Below, one piece after another: positions 1-64,000 of a DNA stretch of 64,000 nucleotides; position 1 is the stretch's first letter; every line of letters begins with the position of its first letter. The notes below the pieces were generated by a model. That model ran no database searches. It had not been told where the DNA came from and saw nothing but the letters and a program-made list of their open reading frames with translations. The position numbers and the translations under genes are program-made. Location: assembly GCA_964016885.1 (NCBI GenBank), contig OZ024766.1, positions 15,128,001 through 15,192,000 on the forward strand, given 5' to 3'. The stretch comes from Eledone cirrhosa. Lineage: Eukaryota.

Positions 1-1950
1 CGTTGATTTCGACGCTGTCGAAGGCCTTCTTGTAGTCTACGAACGCGACGCAAAGAGGCATCTTGTACCCTTTTGCTTGCTCAAGCAGTTGTGTCAGAGT
101 AAATATGTGGTCCATCGTGCTGTAGTTCTTCTGGAAGCCGGCTTGCTCTTTCGGTTGCTGTTCGTCCAGATGATGTGATAACCTGTTCAGGATTATCTTC
201 GTGAACAGCTTGTACACGTGAGACAGCAAGAATATGGGTCGGTAGTTCTTCAGATCTTCTCTATCGCCCTTCTTTTATAGCAGGATCGTATTCGACTCTT
301 TCCACTGCGAGGGTATTCTTCCCTCGTCCAGATCGTGTGTGAATCGCTCGGCGAGGATTTTCCAGAGCTGCTCTCCGCCTGACTTCAACACCTCCGATGT
401 TATGCCGTCTTTCCCTGGCGCCTTTCCGCTTTTCATCACGCCGACGGCTCTTTCCACCTCACCGACAAGGATGGGTGGCACATTTTCTTCCTGTTGGAGT
501 GACGGCAACGGCTGCACATTCCCGGCAGACTTGAAGAGCTTGGTGTAGAGGTCTTCGTAAATCTTTTCCATCTCATTCTTGTCGCTGACCGGTACTCCAG
601 CTGTGTTCTTCAGGGTCGTCACCTCCGATCTGTACATTGCCATGTCCGTCTCGCATTTCTTGAGGCTTTTCTTTTCCTCTGCGGCCTTCAGGAGCTTCCC
701 CATCCGGTATGGCTCGAAGTCACTCTTCAGTTGCCGTATCACTCTGCTGAGAAGGGAATATTCGAGGTGATCTTCAGGTGTCCCCTTCATAATCTTCCTC
801 TTCTCAAGCAACTTCATAGTTTCCTCCCAGACTCTTCCCTTCCACTCCTTCGGGCACACACCCTTAGCCTTCCTCAAGCACTCCTTCAGTTTCCTTATCA
901 GTGAGTCGTAGTCAGCGTCTATGCCGTCTCCTTTACACCACTTTTCCTGCATGATGGCTTCCTGCTGCTGCGCCTCGTTGAAGACCCAGACGCGTTCTCC
1001 CTTTGCCGCCAAATGCAGCACCTTCTTTTCCCTCGTCCGATCGATGACGACCTTCGCCCTCACCAGACGATGATCACTGCCAGTGTTAAATGGCGTTATG
1101 ACGGAGACGTCCTGCAGTATACGTCGCTTGTCGACCAGGATGTAGTCGATCTTGTTTCCGTGCTCAGAATTTAGCGATACCCAGGTCCATCTTTTCTCCT
1201 CCTTCTTCCTGAATAGGCTGTCTCCAATGTAGAGCCGTCTCATCTCCGCCATGGTGACCAGACACTCTCCTCTCTCATTTCGATCTCCTAGGCCGAATTT
1301 TCCTACATACTCTTCCCCTTGCCGTCCCTGTCCGACCTTTGCGTTGAAGTCTCCCATCACTACGGTGTAAGTGGACTTCACAGCTAGCACTTTGTCTAGC
1401 TGGCGATAGAATTCTTCCACTTCCTCGTCGTCGCTGGCACTTGTGGGAGCGTAGGTTTGGATGATCTTGAGGGTGGCCTTCCCTGAGAGGTTTACGTTCA
1501 CTACACCAATCCGTGACAATATGAACTGGCAAGAAGCGACCTTCGAAGCCCATTCCTTGCTTACGATAAACCCTATACCAATCTGGCATCCTCTGCTTTC
1601 CCGAGTCTCACGGCGCATCCATCTTGCCATCGGGAATTCGCCTCCTTCTTCTGGCGGGTCTCGCACAGCCCTAACACGTCCCACCTGATCTTCTTCTTCT
1701 CCTCCATTAGGTGGTTCAGTCCTTGCCCCCCTGCCAAAGACCTGCAGTTGTATGTGCATATGGCAAGGTTAGTCCTGTTCCATGGCGGCCTTCGTGAACC
1801 TGTGATTCTTAGCAGCCTTTCGTCGCTCGGGTTGCACTCCGACGTCATGGAGTAGCCCGATTGACTCGCATGGTACTGAGGCCCTTTTCTTCGTGCTGTT
1901 TTAACCATAAGATGACGCCATCCCATTGGCTGGGCGGGCAGGCCGGTACC
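1..1950 (-). mobile_element. Decayed RTE-clade non-LTR retrotransposon, 5' part (APE endonuclease plus start of RT); runs off the window
   Basis: APE motifs TYNCRSL, LCETR, QTYAPT, MGDFNAKVG, IDYIL, SDH; RT-start motifs GKAPGKDG, NYRPI, QAGF, FVDYKKAFDSV; frameshift near 1580 and nonsense TAA at 275-277. Confidence 0.92.
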
Positions 1951-2084
1951 TCTTCAGTTTAGCTAGCTTTTGAACTCTAGAAGATGATGAATCATCTCTA
2001 GGACCCAATTCGGGTCAAACAAATAAGAAAATATATACATATATATATATATATACATATATATACATATATATATATATACAT

Positions 2085-2224
2085 ATACTTGGGGAGGTTC
2101 ATATTGTTGTAATAATATTGCCAGAAATAATAACAGAACACACTCACTGTTTGGTTGGTTTTCGCTTCTGTATCTTTTATATCTCCATAGTTAATTTATT
2201 TGGCAATCAAAGAACTTTGTTAGA

Positions 2225-2273
<49 letters not shown>

Positions 2274-2400
2274 ACCATTGGTCAATCAATGCCAAATAAA
2301 TTAACTATGGAGATATAAAAGATACAGAAGCGAAAACCAACCAAACAGTGTTATTATTTCTGGCAATATTATTACAACAATATGAACCTCCCCAAGTATA
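2085..2400. repeat. About 115-bp inverted repeat around a (TA)n spacer
   Basis: 2085-2205 is the reverse complement of 2290-2400 apart from a 10-bp indel. Confidence 0.85.
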
Positions 2401-2426
2401 ACAATATATATATATATATGTGTGTG

Positions 2427-2497
<71 letters not shown>

Positions 2498-2605
2498 TAT
2501 ATACACACATATATATATACACACACACATATATATACACACACATATATATACACACACATATATATACACACACATATATATATATACATATATATAT
2601 ATACA

Positions 2606-2944
2606 CATCATCATCATCATTCTACGTCCACTTTTCCCTGCTTGCAAGGGTGGGATGGGAACTGATCCTGGCTTGATTTCTACAGCTGGATGCCCTTCCT
2701 AAGACCAACGTCATTTACAGTGAGTGCTGGGTGCTTTTTTTGCCGTGGCACCTCCATGACCACTTTACAGTGGAATGATAGGGACCCCAGTCCCTATCAT
2801 CTCATTTCTACAGCTGAGTAAACTGGAGCAATGTGAAATAAAGTGTCTTGCTCAAGGAAACAAAGCATCACGTGGTCTGAGAATTGAACTCACAACCTTT
2901 CGATTGCAAGGCCAATGCTCTAACTACTAAGCCATGTGCCTCCA
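2606..2944 (-). mobile_element. tRNA-derived SINE with CORE-like domain and RTE-derived (GAT)n tail
   Basis: A-box TGGCTTAGTAGTT and B-box GAGTTCAATTC; tail shared with the RTE 3' UTR at 9650-9920; near-identical copies at 43398-43732(+), 53018-53350(+), 54147-54482(-). Confidence 0.85.
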
Positions 2945-2984
2945 TATATATATATACATATATATATATACACACACATATATA

Positions 2985-3270
2985 TCTAAGTCTAAAGTCT
3001 GTCTTAAGCCAGCAGGCTCATTTGGCCGGTGCTTATACCGGTTTCATGGCGTGAAGTGAGTGAGAGTACAAGACTACCCCCTGGACAGGACGCCAGTCCA
3101 TCGCAGGGTTAAACCTCCAGCTATTGCTGGTACACATTTTCAGCTGAGTAAACTGGAGCAACGTGAAATAAAGTGTCTTTCTCAAGGAAACAACACATCA
3201 CCCGGTCCAAGAATGGAACTCACACCTTTCGATTGAAAGCCTAATGCTCTAACCACTAAGCCATGTGCCT

Positions 3271-3275
<5 letters not shown>
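2985..3275 (-). mobile_element. tRNA-derived SINE, same head as above with a different tail
   Basis: A/B boxes, tccttgagaaagacactttatttcacgttgctccag core, AGACTT-repeat tail; diverged copies near 13780-14000 and 30460-31115. Confidence 0.75.
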
Positions 3276-3350
<75 letters not shown>

Positions 3351-3569
3351 AGTATGTATGTATGTATACATACATACATATATGTATACAGACGTATAGT
3401 AGTATGTATATATATACATACATGCACACATATATATATGTACGTATCAGTTTACCAAACATTTATTATAATGCTCGGTTTGTTTGTTTGTAAACAAACA
3501 AACAGCCCGAATTACGCCGTACAGTGTTTAGGCAACCACGTCACCTTTTTGTTCAACACTGACACAGGA

Positions 3570-3612
3570 ATGATGTACTAGTTTCAAGCTTATTAGCTAT
3601 CGTCAGCATTGT
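3570..3612 (-). ncRNA. Minimal type I hammerhead motif (inverted copy of 4131-4173)
   Basis: ACAAUG-CUGACGA-U-AGCU(aaua)AGCU-U-GAAA-CUAG-UA/CAUCAU; palindromic stem III ACUAGU. Confidence 0.6.
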
Positions 3613-4130
3613 ATACCTTCCTGCCAGATGGTTGAACGTCTGAAAGTATATACTTTCCTTATGCATATTAACGGCTGAGCAGCCTAATTTGCATATCGAG
3701 TGAGATCAGTCGGCTGGGCACACCGAAAACGATAAATGGAATAGAATGAAACGAAATTTCATTTCTCACTCTTAGTAAGGCACTTACTTAAATGTAAGTA
3801 TGTATGTATACGTACATACATATATGTATACAGACGTACAGTAGTATGTATATATATACATACATGCACACATATATATATGCACGTATCGGTTTACCGA
3901 ACATTTATTATAATGTTCGGTTTATTTGTTTGTAAACAAACAAACAGCCCGAATTACGCCGTACAGTGTTTAGGCAACCACGTCACCTTCGTTTCATTCT
4001 ATTCCATTTATCGTTTTCAGTGTGCCCGGCCGACTGAACTCACTCAATATGCAAATTAGGCTGCTCAGCCATTAATATGCATAAGGAAAGTATATACTTT
4101 CAGATGTTCAACCATCTAGCAGGAAGGTAT

Positions 4131-4173
4131 ACGGTGCTGACGATAGCTAATAAGCTTGAAATGAGTACATTGT
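4131..4173 (+). ncRNA. Minimal type I hammerhead motif (Penelope pLTR-like)
   Basis: ACGGUG-CUGACGA-U-AGCU(aaua)AGCU-U-GAAA-UGAG-UA/CAUUGU; 6-bp stem I with two G.U pairs. Confidence 0.6.
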
Positions 4174-4500
4174 TCCTGTGTCAGTGTTGAACAAAAAGGT
4201 GACGTGGTTGCCTAAACATTGTACGGCGTAATTCGGGCTGTTTACAAACAAACAAACCGGACATTATAATAAATGTTCAGTAAACCGATACGTGCATATA
4301 TATATGTGTGCATGTATGTATATATATATATATATGTATATACATATATATATATATACACACACACACACAATTATATAGAACAATAAAATATGGCACC
4401 AGATGTTCAACCCAAGACCTTATGATTGAGAACAGCACACCTGTAACCTCTAAGCTATATATCTTCACACAGACTTTCTGATAAAGACAGAAGTACCCAC

Positions 4501-4638
4501 CTGACTGACAGTTGTCTCCCCTGAAACCAGCTGCACATCCAACACTAGAACACACCCCAGATTTAATGTCGCAATGATCGTTGTCAGCACAGTGGCACAA
4601 ATACTGACAGTTCAAGCCAAAATAACCCTTTTTACATT
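4501..4638 (-). CDS. EGF-like repeat exon ([46 protein letters not shown])
   Basis: 138 bp, poly-T tract plus CAG acceptor, GTGGGT donor, 8 Cys. Confidence 0.9.
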
Positions 4639-7600
4639 CTGAAAAAAAAAAAAAAAGAAAATAGAATTATATACACAACATATATATAAAATTATACACA
4701 ATAACACATATATACAATTATACACAGCTATAACATACATATACACAATTATACATAACTATAATGCCAATGTGCGTGAATGACCAAGCATAGACGAGTT
4801 GAGAAAGAAACTGGGTATAAGAGGGATAAGTTGTGGTGTGTAGGAGAGAAGGCTGAGCTGAGATGGTATGGACATGTGATGCGCATGGAGGATGACCGCT
4901 GGGTAAAGAAGTGCCAAGAAATCCCAGTAGAAGGAAGACGCAGTAGAGGTAGACCATGAAAAACATGGGCGGAGGTGGTGAGAGAAGACCTCAAATTGCT
5001 GAAACTCACGGAGGAGATGACAAGGGACCGTGACGAATGAAGAGATGCCATGCTTAATAAGACCCGTCCCACCCTTGCAAGCAGGGAAAAGCGGACGTAA
5101 AATGATGATGATGATGATAATAATAAAATTATTGTGTACAGTGCTCAGGTGCACTACAACTCATCAATGGTGAATGTATAGTACATTAGTGAACAGACAG
5201 TGAACAGTGTATGAGTCATGAGATACACACAGACACATGCATGCGTGTGTATGGAGGGGGAATATCAGGTGTAGTGTTAGCGCAAAAAAAAAATAAAAGG
5301 AAATGCTTACAGCACCTAGGTTTCTCAAGTGGTTTCCCATCTAAGTACTAACTAGGCTCGAGTCAAGATATATGTGTGTGTGTGTATGTATGTATGGAGG
5401 GGGAATATTAGGTGCAGGGTTGGCGAATTTCAGGCAACATGGAGGTTTTAAAGGATGCAGTGTCCCGGCAGCTAACAACTGATGCAGGTAGTTTGTTCCA
5501 TGCTTCAGTGAATTTCAGGAAGCATGGAGGTTTTAAAGGATGCAGTGTCCTGGCAGCACACAACTGATGCGGGTAGTTTGTTCCATACTTCAGCAAATTT
5601 TTATATATATTGATTGACCAACAGTTAAAAAATATAAATATAAATATAGTTTCTCAGAGTTTTTTCATCACATATCTGTGACATCATCAGTGATATTTCT
5701 ATGCTTGTCATATTCCTGTGATGTTTTCTTATTCTATTTTATTTATTTGCAGTAGTTCCAACGTAAAAGACTTTCATAATAGTTGATCACTATAAATAAC
5801 AGTTAGGAAAACCAGATAAAGTACATGTGGAGATAGAAAGAAGTAGACGGAGGGTCCTGTAAGGAACAGGTGCAAGTTTGCTTCCTTGCAAATACTTCTG
5901 TCTACATCTACCTTTCTCCTGAGATACTTTACTACCCACATTAACCTGTCACCTGTGGTCCATTACTGTCTACCAGGAATAATAATTGTTTCTACTTTAG
6001 GCACAAGGTCAGAAATTATCCAAGTGTATTACTGGTACTTTATTTTATCGACCCCGTAAGAATGAAAGGCAAAGTTAACTTCGGTGGGATTTGAACTCAG
6101 ATTGTAAAGGGACATAACTATGCTGGAAAGCACGGCATCCGACTCTCTACCGATACTGCCATAATACAGTTATACTAGTTAGAAGTAGAAATAAAAGACT
6201 ATTAAACATATGTAGTCATTAATAATATAGTTATACTAGTTAGTAGTAAAAGTAAAAGAGTAATACACCTATGTAGCCATTAATAATATAGTTATACTAG
6301 TTAGTAGTAAAAGTAAAAGAGTAATAAACCTATGTAGTCATTAATAATATAGTTATACTAGTTAGTAGTAAAAGTAAAAGAGTAATAAACCTATGTAGTC
6401 ATTAATAATATAGTTATACTAGTTAGTAGTAAAAGTAATAGAGTAATAAACCTATGTAGTCATTAATAATATAGTTATACTAGTTAGTAGTAAAAGTAAA
6501 AGAGTATTAAACATATGTAGTCATTAATAATATAGTTATACTAGTTAGTAGTAAAAGTAAAAGAGTATTAAACATATGTAGTCATTAATAATATAGTTAT
6601 ACTAGTTAGTAGTAAAAGTGAAAGAGTAATACACCTATGTAGTCATTAATAATTTAGTTATACTAGTTAGTAGTAAAAGTGAAAGAGTAATACACCTATG
6701 TAGCCATTAATAATATAGTTATACTAGTTAGTAGTAAAAGTAAAAGAGTAATAAACCTATGTAGACATTAATAATATAGTTATACTAGTTAGTAGTAAAC
6801 GTAAAAGAGTAATAAACATATGTAGACATTAATAATATAGTTATACTAGTAAGTAGTAAAAGTAAAAGAGTAATAAACCTATGTAGACATTAATAATATA
6901 GTTATACTAGTTAGTAGTAAACGTAAAAGAGTAATAAACATATGTAGACATTAATAATATAGTTATACTAGTTAGTAGTAAAAGTAAAAGAGTAATAAAC
7001 ATATGTAGACATTAATAATATAGTTATACTAGTTAGTAGTAAACGTAAAAGAGTATTAAACCAACCAGTTTGACAATCAGTTCCTATATAGCCTGGTTCA
7101 CAGTTGCCCTCTTCACAAACACCATTGGTTCTGTTGCAGTATTTACTTTCTTCACAATGACAAACCTTTTGACAGTTAGACCCAAAAGTATTGCTTGGAC
7201 AGGCTGGATGAAATAAAGGATCAAACAGAAATTTAGTAAATTTAACCCTTTAGCATTTACATTACTTTATATATATATACTATTGTATTTTTACAGTAAA
7301 CACTTTATCACATATTATGGAGTCTACGAGATTTTGATGATGATATTATTTATTTTGAGAAGAATACCTTAATGTCAGTATTGGTGACCGGTTATTGAAA
7401 GAAGTCAATATATAACCCTTTAGCATTTACATTACTCATAGACATTCAATGTAGAAGAGAACTGGGAGTTCCTAAAAAATAACTTACTAGAGGCGACGGA
7501 TGAGGTCTGTGGCTGGAGTAAGACCTCAAGCAGGAGGAGAGTGACTTGGTGGTGGAACAATAAGGTATATGAGGCAGTTAAGGCCAAGAGACAGGCATGG

Positions 7601-10600
7601 AAAGAATGGAAGAACGGGGGGAGCAGGGTAAATTACATAGAGAACAAGAGGGAAGCTAGGCGACAAGTATACTTAGCTAGGAGGGAAGCAGAGGATAGAA
7701 AATTCAAGCATGTTTTGCAATGTAAGGACCAGAAACAGGAGGTGTTCAAGATTGCGAGGCAGTGTGTCAGAGAGAATTGTGATGTCATTGGAGAGAAGTG
7801 TATCCGGAATGATAAAGGTGAGCTTGCCCTCACAAGTGCTGAGAAGAAAGATGCATGGAAGAGTCATTATGATAGATTACTAAATGAGGAGAATGCATGA
7901 GAAGAAGAGACCCTACCCCAAGTAGACCCTATAGAGGGGCCAGCAGTACAAGTCAGCAGCAGCGTAGTAAGTAAGGCAATCAAAGATATGAAGATGGGGA
8001 AGGCAACCGGTCCATCGGGTATAGCTGCTGAGATGCTGAAGGCATCTGGGTCTGTAGGTCACACTATAACCACACGTATTGTTAACCAGGTAATACTAGA
8101 AGGTGTCATACCAAAAGATTGGTGCAGTAGCATTATTGTCAACTGCTACAAAGGTAAAGGTGATGCACTAGATAGAGGAAACTATAGAGGTATAAAGCTG
8201 ATGGACCAGGTCATGAAAGTAACAGAAAGAGTTATAGCACAGTTGATTAGGGACCGGGTGAAACTAGATGAGATGCAATTTGGGTTTGTACCAGGAAGAG
8301 GCACCACTGATGCCCTTTTCCTTGTGAGGCAGTACAGGAAAAGTACCTAGCTAAAAGCAAGCCACTCTACCTGCCATTTGTCGATCTCGAGAAAGCCTTT
8401 GACAGAGTTCCACGTGCTGTAATCTGATGGGCTCTTAGAAAACTAGGAGTAGATGAATGGCTTGTGAAAGCGGTACAAGCCATGTATAGGGGAGCAGTCA
8501 GCAAAGTTAGGATTAGCAATGAGTATAGCGAGGAATTTAGCGTACAGGTTGGGGTCCACCAGGGCTCTGTTCTTAGCCCCCTCCTGTTCATCATAGTCAT
8601 GCAGGCAATAACGGAGGAGTTTAAGACCGGATGCCCATGGGAACTCCTGTATGCTGATGACCTCGCACTTATAGCTGAATCTATGGTAGAGCTAGAGAAG
8701 AAATTCCAAACTTGGAAGCAGGGACTAGAAAGAAAGGGTCTCAAAGTCAACATGATAAAGACTCAGGTCCTTTTAAGTAGACGAGAAAACAGAACCCAGA
8801 TCCCCTCAGGGAAATGGCCTTGCTCAGTATGTAGGAAAGGTGTAGGTAGGAACTCCATTCCCTGCCCCAAATGCAAACAATGGGTACACAAGAGATGTAG
8901 CGGGATCTCAGGAAGCTTAATTAAGAATGTAGGCTTCACATGCAGCAGCTGTGCTGGGACAGCACGCAGCAAAAAGCCACAGGAAACAAGTACCACCAAT
9001 CTCTCGGAGGGCTCTGTAGAAAGAGTAGACAGCTCCTGCTACCTAGGTGACCGAATTAGCAGCGGAGGTGGGTGTTCAGAAAGTACAATAACTAGGGTAA
9101 GAACGGGATGGAAGAAGCTTAGGGAACTACTACCACTACTAGCTGCAAAAGGCTTTTCCCTCAAAATGAAAGGCAGACTGTATGATGCGTGTATCCGAAC
9201 AGCAATGTTGCATGGTAGTGAGACCTGGGCGCTGAAGGTGGAAGACTTATGTAGATTAGAGAGAAACGAAGCCTTCATGCTCCGATGGATGTGTAACAGT
9301 AATATACGCGAACGACAAAGCATAAATGAATTGAGAGAGAGACTGAGCATAAGAGGAATCAAATGCTGTGTGCAGGAGAGGCAGTTGCGTTGGTATGGAC
9401 ATGTGATGCGTATGAAGGATGACAGCTGCATAAAAAGGTGCAGAGCACTAGAAGTCGATGGAAACCGCGGAGTGGGGAGACCCAAGATGACCTGGGATGA
9501 GGTGATAAAAACCGACCTTACCCAATTCCACCTCTCAAAGGCGATGACACATGACCGTGACCTCTGGCGTCTCGCAGAAATACAGAGTACCCGACCTCCC
9601 ATGGGTACAAGCTGATGCATATAGACAATAAGCCCCCACACCCCCCACTTCAAGGTGGTCGTGGAGGTGCCACGGCAAAAAGCACCCAGCCCACACTGTA
9701 AAGTGGACGTGTAGGCAACACGAAAAAGCACCCAGCACTCACTGTAAATTAGGTTGGTGTTAGGAAGGGCATCCAGCTGTAGAAATCAAGCCAAATCAGT
9801 TCCTGTATGAGCAAAGCATAGTCAGCCGACCAGACACTGCCCACAACAGGACAACCCGTCTAACCCATGCTAGCGTGGAAGAACGGACGTAAAACGGTGA
9901 TGATGATGATGATGATGATGACTCTATATATACTATTGTATTTTCATGGTAAAGGCTTTACCTCACATAAGTATCTCATAATGTCGAATATATGAGATTT
10001 TGATTTTATCTATTTTGAGAAGAATACCTTAATGTCAGTATGAGTGGCCAGTTATGGCCGGTTTCAACAGAAAGAGGTGAGAGGATTCTGGTCAGATATG
10101 GCCGGTTTAAATGCTAAAGGGTTAAACACCCCAGTGTTGAAATGTGGTAGTGCTGGTGCCATGATCAAGTGCACCAAGCCTACACTGGAAAATGGAAGTG
10201 TTTGATGCTGTGATAAAATGCATCCAGCCCATACTGTAAACTGTTAGTGTGGTACCATGATAAAAGTAGCAAGACCACCCTGGCATGTGGTAAAGGTGGT
10301 GCCATGAGGAAATGCACCCAGTACATGCTGTGAGGTAGTGTTAGGAAGGGCATCCAACAATAGAAACTATGCTAGAGAAACACTGGCACACTTGGAAAAT
10401 TAGAAGCACACAGGTACAGTGGGAACATCAGAGACACAGTGGGTACTCAAGAGGCACAATGGCTCACTGTGATCATCCAGAAGCACACTGGGATATTAGA
10501 GGCATACTGGCATACTGGGAACATTGGAGCACAGTGGGAACATCAGAGGCACACTGGAATATCAGTGGACACTAGGTACATAGGAGGCATACTGAGAACA

Positions 10601-13600
10601 TCAGAGGCTCACTGGGCACATCAGAGACACACTGGGAATACAAGAGGCACACTGGGAACATCAGAAGCACAGTAGGCACATCCGAGGCACACTAGGTATA
10701 TCAGAGACACACTGGGAACACAAGAGGCAGACTGGGAACATCAGAAGCACAGTAGGTACATCAGAGGCACACTAGGTATATCAGAGACACACTGGGAACA
10801 CAAGAGGCAGACTGGGAGCATCAGAGGCACAGTTGGCACATCAGAGGCACACTAGGTATATCAGAGACACACTGGGAACACAAGAGGCAGACTGGGAGCA
10901 TCAGAGGCACAGTTGGCACATCAGAGGCACACTGAGCACATCAGAGACACACTGGGAATACAAGAGGCATACTGGGAACATCAGAAGCAGAGTAGGTACA
11001 CAAGAGGCAGACTGGGAACATCAGAGGCACACAGGGCACATCAGGAGGCACGCTGTTAATAAATGAACATTTACAGTTTAAAATAAGCATACTAACAAGC
11101 TTGGCAGTCATGACCAGTAAAACCAGGTAGACACTTGTTGTTTGGACAGTGTCCAGTTTTAGGGTTACAGTTTGCACTGTCCTTGCATTTACAGGGATTT
11201 GAACAATGGACACCAAAATAACCAGCTTTACACACTGTTAAAATAAAACAAACAAGTAGAAATATCTAACATTACTTTACAAATATATACAGGGTGCAGC
11301 ATAAATACTGTTACAAAATATCAAATGAGTTTAAGTCATAATATTAATTACTTTATGCTTTGCAGCATAGAGTTACGGCCCTTTATGATCTGAGTTCAAA
11401 TCCCGCCCAGATTAACTTTGCCATTCATCCTTACTGGGTCGATAAAATAAAGTACCAGTCACACATAGGGAGCGCTTTAATAGACCCCCCCCCCCCCCAC
11501 AAATTTCTGGCCTTATGCTTATATAAGAAACCAATAATAATTACTTTATTATTGATCTGATTGCTCAAATATTAACCTAATACTATATACTAACTGTTTT
11601 GGGGGTTATATAAGGATTCATTGCACATTTTTTCATGTTCAGAGTTGCTGAAGCATGGAACAAATTACCTGCATCAGTTGTTAGCTACTGGGACACTACA
11701 TCCTTTAAAACCTCCATGCTTCCTGAAATTCGCCAACACTACACCTGATATCCCCCTTCCATACACACGCATGCATGTGTGTGTATTTCATGACTCATAC
11801 ACTGTTCACTTTCCTGACCTTTATACATTATTCTATGTACTATATATGCACCTGAGCAGTGTACACAATAATTTCATTATTATTATTATTTAAATGTCCT
11901 TAGAATTGAAAGGAAAATTCATAATTGGACAGCATGAAAAAAAGTAGACTCCACCTCAGATTTTTATAACTGGAAAACAGCTTGAAATTAACAGAATGCT
12001 CATAAAAAGGACCATTGATCACTTCAAAGAAACTTCCTCAACAAAAGCCAAGATCAGGACGTCCTAGCACCTTCTGAACACCAAAACTAATCAAATACAT
12101 GCATGAGAAAATCAGATGTAAGCCAAAAAGATTCATGAGAAAAATGGTGAAAGAGGCCGAAATTTCAGAGAGATCCATGAGGAGGCTATGTAAAGATGAT
12201 CTCGAGATGTGAGAACAAAAGGAAAGCATATCAAATAAGATTGCATGGTGTTAATAAACATTTTATTAATTACATTGTGCCACAATTGTAGCTAGGTACA
12301 ATAAATATTGAAGGAGTTATAAGCATTTTATTTTGTAACAGTATTTATGCCGTACTATGTAGTATTATGTGGTCAGAAACTCTCAAGAAAGTTGGACAGG
12401 AGAAGGTCACCAGAGAAGAACCACCCTCTCACCTCATGCAAGGGTTTCAGCCATTAACCCAGGCATGGGCAACCTTTTTCGAGAAGCGGGCTGCATGAGA
12501 TATGGCTCATCATCAGGGAGGCCACAAGCGCTAATTTACATTTGTGCCCACATTAAAAAAAAAGGGTGATAACTCAGGTTGTTTTGATTTGTTTCTTCAG
12601 AATTCGTACACGTTGTTTTCCTCAATCGTTAAAAATTATAGAAAGATAAATTACGACTGAAAAGTTGGGGTAAAAAAATCAGAAAGATTTCACTTAGGTG
12701 ATTTAGGTGAGTCATTTAGAAAGCTTTGTGTGCCGCAGGTTACCCATGACTGCCTTAATCTATTTAACATTTACATTACTGTGTTTAAGTGTGTGTGAGT
12801 GAGTGCATTTGTGTGTTTTAATGTGAGTGTGTTTGTGTGTTTTAGTGTGTGAGTACATTTGAGCATTTAAGAGTGTGAAAGAGTATGTGTGTGAGTGTGT
12901 TTGTGTGTTTTAGAGTGTGAGTGCATGCGTGTGTTTATGTGTATGTGTGTGTGAACTCTTTTATTCACCTCTTACAATAGGAAAGGACACTGTGCCAGTT
13001 ATTTTGTGTCTCAACTAATTGCAACAAAGCTAATAAACTTTCATGCTCTATTTAACACTAACACAAGTGTAAATGGTGTTAAACTTACAATCATGTTCTG
13101 GGTTTCATTCTTGGACTGGGTTGTGTGTTATGTTCTTGAGCAAAACATTATACTCAGTATGTATGTATGGTCCTGTAACTCCTGACAGAGTCGTAGAGGT
13201 GCCGTATTAACAGACATCATTTCTTGGGTATTTTAAGCCAGGCGGAGCCCATCCCTGTCCAGGCCTGAATACAGCAGATTTCTTCCAGAGAAAGATAGAA
13301 AGTGAGAGAGAGGAAATGAGAAAGAGATATAGAAGAAGATCGACCCCAGTACTAGACTGGTATTTTTTTATTGACATCAAAAGGATGAAAGGCAAAGTTG
13401 ACCTCAGCGGGATTTGAACTCAGAGAGCAGAGAGTTGGAACGAATACCACAAAGCATTCTATCTGATGTTCTAACGACTCTGCCAATTCACTGCCTATAT
13501 ACTCAGTATACTCAGTTGGAAATGAGTATCAACAATTGCTGGGGGTTTTCTCTGCAATGGACTGGTGTCCTGTCCAGGCTGGAATTGTTTACTGTCAGTC

Positions 13601-16600
13601 ACTTAACACCATGGAAACCAAGGTAAACACTGGCCTGATTAGCATCCAGGCTTGAGACAGACTTTAGACTCAGAACAAGTAACAGCCAAATTATAGATTA
13701 GTATGATAAAAAGGAAAGGACACATTAAATAGTGTAGTCCTAGTTATGCAATGCCTGAGAGAAGGGTGGAATGTGCTTATCTCGGTTTCCATGGTGTGAA
13801 GCAACTGAGAGTACAGAATTCCATCCTGCACAGGACTCCTGTCCTGTGCAGGATGGAATTTAAAATCCCCCAGCAATTGCTGGTACTCATTTTCAACTGA
13901 GTATACTACGCAAGAATGTTTTGCTTAAGAACGCAATGCACAGCCAAGTCCAGGAACCAAACCCACAACATTATGATTGTAAATCCAACAGCTTTACCAC
14001 TTGTGTTAGTGTTAGATAGAGATGACAGTTCATTGATCTCATAACTAGTTTAAACTGTAAACAACTGACAGTGTCCTTACATATTATAAAGAGGTGAATA
14101 AAAGATATTGAAAAAGATACTGTCAATTCACCAGCTTTTATTTTAATTTACAAATCTGCCCCCCCCCCCCCCCCCATAAAAAAAAAGACAATGGAAATTC
14201 GATATTTAGTTTTACTCACCATTTTGGCAGTTTCTTCCTTCAAAACCAGCAACACATCTTCCGTCAGAACATATTCCTGTCACTGAGTCACATTTGTTGC
14301 TGTCTACACAGTGACATATACCTTCACAGTTGCTGCCAAATCTACCATTCTGGCAGACTTTCAAAGAAACAAAAACATTGTTTGTTAATAAAAAAAAAAG
14401 CAAACCCTTTTTGGTTCAGAAACTTCTGGCGGAATCCCAGTCTCATATTTTTATATGGTTTGAATATAAATATACTTCTCTACCTTTTTTTCATGGAACC
14501 CCAGACATTCATTTGCAGAACCCTTGGGTTCCATGGATCCCACTTTGGGAATGACTAATAAAGAACACCCTAAAGTTTGGAGAGATAAAACAAGAATTCA
14601 TATATGTTGCACAGAGTAATTAGCTTCTTTCATTTCACTCACCTGTTTGACAGTTGTTACCTTTATAGCCAGGTGTACACCCACCACTCGAACAGGTACC
14701 AGATTTAGGGTTACACGTGCTATTGTCATAGCAGTGACAGCTATAGCTACAATCTTTACCAAACTTGCCACTGGAGCACTCTGAAATATAGAGCTATTAT
14801 TTATTATTTATTCATGAGTGAATAAGAATTGTTTCGACTTTTGACATAAGGCCAGCAATTACCCCAGTGCATTACTGGTACTTTATTTTATCGACCCCGT
14901 AAGGTCGAAAGGCAAAGTTAACCTCTGTGGGATTTGAACTCAGACCGTAAAGAACCATAACTCTATGCTGCAAAGCATGGCATCCGACGCTCTACCGATA
15001 CTGCCAATCCACTACCCTCACGATTCAATAATAATTATTTCTACTTTTTGCACAAGGCTAGCAATTATCCCAGTGTATTACTGGTACTTTATTAGTAATG
15101 CACTGGATAACAATAATGTTATAATAGTATTATAATATCATTAATATTCAGTTTGTTTGCCAGCAAACAGCCTCATAAACACCACGTGTGTTTTCTAGAT
15201 GAACAATGTCATCCTTTTGTTGTAAAAGGGAAAGAAATGGGCAGAACTGTTGGAGTGTTTGTTGGATGAAATGCTTTGCAGAACTTCTGAGGTCTGAGTT
15301 CAAATCTTGCTCAGGTCAAACTTGAATGTCATTTTTACAAGCTTGATAAAATAATGTACCAGTTAAATACTGGGGTAGATATAATCAACTGACTTTCTCT
15401 TTACTCCAAAATTAAGAAATCATTATTAACCCTTTACCATTCACATTACTCTATATATACTATTGTGTATTTTCATTGTAAAGGCTTTATCTCACATAAT
15501 TATCTCACATAATATCGAATCTATGAGATTTTGAAAGTATTTATTTTGAGAACAATACCTTAACATCAGTTTGAGCGACCAGTTACAGCCAATATCAACA
15601 GAAAGAGGTAGAGAATTCTGGCCGGTTTGGGCCAGTTTGAACACGAAAGGGTTAATTAAAAACATTGGTACATTTGTGCTTTACATAGTTTTGGCTTGGT
15701 TATTCTTCTTGTAACCAATCACTTTACTGAGTGGCCTGGGTGCACCAGTTCTTGAGAGGTTGTACTAATTAGGGTGGCACCAAGTGGATACAAAATGTGG
15801 GATGAAAAGAAGAGAGAGGAGTCAGTTGAAAATGTCTGAGTGGAGGTGGCATGAACCTAGAATACTCCGAGGAACAGAGTCCAATATAGTAGTGGTGGAA
15901 AGCAGGAGGAGAAGGCACATGGGGAGAGTATCAGTGAAGAAGAGAAAAAATGGTGTATCCATTTGGTTTATAGTCAAGTTTTATTTTTTTTAAACAAGCA
16001 CCTTTATAGGCTTAGTCGGCCACCTATGAGGTTGTCACCCCATAGGAAGTATTCTGGGTGTTTCAATGGTAAGGACACCATGCCTATCATGTTGTTGTTA
16101 CAGCTCACATTTATGTAGGTTTGGCTGGCCCCCTACAAGGATGCACTCCATAGGAAATATTCTGGGTGTTTTAATAATAAGGACCCCAGGCCTATCATGT
16201 TGTTACAGCTCTACCTATGTAGGTTTAACTGGCCTCTGACAAAAATGCACCCCAAAGGAGCCTCGGTCTTTTCATGTCACTCTTTCCTTGGTAAGTTTGG
16301 AATCTCACTTTGAAGTGCCATGTGCTCACCTAGAAATACAAATAGCATAGAAGATCTACTGAATGACTCACCTGTCTGACAATTGCTACCTTGATAGCCA
16401 GCTTCACAGCCACCACTGGAACATACACCTGTGATGGGGTCACACTTGCTGTTGTTGGCACAGTGACATAAGTTAATACAGTTGTCACCAAATTTACCAC
16501 TTCTACACTCTGGGTACATTAAATATGAAGAATATAGAAGTTAGATGGAATGAGATGTGAAATGTATGTGATATACAATGTATGAGTTGTGAAATGTATG

Positions 16601-18620
16601 GGATGTGAAATGTATGGGATGTGAAATGTAGGAATATGAAATGTAGGGATGTGAAATGTAGGTGATGTGAAATGTAGGGATGAGGAATGTAGGGATGGGG
16701 AATGTAGGGATGAGGAATGTAGGAGATGTGAAATGTAGGATATGTGAACTGTAGTAGATATGAAATGTAAGAGATGTGAAATGTAAGAGATGTGAAATGT
16801 AGGTGATGTGAAATGTAGGATATGTGAAATGTAGGATATGTGAAATGTAAGGATGTGAAATGTAGGAGATGTGAAATGTAAGAGATGTGAAATGTAAGGA
16901 TGTGAAATGTAAGAGATGTGAAATGTAGGTGATGTGAAATGTAAGAGATGTGAAATGTAGGTGATGTGAAATTTAAGAGATGTGAAATGTAGGGATGAGG
17001 AATGTAGGAGATGTGAAATGTAGGAGATGTGAAATGTAGGAGATGTGAAATGTAGGAGATGTGAAATGTAAGAGATGTGAAATGTAAGAGATGTGAAATG
17101 TAAGATATGTGAAATGTAAGAGATGTGAAATGTAGGAGATGTGAAATGTAAGAGATGTGAAATGTAAGAGATGTGAAATGTAGGTGATGTGAAATGTAAG
17201 AGATGTGAAATGTAAGAGATGTGAAATGTAGGAGATGTGAAATGTAAGAGATGTGAAATGTAGGTGATGTGAAATGTAAGAGATGTGAAATGTAGGATAT
17301 GTGAAATGTAAAGGTGTGAATTGTATAATGTGAAATATAGATGTGAATTGTGTGAGATGTGAAATGTAGAGAATGTACAAGAATAACAGTAAACATCAAC
17401 AACAACAACAGCAACCATCATCAACAACAATAACATGAATAACAAAAACAAACAACAATAGCAACAACAAAAACAACAAAAACAATAACAAAATAACAAC
17501 AGCAAACAAAAATAGCAGTCATCAACAACATCCCTTACATTTTTACCTGTTCCAGCCATCTGGCAGAGGCCATGCTGGGGCACCGCTCTTGTTGCTACAC
17601 ATTCTATCTCCAGCCTGTGTTGTCTGGCCATTGGTGTAAGAGGGAGTTTGTTGCTGTTGCCCATCAATAACAAAATAACAACAACAAAACAACAATAGCA
17701 ACAACAACAAATATATACTTACTTAACTGACAATTGTTACCCTCATATCTAGCAATACAACCCCCACTTGAACAGGTCCATGATACTGGGGTACACTTGC
17801 TGTTGTCTGTACAATGACATATACTGCTGCACTTGGCACCAAACCTTCCATATTGACAAACTATGGCAGAAAAAAAAATATATATAATTCCAAAATTAAA
17901 TTAAGGGTGTCATGTCCGAGAGACATGCGCCATTAAACAACATAAGACAATTATTCCATTTACCAAAGGTTTTATGAAGACTGACGAGCTCGTCTGTCTT
18001 CGTGAAACCTTTGGTAAATGGAATAATTGTCTTATGTTGTTTATTACATAACTAAATAGCTCTGTAGCTTACATAGTGCACTCTCCTTTCCTTCGGAAAC
18101 ACTTAATATATATATATGCAGAAGACCTGACTTCCCTAGGGTACAAGCCGAAGCTGAAGCATATGGAAAATATGCCCCCACCCCCTCCTCCCACTGCAAA
18201 GTGGTCGTGGAGGTGTCATGACAAAAAAAGCACCCAGCCCACACTGTAAAGTGGACATGTAGGCGCCACGGTAAAAAAGCACCTAGCACTCACTGTAAAT
18301 GAGGTTGGTGTTAGGAAGGGCATCCAGCTGTAGAAATCAAGCCAGCATCAGTTCCCATATGAGCAAGACAAGGTCACTCGACCTGGCATTGCCTACAACA
18401 GGACAACCGGTCTAACCCATGGAAGAATGGACGTAAAAGGGTGATGGTGATGATATATATTTTTTTCACTAATGTCACACAAAATTGTATGTTTTTTGTA
18501 GCTTTATGGTTTAACGGTTTCCTTTTTAAAAATTGTTTTTTTGTTTTGTTTTGTTTTCGTTCGCTGTCTTCTCTTTTCTTTGTTGATTTTCTTAAATATA
18601 TATATATATAAATATATGTA

Positions 18621-18657
<37 letters not shown>

Positions 18658-21600
18658 TTTTTTTTTTCTGATTCCACCCTGCCTGTCCCTTCAATCTTTC
18701 TAATTTCTCATTCTTTCTTCTGATGAAGGACTAGCGTCCAAAACCTTAAAACCCTCTTGTTGCTATTTCAAGTGTTAACCTAATATTTTCTTTCCATATA
18801 CTGTACCGATTGTGTTGTTATCTCTGTTTACACACAATCATCATCATCATCATCATCATTTTACGTCCGCCTTTCCCTGCTTGCAAGGGTTGGACGGGTT
18901 CTATTCAGCGCAGCATCTCTCCACTTGTCACGGTCCTTCGTCATCTCCTCAGATTACATTTATTGTATTCAGCCATGTAGAGTGGAAATTTTATTTTATT
19001 TGAATGTGGCAAAGCCGGTCATTTATTGCTCGTATACAGGAAACTGACTGGCCAGTCTGCTGATATACAAATCTGGCTGATCAGTGGATCTGCTAATATG
19101 CAGATCTGACTGATCAGCCAGTCTGCTAATATGGAAATCAGGCCGATCAGCCACTGTATATTTTAGAAAATAGTATATATTTTCACTAGCTCTGACAGTT
19201 GGCAGGTGAAGAGTGAGCTGTACTGATGAAGGCTGATACCCAGAAAAATTAGTGTCTGCAATTCTGTTTACATGCCAACACAAGAGCAAGAATGATGGGT
19301 TCATTCTATTGACATGGCTTTAAAATTGAGGCTTGTTTGCATAATTGCAGACGAATCGAATGCTATTATTAATATTCGAAAAGGGCGGTAGATTGGCAGT
19401 ATCGGTAGAGGGTCGGACCATGCTTTGACGCATAAAGTTACGGCCCTTGCTATTCTGAGTTCAAATCCCGCTGAGGTTAACTTTGCCTTTCATCCTTATG
19501 GGGTCGATAAAATAAAGTACCAGTAATACACTGGGTAATTGCTGGCCTTGTGCCAAAAGTAGAAACAATTATTAATATTCGAAAAACTCAGATTACATAT
19601 ATATATAGAGATATATATATATGGCTTAAAAGAGAAGATGAATGGTGTGTCTGACACATTGAGGTTGATGGAGACACCTTGCTGAGAGGCATAACACCAG
19701 ACTCTTCAAATTTCATGCTGTTCTGATGCATTGAGATGGAACAGATGCTACCTTTATAACCAGCACCACACCCTCCATTGGAACACACACCTGTCTGACA
19801 GTTGCTACTTCCACAACCAGCACCACATCTTCCGCTGGAACACATACCTGTCTGACAGTTGATACCTTTATAATCAGCACCACACATTCTACTATAACAC
19901 ACACCTGTCTCTGTGTTACACCTGTCTCTGTGTTACATCTGTCTCTGTGTTACACCTACTGTCATCTTGTTTCAATATATTAAGTTACAAACAAAGCTAT
20001 ACTACACCACTTACCTGTCTGACAGTTGCTACCTTCATAACCAGCAGCACATCCGCCACTAAAATACACACCTGTCTGTTTGTTACACCTGTTGTTGTCA
20101 GTACAGTGACAGATGCTTTCGCAGTTGGGTCCAAATTTACCAATATCACAAACTAAACATACAAAAAAAATAGATAAACAAATTCTGAAGAAGTCACGGC
20201 TGTTCCACATTTCTAGTCACTGTACTATTGTAACTAGTACTCTACTAACTACCACTATACTAACTATTGTAACTAGTACTCTACTAACTACTACTACATC
20301 ATTCACTATACTAACTATTGTAACTAGTACTCTACTAACTACCACTATACCATTCACTATACTAACTATTGTAACTAGTACTCTATTAACTACCACTACA
20401 TCATTCACTATACTAACTATTGTAACTAGTACTCTACTAACTACCACTATACCATTCACTATACTAACTATTGTAACTAGTACTCTACTAACTACCACTA
20501 CATCATTCACTATACTAACTATTGTAACTAGTACTCTACTAACTACCACTATACCATTCACTATACTAACTATTGTAACTAGTACTCTACTAACTACCAC
20601 TACATCATTCACTATACTAACTATTGTAACTAGTACTCTACTAATTACCACTATACCAATCACTATACTAACTATTGTAACTAGTACTCTACTAACTACC
20701 ACTACATCATTCACTATACTAACTATTGTAACTAGTACTCTACTAACTACCACTATACCATTCACTATACTAACTACCACTACATCATTCACTATACTAA
20801 CTATTGTAACTAGTACTCTACTAACTACTACTACATCATTCATTATACTAACTATTGTAACTAGTACTCTACTAACTACTACTAAATCATTCACTATACT
20901 AACTATTGTAACTAGTACGCTACTAACTACCACTATACCATTCACTATACTATTATAACTACCACTCTGTAGTAGTAGTAGTGGCACTCCATCGGTTACG
21001 ATGAGTGTTCCAACTGATACAATCAACAGTACAGCCTGCTCGTGAAATTTACATGCAAGTGGCTGAGTATTCCACAAACACGCGTACCCATAATATAGTT
21101 CTCAGGGAGATTCAGCAAGACACAATATGTGACAAGGCTAGCATTTCGAATTACAGGTACAGTTCATTTTTGCCAGCTGAGTGGACTGGAGCAACATGAA
21201 ATAAAGTGTCTTGCTCAAGGACACAGTGGACTGGAGCAACATGAAATAAAGTGTCTTGCTCAAGGACACAGTGGACTGGAGCAACATGAAATAAAGTGTC
21301 TTGCTCAAGGACACAGTGGACTGGAGCAACATGAAATAAAGTGTCTTGCTCAAGGACACAGTGGACTGGAGCAACATGAAATAAAGTGTCTTGCTCAAGG
21401 ACACAGTGGACTGGAGCAACATGAAATAAAGTGTCTTGCTCAAGGACACAGTGGACTGGAGCAACATGAAATAAAGTGTCTTGCTCAAGGACACAGTGGA
21501 CTGGAGCAACATGAAATAAGGTGTCTTGCTCAAGGACACAGTGGACTGGAGCAACATGAAATAAAGTGTCTTGCTCAAGGACACAGTGGACTGGAGCAAC

Positions 21601-24600
21601 ATGAAATAAGGTGTCTTGCTCAAGGACACAGTGGACTGGAGCAACATGAAATAAAGTGTCTTGCTCAAGGACACAGTGGACTGGAGCAACATGAAATAAA
21701 GTGTCTTGCTCAAGGACACAGTGGACTGGAGCAACATGAAATAAGGTGTCTTGCTCAAGGACACAGTGGACTGGAGCAACATGAAATAAAGTGTCTTGCT
21801 CAAGGACACAGTGGACTGGAGCAACATGAAATAAAGTGTCTTGCTCAAGGACACAGTGGACTGGAGCAACATGAAATAAAGTGTCTTGCTCAAGGACACA
21901 GTGGACTGGAGCAACATGAAATAAAGTGTCTTGCTCAAGGACACAGTGGACTAGAGCAACATGAAATAAAGTGTCTTGCTCAAGGACACAGTGGACTGGA
22001 GCAACATGAAATAAAGTGTCTTGCTCAAGGACACAGTGGACTGGAGCAACATGAAATAAAGTGTCTTGCTCAAGGACACAGTGGACTGGAGCAACATGAA
22101 ATAAAGTGTCTTGCTCAAGGACACAGTGGACTGGAGCAACATGAAATAAAGTGTCTTGCTCAAGGACACAGTGGACTAGAGCAACATGAAATAAAGTGTC
22201 TTGCTCAAGGACACAGTGGACTGGAGCAACATGAAATAAGGTGTCTTGCTCAAGGACACAGTGGACTGGAGCAACATGAAATAAAGTGTCTTGCTCAAGG
22301 ACACAGTGGACTGGAGCAACATGAAATAAAGTGTCTTGCTCAAGGACACAGTGGACTGGAGCAACATGAAATAAAGTGTCTTGCTCAAGGACACAGTGGA
22401 CTGGAGCAACATGAAATAAAGTGTCTTGCTCAAGGACACAGTGGACTAGAGCAACATGAAATAAAGTGTCTTGCTCAAGGACACAGTGGACTGGAGCAAC
22501 ATGAAATAAAGTGTCTTGCTCAAGGACACAGTGGACTGGAGCAACATGAAATAAAGTGTCTTGCTCAAGGACACAGTGGACTGGAGCAACATGAAATAAA
22601 GTGTCTTGCTCAAGGACACAGTGGACTGGAGCAACATGAAATAAAGTGTCTTGCTCAAGGACACAGTGGACTGGAGCAACATGAAATAAAGTGTCTTGCT
22701 CAAGGACACAGTGGACTGGAGCAACATGAAATAAAGTGTCTTGCTCAAGGACACAGTGGACTGGAGCAACATGAAATAAAGTGTCTTGCTCAAGGACACA
22801 GTGGACTGGAGCAACATGAAATAAAGTGTCTTGCTCAAGGACACAGTGGACTGGAGCAACGTGAAATAAAGTGTCTTGCTCAAGGACACAGTGGACTGGA
22901 GCAACGTGAAATAAGGTGTCTTGCTCAAGGACACAGTGGACTGGAGCAACATGAAATAAGGTGTCTTGCTCAAGGACACAGTGGACTGGAGCAACATGAA
23001 ATAAAGTGTCTTGCTCAAGGACACAGTGGACTGGAGCAACATGAAATAAAGTGTCTTGCTCAAGGACACAATGTACTGCTGGGAATTGAACTCGTGACCT
23101 TACAATCTTAAGCCGAATACCCTAACTACGAAGCCACGTGCTTCACTCCACTCTACCGCTCTACTAACTACCACTACACCATTCATTATACTAACTATTA
23201 TAACTACCACTCTACTAGTAATATTTATGAGTAATATTAACTAATTATATTAACTAATTATATTGACTAATTATATTGACTAATTATATTGACTAATTAT
23301 ATTAACTAATTATATAGACTAATTATATTAACTAATTATATTGACTAATTATATTGACTAATTATATAGACTAATTATATTAACTAATTATATTGACTAA
23401 TTATATTGACTAATTATATTGACTAATTATATTGACTAATTATATTGACTAATAATATTGACTAATTATATTGACTAATTATATTGACTAATAATATTGA
23501 CTAATTATATTGACTAATTATATTGACTAATAATATTGACTAATAATATTGACTAATTATATTGACTAATTATATTGACTAATAATATTGACTAATTATA
23601 TGAACTAATAATTGTTTCTACGTAAGGCACAAGGCCAGCAATTACACAGTACATTACTGGTACTTTATTTTATCGACCCCGTAAGGATGAAAGGCAAAGT
23701 CAACCTCGGCGGGATTTGAACTCAGATCGTAAAGGGACGTAACTGGGTTCAAATCCTACTGAAGTTATAGCTCTGGCTTTCATCCTAACAAGGTTGATAA
23801 AGTAAAGTACCAGTAACGTACTGGGGTTGATAAAGTAAAATACCAGTAACGTACTGGGGTTGATAAAGTAAAGTACCAGTAATGTACTGGGGTTGATAAA
23901 GTAAAGTACCAGTAACGTACTGGGGTTGATAAAGTAAAGTACCAGTAATGTACTGGGGTTGATAAAGTACCAGTAACGTACTGGGGTTGATAAAATAAAG
24001 TACCTGGACTGGTGAGAGATAAAAGCTGAGATATGAAAATAACTAACCTTTCTGACAACTGTTTCCTTCATAACCTGGAGCACATCTACCCCTTGAACAG
24101 ATCCCTAATTCCACATTACACCTGTTGTTATCTTCACAATGACACACCTGATCACAGTTGGCACCAAGTCTTCCACTACTGCACACTATAACAGGAAAAC
24201 ATTGGTGTAGATCAGGGATTGGCAACTTCTTTGCCTCCACGGGCCGGACGAACGCCATAAAAGAATAATTATGGAAAATTACACAAGCTAAAATTTAATC
24301 TCGAGTGTTGACTATACTATTCATTTCTCAAATCTTGAATTATATTCACAAATACCTCTGAATCCTGTGATTTCCCTCCTTGAAATGATGGAAAATGCAC
24401 ATAATTTTTATTTCAAAGTTGATGTTCCCACAACTGTAGCTTTTTTTCAAAGACAACAATATGGTTATACATTTCATTTACGAGCTGAGTTTTACCTTGA
24501 AGTTGTAAATTTAAGTTATTTAACCCTTTAGCACTTACATTATTCTATATTTACTATTGTAGTTTCACAGTAAACACTTTATCTTATATAGTTATCTCAC

Positions 24601-27600
24601 ATAATATTGAATCTATGAGATTTTGATATTATTTATTTTGAGAAGAATACCTTAACGTCAGTATGAGTGGCTAGTTACAGCCGGTTTGAACAGAAAAAAG
24701 TGAGAGATTTCTGGCCGGATATGGCCGGTTTAAATGCTAAAGGGTTAAACGAGTCACAATATCTTCAATAAATACCAAAGTTGTAACAGCAGGCCTTTTA
24801 TTGTATTCGAAAAGCTCGTCTCTCATGTTACAATAAATTTAAATTTTAAATAAACAACTCATTGGGCATAAGTTCTTGCAGGCTGGTCGAAATCCTTTCC
24901 TGAGCCGGACCGGCCTGTGCGCCGTAAGTAGCCAACCCCTGCTGTAGGGTAATGTCTTGTGATGGTAATGGTGGTACTGGTGGTAGTAGTGGGAATATTG
25001 CACCGGACAATTCTCGTTTCATTTTCTTCCAATTTTCTCTGTTGCTCCATGTTCATCACTCATGTCTCACTCCTATAAATCATGTCACTTCTAACACATG
25101 TAGCAAACATCTTTCCCTTCCATGTCTCACTCCTATAAATCATATCACTTCTAACACATGTAGCAAACATCTTTCCCTTCCATGTCTCACTCCTATAAAT
25201 CATATCACTTCTAACACATGTAGCAAACATCTTTCCCTTCCATGTCTCACTCCTATAAATCATGTCACTTCTAACACATGTAGCAAACATCTTTCCCTTC
25301 CATGTCTCACTCCTATAAATCATATCACTTCTAACACATGTAGCAAACATCTTTCCCTTCCATGTCTCACTCCTATAAATCATGTCACTTCTAACACATG
25401 TAGCAAACATCTTTCCCTTCCATGTCTCACTCCTATAAATCATGTCACTTCTAACACATGTAGCAAACATCTTTCCCTTCCATGTCTCACTCCTATAAAT
25501 CATATCACTTCTAACACATGTAGCAAACATCTTTCCCTTCCATGTCTCACTCCTATAAATCATGTCACTTCTAACATATGTAGCAAACATCTTTCCCTTC
25601 CATGTCTCACTCCTATAAATCATGTCACTTCTAACACATGTATCAAACATCTTTCCCTTCATGTCTCACTCCTATAAATCATGTCACTTCTAACATATGT
25701 AGCAAACATCTTTCCCTTCCATGTCTCACTCCTAACACATGTAGCAAACATCTTTCCCTTCCATGTCTCACTCCTATAAATCATGTCACTTCTAACACAT
25801 GTAGCAAACATATTTCCCTTCCATGCCTCACTCCTATAAATCATGTCACTTCTAACACATGTAGCAAACATCTTTCCCTTCCATGTCTCACTCCTATAAA
25901 TCATGTCACTTCTAACACATGTAGCAAACATCTTTCCCTTCCATGTCTCACTCCTATAAATCATGTCACTTCTAACACATGAAGCAAACATCTTTCCCTT
26001 CCATGTCTCACTCCTATAAATCATGTCACTTCTAACACATGTAGCAAACATCTTTCCCTTCCATGTCTCACTCCTATAAATTATGTCTCTTTTTAAGCAT
26101 GTATCATACATATCTCTCCTCCATGTGATGTCTCAATATATTATTTTAGAAACAAAGCTACACTACACCACTTACCTGTCTGACAGTTGCTACCTTCATA
26201 ACCAGCAGCACATCCGCCACTAGAACACACACCTGTCTGTTTGTTACACCTGCTGTTATCTGCACAGTGACATGTATATTTACAGTTGGGTCCAAATTTA
26301 CCTGTTTTACACCCTGAAAATAAAATATGAAAGTCTAAATATATTTATTAATTTACATTAATTTCTGATAGTTTCATATTTTACATGGCGGACATTATCA
26401 GAGTTTTTGATGAACAGTATGGTTTTCATCCTGGACGTAGCAGAGCTGCATGATTAAATAATTAGCTCGAAACCAGTATCACACTGATGATGACATCATA
26501 TCACCTGCTGATGATGTTTCTCATGGATAAGATGAAAGCTTTTTCACAAATGGGATCCAACTGCAACACCAATAGAGAAAGGGTGTGGACCGCAGGGGGG
26601 ACTATTTGCAAAAATAAACCTCATTTGGTCACATTGCATGAGAGTAACTTGTTCAACCTAAGAACTATTCAGAAGAGCCTTGTATTACACCACTTACCTG
26701 TCTGACAGTTGCTACCTTCATAACCAGTAGCACATCCTCCACTGGAACACACACCTGTCTGTTTGTTACACCTGTTGTTGTCAGCACAGTGACAAATATT
26801 GCCACAGTTGGGCCAAATTTACCTGTTTTACACCCTGAAAATAAAAATATGGAATGTTCTGCATGAGTAAGGGGTTAATGGACAGCTTCTTGCTCCTATA
26901 AATCATGTCATCTCTAACACATGTAGCATACATCTTGCCTTTCCATTCTCTTCAGCTTCTCCTGTAGCTCCATCTTCATCACTCAGTATGTAGCATACAT
27001 CTTTCCCTTCCATGCGATGCAAACTTGTTACAAACATTTTCTTTCCATGCGATGTCCCAATATACTAAGTTACAAACAAAGCTTACCTGTCTGACAGTTG
27101 CTACCTTCATAACCAGCAGCACATCCTCCACTGGAACACACACCTGCTGTTGTCAGAACAGTGACATGTGTTGCCACAGTTGGGTCCAATTTACCTGTTT
27201 TACACCCTGAAAATAAAATATGGAAGTCTAAATATATTTGACAATTCACATTAATTTCTGATAGTCTCATATTTTAAATGGTGGACATTATCCTAATTCT
27301 GTAAAATTGAGATAAGAAAGATTGCTCCAATTAAAGAAGGAACTCCTTGTTAAACCTTCCTGATAAAGTTTATGATAAATGTCTGACAAAGAGAGATTGT
27401 TGTGTTCAAGTTAGCTGATGGACAATGTGGTTTTACCCTGGATGCAGTAAAGCTGACCAAATATTCACAGTGAGGTAGGTCTTTGATAAATCATGGGATT
27501 ACTGCCAAGAGATGTATTCCTGTTTTGCAGACATCAAAAAGGCTTATGACAGTATTTTACAGGATCAGATGTGGAATGTTCTGAATGACTATGGGGTCGA

Positions 27601-30600
27601 TGGACACATCCCGGCTCCAATAAATTAGTCATCCCCATTTTTCCTCAACACATGATCCAGCATATCCTTTCATTTCTCTTCATAAATATTATTGACACTA
27701 TTTACATCAATCTCTGCAAAATATTGATTTCCTGCCTCTTTCATGGGGATATTTCACCGGACCATTCTCATTTCAAGTCTCCTCTGCTTTCTCTGTTGTT
27801 CCATCTTCATCAATCATGTCTCACTCTTAAAAATAATGTCACTTCTAACACATTTAGCATACATTTTTCCCTTCCATGTGATGTCTCAATATATTAAGTT
27901 AGAAACCAAGCTATACTACACCACTTACCTGTCTGGCAGTTTCTATCTTCATAACCAGCACCACACCTGTCTGACAGTTGCTACCTTCATAACCAGCACC
28001 ACACCTGTCTGACAGTTGCTACCTTCATAACCAGCACCACACCTGTCTGACAGTTGTTACCTTTATAACCAGCACCACACCTGTCTGACAGTTGCTACCT
28101 TCATAACCAGCACCACACCTGTCTGACAGTTGTTACCTTTATAACCAGCACCACACCTGTCTGACAGTTGTTACCTTCATAACCAGCACCACACCTGTCT
28201 GACAGTTGTTACCTTCATAACCAGCACCACACCTGTCTGACAGTTGCTACCTTCATAACCAGCACCACACCTGTCTGACAGTTGCTACCTTCATAACCAG
28301 CACCACACCTGTCTGACAGTTGTTACCTTCATAACCAGCACCACACCTGTCTGACAGTTGCTACCTTCATAACCAGCACCACACCTGTCTGACAGTTGCT
28401 ACCTTCATAACCAGCACCACACCTGTCTGACAGTTGTTACCTTCATAACCAGCACCACACCTGTCTGACAGTTGCTACCTTCATAACCAGCACCACACCT
28501 GTCTGACAGTTGCTATCTTCATAACCAGCACCACACCTGTCTGACAGCTGATACCTTTATAACAAGCACCACACCTCCACTACAACACACACCTGTCTGA
28601 CAGCTGATACCTTTATAACTAGCACCACACCTCCACTACAACACACACCTGTCTGACAGTTGATACCTTTATAACAAGCATCACACCTCCATTACAACAC
28701 CCACCTGTCTGACACCTGTCTGTTTCCATTACTCCTCTCACAGAGTCACTTTCATCCATCCTCAACACATGACCCAACCATCTCACACCATTTCTTTTCA
28801 CAACATTCATCAGTCGTCCTATCCCCATCATCCTTTTTAAATCATCTTTCAGCAGCCCTCAACTAATCCACTCGATCATTCTCATTTCCATTCTTTCCAT
28901 AATTATTTAAATCTTGTGACTTAAATATTTTTCATATTTCAAAATAATCAATTAAACTTTAAATTGATTTTAAAAAGGTTTTTTTTCTTTACTTTTTAAA
29001 ATATTTATTGAAGTGAAATATTAATTTCTAACATAATCACATGACTTGACATTTGAAGTGATGGGGTGGGGGCTTAAAGTAATACTACCTAGTATTTTAC
29101 TGGTACTTAATTAATCAACCCTGACAGTAGTGATGGATAAACCATTAAGCAAAATAATCACATGTTTAGGGTAACAAGGGAAAAGGGGTAAATTTTAATT
29201 AAATTAAACATATTTTTCATTCTGTCAACACCTTCCATCCAATTTTCTTCCAGAAGTTATTTATGAGGTGAGGGGTGGTGGGGGATGCACACCATCATCC
29301 TTAACCCTTTAGTATTTACATTACCCTATAAATACTATTATATTTTCACGGTAAGGGCTTTATCTCTCATAATTATCTCGCATAATATTGAATCTATGAG
29401 ATTTTGATATTATTTATTTTGAGAACAATACCTTGCTTTGCGGCACAGAGTTACTGCCCTTTGCGTTCTGAGTTCAAAACCCGCTGAGGTTTGCTTTGCC
29501 TTTCATCCTTACGGGGTCGATAAAATAAAGTACCAGTCACGCACTGGGGTCAATTAAATCGACTTTCCCCTGAAGTAAAAATTTCAATCTACACTTCGAC
29601 AATGCTGTTTATTTTAACCCTTTAGTATTTACATTACTCTGTATTTACTATTATATTTTCACAGTAAAGTCTTGTGGAGACACTGCACCCTTTAAAACCT
29701 CCATGCTTCCTGAGATTCGCCAACACTGCACCTAATATTCCCCCTCCATACACACGCACATATGTATATCATGACTCACACTATTCACTTCCCTGACATT
29801 TGTATAAAATAAAGTACCAGTAATGTACTGGGTAATTTGCTGGCCTTGTGCCAAATGTAAAAACAATAATATTGAATCTATGAAATGTTTATATTATTTA
29901 TTTAGAGAACAATACCTTCACATCGATATGCTAAAGGGTTAAACTTGTTAGGGCTTCAAAAGAACTTTATGAGACCCTGCACAGAAAAGTGAAAGACAAA
30001 GTCAACCATGGCAAGATTTGAACTCAGAATAGAATGGTGGTGGTGGTGGTGGTGGTAGTGGTGTAGTGGTGTTAGTGGCAGTGGTGGCTGGTGGTGGTGG
30101 TTGGTAGTGGTTGTGGAGGTGGTGGGGTTGTGGGTGAGGTGGTGGTGGTTGCAGTGGGAGTTGTGGTGGTTGATAGTGATGTTGGGTAGTGGTTGCGGTT
30201 GTGGTTGTGGTAGTGGTGGTAGTAGTGATGATGATGATAATAACAATGATGATATTTATGATGATGATAGTACACCACTTACCTGTCTGACAGTTGCCAC
30301 CTTCATATCCAGGAGCACATCCTCCATTAGAGCAGCTACCAGTCTGTGGCTTACATTTACTCTTGTCAGCACAATGACACATGTTTTGACAGTTTGGTCC
30401 AAATTTTCCTCTCTTACATCCTACAAATCAATCAATAACAAATATATATTTTGGTGTGTATTTGTGTGGCCTTGTGGTAAGGGTGTTGGACTTACAATCA
30501 TAATGTCGTGAGTTCTATTCCTCAACTAGGTTGTGTGTTGTGTTCTTGAGCAAAAGTATTTCCATTCATGTTGCTCCAGTATAATAATAATTGTTTCTAC

Positions 30601-33600
30601 TTTTGACACAAGGCCAGCAATTACCCAGTACATTACTGGTACTTTATTTTATCGACCCCGTAAGGATGAAAGGCAAAGTTAACCTTGGTGGGATTTGAAC
30701 TCAGATCATAAAGGGACGTAACTCTATGCTTCAAAGCATGGCGTCCGACTCTCTACCAATACTGACAATCCACCGCTCCAGTATAATAATAATAATAGTG
30801 AAATTATTGTGTACAGTGCTCAGGTGCACTATAACTCATCAAAGGTGCATGTAAAGCACATAGAATAATGAACAAATGTCAGGAAAATGAACAGTGTATG
30901 AGTCATGATAAACATATGTACGTGTGTATGGAGGAGGGATATCAGGTGTAGTGTTGGCGAATTTCAGGAAGCTTGGAGATCAGTGCCAGTAATAGCTGGT
31001 GATTTAACCTTGGGATGGACTGGTGCCCTGTCCAGGGGAAGTTTTGTATTTTAAGTCACTTCATGCCATAGATAGCACTGGCCTGATGACCCTCAGCACT
31101 CGAGACACACTTTAGACATTTTTTGTTTTTGTATATTCAACAGCCCAGTCCTTCTAACTGTCGGTAGGTATCACACTGAGCAGAGTCCACTGTATTCCCC
31201 ACACCTGGACAGGATGCTAGTCCATTGCATGGTATTTCACTGCTATATTATTCTATCTACTCCAAAAGTATGACAGAAAAAGTTGATTTTGGTGGGATTT
31301 GAATACCGTTTTAAAAAAGAACTCAAAATCACAACCCATTAAAACCTTTAGAATTAAAACCGGTTATATCCGGCCAGAATTCTCACACTTCTTTCTGTTC
31401 AAACCAGCCATAACTGGCTGCTCATACTTATGTTAAGGTATTGTTCTCAAAATAGATATTATCAAAATCTCATAGATTTGATATTATGTGAGATAATTAT
31501 ATGAGATAAAGCCTTTACTGTGAAAATATAATAGTGTATATGAAGTAGTGTAAATACTAAAGGGTTAATCTGTAACTCTACTGCCCCTGCTACTCACATC
31601 TTCCTCATGATCAACATTTAACATTCACTTCCCCTGTAACCAAGAGTGGGATGTGTTAACAGAGACCGACTCAGAACTTAATCGGAGCTACTGACCTCTC
31701 AGATGTTACTGATACATTTCATCATGACTGAAGAGGACATTCATCCATTTGTCTGGTAGATTCTCTAAAGAAATAGAACTACAAAAGAGCACACACGTGT
31801 CTGACAGGTGCTACCTTATAACCAGGACCACACCATCTACTGTAACACACCTGTCTGATAGGTGATACCTTATAACCAGGACCACACCATCTACTGTAAC
31901 ACACCTGTCTGACAGGTGCTACCTTATAACCAGGACCACACCATCTACTGTAACACACCTGTCTGATAGATGATACCTTATAACCAGGACCACACCATCT
32001 ACTGGAACACACCTGTCTGACAGGTGCTACCTTATAACCAGGACCACACCATCTACTGTAACACACCTGTCTGATAGATGATACCTTATAACCAGGACCA
32101 CACCATCTACTGTAACACACATGTCTGACAGGTGCTACCTTATAACCAGGACCACATCATCTACTGTAACACACCTGTCTGATAGATGATACCTTATAAA
32201 CAGGACCACACCATCTACTGTAACACACCTGTCTGACAGGTGCTACCTTATAACCAGGATCACACCATCTACTGTAACACACCTGTCTGACAGCTGCTAC
32301 CATATAACCAGTACCACACCATCTACTGGAACACACGTGTCTGACAGGTGCTACCTTATAACCAGGACCACACCATCTACTGTAACACACCTGTCTGACA
32401 GCTGCTACCTTATAACCAGGACCACACCATCTACTGGAACACACCTGTCTGACAGGTGCTACCTTATAACCAGGACCACACCATCTACTGTAACACACCT
32501 GTCTGATAGATGATACCTTATAACCAGTACCACACCATCTACTGGAACACACCTGTCTGACAGGTGCTACCTTATAACCAGGACCACACCATCTACTGTA
32601 ACACACCTGTCTGATAGATGATACCTTATAACCAGGACCACACCATCTACTGTAACACACCTGTCTGATAGATGATACCTTATAACCAGGACCACACCAT
32701 CTACTGTAACACACCTGTCTGACAGGTGCTACCTTATAACCAGGACCACACCATCTACTGTAACACACCTGTCTGACAGGTGCTACCTTATAACCAGGAC
32801 CACACCTTCTACTGTAACACACCTGTCTGACAGGTGCTACCTTATAACCAGGACCACACCATCTACTGTAACACACCTGTCTGACAGGTGCTACCTTATA
32901 ACCAGGACCAGACCTTCTACTGTAACACACCTGTCTGACAGGTGCTACCTTATAACCAGGACCACACCATCTACTGTAACACACCTGTCTGACAGGTGCT
33001 ACCTTATAACCAGGACCACACCATCTACTGTAACACACATGTCTGATAGCTGCTACCTTATAACCAGGACCACACCATCTACTGTAACACACCTGTCTGA
33101 CAGCTGCTACCATATAACCAGGACCACACCATCTACTGTAACACACCTGTCTGATAGATGATACCTTATAACCAGGACCACACCATCTACTGTAACACAC
33201 ATGTCTGACAGGTGCTACCTTATAACCAGGACCACACCTTCTACTGTAACACACCTGTCTGACAGGTGCTACCTTATAACCAGGACCACACCATCTACTG
33301 TAACACACCTATCTGACAGGTGCTACCTTATAACCAGGACCACACCTTCTACTGTAACACACCTGTCTGACAGGTGCTACCTTATAACCAGGACCACACC
33401 ATCTTCTGTAACACACCTGTCTGACAGCTGCTACCATATAACCAGGACCACACCATCTACTGTAACACACCTGTCTGATAGCTCCTACCTTATAACCAGG
33501 ACCACACTATCTACTGTAACACACTTGTCTGACAGGTGCTACCTTATAACCAGGACCACACCATCTACTGTAACACACCTGTCTGATAGATGATACCTTA

Positions 33601-36600
33601 TAACCAGGACCACACCATCTACTGGAACACACCTGTCTGACAGGTGCTACCTTATAACCAGGACCACATCATCTACTGTAACACACCTGTCTGATAGATG
33701 ATACCTTATAAACAGGACCACACCATCTACTGTAACACACCTGTCTGACAGGTGCTACCTTATAACCAGGATCACACCATCTACTGTAACACACCTGTCT
33801 GACAGCTGCTACCATATAACCAGTACCACACCATCTACTGGAACACACGTGTCTGACAGGTGCTACCTTATAACCAGGACCACACCATCTACTGTAACAC
33901 ACCTGTCTGACAGCTGCTACCTTATAACCAGGACCACACCATCTACTGGAACACACCTGTCTGACAGGTGCTACCTTATAACCAGGACCACACCATCTAC
34001 TGTAACACACCTGTCTGATAGATGATACCTTATAACCAGGACCACACCATCTACTGGAACACACATGTCTGATAGCTGCTACCATATAACTAGGACCACA
34101 CAATCTACTGTAACACACCTGTCTGATAGATGATACCTTATAACCAGGACGACACCATCTACTGTAACACACCTGTCTGACAGGTGCTACCTTATAACCA
34201 GGACCACACCATCTACTGTAACACACCTGTCTGACAGGTGCTACCTTATAACCAGGACCACACCATCTACTGTAACACACCTGTCTGACAGGTACTAACT
34301 TATAACCAGGACCACACCATCTACTGTAACACACATGTCTGATTGCTGCTACCTTATAAACAGGACCACACCATCTACTGTAACACACCTGTCTGACAGC
34401 TGCTACCATATAACCAGGACCACACCATCTACTGTAACACACCTGTCTGATAGATGATACCTTATAACCAGGACCACACCATCTACTGTAACACACCTGT
34501 CTGACAGGTGCTACCTTATAACCAGGACCACACCTTCTACTGTAACACACCTGTCTGACAGGTGCTACCTTATAACCAGGACCACACCATCTACCGTAAC
34601 ACACCTATCTGACAGGTGCTACCTTATAACCAGGACCACACCTTCTACTGTAACACACCTGTCTGACAGGTGCTACCTTATAACCAGGACCACACCATCT
34701 TCTGTAACACACCTGTCTGACAGCTGCTACCATATAACCAGGACCACACCATCTACTGTAACACACCTGTCTGATAGCTCCTACCTTATAACCAGGACCA
34801 CACTATCTACTGTAACACACTTGTCTGACAGGTGCTACCTTATAACCAGGACCACACCATCTACTGTAACACACCTGTCTGATAGATGATACCTTATAAC
34901 CAGGACCACACCATCTACTGTAACACACATGTCTGACAGGTGCTACCTTATAACCAGGACCACATCATCTACTGTAACACACCTGTCTGATAGATGATAC
35001 CTTATAAACAGGACCACACCATCTACTGTAACACACCTGTCTGACAGCTGCTACCTTATAACCAGGACCACACCATCTACTGTAACACACCTATCTGACA
35101 GGTGCTACCTTATAACCAGGACCACACCTTCTACTGTAACACACCTGTCTGACAGGTGCTACCTTATAACCAGGACCACACCATCTTCTGTAACACACCT
35201 GTCTGACAGCTGCTACCATATAACCAGGACCACACCATCTACTGTAACACACCTGTCTGATAGCTCCTACCTTATAACCAGGACCACACTATCTACTGTA
35301 ACACACTTGTCTGACAGGTGCTACCTTATAACCAGGACCACACCATCTACTGTAACACACCTGTCTGATAGATGATACATTATAACCAGGACCACACCAT
35401 CTACTGGAACACACCTGTCTGACAGGTGCTACCTTATAACCAGGACCACACCATCTACTGTAACACACCTGTCTGATAGATGATACCTTATAACCAGGAC
35501 CACACCATCTACTGTAACACACATGTCTGACAGGTGCTACCTTATAACCAGGACCACATCATCTACTGTAACACACCTGTCTGATAGATGATACCTTATA
35601 AACAGGACCACACCATCTACTGTAACACACCTGTCTGACAGGTGCTACCTTATAACCAGGATCACACCATCTACTGTAACACACCTGTCTGACAGCTGCT
35701 ACCATATAACCAGTACCACACCATCTACTGGAACACACGTGTCTGACAGGTGCTACCTTATAACCAGGACCACACCATCTACTGTAACACACCTGTCTGA
35801 CAGCTGCTACCTTATAACCAGGACCACACCATCTACTGGAACACACCTGTCTGAGAAGGTGCTACCTTATAACCAGGACCACACCATCTACTGTAACACA
35901 CCTGTCTGATAGATGATACCTTATAACCAGGACCACACCATCTACTGGAACACACCTGTCTGACAGGTGCTACCACATAACCAGGACCACACCATCTACT
36001 GTAACACACCTGTCTGATAGATGATACCTTATAACCAGGACCACACCATCTACTGTAACACACCTGTCTGACAGGTGCTACCTTATAACCAGGACCACAC
36101 CATCTACTGTAACACACCTGTCTGACAGGTGCTACCTTATAACCAGGACCACACCTTCTACTGTAACACACCTGTCTGACAGGTGCTACCTTATAACCAG
36201 GACCACACCATCTACTGTAACACACCTGTCTGACAGGTGCTACCTTATAACCAGGACCACACCTTCTACTGTAACACACCTGTCTGACAGGTGCTACCTT
36301 ATAACCAGGACCACACCATCTACTGTAACACACCTGTCTGACAGGTGCTACCTTATAACCAGGACCACACCATCTACTGTAACACACATGTCTGATAGCT
36401 GCTACCTTATAACCAGGACCACACAATCTACTGTAACACACCTGTCTGACAGCTGCTACCATATAAACAGGACCACACCATCTACTGTAACACACCTGTC
36501 TGATAGATGATACCTTATAACCAGGACCACACCATCTACTGTAACACACCTGTCTGACAGGTGCTACCTTATAACCAGGACCACACCTTCTACTGTAACA

Positions 36601-39600
36601 CACCTGTCTGACAGGTGCTACCTTATAACCAGGACCACACCATCTACTGTAACACACCTATCTGACAGGTGCTACCTTATAACCAGGACCACACCTTCTA
36701 CTGTAACACACCTGTCTGACAGGTGCTACCTTATAACCAGGACCACACCATCTTCTGTAACACACCTGTCTGACAGCTGCTACCATATAACCAGGACCAC
36801 ACCATCTACTGTAACACACCTGTCTGATAGCTCCTACCTTATAACCAGGACCACACTATCTACTGTAACACACTTGTCTGACAGGTGCTACCTTATAACC
36901 AGGACCACACCATCTACTGTAACACACCTGTCTGATAGATGATACCTTATAACCAGGACCACACCATCTACTGGAACACACCTGTCTGACAGGTGCTACC
37001 TTATAACCAGGACCACATCATCTACTGTAACACACCTGTCTGATAGATGATACCTTATAAACAGGACCACACCATCTACTGTAACACACCTGTCTGACAG
37101 GTGCTACCTTATAACCAGGATCACACCATCTACTGTAACACACCTGTCTGACAGCTGCTACCATATAACCAGTACCACACCATCTACTGGAACACACGTG
37201 TCTGACAGGTGCTACCTTATAACCAGGACCACACCATCTACTGTAACACACCTGTCTGACAGCTGCTACCTTATAACCAGGACCACACCATCTACTGGAA
37301 CACACCTGTCTGACAGGTGCTACCTTATAACCAGGACCACACCATCTACTGTAACACACCTGTCTGATAGATGATACCTTATAACCAGGACCACACCATC
37401 TACTGTAACACACATGTCTGATAGCTGCTACCATATAACCAGGACCACACAATCTACTGTAACACACCTGTCTGATAGATGATACCTTATAACCAGGACG
37501 ACACCATCTACTGTAACACACCTGTCTGACAGGTGCTACCTTATAACCAGGACCACACCATCTACTGTAACACACCTGTCTGACAGGTGCTACCTTATAA
37601 CCAGGACCACACCATCTACTGTAACACACCTGTCTGACAGGTGCTACCTTATAACCAGGACCACACCATCTACTGTAACACACATGTCTGATAGCTGCTA
37701 CCTTATAACCAGGACCACACCATCTACTGTAACACACCTGTCTGACAGCTGCTACCATATAACCAGGACCACACCATCTACTGTAACACACCTGTCTGAT
37801 AGATGATACCTTATAACCAGGACCACACCATCTACTGTAACACACCTGTCTGACAGGTGCTACCTTATAACCAGGACCACACCTTCTACTGTAACACACC
37901 TGTCTGACAGGTGCTACCTTATAACCAGGACCACACCATCTACTGTAACACACCTATCTGACAGGTGCTACCTTATAACCAGGACCACACCTTCTACTGT
38001 AACACACCTGTCTGACAGGTGCTACCTTATAACCAGGACCACACCATCTTCTGTAACACACCTGTCTGACAGCTGCTACCATATAACCAGGACCACACCA
38101 TCTACTGTAACACACCTGTCTGATAGCTCCTACCTTATAACCAGGACCACACTATCTACTGTAACACACTTGTCTGACAGGTGCTACCTTATAACCAGGA
38201 CCACACCATCTACTGTAACACACCTGTCTGATAGATGATACCTTATAACCAGGACCACACCATCTACTGGAACACACCTGTCTGACAGGTGCTACCTTAT
38301 AACCAGGACCACACCATCTACTGTAACACACCTGTCTGATAGATGATACCTTATAACCAGGACCACACCATCTACTGTAACACACATGTCTGACAGGTGC
38401 TACCTTATAACCAGGACCACATCATCTACTGTAACACACCTGTCTGATAGATGATACCTTATAAACAGGACCACACCATCTACTGTAACACACCTGTCTG
38501 ACAGCTGCTACCTTATAACCAGGACCACACCATCTACTGTAACACACCTATCTGACAGGTGCTACCTTATAACCAGGACCACACCTTCTACTGTAACACA
38601 CCTGTCTGACAGGTGCTACCTTATAACCAGGACCACACCATCTTCTGTAACACACCTGTCTGACAGCTGCTACCATATAACCAGGACCACACCATCTACT
38701 GTAACACACCTGTCTGATAGCTCCTACCTTATAACCAGGACCACACTATCTACTGTAACACACTTGTCTGACAGGTGCTACCTTATAACCAGGACCACAC
38801 CATCTACTGTAACACACCTGTCTGATAGATGATACCTTATAACCAGGACCACACCATCTACTGGAACACACCTGTCTGACAGGTGCTACCTTATAACCAG
38901 GACCACACCATCTACTGTAACACACCTGTCTGATAGATGATACCTTATAACCAGGACCACACCATCTACTGTAACACACATGTCTGACAGGTGCTACCTT
39001 ATAACCAGGACCACATCATCTACTGTAACACACCTGTCTGATAGATGATACCTTATAAACAGGACCACACCATCTACTGTAACACACCTGTCTGACAGGT
39101 GCTACCTTATAACCAGGATCACACCATCTACTGTAACACACCTGTCTGACAGCTGCTACCATATAACCAGTACCACACCATCTACTGGAACACACGTGTC
39201 TGACAGGTGCTACCTTATAACCAGGACCACACCATCTACTGTAACACACCTGTCTGACAGCTGCTACCTTATAACCCGGACCACACCATCTACTGGAACA
39301 CACCTGTCTGAGAAGGTGCTACCTTATAACCAGGACCACACCATCTACTGTAACACACCTGTCTGATAGATGATACCTTATAACCAGGACCACACCATCT
39401 ACTGGAACACACCTGTCTGACAGGTGCTACCTTATAACCAGGACCACACCATCTACTGTAACACACCTGTCTGATAGATGATACCTTATAACCAGGACCA
39501 CACCATCTACTGTAACACACATGTCTGATAGCTGCTACCATATAACCAGGACCACACCATCTACTGTAACACACCTGTCTGATAGATGATACCTTATAAC

Positions 39601-42600
39601 CAGGACCACACCATCTACTGTAACACACCTGTCTGACAGGTGCTACCTTATAACCAGGACCACACCATCTACTCTAACACACCTGTCTGACAGGTGCTAC
39701 CTTATAACCAGGACCACACCTTCTACTGTAACACACCTGTCTGACAGGTGCTACCTTATAACCAGGACGACACCATCTACTGTAACACACCTGTCTGACA
39801 GGTGCTACCTTATAACCAGGACCACACCTTCTACTGTAACACACCTGTCTGACAGGTGCTACCTTATAACCAGGACCACACCATCTACTGTAACACACCT
39901 GTCTGACAGGTGCTACCTTATAACCAGGACCACACCATCTACTGTAACACACATGTCTGATAGCTGCTACCTTATAACCAGGACCACACCATCTACTGTA
40001 ACACACCTGTCTGACAGCTGCTACCATATAAACAGGACCACACCATCTACTGTAACACACTTGTCTGATAGATGATACCTTATAACCAGGACCACACCAT
40101 CTACTGTAACACACCTGTCTGACAGGTGCTACCTTATAACCAGGACCACACCTTCTACTGTAACACACCTGTCTGACAGGTGCTACCTTATAACCAGGAC
40201 CACACCATCTACTGTAACACACCTATCTGACAGGTGCTACCTTATAACCAGGACCACACCTTCTACTGTAACACACCTGTCTGACAGGTGCTACCTTATA
40301 ACCAGGACCACACCATCTTCTGTAACACACCTGTCTGACAGCTGCTACCATATAACCAGGACCACACCATCTACTGTAACACACCTGTCTGATAGCTCCT
40401 ACCTTATAACCAGGACCACACTATCTACTGTAACACACTTGTCTGACAGGTGCTACCTTATAACCAGGACCACACCATCTACTGTAACACACCTGTCTGA
40501 TAGATGATACCTTATAACCAGGACCACACCATCTACTGGAACACACCTGTCTGACAGGTGCTACCTTATAACCAGGACCACACCATCTACTGTAACACAC
40601 CTGTCTGATAGATGATACCTTATAACCAGGACCACACCATCTACTGTAACACACATGTCTGACAGGTGCTACCTTATAACCAGGACCACATCATCTACTG
40701 TAACACACCTGTCTGATAGATGATACCTTATAAACAGGACCACACCATCTACTATTACACACCTGTCTGACAGGTGCTACCTTATAACCAGGATCACACC
40801 ATCTACTGTAACACACCTGTCTGACAGCTGCTACCATATAACCAGTACCACACCATCTACTGGAACACACGTGTCTGACAGGTGCTACCTTATAACCAGG
40901 ACCACACCATCTACTGTAACACACCTGTCTGACAGCTGCTACCTTATAACCAGGACCACACCATCTACTGGAACACACCTGTCTGACAGGTGCTACCTTA
41001 TAACCAGGACCACACCATCTACTGTAACACACCTGTCTGATAGATGATACCTTATAACCAGGACCACACCATCTACTGGAACACACCTGTCTGACAGGTG
41101 CTACCTTATAACCAGGACCACACCATCTACTGTAACACACCTGTCTGATAGCTGCTACCATATAACCAGGACCACACCATCTACTGTAACACACCTGTCT
41201 GATAGATGATACCTTATAACCAGGACCACACCATCTACTGTAACACACCTGTCTGACAGGTGCTACCTTATAACCAGGACCACACCATCTACTGTAACAC
41301 ACCTGTCTGACAGCTGCTACCATATAACCAGGACCACACCATCTACTGTAACACACCTGTCTGACAGCTGCTACCTTATAACCAGGACCACACCATCTAC
41401 TGTAACACACCTGTCTGACAGCTCCTACCTTATAACCAGGACCACACTATCTACTGTAACACACTTGTCTGATAGCTGCTACCTTATAACCAGGATCACA
41501 CCATCTACTGTAACACACTTGTCTGATAGCTGCTACCTTATAACCAGGACCACACCATCTACTGTAACACACCAGTCTGACAGGTGCTACCTTATAACCA
41601 GGACCACACCATCTACTGTAACACACCTGTCTGATAGATGATACCTTATAACCAGGACCACACCATCTACTGTAACACACCTGTCTGATAGATGATACCT
41701 TATAACCAGGACCACACCATCTACTGTAACACACCTGTCTGATAGATGATACCCTATAACCAGGACCACACCATCTACTGTAACACACCTGTCTGACAGG
41801 TGCTACCTTATAACCAGGACCACACCATCTACTGTAACACACCTGTCTGATAGATGATACCTTATAACCAGGACCACACCATCTACTGGAACACACCTGT
41901 CTCACAGGTGCTACCTTATAACCAGGACCACACCATCTACTGTAACACACCTGTCTGACAGGTGCTACCTTATAACCAGGACCACACCATCTACTGTAAC
42001 ACACCTGTCTGACAGGTGCTACCTTATAACCAGGATCACACCATCTACTGTAACACACCTGTCTGACAGGTGCTACCTTATAACCAGGACCACACCATCT
42101 ACTGTAACACACCTGTCTGATAGATGATACCTTATAACCAGGACCACACCATCTACTGTAACACACCTGTCTGACAGCTGCTACCTTATAACCAGGACCA
42201 CACCATCTACTGTAACACACCTGTCTGATAGATGATACCTTATAACCAGGAACACACCTTCCACTGGAACACACACCTGTCTCTGTCTTACACCTGTCTC
42301 TGTGTTACACCTACTATCATCTTGACTAAATATATTAAGTAACAAACAAAGCTTACCTGTCTGACAGTTGCTACTTTCATAACCAGCAGTACATCCTCCT
42401 CTAGAACACACACCTGTCTGTTTGTTACATTTACTGTTGTCAGCACAGTAACATGTGTTGCCACAGTTGGCTCCAAATTTTCCATTTCTACAGACTGTGG
42501 AAATAAAAATATGAGAACAATGACAATAACAACAACATATAACACTATACAAGATAATGCTTCTGATTTAGGCACAAGGCCAGCAATTTTAGGGGAGGAG

Positions 42601-45600
42601 AAAATCAATTAAATCGACCCCAGTGTGTGACTGGTACTTCATTTTATCAACCCTGTTGGGATGAAAGGGATAGCTACCACAATTCTATCATCTATATTAT
42701 AGCGTTGTCATCTATACTATATCTATATCATCTGTACTATATTTGTATCATCTTAATTTCCATGTTTCTAACACCCATGGATATGCCTACAAAGTCAGAA
42801 AACAGCACAGCTCCCATGACTTTCGGAAACATTTTTTCAAGCTCAGAGTTGCTGAAGCATGGAACAAACTACCTGCATCAGTTGTTAGCTGTCGAGACAC
42901 ATCCTTTACAACCGCCATGGAACAAACTAATTGCATCAGTTGTTAGCTGTCGAGACACTACATCCTTTAAAACCTCCATGGAACAAACTACCTGCATCAG
43001 TTGTTAGCTGTCGAGACACTACATCCTTTAAAACCTCTATGCTTCCTGAGATTCGTCAACACTGCACCTGATGTCCCCCCTTCCATACACACGCACACAT
43101 GTATTTCATGACTCTAACACTGTTCCTTTTCCTGACATTTAAACATTATTCTATGTACTATACATGCACCTTTGATGAGTTGTAGTGCACCTGAGCACTG
43201 TACACAATAATTTCATTATTATATTATTTTATACTCCAGTGGTATGACCTAAACTATATATAATCCATACTATATCTATACAATCTATATGATTTCCGTA
43301 ACATCGATATTATGTCTATATACTTGCCGATTCTCTACACTCCATACCAATGTTATACTATATATTCATGAGGCTATGATATCCCCTTTATATTGTAAGC
43401 ACATAGCTTAGTAGTTAGAGCATTGGCCTTGCAATCGAAAGGTTGTGAGTTCAATTCTCAGACCGGGTGATGTGTTGTTTCCTTGAGCGGGACACTTTAT
43501 TTCCCATTGCTCCAGTTTACTCAGTTGTAGAAATGAGATGATAGGGACTGGGGTCCATATCATTCCACTGCAAAGTGGTCCTGGAGGTGCCACGGCAAAA
43601 AACACCCAATACTCACTGTAAATGAGGTTGGTGTTAGGAAGGGCATCCAGCTGTAGAAATCAAGCCAGAATCAGTTTCCGTCCCACCCTTGTAAGCAGGG
43701 AAATGCAGACGTAAAATGATGATGATGATGATTGTAGCTCCAAAACAGTTTAAATCTACCTGTCTCACAGGTGTTACCTTCATAACCAGCACTAAAACAC
43801 ACACCTGTCTCTGTGTTACACTTAGCTGTGTGTTACACCTACTGTCATCTTGACTCAATATATCATGTTAGAAACAAAGCTATACTACACCACTTACCTG
43901 TCTGACAGTTGCTACCTTCATAACCAGCAGTACATCCTCCACTAGAACACACACCTGTCTGTTTGTAACACCTGTTATTATCAGCACAGTGGCATGTGTG
44001 TTTACAGTTAGCTCCAAATTTACCAATGTCACAGGCTGTAATATGAAATGTAATGTAAACAGTTTGAACAATTTCAAGATATAATATTTAGAATTATTAA
44101 CCTTTTTGATATCAAAATACCTGACACCGATTAACTGTTTTACTCTATATATTTATCTAAAAACCTCCCACTATAGTGTTATGTAAGAACTTTTGTTAAG
44201 TTATGTTCCATCCAAAATATTAGTGATGAAAATCTCAGTTATATAACTATAGCCCTTCAAATTCTTCATTATATAAAAATTTGTTTAAATTTGTATGCAA
44301 TATATTTCTTTAGTAATATGGTAATGAAAGGATTAATGACATAGACAGTGTCTTTAAGTAGAAATATGGTAATGAAAGGGTTAATGATATAGACAGTGTC
44401 TTTAAGTAGAAATATGTAATGAAAGGGTTAATGACATAGACAGTGTCTTTAAGTAGAGATATGGTAATGAAAGGGTTAATGACATAGACAGTGTCTTTAA
44501 GTAGAAATATGGTAATGAAAGGGTTAATGACATAGACAGTGTCTTTAAGTAGAGATATGTAATGAAAGGGTTAATGACATAGACAGTGTCTTTAAGTAGA
44601 AATATGGTAATGAAAGGGTTAATGACATAGACAGTGTCTTTAAGTAGAGATATGTAATGAAAGGGTTAATGACATAGACAGTGTCTTTAAGTAGAAACTT
44701 GGTAATGAAAGGTTTAATGACATAGAGTCTATGTCATTAAACCTTAATCCAAATATTCAATTACTTTGAAGCAAGAAACAAATGCAAATATCCGACTAAC
44801 TTGAATTTTCCATCGGATTTTAAAATTATTTTACGTATTTTTGCTATATTAGTTTTTTTAACTTAATATTATTATTTTTCTATTGTATTTCTTTATAATT
44901 ATGTGAATACAAAAATATTTTATATTGTAACTTTTTATGTTAAATAATAAATGACTATAAAACTATACAAAAACTATAATAATTTCACAAAAGTCGCATT
45001 CATAGGTATATCAACTTATGCGACCTCCTTTATTACTGCCTAATTTAAATGTGGCCTCTAATGGTAAAAAGGTTCCTCTCCTCTGACATAGACAGTGTCT
45101 TTCATTAGAAATATGGTAATGAAAGGGTTAATGACATAGACAGTGTCTTTTATTAGAAATGTGGTAATGAAAGGGTTAATGACATAGACAGTGTCTTTTA
45201 TTGGAAATGTGGTAATGAAAGGGTTAATGACATAGACAGTGTCTTTTATTAGAAATGTGGTAATGAAAGGGTTAATGACATAGACAGTGTCTTTTATTAG
45301 AAATGTGGTAATGAAAGGGTTAATGACATAAACAGTGTCTTTCATTAGAAATATGGTAATGAAAGGGTTAATGACATAGACAGTGTCTTTTATTAGAAAT
45401 GTGGTAATGAAAGGGTTAATGACATAGACAGTGTCTTTCATTAGAAATGTGGTAATGAAAGGGTTAATGACATAGACAGTGTCTTTTATTAGAAATGTGG
45501 TAATGAAAGGGTTAATGACATAGACAGTGTCTTTCATTAGAAATATGGTAATGAAAGGGTTAATGACATAGACAGTGTCTTTTATTAGAAATGTGGTAAT

Positions 45601-48600
45601 GAAAGGGTTAATGACATAGACAGTGTCTTTCATTAGAAATGTGGTAATGAAAGGGTTAATGACATAGACAGTGTCTTTTATTAGAAATGTGGTAATGAAA
45701 GGGTTAATGACATAGACAGTGTCTTTTATTAGAAATGTGGTAATGAAAGGGTTAATGACATAGACAGTGTCTTTCATTAGAAATATGGTAATGAAAGGGT
45801 TAATGACATAGACAGTGTCTTTCATTAGAAATGTGGTAATGAAAGGGTTAATGACATAGACAGTGTCTTTTATTAGAAATGTGGTAATGAAAGGGTTAAT
45901 GACATAGACAGTGTCTTTCATTAGAAATATGGTAATGAAAGGGTTAATTACTACACCATATACCTGTCTGACAGTTGCTACCTTCATAACCAGCAGCACA
46001 TCCTCCACTAGAACACACACCTGTCTGTTTGTTACATTTACTGTTGTCAGCACAGTGACATGTGTTGCCACAGTTGGCTCCAAATTTACCTGATTTACAG
46101 ACTGGAAATAAAATATGAGAACAATGACAATTATAACAACATTTACACTATACAAGATAATAAATATCACAATATTATATTATCTATATTATAATGTTGT
46201 CATCTATACCAGAGGTCGGCATCCTTTTGGGGTGTGCGGGCCACATTGCTATGGAGTGTCACACAGGCAGGCCACATTTCTATGCAGTGTCTCACTGGCA
46301 GGCCACATTGTTACGAAGTGTCTTGTCAGTTGCTCACATTGCTATACAGTGTCTTGTCAGCAGGCCACATTGCTATACAGTGTCTTGTCAGCAGGCCACA
46401 TAGCTATGGAGTGTCTTGTCAGCAGGCCACATAGCTATGGAGTGTCTTGTCAGCAGGCCACATAGCTATGGAGTGTCTCACCAGCAGGCCACATTGCTAT
46501 ACAGTGTCTTGTCAGCAGGCCACATTGCTATACAGTGTCTTGTCAGCAGGCCACATAGCTATGCAGTGTCTCACCAGCAGGCCACATAGCTATGGAGTGT
46601 CTTGTCAGCAGGCCACATAGCTATGGAGTGTCTCACCAGCAGGCCACATTGCTATGCAGTGTCTTCTCAGCAGGCCATATTGCTATGCAGTGTCTCACCA
46701 GCAGGCCACATGGCTATGGAGTGTCTCACCAGCAGGCCACATAGCTATGCAGTGTCTCGTCAGCAGGCCATATTGCTATGCAGTGTCTCGTCAGCAGGCC
46801 ACATAGCTATGTAGTGTCTCAGCAGCAGGCCACATAGCTATGGAGTGTCTCACCAGCAGGCCACATAGCTATGTAGTGTCTTGTCAGCAGGCCACATAGC
46901 TATGTAATGTCTCGCCAGCAGGCCACATAGCTATGCAGTGTCTCACCAGCAGGCCACATAGCTATGCAGTGTCTCGTCAGCAGGCCATACTGCTATGCAG
47001 TGTCTCGTCAGCAGGCCATATTGCTATGCAGTGTCTCACCAGCAGGCCACATAGCTATGCAGTGTCTCGTCAGCAGGCCACATTGCTATACAGTGTCTTG
47101 TCAACAGGCCATATAGCTATGGAGTGTCTCACCAGCAGGCCACATAGCTATGTAGTGTCTTGTCAGCAGGCGACATAGCTATGGAGTGTCTCACCAGCAG
47201 ACTACATAGCTATGCAGTGTCTCACCAGCAGGCCACATTGTTATGCAGTGTCTCACCAGCAGGCCACATAGCTATGCAGTGTCTCGTCAGCAGGCCACAT
47301 TGCTATGCAGTGTCTCGTCAGCAGGCCACGTAGCTATGTAGTGTCTCGTCGGCAGGCCATGATATCAAATAAGTAATGAGAACATATGTAAAAAGAATGC
47401 AGTAATATAATAAAATACTCTGACATTTTTAATAAACTCTGACAAAGCCATGACACCTGGCAGTGTATTTAAACCAGGGTTGCCATTTGTTCAGTGAACA
47501 TATTTACTTCTAATAATACTGAACACTTTTAACATAGAAAAATAAATAAACATTGATTATTATCAAATACAGTCCCTTACAGATGTTTTACTACCAGACA
47601 GTTAACTAAAATGAACAATTTTGAGGATGAAATGAAATAACTATGTCAGACATACTGACTTTTTTAGGTAAGTCTGGGTCATTTCACATCCCTGCCATAC
47701 AGATACTATGTATGTACATATATACACGAATACACACACACAGTCCCTTTGACCTCGATGTCTGACTATTCTATCTCTCTGAGTTTGATTGTTTCTTACT
47801 GTCACATTAAAACATTACGTTCAGTTAAGTGAGTCTTGAGGTTAGACGTGTTCTCTAGTTGGTATTTTAATCCCAAATAATTCAGAACACATTTTCAGGG
47901 GATGGCTTAGTCAAAGATTGAAACCTGTCGGCAGGCCAGATGTGGCCCGTGGGCCAGATGTGGCCCGCGGGCCAGATGTGGCCTACGGGCCAGGGATTTA
48001 ATGACCCCTAATCTATACTATAGTGATATCAACTATTTTATATCTATATCATCTGTACTATATCCCTACAACCTATATTATATCTATAGCTATACTATAT
48101 CTATTCCTCTATATTATATCTATTGAAGGTGCAAGGATTAGTGGTAAGAGCGTCAGGCTTACAATCATAAAGTTGTGAGTTTGATGCCTGAATCTTGCTG
48201 TGTTTTGTGTTCTTGAACAACTCACTTTATTTCATGTTGCTCAAGATACTCTGCTATAGAAATGAGTTCTGATGTCACACTTTCAATAGGAACACACACC
48301 TGTCTCTAAGTTACACCTGCTGTTGTTTTGTTTCAATATATTATGCTACAACAAAGTTATGCTACATCACTTACCTTATTAGAAATATGGTAATGAAAGG
48401 GTTAATGACATAGACAGTGTCTTTCATTAGAAATATGGTAATGAAAGGGTTAATGACATAGACAGTGTCTTTCATTAGATATATGGTAATGAAGGGGTTA
48501 ATGACATAGACAGTGTCTTTCATTAGATATATGGTAATGCAGGGGTTAATAACATAGGTAGTGTCTTTCATTAGATATATGGTAATGAAAGGGTTAATGA

Positions 48601-51600
48601 CATAGACAGTGTCTTTTATTAGATATATGGTAATGAAGGGGTTAATGACATAGACAGTGTCTTTCATTAGATATATGGTAATGCAGGGGTTAATAACATA
48701 GGTAGTGTCTTTCATTAGATATATGGTAATGAAAGGGTTAATGACATAGACAGTGTCTTTTATTAGATATATGGTAATGAAGGGGTTAATGACATAGACA
48801 GTGTCTTTCATTAGATATATGGTAATGAAAGGGTTAATGACATAGGTAGTGTCTTTCATTAGAAATATGGTAATGAAAGGGTTAATGACATAGACAGTGT
48901 CTTTCATTAGATATATGGTAATGAAGGGGTTAATGACATAGACGGTGTCTTTCATTAGATATATGGTAATGCAGGGGTTAATAACATAGGTAGTGTCTTT
49001 CATTAGATATATGGTAATGAAAGGGTTAATGACATAGACAGTGTCTTTTATTAGATATATGGTAATGAAGGGGTTAATGACATAGACAGTGTCTTTCATT
49101 AGATATATGGTAATGAAAGGGTTAATGACATAGACAGTGTCTTTCATTAGATATATGGTAATGAAGGGGTTAATGACATAGACAGTGTCTTTCATTAGAT
49201 ATATGGTAATGCAGGGGTTAATAACATAGGTAGTGTCTTTCATTAGAAATATGGTAATGAAAGGGTTAATGACATAGACAGTGTCTTTCATTAGAAATAT
49301 GATAATGAAAGGGTTAATGACATATAGTTTCTTTCATTAGAAATATGGTAATGAAAGGGTTAGTGACATAGACAGTGTCTTTCATTAGATATATGGTAAT
49401 GCAGGGGTTAATAACATAGGTAGTGTCTTTCATTAGAAATATTGTAATGAAAGGGTTAATGACATAGACAGTGTCTTTCATTAGAAATATGATAATGAAA
49501 GGGTTAATGACATATAGTGTCTTTCATTAGAAATATGGTAATGAAAGGGTTAATGACATAGACAGTGTCTTTCATTAGATATATGGTAATGCAGGGGTTA
49601 ATAACATAGGTAGTGTCTTTCATTAGATATATGGTAATGAAAGGGTTAATGACATAGACAGTGTCTTTTATTAGAAATATGGTAATGAAAGGGTTAATGA
49701 TATAGACAGTGTCTTTCACTAGATATATGGTAATGAAGGGGTTAATGACATAGACAGTGTCTTTCATTAGAAATATGGTAATGAAAGGGTTAATGACATA
49801 GGTAGTGTCTTTAATTAGAAATATAGTAATGAAAGGGTTAATGACATAGACAGTGTCTTTTATTAGAAATATGATAATGAAAGGGTTAATGACATAGACA
49901 GTGTCTTTCATTAGAAATATGGTAATGAAAGGGTTAATGACATAGGTAATGTCTTTAATTAGAAATATAGTAATGAAAGGGTTAATGACATAGACAGTGT
50001 CTTTCATTAGAAATATGGTAATGAAAGGGTTAATGACATAGACAGTGTCTTTCATTAGAAATATGGTAATGAAAGGGTTAATGACATAGGTAATGTCTTT
50101 AATTAGAAATATAGTAATGAAAGGGTTAATGACATAGACAGTGTCTTTCATTAGAAATATGGTAAGGAAAGAGTTAATGACATAGACAGTGTCTTTCATT
50201 AGATATATGGTAATGAAAGGGTTAATGACATAGACAGTGTCTTTCATTAGAAATATGGTAATGAAAGGGTTAATGACATAGACAGTGTCTTTCATTAGAA
50301 ATATGGTAATGAAAGTGTTAATGACATATACAGTGTCTTTCATTAGAAATATGGTAATGAAAGGGTTAATGACATAGACAGTGTCTTTCATTAGAAATAT
50401 GGTAATGAAAGGGTTAATGACATAGACAGTGTCTTTCATTAGAAATATGGTAATGAAAGGGTTAATGACATAGGTAATGTCTTTAATTAGAAATATAGTA
50501 ATGAAAGGGTTAATGACATAGACAGTGTCTTTCATTAGAAATATGGTAAGGAAAGAGTTAATGACAGACAGTGTCTTTCATTAGATATATGGTAATGAAA
50601 GGGTTAATGACATAGACAGTGTCTTTCATTAGAAATATGGTAATGAAAGGGTTAATGACATAGACAGTGTCTTTCATTAGAAATATGGTAATGAAAGGGT
50701 TAATGACATATACAGTGTCTTTCATTAGAAATATGGTAATGAAAGGGTTAATGACATAGACAGTGTCTTTCATTAGAAATATGGTAATGAAAGGGTTAAT
50801 GACATAGACTGTGTCTTTCTTTAGAAATATGGTAATGAAAGGGTTAATGACATATACAGTGTCTTTCATTAGAAATATGGTAATGAAAGGGTTAATGACA
50901 TAGACAGTGTCTTTCATTAGAAATATGGTAATGAAAGGGTTAATGACATATACAGTGTCTTTCACTAGAAATATGATAATTGTTTCTACTTTTGGCACAA
51001 GGCCTGCAATTACCCAGTGTATTACTGGTACTTTATTTTATCGACCCCATAAGGATGAAAGGCAAAGTTAACCTCGGCGGGATTTGAACTCAGAATGGCA
51101 AGGGCCGTAACTCTATGCGTCAAAGCATGGCGTCCGACCCTCTACCGATACTGCCAATCCAATTAGATATATGATAATGAAAGGGTTAATGACATAGACA
51201 GTGTCTTTCATTAGAAATATGGTAATGAAAGGGTTAATGACATAGACAGTGTCTTTCATTAGAAATATGGTAATGAAAGGGTTAATGACATATACTGTGT
51301 CTTTCATTAGAAATATGGTAGTAGGAAGTTTAATTACTATACTGACAGTTGCTACCTTCATAACCAGCAGCACATCCTCCACTAGAGCATACACCTGTCT
51401 CTATGTTACACCTGATGTTGTTTTGTTTCAATATATTAAGCTACAGACTAAGCTATACTACACAACACACTTCATTGGAACACACACCTGTCTCTGTGTT
51501 ACATCTCGCTGTTTGTTACACGTCTCTGTATGTTACACCTGCTGTTGTCTTGACCCACTATATTAAGTTATAAACAAAGCTATACTACACCACTTACCTG

Positions 51601-53992
51601 TCTGACAGTTGCTACCTTCATAACCAGCAGTACATCCTCCACTAGAACACACACCTGTCTGTTTGTTACATTTACTGTTGTCAACACAGTGACATGTGTT
51701 GCCACAGTTGGCTCCAAATATACCATTTCTACAGACTGTGGAAATAAAAATATGAGAACAATGACAACAACAACAACATATAACACTATACAAGATAATC
51801 ATCATCTTCATCATTACCATTTAATGTCCATTTTCTATGCTAGCATGGGTTAGATATACTGTCCCATTGTGAGAAAAGTTGGGTCAGATGGCCATGTCTT
51901 GCTTATGCAGAACTGATTTGGGATTGGTTTTGATGGCTGGATGCCCTTCCAAATGCCAACCACTTTACAGTGTGGACTGGGCACTTTTTGTTGTGTCACC
52001 AACTTGACCACTTTACAATGAGAGCTGAGCACTTTTTGTTGTGGCATTATCACAACCATTTTACAGTGTGTGCTGGGCACTTTTTGTTGTGGCACTATCA
52101 CAAGCACTTTATAGTGTGGGCTGGGCATTTTTGTTGTGGCACTATCACAACCACTTTACAATGAGGGCTGGGCACATTTTGTGTCACCAACATGACCACT
52201 TTACAGTGTGGGCTGGGCATTTTCGTTGTGGCACTATCGCAACCACTTTACAGTGTGGACTGGGGACTTGAGTGGGGCAGTTGCATGGGGATTGAGGAGG
52301 TAGATTTAGGGGCATGGGTGAGGGGTGGGGATTTAGTAGCTCACTGACCTTTCTTCAACCCATTCTCACACTGGCTACTGTGCTTTCAGAACACCTTCAT
52401 CCACTGCAAGTAACAGAAACTATGTACCACTTCTTCATAACCAGCACCACACCCTCTACTGTAACACACCTGTCTTACAGTTGCTATCTTCATAACCATC
52501 ACCACACACTTCACTGGAACACACACCTGTCTCTGTGTTACATCTAGCTGTTTGTTACACCTGCTGTTGTTAGTACAGTGACATGTGTGTTTACAGTTAG
52601 GTCCAAATTTACCTGCTTTACACCCTGAAAATAAAAATATGGAATGTTCTGCATGAGTATGTGGTCGAATGACAGCTCCTTGCTCCGATAAATCATGTCA
52701 CTTCTAACACATGTAGCATACATGTTTCCCTTCCATGTAATAACCCAATATATTAAGTTAGAAACAAAGCTATACTACACCACTTACCTGTCTGACAGTT
52801 GCTACCTTCATAACCAGCAGCACATCCTCCACTAGAACACACACCTGTCTCTTTGTTACACCTGCTGTTATCAGCACAGTGACATGTGTATTTACAGTTG
52901 GGTCCAAATTTACCTGTTTACAGACTGTGGGTATTAAATATGAGAACAATGACAATTACAGCAACATATAACACTATACAAGATAATAAATATCATAATT
53001 ATATCATCTATATATATGGTGGCACATGGCTTAATGGTTAGAGCATTGGCCTTGCAATTGAAAGGTTGTGAGTTCAATTCTGAGACCGGGTGATGTGTTG
53101 TTTCCTTGAGCAAGACACTTTATTTCACATTGCTCCAGTTTACTCAGCTGTAGAAATGAGATGATAGGGACTGGGGTCCCTATCATTCCACTGTAAAGTG
53201 GTCGTGGAGGTGCCATGGCAAAAAAGCACCCACTACTCACTGTAAATAAGGTTGGTGTTAGGAAGGACATCCAGCTGTAGAAATCAAGCCAGAATCAGTT
53301 TCCGTCCCACCCTTGCAAGCAGGGAAAAGCGAACGTAAAATGATGATGAGTCTAACCCATGCTGGTGTGGAAGATGTACGTTATACGAAGATGATGATGA
53401 TATAGTATTGTCATCTATCATCTATACTATATCTCTACAACCTATATGATATCTATATCCTATATATTATATCTAATCATCTGTATTATATCTATATCAT
53501 CTGTATTATATCTATATCATCTGTATTATATCTATATCATCATAACCAGCATCACACCTGTCTCTGTCTGTTTTTTTACACCTGCTGTTGTTTTGTTTCA
53601 TATATCAAGTTAGAAACAAATCTGTACTACAGTACTTACCTGTTTGACAGTTGCTACCTTCATAACCAGCAGCACATCCTCCACCTGAACACACACCTGT
53701 CTCTTTGTTACACCTGCTGTTATCTGCGCAGTGACATGTGTATTTACAGTTGGCTCCAAATTTACCTGTTTTACAGACTGAAAATAAAAATATGGAAGTC
53801 TAAATATATTTAATAATTCACATTAATTTCTGATATTTTCATATTTTACATGGTAGACATTATTTGAATTTTGAAAATGTGAGACCAGAGAAATTGCTTC
53901 ATGTGACACTGTAAGAAAACATTAAAGAAAACATAAAAAAATGAAATGTATATCTTCTTCTTTATCATTAAGAATGTCAGCAGCAGCAGCAC

Positions 53993-54024
<32 letters not shown>

Positions 54025-54560
54025 CAGAGAGAGAGAGAGAGAGAGAAGAGAGAGAGTAGTTAATAATAAATACAAAGACCAAAATCTAGAGAGGGCTCAA
54101 TAAGATAAGAGTTTTATGTATATGTATATATATACATATATATGTATCATCATCATCATCATCATCATTTTACGTCCACTTTTCCCTGGTTGCGAGGGTG
54201 GGACGGAAACTGATTCTGGCTTGATTTCTACAGCTGGATGCCCTTCCTACCACCAACCTTATTTACAGTGAGTGCTGGGTGCTTTTTTGCTGTGGCACCT
54301 CCACGACCACTTTGCAGTGGAATGATAGGGACCGCAATCCCTATCATCTCATTTCTACAGCTGAGTAAACTGGAGCAATGTGAAATAAAGTGTCTTGCTC
54401 AAGGAAACAACACATCACCCGGTTTGAGAATTGAACTCACAACCTTTCGATTGCAAGGCCAATGCTCTAACCACTAAGCCATAGAGAGAGAGAGAAGTGA
54501 GAGAGTAGTTAATAATAAATAGAAACACCAAAATCTGGAGAGGGCTCAATAAGATAAGAG

Positions 54561-54610
<50 letters not shown>

Positions 54611-56482
54611 TCAATACATAAACAGAGAAAGCCTTAAGCGATACTCTGACCAACACCATCTCACTCAACAAACATTAGGATATACCTAAGTATTATCCCA
54701 ATTTAGTGTTTGGGGTGCTAACTAATCAGTATTTCGTGGATAGCTGGTTGTATTATTTTATATGAGACATTATTAAATAAATATCTCTTTCCCTCCAGAC
54801 GGCCGTTTCATTATAAGATTTCTACAATTTGGAATAAATAATTTCCAGGTTATGTAGAAACTTGTATATAATCCATAGTTTTATACACAAGTGGGCTCTT
54901 ATAAACTCATCAGTGGATGCCCAAATAATATCGATATAAGAATTATATCGACATTAATAGATTAGTGATGGTCTCCCTCAACGCTAAGAAGAGACTGGTA
55001 GTTCAGAAAATCCAGCAGTCCTCTCAAAGATAAAATACACGCTGTACCCAAAAGGGTAAAGGGAGGTCATCTTAAAATAAACCAATATACACGCTGGTCA
55101 TTTAAACCTGTTAGGTATTAACCACATGTATAAGAACTCAATTGGATAGTAAAAGAATAACTATATGTATACACAACCAATGCACACATAGAGATAACAC
55201 ATAATAAATACATGTATGGATCCCCCATATACACACACAGCCACTCTCTAAGGCTAAATCAGACATGGGATACAAGGAAGATCAATCAGTATTTCATATA
55301 AAAAATAATAATAATAAAGTGCAGGGTGATAAAAATTAACGGTAGCCACGGAGCAGGCAGACTCAGAAAAACCTGGGATGACTTGATAAATTCCGACCTC
55401 ACACCTCTCCAAGACAATGTCACTGGACCGAGATCTTTGGCCCCACACAGAAGACCCGCCTTGCCTAAGTACAAAGCGAAACCTACAGTCAGTAGGCACC
55501 TCTAACAAAATACACCCCTGTCCCACTACCCCACCCCATCCACACCACCCCCTTAAATGTGAAGTTATGTTGGTACCACAACATCCAGTCCGAAACAAAT
55601 GAGGTTGTGTAGGTGTCACAACAGAAAAAACACACAGTCCACGCTGTAATGTGGCCGTGTAGGTAACACGGTAAAAACCTCCCAGTCCACACTGTAAACG
55701 TGGTTGGTGTTAGGAAGGGCATCCAGCCATAGAAAACTTGCCAGTCAGTCCTATACGAGCAGGACAACGAATATTGCCTCAAGTGGGAAAACTCCCGTCC
55801 AAACCCATGCAAGCGTGGAAGATGGACGTTAAACGATGATAATGATGATGATGATGATGATGAAAGAGAGTCATACCTTATATCTGGAAATCATATCTGG
55901 CCACCAAGAGTATATATTCAATACATAAACAGAGAAAGCCTTAAGCGATACTCTGACCAACTCCATCTCACTCAACAAACATTAGGATATACCTAAGTAT
56001 TTTCCTAATTTAGTGTTTGGGGTGCTAACTAATCAGTATTTCGTGGATAGCTGGTTGTATTATTTTATATGAGACATTATTAACTAAATATCTCTTTCCT
56101 TCCAGACGGCCGTTTCCTTATAAGATTTCTACAATTCGGGATAAATAATTTCCAGGTTATGTAGAAACTTGTATATAATCCATAGTTTTATACACAAGCG
56201 GGCTCTTATAAACTCATCAGTGGATGCCCAAATAATATCGATATAAGAATTATATCGACATTAATAGATTAGTGATGGGCTCCCTCAGCGCTAAGAAGAT
56301 CCAGCGCTTAGAAAATCCAGCAGTCCTCTCAAAGATAAAATACACGCTGTCCCCAAGAGGGTAAGGGGAGGTCATCTTAAAATAAAACAATATACACGCT
56401 GGTCATTTAAACCTGTTAGCTATTAACCACGTGTATAAGAACTCAATTGGATATTAAAAGAATAACTATATGTATACACAAT

Positions 56483-56544
<62 letters not shown>

Positions 56545-57000
56545 CAAATATTTCAAATATTTCAGATCAGTGGTTGGCGTTGGGAAGGGCATCCAGCCGT
56601 AAAAAAACAGTCAGAAACTCTCGTATATGAGCGAGACATGGTCACTTGACCCAACATGCCTCTAAATGGGACAACCCTGTCTAACCCATGCTAGCATGGA
56701 AGATAGACGTTAATTGATGATGATGATGATACATACATATATATATAGCTACATTACACCACTTACCTGTCTGACAGTTGCTACCTTCATAACCAGCAGT
56801 ACACCCTCCACTGTAACACACACCTGTCTCTGTGTTACATTTGCTGTTGTCTGCACAGTGACAATTTCTACTACAGCTGGGACCAAACTTTCCTACAGGA
56901 CACACTATAGAAAATATTTAAAATTCACTTCTAATATTCACTCACTTTTTTCAGGTAACATGTTTGATGTTTGTAAAACCTATGAAGACCTGCACTATAT

Positions 57001-57050
<50 letters not shown>

Positions 57051-58461
57051 TATACATATATATATATACACATATATATACATATATATATATATACACA
57101 TATATATATACATATATACTGAAGTAAAAGTTAAGTGGAAATATCCAAGAGTAAGAGCACTCAGTCCATAGGACGAGTTTAGTATAAATAATTACAACAG
57201 TGACATAAACAGGTACTCAAGTTTGAATGGGTTCTGGGCCCCAATTTCTTCAGCCTGTCATGAGATGTTTTCCATTTTCCTCATGACAGGCTGAAGAAAT
57301 TTGGGGCCGAGAACCCAACGAAACTTGAGTACCTGTTTATGTCACTGTTGTAATTATTTATATCTATATACATATATATATATATATATATATTCAAAAT
57401 TAATTAAATTAAATTAAATTAGATTAAGGGAGTCATGTCCAAGACATGCGCCATATCCACCGTAGAATAAGCTCAAAGATTTCAATGAATAGATCCGAGC
57501 ATTTTATATCAACTAGAAATAGATTGACATATATATATATTTAAAATAAACACATGAAACAATGACAGGGTATAATTTGTAAAGTGTGTAATCACACATA
57601 GCTAGGTAGGTAACTAATTAAAGTTTAACTAGAGCTTCAAATATTTCCTTTTTAAAAAATTAATCATTTTTTAATTATTTTTTAAAAAGGTAATATTTGA
57701 AGCTCTAGTTAAACTTTAATTAGTTACCTACCTAGCTATGTGTGATTACACACTTTACAAATTATGCCCTGTCATTGTTTCATGTGTTTATTTTAAATAT
57801 ATATCTATGTCAATCTATTTCTAGTTGATATATATATATATATCCAGGGAGTGTAACATGAAGTTACTGTAGGTTCACCCAGGTGAGCACTCAATCTTTA
57901 GATTCTCGTCCATCATTACAACAGCAGAGGTCTGACGACCTTTTGATTCCTCAGTCTGGCTAGATCAATACTGATCAAACTTTGAGCTGAGCAATAGCAA
58001 AACGTGCATCACCAATCAATAAATGTAATGAAGGCTTAACAAATCGTCATTGTATTATTATTATTATACACACACACACACATATATATGTATATATAAA
58101 TATATATATATATATTTATATATATATCACAGAAAAAAAGATAGGAAAATCTGCTTCATAGAATCAAAACGTATCTGAGGACCTTGCGATTTTCAGAGTC
58201 AGGTTTGATCATCACATCGATCGTGCCTCGAGCTGGTCGCCAGAGAAACAATTGTAATATGTCCAATAAATTCCATTCGTCGCAACACTGATTCCCTTCT
58301 TTTCTGTGACATCATACTCTGCTCTATGAGAGCATTGAGTGCTCAAATGGCCTACCTCATACGGACACTTTAAGCATCCAACACCAATTATATATATATA
58401 TATACACACACACATATATATACACACCCACACACATATATATATATATACACATATGTAT

Positions 58462-58504
<43 letters not shown>

Positions 58505-58518
58505 TATATATACACACC

Positions 58519-58550
<32 letters not shown>

Positions 58551-60024
58551 CATATGTATACACATATATATATATATATATGTACACACCTCATCATCAT
58601 CAGGTCGAGCTTGCTCGGCTTTCTACGACACGTTTCCTCCATCCATCTCTGTCTCTCATAGCGTTTGCCAGTTCTTCCGCAGTGCATCCAGTATCATCCT
58701 CAAGTTGCTTGACGTATAACAACACATCACCTGCTATTTCTTCCTTGCTGCGCCAACAGTGGCCAGCAAATCTGAGTCTCTGTCCACGTATTGACCTCCT
58801 GATAGGTGGTATATTGCCATAGAGATCCTTATTTGTTGGGTGTTCCCTCGAAGACACATTTAAAGCAGCGTGGAGCATACGTGTGTATGCCCCGTCTAGC
58901 TTTTTCTCCAGTTTTGACGTTAGCGTCCAAGTGATAGAGCCATAAACAAACACAGACTCCACAGCAGCTCTGAAGAAATTCCTTTTCAGTTTGACCGGCA
59001 GGTTTGATTTCTATATCTTCTCCATTGCATTCAATGCTCCCCAGGCTTTTCCCAGTCTGTTGTTAACATCATGTTCTGTGGAGGCGATATAGCTACCCAG
59101 GTATTTGAAGTCGTCAACTTGCTTGATTATATCGCCGTTTAGACTTCGCATACCAACTGAGGAGTCTTGGTTCAGGCAAATATATTCTGTTTTGCCTGTG
59201 TTGACATAGAGTCGGATTTCCTTTGCAACTGATTCGATGCTGTGAAGTAGTGATGTTGCATCCTTAAGGTAGTCAGCGAGGACCGCTAAATCATCCGCAT
59301 AGTCAGCATCGGTGATTTTCTGAGCTGCATGGCGTCTACACTTTCACTTTGTGAGAGTGAAACCAAGCTCTAAGTTTTCGTCCAGGGCTTTTCTCAATAC
59401 ATAGTCGAGGCAGATGATAAAAAATGTATGGTGCAAGAGTATCCCCTTGGAGTACTCCTGCAATGATGTCAAAGAAGTTGGTATCTCCATCAGGTGAGCG
59501 CACCATTGCGCAGGTGTTTTTATATAACATCATGATGGCATTTACTGTTTCCGTTGGCAAGCCGTAGGCTAGAAGTATCTCTCTCATCCTCCCACGATGG
59601 ATGGAATCGAATGCTTTTGAAAAGTCAATAAACAGGAGAGTTGCTGGGAGGTTTGGGCTTTTACACCTTCCAAGATACGCCGAATAGTAAGTATTTGCCC
59701 TGATGTTGATCTGTTGGTGCGGAAGCCCTTTTGGTTTTTTCTCAGCAAGGGGTCAATGACAGATCTTATTCTGTCAAACAGCATGAGATTGTATATCTTT
59801 GCGTGTGTGTATATATATACACACACACACACATATATATGTATACACACACACACATATATACTGTAATATACATCATAATATACATACCATGGTGACA
59901 GTCAGGTCCCTGGTAACTGGGTTGACAACCTCCACTGGAACACACACCTGTGATGAAGTTGTGGTGACATCAGCACAGTGGCAGGTTTCTTTACAGTTGA
60001 GGCCGTAGTTACCTTGACGACACT
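4501..60024 (-). CDS. Partial multi-exon gene encoding tandem 8-Cys EGF-like repeats (MEGF10/11-SCARF-like receptor or EGF-repeat receptor PTP ectodomain); both ends outside the window
   Basis: 22 homologous modules with the pattern C-x2-G-x-FG-x2-C-x3-C-x-C-x5-C-x4-G-x-C-x4-C-x2-G-[YF]-x-G-x2-C. 17 are exactly 138 bp, AG..GT bounded and phase 1-1. No signal peptide, TM or catalytic exon was seen, so the family assignment is inferred. Confidence 0.85.
4790..5120 (+). mobile_element. RTE LINE 3' fragment
   Basis: [22 protein letters not shown]...RGRP-like segment followed by a (GAT)n tail. Confidence 0.8.
5120..5600 (-). mobile_element. CR1/L2-type LINE 3'-end fragments with internal duplication
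   Basis: [20 protein letters not shown] motif, AAT-repeat tail; homologous copies at 11620-11890, 29675-29810, 30795-30980, 42760-43225. Confidence 0.75.
6160..7060. repeat. 61-bp AT-rich minisatellite, about 15 copies, abutting the donor of exon 7066
   Basis: Unit aataatatagttatactagttagtagtaaaagtaaaagagtaataaacctatgtagtcatt. Confidence 0.9.
7066..7203 (-). CDS. EGF-like repeat exon ([45 protein letters not shown])
   Basis: 138 bp, CAG acceptor, GTTGGT donor, 8 Cys; not in the ORF track. Confidence 0.9.
7438..9920 (+). mobile_element. 5'-truncated RTE-clade LINE (RT plus Cys-rich finger, 3' UTR, (GAT)n tail), inserted into a piggyBac-like MITE
   Basis: [40 protein letters not shown]; stop at 7898-7900 and frameshift near 8335; MITE sequence resumes at 9921 with ACTC repeated on both sides. 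Confidence 0.93.
10370..11050. repeat. Degenerate 20-bp minisatellite
   Basis: Unit about cagaggcacactgggaacat. Confidence 0.85.
11097..11234 (-). CDS. EGF-like repeat exon ([46 protein letters not shown])
   Basis: 138 bp, CAG acceptor, GTTAGT donor, 8 Cys. Confidence 0.9.
11290..12359. mobile_element. Non-autonomous Tc1/mariner element with nested SINE and CR1 fragments
   Basis: About 30-bp TIRs cagggtgcagcataaatactgttacaaaat / attttgtaacagtatttatgccgtactatg, TA on both sides, decayed KPRSGRP transposase-like remnant near 12045. Confidence 0.75.
12460..12752. mobile_element. hAT (Charlie-like) MITE
   Basis: TIRs caggcatgggcaacct / aggttacccatgactg; degenerate 8-bp TSD cattaacc/ccttaatc. 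Confidence 0.65.
14220..14357 (-). CDS. EGF-like repeat exon ([46 protein letters not shown])
   Basis: 138 bp, AAG acceptor, GTGAGT donor. Confidence 0.9.
14643..14780 (-). CDS. EGF-like repeat exon ([46 protein letters not shown])
   Basis: 138 bp, TTTCAG acceptor, GTGAGT donor. Confidence 0.9.
15427..15655. mobile_element. piggyBac-like MITE (TTAACCCTTT...AAAGGGTTAA family)
   Basis: TTAA-flanked CCCTTT/AAAGGG TIRs; other copies at 7242-7410, 7413-7437 plus 9921-10125, 24520-24748, 29301-29435, 29613-29941, 31338-31568. Confidence 0.7.
16372..16509 (-). CDS. EGF-like repeat exon ([46 protein letters not shown])
   Basis: 138 bp, CAG acceptor, GTGAGT donor. Confidence 0.9.
16550..17370. repeat. 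16-bp minisatellite, about 50 copies
   Basis: Unit gatgtgaaatgta(a/g)ga. Confidence 0.9.
17723..17860 (-). CDS. EGF-like repeat exon with two non-consensus Gly substitutions ([46 protein letters not shown])
   Basis: 138 bp, TAG acceptor, GTAAGT donor, open frame; conserved G->W and G->R. Confidence 0.75.
   Translation of the reverse strand, partial: FVNMEGLVPSAAVYVIVQTTASVPQYHGPVQVGVVLLDMRVTIVS
17935..18042. repeat. About 108-bp near-perfect palindrome
   Basis: aaacaacataagacaattattccatttaccaaagg... / ...cctttggtaaatggaataattgtcttatgttgttt, centre GAGCTC. Confidence 0.9.
19382..19573 (+). mobile_element. Short tRNA-derived SINE (about 190 bp)
   Basis: TGGCAGTATCGG A-box and GAGTTCAAATCCC B-box; copies at 5983-6162, 11360-11540, 13340-13495, 14826-15020, 23610-23745, 29435-29575, 30585-30778, 50977-51162. 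Confidence 0.8.
19740..19960 (-). repeat. Three 57-bp tandem copies of the EGF exon 3' half, plus 17-bp repeats
   Basis: Reads in frame ...[42 protein letters not shown]; no proper acceptor. Confidence 0.8.
20015..20152 (-). CDS. EGF-like repeat exon lacking Cys6 ([46 protein letters not shown])
   Basis: 138 bp, TAG acceptor, GTAAGT donor; 7 Cys (C->Y). Confidence 0.75.
20222..20970. repeat. 51-bp minisatellite, about 14 copies, alternating variants
   Basis: Unit actattgtaactagtactctactaactaccacta(catc/tacc)attcactatacta; related sequence resumes at 23146-23220. Confidence 0.9.
20975..23145 (-). mobile_element. tRNA-SINE whose 45-bp core segment is tandemly amplified about 42x
   Basis: Head at 23075-23145, 45-bp array at 21181-23070, 3' body at 20975-21180; interrupts the 51-bp array. 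Confidence 0.8.
21181..23070. repeat. 45-bp SINE-derived minisatellite, about 42 nearly identical copies
   Basis: Unit gtggactggagcaacatgaaataaagtgtcttgctcaaggacaca. Confidence 0.95.
23235..23610. repeat. 13-bp AT-rich minisatellite
   Basis: Unit ttgactaattata. Confidence 0.9.
23790..24005. repeat. 33-bp SINE-derived tandem, about 6 copies
   Basis: Unit gggttgataaagtaaagtaccagtaacgtactg. Confidence 0.85.
24048..24185 (-). CDS. EGF-like repeat exon ([46 protein letters not shown])
   Basis: 138 bp, TAG acceptor, GTTAGT donor. Confidence 0.88.
24213..24941. mobile_element. hAT (Charlie-like) MITE with nested piggyBac-like MITE (24520-24748)
   Basis: TIRs cagggattggcaact / agtagccaacccctg with gggccg subterminal motifs; ends 25 bp from the acceptor of exon 24048-24185. 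Confidence 0.65.
25061..26090 (-). repeat. 60-bp minisatellite derived from RTE ORF sequence, about 17 copies
   Basis: Translates [20 protein letters not shown], compared with [20 protein letters not shown] in the RTE near 9170-9230. Confidence 0.85.
26176..26313 (-). CDS. EGF-like repeat exon ([46 protein letters not shown])
   Basis: 138 bp, TTTTCAG acceptor, GTAAGT donor. Confidence 0.88.
26698..26834 (-). pseudogene. Frameshifted EGF pseudo-exon (137 bp)
   Basis: Splice sites intact; 1-bp deletion (+ strand gttgggccaaa vs consensus gttgggtccaaa). Confidence 0.75.
27087..27206 (-). pseudogene. Degenerate EGF exon (120 bp) with compensating -1 and -17 deletions
   Basis: AG/GT intact; reads [40 protein letters not shown], net in frame, 4 Cys lost. 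Confidence 0.7.
27929..28720 (-). repeat. EGF-exon-derived 38-bp array (about 16 copies) plus three 56-bp units, ending at an orphan GTAAGT donor
   Basis: Unit acacctgtctgacagttgctaccttcataaccagcacc; donor at 27927-27928 with the standard intronic flank. Confidence 0.9.
30283..30420 (-). CDS. EGF-like repeat exon ([46 protein letters not shown])
   Basis: 138 bp, TAG acceptor, GTAAGT donor. Confidence 0.9.
31791..42280 (-). repeat. 54-bp EGF-exon-derived satellite, about 194 copies, with higher-order repeats
   Basis: Unit acacacctgtctgacaggtgctaccttataaccaggaccacaccatctactgta aligns to the last 57 nt of the exon module. Confidence 0.95.
42357..42494 (-). CDS. EGF-like repeat exon ([46 protein letters not shown])
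   Basis: 138 bp, CAG acceptor, GTAAGC donor. Confidence 0.85.
42760..43225 (+). mobile_element. CR1-type LINE 3' end with a 3x local tandem duplication
   Basis: [33 protein letters not shown]; about 60-bp unit repeated at 42858-43040. Confidence 0.8.
43898..44035 (-). CDS. EGF-like repeat exon ([46 protein letters not shown])
   Basis: 138 bp, CAG acceptor, GTAAGT donor. Confidence 0.87.
44097..44336. mobile_element. Second, degenerate piggyBac-like MITE whose right terminus matches the 48-bp satellite
   Basis: ttaacctttttgatatc ... ggtaatgaaaggattaa termini. Confidence 0.5.
44330..45947. repeat. 48-bp minisatellite blocks (44330-44725, 45085-45947)
   Basis: Unit gacatagacagtgtctttcattagaaatatggtaatgaaagggttaat. 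Confidence 0.9.
45964..46101 (-). CDS. EGF-like repeat exon ([46 protein letters not shown])
   Basis: 138 bp, TTTCCAG acceptor, weaker GTATAT donor. Confidence 0.8.
46210..48010. mobile_element. Non-autonomous hAT element carrying an internal 31-bp tandem array
   Basis: Perfect 8-bp TSD ATCTATAC (46202-46209, 48011-48018); termini cagaggtc.../...gaccccta; gggccagatgtggcc subterminal repeats. Confidence 0.85.
46236..47360. repeat. 31-bp minisatellite inside the hAT element, about 36 copies
   Basis: Unit gcaggccacatagctatg(g/c)agtgtct(tgt/cac)ca. Confidence 0.9.
48375..51335. repeat. 48-bp minisatellite, third block (about 57 copies), interrupted by a SINE at 50977-51162
   Basis: Same unit as 44330-45947. 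Confidence 0.92.
51598..51735 (-). CDS. EGF-like repeat exon ([46 protein letters not shown])
   Basis: 138 bp, CAG acceptor, GTAAGT donor. Confidence 0.87.
52470..52624 (-). pseudogene. Frameshifted EGF pseudo-exon (155 bp = 138+17)
   Basis: TTTTCAG acceptor, starts [26 protein letters not shown], then a 17-bp internal duplication; diverged 3' half, GTGTGT donor. Confidence 0.7.
52788..52924 (-). pseudogene. Frameshifted EGF exon (137 bp); possible homopolymer sequencing error
   Basis: Splice sites intact; one T missing from a T4 run (cctgtttacag vs cctgttttacag in exon 53640). Confidence 0.65.
53640..53777 (-). CDS. EGF-like repeat exon ([46 protein letters not shown])
   Basis: 138 bp, TTTTCAG acceptor, GTAAGT donor. 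Confidence 0.88.
54611..55181 (-). repeat. 570-bp direct repeat copy 1 (Penelope pLTR/retrozyme-like), carries a hammerhead
   Basis: Near-identical to 55918-56486; (TA)n flank. Confidence 0.85.
54794..54917 (-). ncRNA. Type I hammerhead ribozyme with long branched stem II
   Basis: Minus strand UCCA-CUGAUGA-G...UUAUAAGA[branches]UCUUAUAA-U-GAAA-CGGCCG-UC/UGGA: intact core, stem I UCCA/UGGA, palindromic stem III ACGGCCGU, GUC cleavage triplet. Confidence 0.75.
55380..55863 (+). mobile_element. RTE 3'-end-derived element with (GAT)n tail, lying between the two 570-bp repeats
   Basis: Matches the RTE end at 9540-9920 (gaccgagatctttgg; ggttggtgttaggaagggcatccagc); related pieces at 18120-18455, 51810-52260, 56570-56730. 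Confidence 0.75.
55918..56486 (-). repeat. 570-bp direct repeat copy 2, carries a hammerhead
   Basis: Near-identical to 54611-55181; (TA)n flank. Confidence 0.85.
56101..56224 (-). ncRNA. Type I hammerhead ribozyme with long branched stem II (second copy)
   Basis: Same architecture as 54794-54917; base before GAAA is G. Confidence 0.7.
56767..56904 (-). CDS. EGF-like repeat exon ([46 protein letters not shown])
   Basis: 138 bp, TAG acceptor, GTAAGT donor. Confidence 0.88.
57183..57362. repeat. About 82-bp-arm fold-back with a 15-nt loop
   Basis: Arms 57183-57264 and 57280-57362. Confidence 0.9.
57286..57336 (+). ncRNA. Minimal type I hammerhead ribozyme within a fold-back repeat
   Basis: ACAGG-CUGAAGA-..UUGGG(gccgagaa)CCCAA-C-GAAA-CUUGAG-UA/CCUGU: 5-bp stem I, GUA triplet; the inverted copy in the left arm has GAAA->CAAA. 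Confidence 0.7.
57505..57832. repeat. About 330-bp near-perfect palindrome
   Basis: About 160-bp arms, centre near 57665-57672. Confidence 0.9.
58169..58262 (+). ncRNA. Type I hammerhead-like motif with extended stem II
   Basis: ACGUAU-CUGAGGA-[about 63 nt, cuugcgau/ggucgccag base]-GAAA-CAAUUG-UA/AUAUGU: 6-bp stem I, palindromic stem III ACAAUUGU, AAUAAA just downstream. Confidence 0.6.
58589..59800 (-). mobile_element. 5'-truncated decayed RTE-type LINE (third family) within a (CA/TA)n tract
   Basis: [23 protein letters not shown] near 59291-59301, [14 protein letters not shown], (GAT)n tail near 58590; several frameshifts. Confidence 0.9.
59891..60024 (-). pseudogene. Frameshifted EGF exon (134 bp; 4-bp deletion removing Cys5)
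   Basis: [21 protein letters not shown] / [23 protein letters not shown] lie in different frames; weak GAG acceptor, GTATGT donor. Confidence 0.7.
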
Positions 60025-60049
60025 CTCAAATATTGGACATTATGTACCA

Positions 60050-60131
60050 ACATTACCACCACCACCACCACACCATCACCATCATCACCATTGTCCTCCT
60101 CACAACCACCACCAACATCACCAGCACCACC

Positions 60132-60162
<31 letters not shown>

Positions 60163-60925
60163 CCACCACCATCACCACCCCCATCGCCACCACCATCACC
60201 ACCACCATCACCAACACCACCACCACCACCACCACCATCACCACCACCATCACCACTACCACCACCGCCACCACCACCGCCACCGCTACCACCACCATCA
60301 CCACCACCACCACCGCCACCACCGCCATCACCAACACCACCACCACTACCGCCACCACCACCACCACCAACACAACCACCACCGCCACCACCACCGCCAC
60401 CACCACCACCACCACCACCATCACCAACACAACCACCACCGCCACCACCGCCACCACCACCACCACCACCACCACCGCCACCACTGCCACCGCCACCACC
60501 ACCACCGCCGTCACCACCACCACCACCACCACCACCACCACCATCATCACCACCATCACCACCACCACCACCATCACCACCACCACCACCACCACCATCA
60601 CCAACACCACCACCGCCATCACCAACACCACCACCACCACCACCACCACCACCACCACCACCACCACCACCACCACCACCACCGCCGCCATCACCAACAC
60701 CACCACCACCACCGCCATCACCAACACCACCACCACCACCACCGCCACCACCACCAACACCATCATCACCATCATCACCATCACCACCACCACCGCCACC
60801 ATCACCACCACCGCCACCACCACCACCACCATCATCATCACCACCATCACCACCACCACCACCATCATCATCACCACCACCACCACCACCACCACCACCA
60901 CCACCACCATCATCATCACCACCAT
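60050..60925. repeat. Imperfect (CAC)n trinucleotide tract
   Basis: About 875 bp of cac/cat/cgc/caa triplets. Confidence 0.95.
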
Positions 60926-63900
60926 CTGGGAGATCAAAAATACTGTTGTGGTCCCATTCCATTACTTCACCAATCTTGTAGACCCTAAATATTGTAATGG
61001 TCACTGTCCCTTCTCTTCCACCAATCTGGGAGTCACTAAATACTGTCATGGTTCCTGTTCCTCCTTCCAGTAATCTTGGAGACCCTAAATACTGTTGTAG
61101 TACCTTCCCATTCCTTCCACTAATTTTGGAGACCCTAAATATTGCAATGGGTACTGTCCCTTCCTTCCTTTCCATCAATCTAGGGGACCCTAAATACTGT
61201 TCTGGTCCCTGTCTCTTCTCTTCCACCAATCAGTGAGTCCCTTAATACTGCCGTGGTCCCTGTCTCTTCTCTTCCACCAATCAGTGAGTCCCTTAATACT
61301 GTTGTGGTCCCTGTCTCTTCTCTTCCACCAATCAGTGAGTCCCTTAATACTGTTGTGGTCCCTGTCTCTTCTCTTCCACCAATCAGTGAGTCCCTAAATA
61401 CTGTTGTGGTCCCTGTCTCTTCTCTTCCACCAATCAGTGAGTCCCTTAATACTGTTGTGGTCCCTGTCTCTTCTCTTCCACCAATCAGTGAGTCCCTAAA
61501 TACTATCATGGTCCCTGTCTCTTCTCTTCCACTAATCAGTGAGTCCCTTAATACTGTTGTGGTCCCTGTCTCTTCTCTTCCACCAATCAGTGAGTCCCTA
61601 AATACTATCATGGTCCCTGTCTCTTCTCTTCCACCAATCAGTGAGTCCCTTAATACTGTTGTGGTGCCTGTCTCTTCTCTTCCACCAATCAGTGAGTCCC
61701 TTAATACTGCCGTGGTCCCTGTCTCTTCTCTTCCACCAATCAGTGAGTCCCTTAATACTGTTGTGGTCCCTGTCTCTTCTCTTCCACCAATCAGTGAGTC
61801 CCTTAATACTGTTGTGGTCCCTGTCTCTTCTCTTCCACCAATCAGTGAGTCGCTAAATACTGTTGTGGTCCCTGTCTCTTCTCTTCCACTAATCAGTGAG
61901 TCCCTTAATACTGTTGTGGTCCCTGTCTCTTCTCTTCCACCAATCAGTGAGTCCCTAAATACTATCATGGTCCCTGTCTCTTCTCTTCCACCAATCAGTG
62001 AGTCCCTTAATACTGTTGTGGTCCCTGTCTCTTCTCTTCCACCAATCAGTGAGTCCCTTAATACTGTCGTGGTCCCTGTCTCTTCTCTTCCACCAATCAG
62101 TGAGTCCCTTAATACTGTTGTGGTCCCTGTCTCTTCTCTTCCACCAATCAGTAAGTCCCTTAATACTGTTGTGGTGCCTGTCTCTTCTCTTCCACCAATC
62201 ACTGAGTCCCTTAATACTGTTGTGGTCCCTGTCTCTTCTCTTCCACCAATCAGTGAGTCCCTTAATACTGTCATGGTCCCTGTCTCTTCTCTTCCACCAA
62301 TCAGTGAGTCCCTTAATACTGTCGTGGTCCCTGTCTCTTCTCTTCCACCAATCAGTGAGTCCCTTAATACTGTTGTGGTCCCTGTCTCTTCTCTTCCACC
62401 AATCAGTGAGTCCCTTAATATTGTCATGGTCCCTGTCTCTTCTCTTCCACCAATCAGTGAGTTCCTTAATACTGTTGTGGTCCCTGTGTCTTCTCTTCCA
62501 CCAATCAGTGAGTCCCATAATACTGTCGTGGTCCCTGTCTCTTCTCTTCCACCAATCAGTGAGTCCCTTAATACTGTTGTGGTCCCTGTCTCTTCTCTTC
62601 CACCAATCAGTGAGTCCCTTAATACTGTCGTGGTCCCTGTCTCTATCTTCCACCAATCAGTGAGTCCCTAAATACTGTTGTGGTCCCTGTCGCTTCTCTT
62701 CCACCAATCAGTGAGTCTCTTAATACTGTCGTGGTCCCTGTCTCTATCTTCCACCAATCAGTGAGTCCCTAAATACTGTTGTGGTCCCTGTCTCTTCTCT
62801 TCCACCAATCAGTGAGTCCCTTAATACTGTTGTGGTCCCTGTCTCTATCTTCCACCAATCAGTGAGTCCCTAAATACTGTTGTGGTCCCTGTCTCTTCTC
62901 TTCCACCAATCAGTGAGTCCCTAAATACTGTTGTGGTCCCTGTCTCTTCTCTTCCACCAATCAGTGAGTCCCTTAATACTGTCGTGGTCCCTGTCTCTTC
63001 TCTTCCACCAATCAGTGAGTCCCTAAATACTGTTGTGGTCCCTGTCTCTTCTCTTCCACCAATCAGTGAGTCCCTAAATACTGTTGTGGTCCCTGTCTCT
63101 TCTCTTCCACCAATCAGTGAGTCCCTTAATACTGTCGTGGTCCCTGTCTCTTCTCTTCCACCAATCAGTGAGTCTCTTAATACTGTTGTGGTCCCTGTCT
63201 CTTCTCTTCCACCAATCAGTGAGTCCCTAAATACTGTTGTGGTCCCTGTCTCTTCTCTTCCACCAATCAGTGAGTCCCTAAATACTATCATTGTCCCTGT
63301 CTCTTCTCTTCCACCAATCAGTGAGTCCCTTAATACTGTCGTTGTCCCTGTCTCTTCTCTTCCACCAATCAGTGAGTCTCTTAATACTGTTGTGGTCCCT
63401 GTCTCTTCTCTTCCACCAATCAGTGAGTCCCTAAATACTATCATTGTCCCTGTCTCTTCTCTTCCACCAATCAGTGAGTCCCTTAATACTGTCGTTGTCC
63501 CTGTCTCTTCTCTTCCACCAATCAGTGAGTCCCTAAATACTGTTGTGGTCCCTGTCTCTTCTCTTCCACCAATCAGTGAGTCCCTTAATACTGTCGTGGT
63601 CCCTGTCTCTATCTTCCACCAATCAGTGAGTCTCTTAATACTGTCGTGGTCCCTGTCTCTTCTCTTACACCAATCAGTGAGTCCCTAAACACTGTTGTGG
63701 TCCCTGTCTCTTCTCTTCCACCAATCAGTGAGTCCCTTAATACTGTTGTGGTCCCTGTCTCTTCTCTTCCACCAATCAGTGAGTCCCTAAATACTGTTGT
63801 GGTCCCTGTCTCTTCTCTTCCACCAATCAGTGAGTCCCTTAATACTGTTGTGGTCCCTGTCTCTTCTCTTCCACCAATCAGTGAGTCTCTTAATACTGTC

Positions 63901-64000
63901 GTGGTCCCTGTCTCTTCTCTTACACCAATCAGTGAGTCCCTAAATACTGTTGTGGTCCCTGTCTCGTCTCATCCACCAATCATTGAGTCCCTTAATACTG
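60920..64000. repeat. 51-bp minisatellite (more than 54 copies, runs off the window) with diverged edge units at 60920-61230
   Basis: Unit ccaatcagtgagtccct(t/a)aatactgttgtggtccctgtctcttctcttcca. Confidence 0.95.

Follow-up and report, generated by a model that had tools for sequence, protein, structure and literature searches.

The two hammerhead motifs found in an intron of Eledone cirrhosa are consecutive units of a dispersed, non-coding tandem repeat with a 765-nt unit and a branched stem II of 97 nt in its ribozyme. We consider it likely that this repeat is a retrozyme-like, non-autonomous member of the Hydra-type Penelope elements, and cleavage as a dimer is predicted. The motifs lie in a 64,000-nt stretch of genomic DNA, which is referred to below as the window.

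Two hammerheads in one intron

The first-pass annotation had placed two type I hammerheads on the minus strand, and we recovered both, with their cores and predicted cut sites at the claimed positions (Table 1). It had estimated about 95 nt between the halves of the core; we counted 97 nt between CUGAUGA and GAAA in both copies. Each motif has a stem I of 4 bp and, just before the cut site, the palindromic stem III ACGGCCGU that had been described for it, and the three helices proposed for stem II were reproduced by folding (z of -2.6 and -4.3 relative to 200 shuffles). Both motifs are on the sense strand of the host gene and, as proposed, within a single GT-AG intron, the flanking exons of which are called EGF-like from a Pfam match to EGF_STAB1-2 (E 1.5e-4) that falls under the cut-off of that family. 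When the full 64 kb was scanned with a strict type I pattern, this pair was returned along with one unrelated match that has a 22-nt stem II, and a short-stem hammerhead pattern gave 0 matches across the window. Likewise, an Rfam search of the window from 50 to 60 kb gave no hammerhead among 57 matches with E up to 5. Since the strict pattern has 247 matches in the genome and its reversed control has 0, the window motif is not a product of chance.

Table 1. Features of the intronic insert and its hammerheads, by position in the window
Feature	Position	Strand	Basis or remark
Host intron	53778..56766	-	flanked by 138-nt EGF-like exons 56904-56767 and 53777-53640
(TA)n on the 5' side of the insert	56485-56541	.	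repeat scan
First unit, 5'-truncated, about positions 179-765 of the 765-nt unit	55919..56486	-	alignment to L022 unit
Second unit, first 56 nt (unit 1-56), directly continuing the first unit	55863..55918	-	100% identical to natural tandem L022
Later insertion, 543 nt, 3' end of a LINE-type repeat	55320..55862	+	4-nt duplication at ends
Second unit, remainder (positions 53-765)	54612..55319	-	alignment to L022 unit
(TA)n at the 3' end of the insert, likely target site	54562..54607	.	repeat scan
Hammerhead copy 1	56101..56224	-	stem I 56224-56221 with 56104-56101; core from 56220; predicted cut 56105/56104
Hammerhead copy 2	54794..54917	-	core from 54913; predicted cut 54798/54797
Branch hairpin A of stem II, copy 1	56168..56198	-	fold; most compensatory changes of any helix
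Branch hairpin B of stem II, copy 1	56127..56166	-	fold; 7-bp base near-invariant
5' tail strand UGGGC, putative pseudoknot half	56226..56230	-	predicted to pair with junction strand GCCCG, 56203-56199

The motifs had been described as parts of 570-bp direct repeats. The similarity was confirmed, at 95% identity over 578 nt, but the repeat unit is 765 nt long and its remainder lies inside what had been taken for a spacer. At other loci (L022, L039 and L057), uninterrupted head-to-tail units place one hammerhead 765, 760 and 758 nt from the next. Read against the natural L022 unit, the window contains unit 156-765, unit 1-56, 543 foreign nt and unit 53-765, and the match to unit 156-765 (L001, 1465-2072) begins with about 20 nt of (TA)n. 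The 543-nt piece also occurs elsewhere apart from the 765-nt unit, and it is 86% like the end of an insert of approximately 3.9 kb whose ORF matches Pfam Exo_endo_phos_2. The window hammerheads are neighbouring units of one insert, parted by the later insertion of a LINE tail. The distance of 1,307 nt between them is made up of 764 nt of unit and the 543-nt insertion, indicating that the spacing is accidental.

Both window copies have a non-canonical 10.1-11.1 pair, as had been noted, but this proved to be a local change, the family pair being G-C. At position 11.1, where the family has C, copy 1 has G (56117) and copy 2 has U (54810). Closure of the helix is still possible through a wobble or a shift in register by one base, and from their base changes the window copies are probably weakened, not surely dead.

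The pair had been proposed to excise a 1,307-nt RNA or to influence exon inclusion, such that the host gene would use two intronic hammerheads in cis. The location of both motifs on the sense strand of one intron is consistent with this proposal, as are the 8 of 14 host-gene-type loci that keep two units and the residual cleavage that a wobble or shift at 11.1 might allow. However, the spacing derives from a unit and a later insertion, both window copies lack C11.1, and two unaltered motifs were found in none of the 14 host-gene-type loci examined. Six of these loci have the G/U pair at 11.1, and one more has a U copy with the other motif not parsed. At L008, the palindrome of one copy is broken and the other copy carries U11.1. 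In the remaining 6 of the 14, only one copy, bearing A11.1, lies within the stretch examined; the second unit and the insertion are absent from 2 of these 6 single-copy loci (9.9-kb stretch). Moreover, the window and host-locus copies diverge from the column majority by 2.3-3.4%, as much as the dispersed copies do (mean 3.1%). Neither the excision of a 1,307-nt RNA, nor control of exon inclusion, nor a designed intronic pair is therefore supported, and we regard the use of the pair in cis by the host gene as very improbable. A host regulatory device is unlikely, the intronic pair is probably an aged passenger, and the paired intronic arrangement is incidental and of little importance.

Among sense-intron copies, position 11.1 is changed in three ways, to G, U and A (window 56117 and 54810; L008; L009-L014). 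These changes are among approximately 10 in the 130-nt motif of the sense-intron copies, versus 1 of 27 in dispersed copies, a comparison that is post hoc and in part concerns a CpG site, and that suggests selection against self-cleavage within the host intron. The EGF-repeat segment of the host (window 51598-56904) has at least 14 near-identical copies on four contigs (G000 C20, C16, C22 and C27), some of which carry a 3.9-kb LINE at the position of the window's second unit. In run X4, the kind of which is unrecorded, a joint connects one exon to another across approximately 3,000 nt, which hints that the host gene family has a spliced form; two other runs are without the joint. Pieces of the 765-nt unit are present in run X4 at low depth. 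None of the three runs, which were available as assembled contigs, a form that does not reveal RNA ends, had an accumulation of ends listed.

The window contains several other repeats. A 54-nt tandem array of 194 copies occupies 31791-42274, its unit resembling the 3' end of an EGF-like exon together with a splice donor, and related arrays with 38- and 57-nt units lie at 27927-28576 and 19758-19910. An inverted pair of 324-nt repeats that are 95% complementary (54159-54482 and 53026-53349) lies on either side of the exon at 53640-53777. A tRNA-like head is present on one of the arms, and the pair could form double-stranded pre-mRNA around this exon. The next intron has near-perfect inverted repeats at 57505-57832 and 57183-57362, with arms of 156 nt and 65 nt, which are likely small DNA transposons.

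A dispersed, non-coding 765-nt unit

We searched the genome (3.0 Gb) for further copies. A DNA search for the repeat yielded 3,031 candidates, of which 40 were scored, and ends and truncations were counted in 30 loci chosen by the core pattern. A fixed 3' end, 186 nt past the cut site, is found in 26 of these 30 loci; 24 run into TA repeats, 6 contain more than one piece of the unit, and the 5' starts scatter from unit position 1 to 668. Tandem neighbours share non-majority bases at 1.46% per site, compared with 0.30% for random pairs, or approximately 5 times as often (24 pairs), although 4.7% of sites differ between them. In the window pair, shared non-majority bases number just 4 in 463.

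Conservation of the motif was scored in 36 loci not selected by the core (35 places, as two coincide). The core elements CUGANGA, GAAA and UH follow one another in that order, with each position retained in at least 33 of the 36, and the closing pair is retained as G10.1 in 36 and C11.1 in 35; the search patterns used had already set stem I and part of stem III. The 765-nt unit has a GC content of 33% and no long ORF, and an ORF for a reverse transcriptase with a C-terminal endonuclease, bearing the Hydra markers RWK, DKT and CxCx5C (PMC8557442), is absent from it. Thus, the 765-nt unit is a non-coding tandem repeat with one type I hammerhead per unit. Related subfamilies have units of 708-1,009 nt.

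This organization resembles that of the animal non-LTR retrozymes, as characterized in the accessible portions of two reports (Cervera and de la Pena 2020, PMC7229834; Li et al. 2026). Those elements are likewise non-coding and head-to-tail with one type I hammerhead per unit, low in GC, dispersed, and proposed to be mobilised by Penelope elements. Circular RNA has been reported for retrozymes (PMC7229834), and the accessible part of a preprint argues that they are non-autonomous Penelope derivatives (bioRxiv 10.64898/2026.07.22.740005). Unlike the retrozymes, which are described there as approximately 300 nt long with a canonical short stem, the present family has a 765-nt unit and a three-way stem II of 97 nt, and consists mostly of truncated singles and partial dimers.

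The branched stem II domain and a candidate pseudoknot

The branched stem II had been put forward as a possible undescribed hammerhead variant. We assembled a covariation alignment of 40 motifs (38 distinct) comprising the 2 window copies, 6 of the 30 main-family loci and 32 of 44 subfamily rows; a single short outlier was left out, as were rows that duplicated a place already included. The related-subfamily pattern itself has 2,222 matches in the genome and 0 in the control. In the alignment, 95.7% of cells are paired, compared with 37-50% in slid controls. Double changes were observed in 8 of 33 pairs (shuffle mean 5.4; 4/500 shuffles), counts that go back to a small number of subfamily events, passed on to many copies, and are not independent. 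By helix, these pairs divide into four from hairpin A, two from the stem III palindrome and one each from the basal helix and hairpin B, that of hairpin B being seen in a single sequence. RNAalifold alone recovers hairpins A and B, without the basal helix.

The stem III palindrome changes as a whole, with GGCC, GAUC or AAUU at its centre. At the inner pair of this stem, 6 of 6 changes are double in the loci not picked by the core, and the tally of 153 palindromic centres among 163 is inflated by the search patterns. The suggestion that such a palindrome is suited to dimers agrees with the computed energies: in the monomer, the hammerhead fold lies 5.5-8.8 kcal/mol above the minimum-energy fold, and the palindrome duplex is at -14.1. 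All three stems were found, with stem I open-ended, and in these computations stem III is stable only as a dimer. These fold energies are consistent with the dimer cleavage described for Penelope hammerheads in the accessible parts of two reports (PMC4209133, PMC6765202). The closing pair shifts between G-C and U-U, one subfamily having U10.1-U11.1 at its base. This pair is described as natural and tolerated in the accessible text of PMC3088659, and it matches many Hydra hammerheads in File S2 of PMC8557442.

An Rfam check of 5 loci gave 0 matches at the gathering score. For natural hammerheads, the accessible portions of the literature yielded no branched stem II this large, and the supplements of the 2011, 2014 and 2020 papers and of the 2026 preprint may hold long-stem cases. 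A "long" helix II is one of 6-8 bp in the accessible parts of PMC4209133 and PMC13725137, Hydra stems are of 7 bp or less and a spike-moss element has a 9-bp stem with a loop of approximately 35 nt (PMC8557442 File S2), and PMC10085705, as far as its text is accessible, deals with permuted hammerhead forms. The motif is like the minimal hammerheads of Penelope pLTRs (Cervera and de la Pena 2014, PMC4209133, accessible portion) in being type I, with a 4-bp stem I, a palindromic stem III and, by prediction, dependence on dimers. However, the "large" helix II of 6-8 bp in that report is unbranched and has an extra base after A9, whereas here G10.1 comes directly after A9 and two hairpins follow. 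The branched domain is conserved, covaries and was not found in print, in keeping with the proposed variant.

The sequence next to stem I is also patterned. Throughout the family, the first junction strand (GCCC and its flanks) could base-pair with the 5' tail beside stem I, which reads UGGGCA, and in the 765-nt-unit family this complement is nearly invariant. A second family, with a stem II of 47-59 nt, has GAGC/GCUC or GAGU/ACUC at the same positions, which amounts to one compensatory change. Its 20 rows comprise 11 with C-G, 4 with U-A and 5 others, several of these 5 being misaligned by one column, and the paired fraction of its helix is 70%, a value lowered by one-column aligner shifts in several rows. 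A matching pairing was not evident in the two autonomous families described below, for which the cross-family control was noisy and dominated by AT-rich matches. A pseudoknot joining the 5' tail to the junction is probable on this modelling. Pseudoknots from the stem I side to the stem II side are known in all three hammerhead types according to the accessible text of Perreault et al. (2011, PMC3088659), and the contact predicted here is similarly a base-paired one between stem I and stem II. Unlike the pseudoknots described there, its predicted partner would be a junction strand followed by a 70-nt domain of two hairpins. A family with a 47-59-nt stem II and the palindrome ACCAUGGU is abundant (L145-L154) and occurs with tandem periods of approximately 660-720 nt and in inverted pairs.

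Probable Penelope affinity and a proposed transposition cycle

Long stem II domains are not confined to the 765-nt unit. A relaxed pattern that allows 30-130 nt between the core halves has 2,468 matches in this genome, compared with 61 in the control, and 20 stretches taken from it contain many families with differing stems. Two protein-coding families of Hydra-type Penelope elements have stem II domains of 88-94 nt. Stem II is short, in the ordinary way, in a third Hydra-type family. Three Hydra-type protein frames searched against Pfam matched none of its families. In the first of the two protein-coding families, one locus (L265, G000:C4:172531500-172536600) has the arrangement pLTR-ORF-pLTR, in which a 785-aa ORF with RWK, DKT and CxCx5C is flanked on each side by a motif with a rod-like stem II of 88 nt, and the motif is present in 26 of 30 copies of the family. 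This family (L265 and L235-L264) is young, with its 785-aa ORF intact, a rod-like stem II of 88-92 nt and a 3' UTR of approximately 1.2 kb, and at least 150 copies among the matches listed have 96-100% protein identity in the endonuclease region.

In the second family, which has a 94-nt stem II, the motif lies approximately 145 nt before the (TA)n end, and matches to a Hydra-like reverse transcriptase or endonuclease were found upstream in 17 of 20 loci. The conserved U4 of the core is replaced by C in 18 of 20 copies, and the fold of the motif is no better than that of shuffles (z -0.4). In this group (L158, L161 and L165-L184), the bases at C4 could pair with sequence just past the cut site, perhaps as an off-state.

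Assignment of the window motifs to type I hammerheads of the Penelope and retrozyme kind, as made in the first-pass annotation, is supported. Like Hydra-clade elements (Craig et al. 2021, PMC8557442), the 765-nt family has (TA)n targets, a hammerhead near a fixed 3' end, a stem III of the A-C...G-U type, 5' truncation and partial tandems, and some families have a U-U closing pair. It differs from them in that the unit is without an ORF, and the published Hydra hammerheads have a stem II of 7 bp or less with loops of 10 nt or less (File S2). Among the loci examined, which sample the genome, no autonomous element shares sequence with the 765-nt unit. When the unit was compared in translation with local Penelope proteins, nothing significant emerged; its matches to the 3' UTR of the young Hydra family were confined to simple repeats, and no Hydra-type ORF was matched between unit copies lying 2.7, 4.6 and 7.7 kb apart. 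Consequently, the Hydra link rests on architecture and target preference. Penelope ORFs near copies in L095, L219 and L220 were considered as partners and rejected as separate insertions, parted from the copies by (TA)n or other sequence.

Target preference alone is shared more widely. Naiads target (TA)n too, and eight of them are marked with core halves 35-50 nt apart (PMC8557442), which would allow the 765-nt unit to be the pLTR of a Naiad-clade element, one of the "half-core" cases of Craig et al. However, the octopus Naiad consensus, of which two were inspected by eye, has GAAA before CUGAUGA, the reverse of the order here, and the long-stem-II motifs that are tied to an ORF sit in Hydra-type elements. 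We consider a Naiad origin of the unit to be exceedingly improbable. By eye, the end of the Naiad-1_Nbra consensus (PMC8557442 supplement) has a type I core in which the base of stem II is paired and the halves are approximately 50 nt apart. This motif is unflagged in the table of that paper and hints that long-stem-II motifs also occur in a nematode Naiad.

For a non-autonomous Hydra-type element, we propose the following cycle. A tandem copy would be transcribed, and the 8-nt palindromes of two hammerheads would pair with each other. Stem I would probably contact stem II through a short pseudoknot that joins the 5' tail to the first junction strand, such that the two extra hairpins would lie beyond that contact. 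Dimer cleavage would release a 765-nt monomer, which may circularise. A Hydra-type reverse transcriptase and endonuclease acting in trans would nick (TA)n, and copying would start 186 nt downstream of the cut and run for a variable length, leaving partial tandems. An internal start of copying has been shown for a Poseidon element, according to the accessible part of PMC11167929.

The same element could also move with little or no help from cleavage, its motif serving mainly as a folded signal for the Penelope protein that cuts weakly or not at all, and its tandems arising from linear multimers and internal priming instead of circles. In the Poseidon study, as far as it is accessible, hammerhead mutants left in vitro insertion unaffected and no reads ended at the cut; cleavage was thus dispensable in vitro, which keeps this explanation alive. 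Minimal Penelope hammerheads are reported to cleave poorly in vitro (PMC4209133, accessible portion), U4 is replaced in most copies of the autonomous family with the 94-nt stem II, and tandem neighbours still differ at an appreciable fraction of sites. On the other hand, many families retain the core, the closing pair and self-complementarity in stem III even as the stems change, and this is what dimer catalysis would preserve. A motif that acts mainly as a signal therefore seems doubtful to us, and we favour the cycle that includes dimer cleavage.

These motifs are a real and well-supported structural variant; the ribozyme itself is a known one, and so is the kind of mobile element that carries it. 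Beyond this, they may belong to an undescribed, active class of type I hammerheads, a broader proposal that we advance tentatively. Its members would have a stem II of 45-110 nt that is often branched and a pseudoknot with the 5' tail, would occur in Hydra-type Penelope elements and in non-autonomous circles of 650-1,000 nt, and would number thousands per genome while being invisible to Rfam and to descriptors written for short stems. If this is true, the extra domain would be a handle recognised by the Penelope protein, and long-stem motifs may explain some of the Penelope elements reported without hammerheads.

The naturally selected 97-nt branched domain shows that descriptors in current use can overlook thousands of motifs within a single genome. 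This has a bearing on how retrozymes are counted, and on the claimed absence of hammerheads from some Penelope clades. For RNA switches, a ribozyme with room for so large a stem II domain also offers a natural scaffold. Finally, with series ready for covariation analysis and a young autonomous element whose ORF is intact, these families make the role of the hammerhead in Penelope transposition testable.
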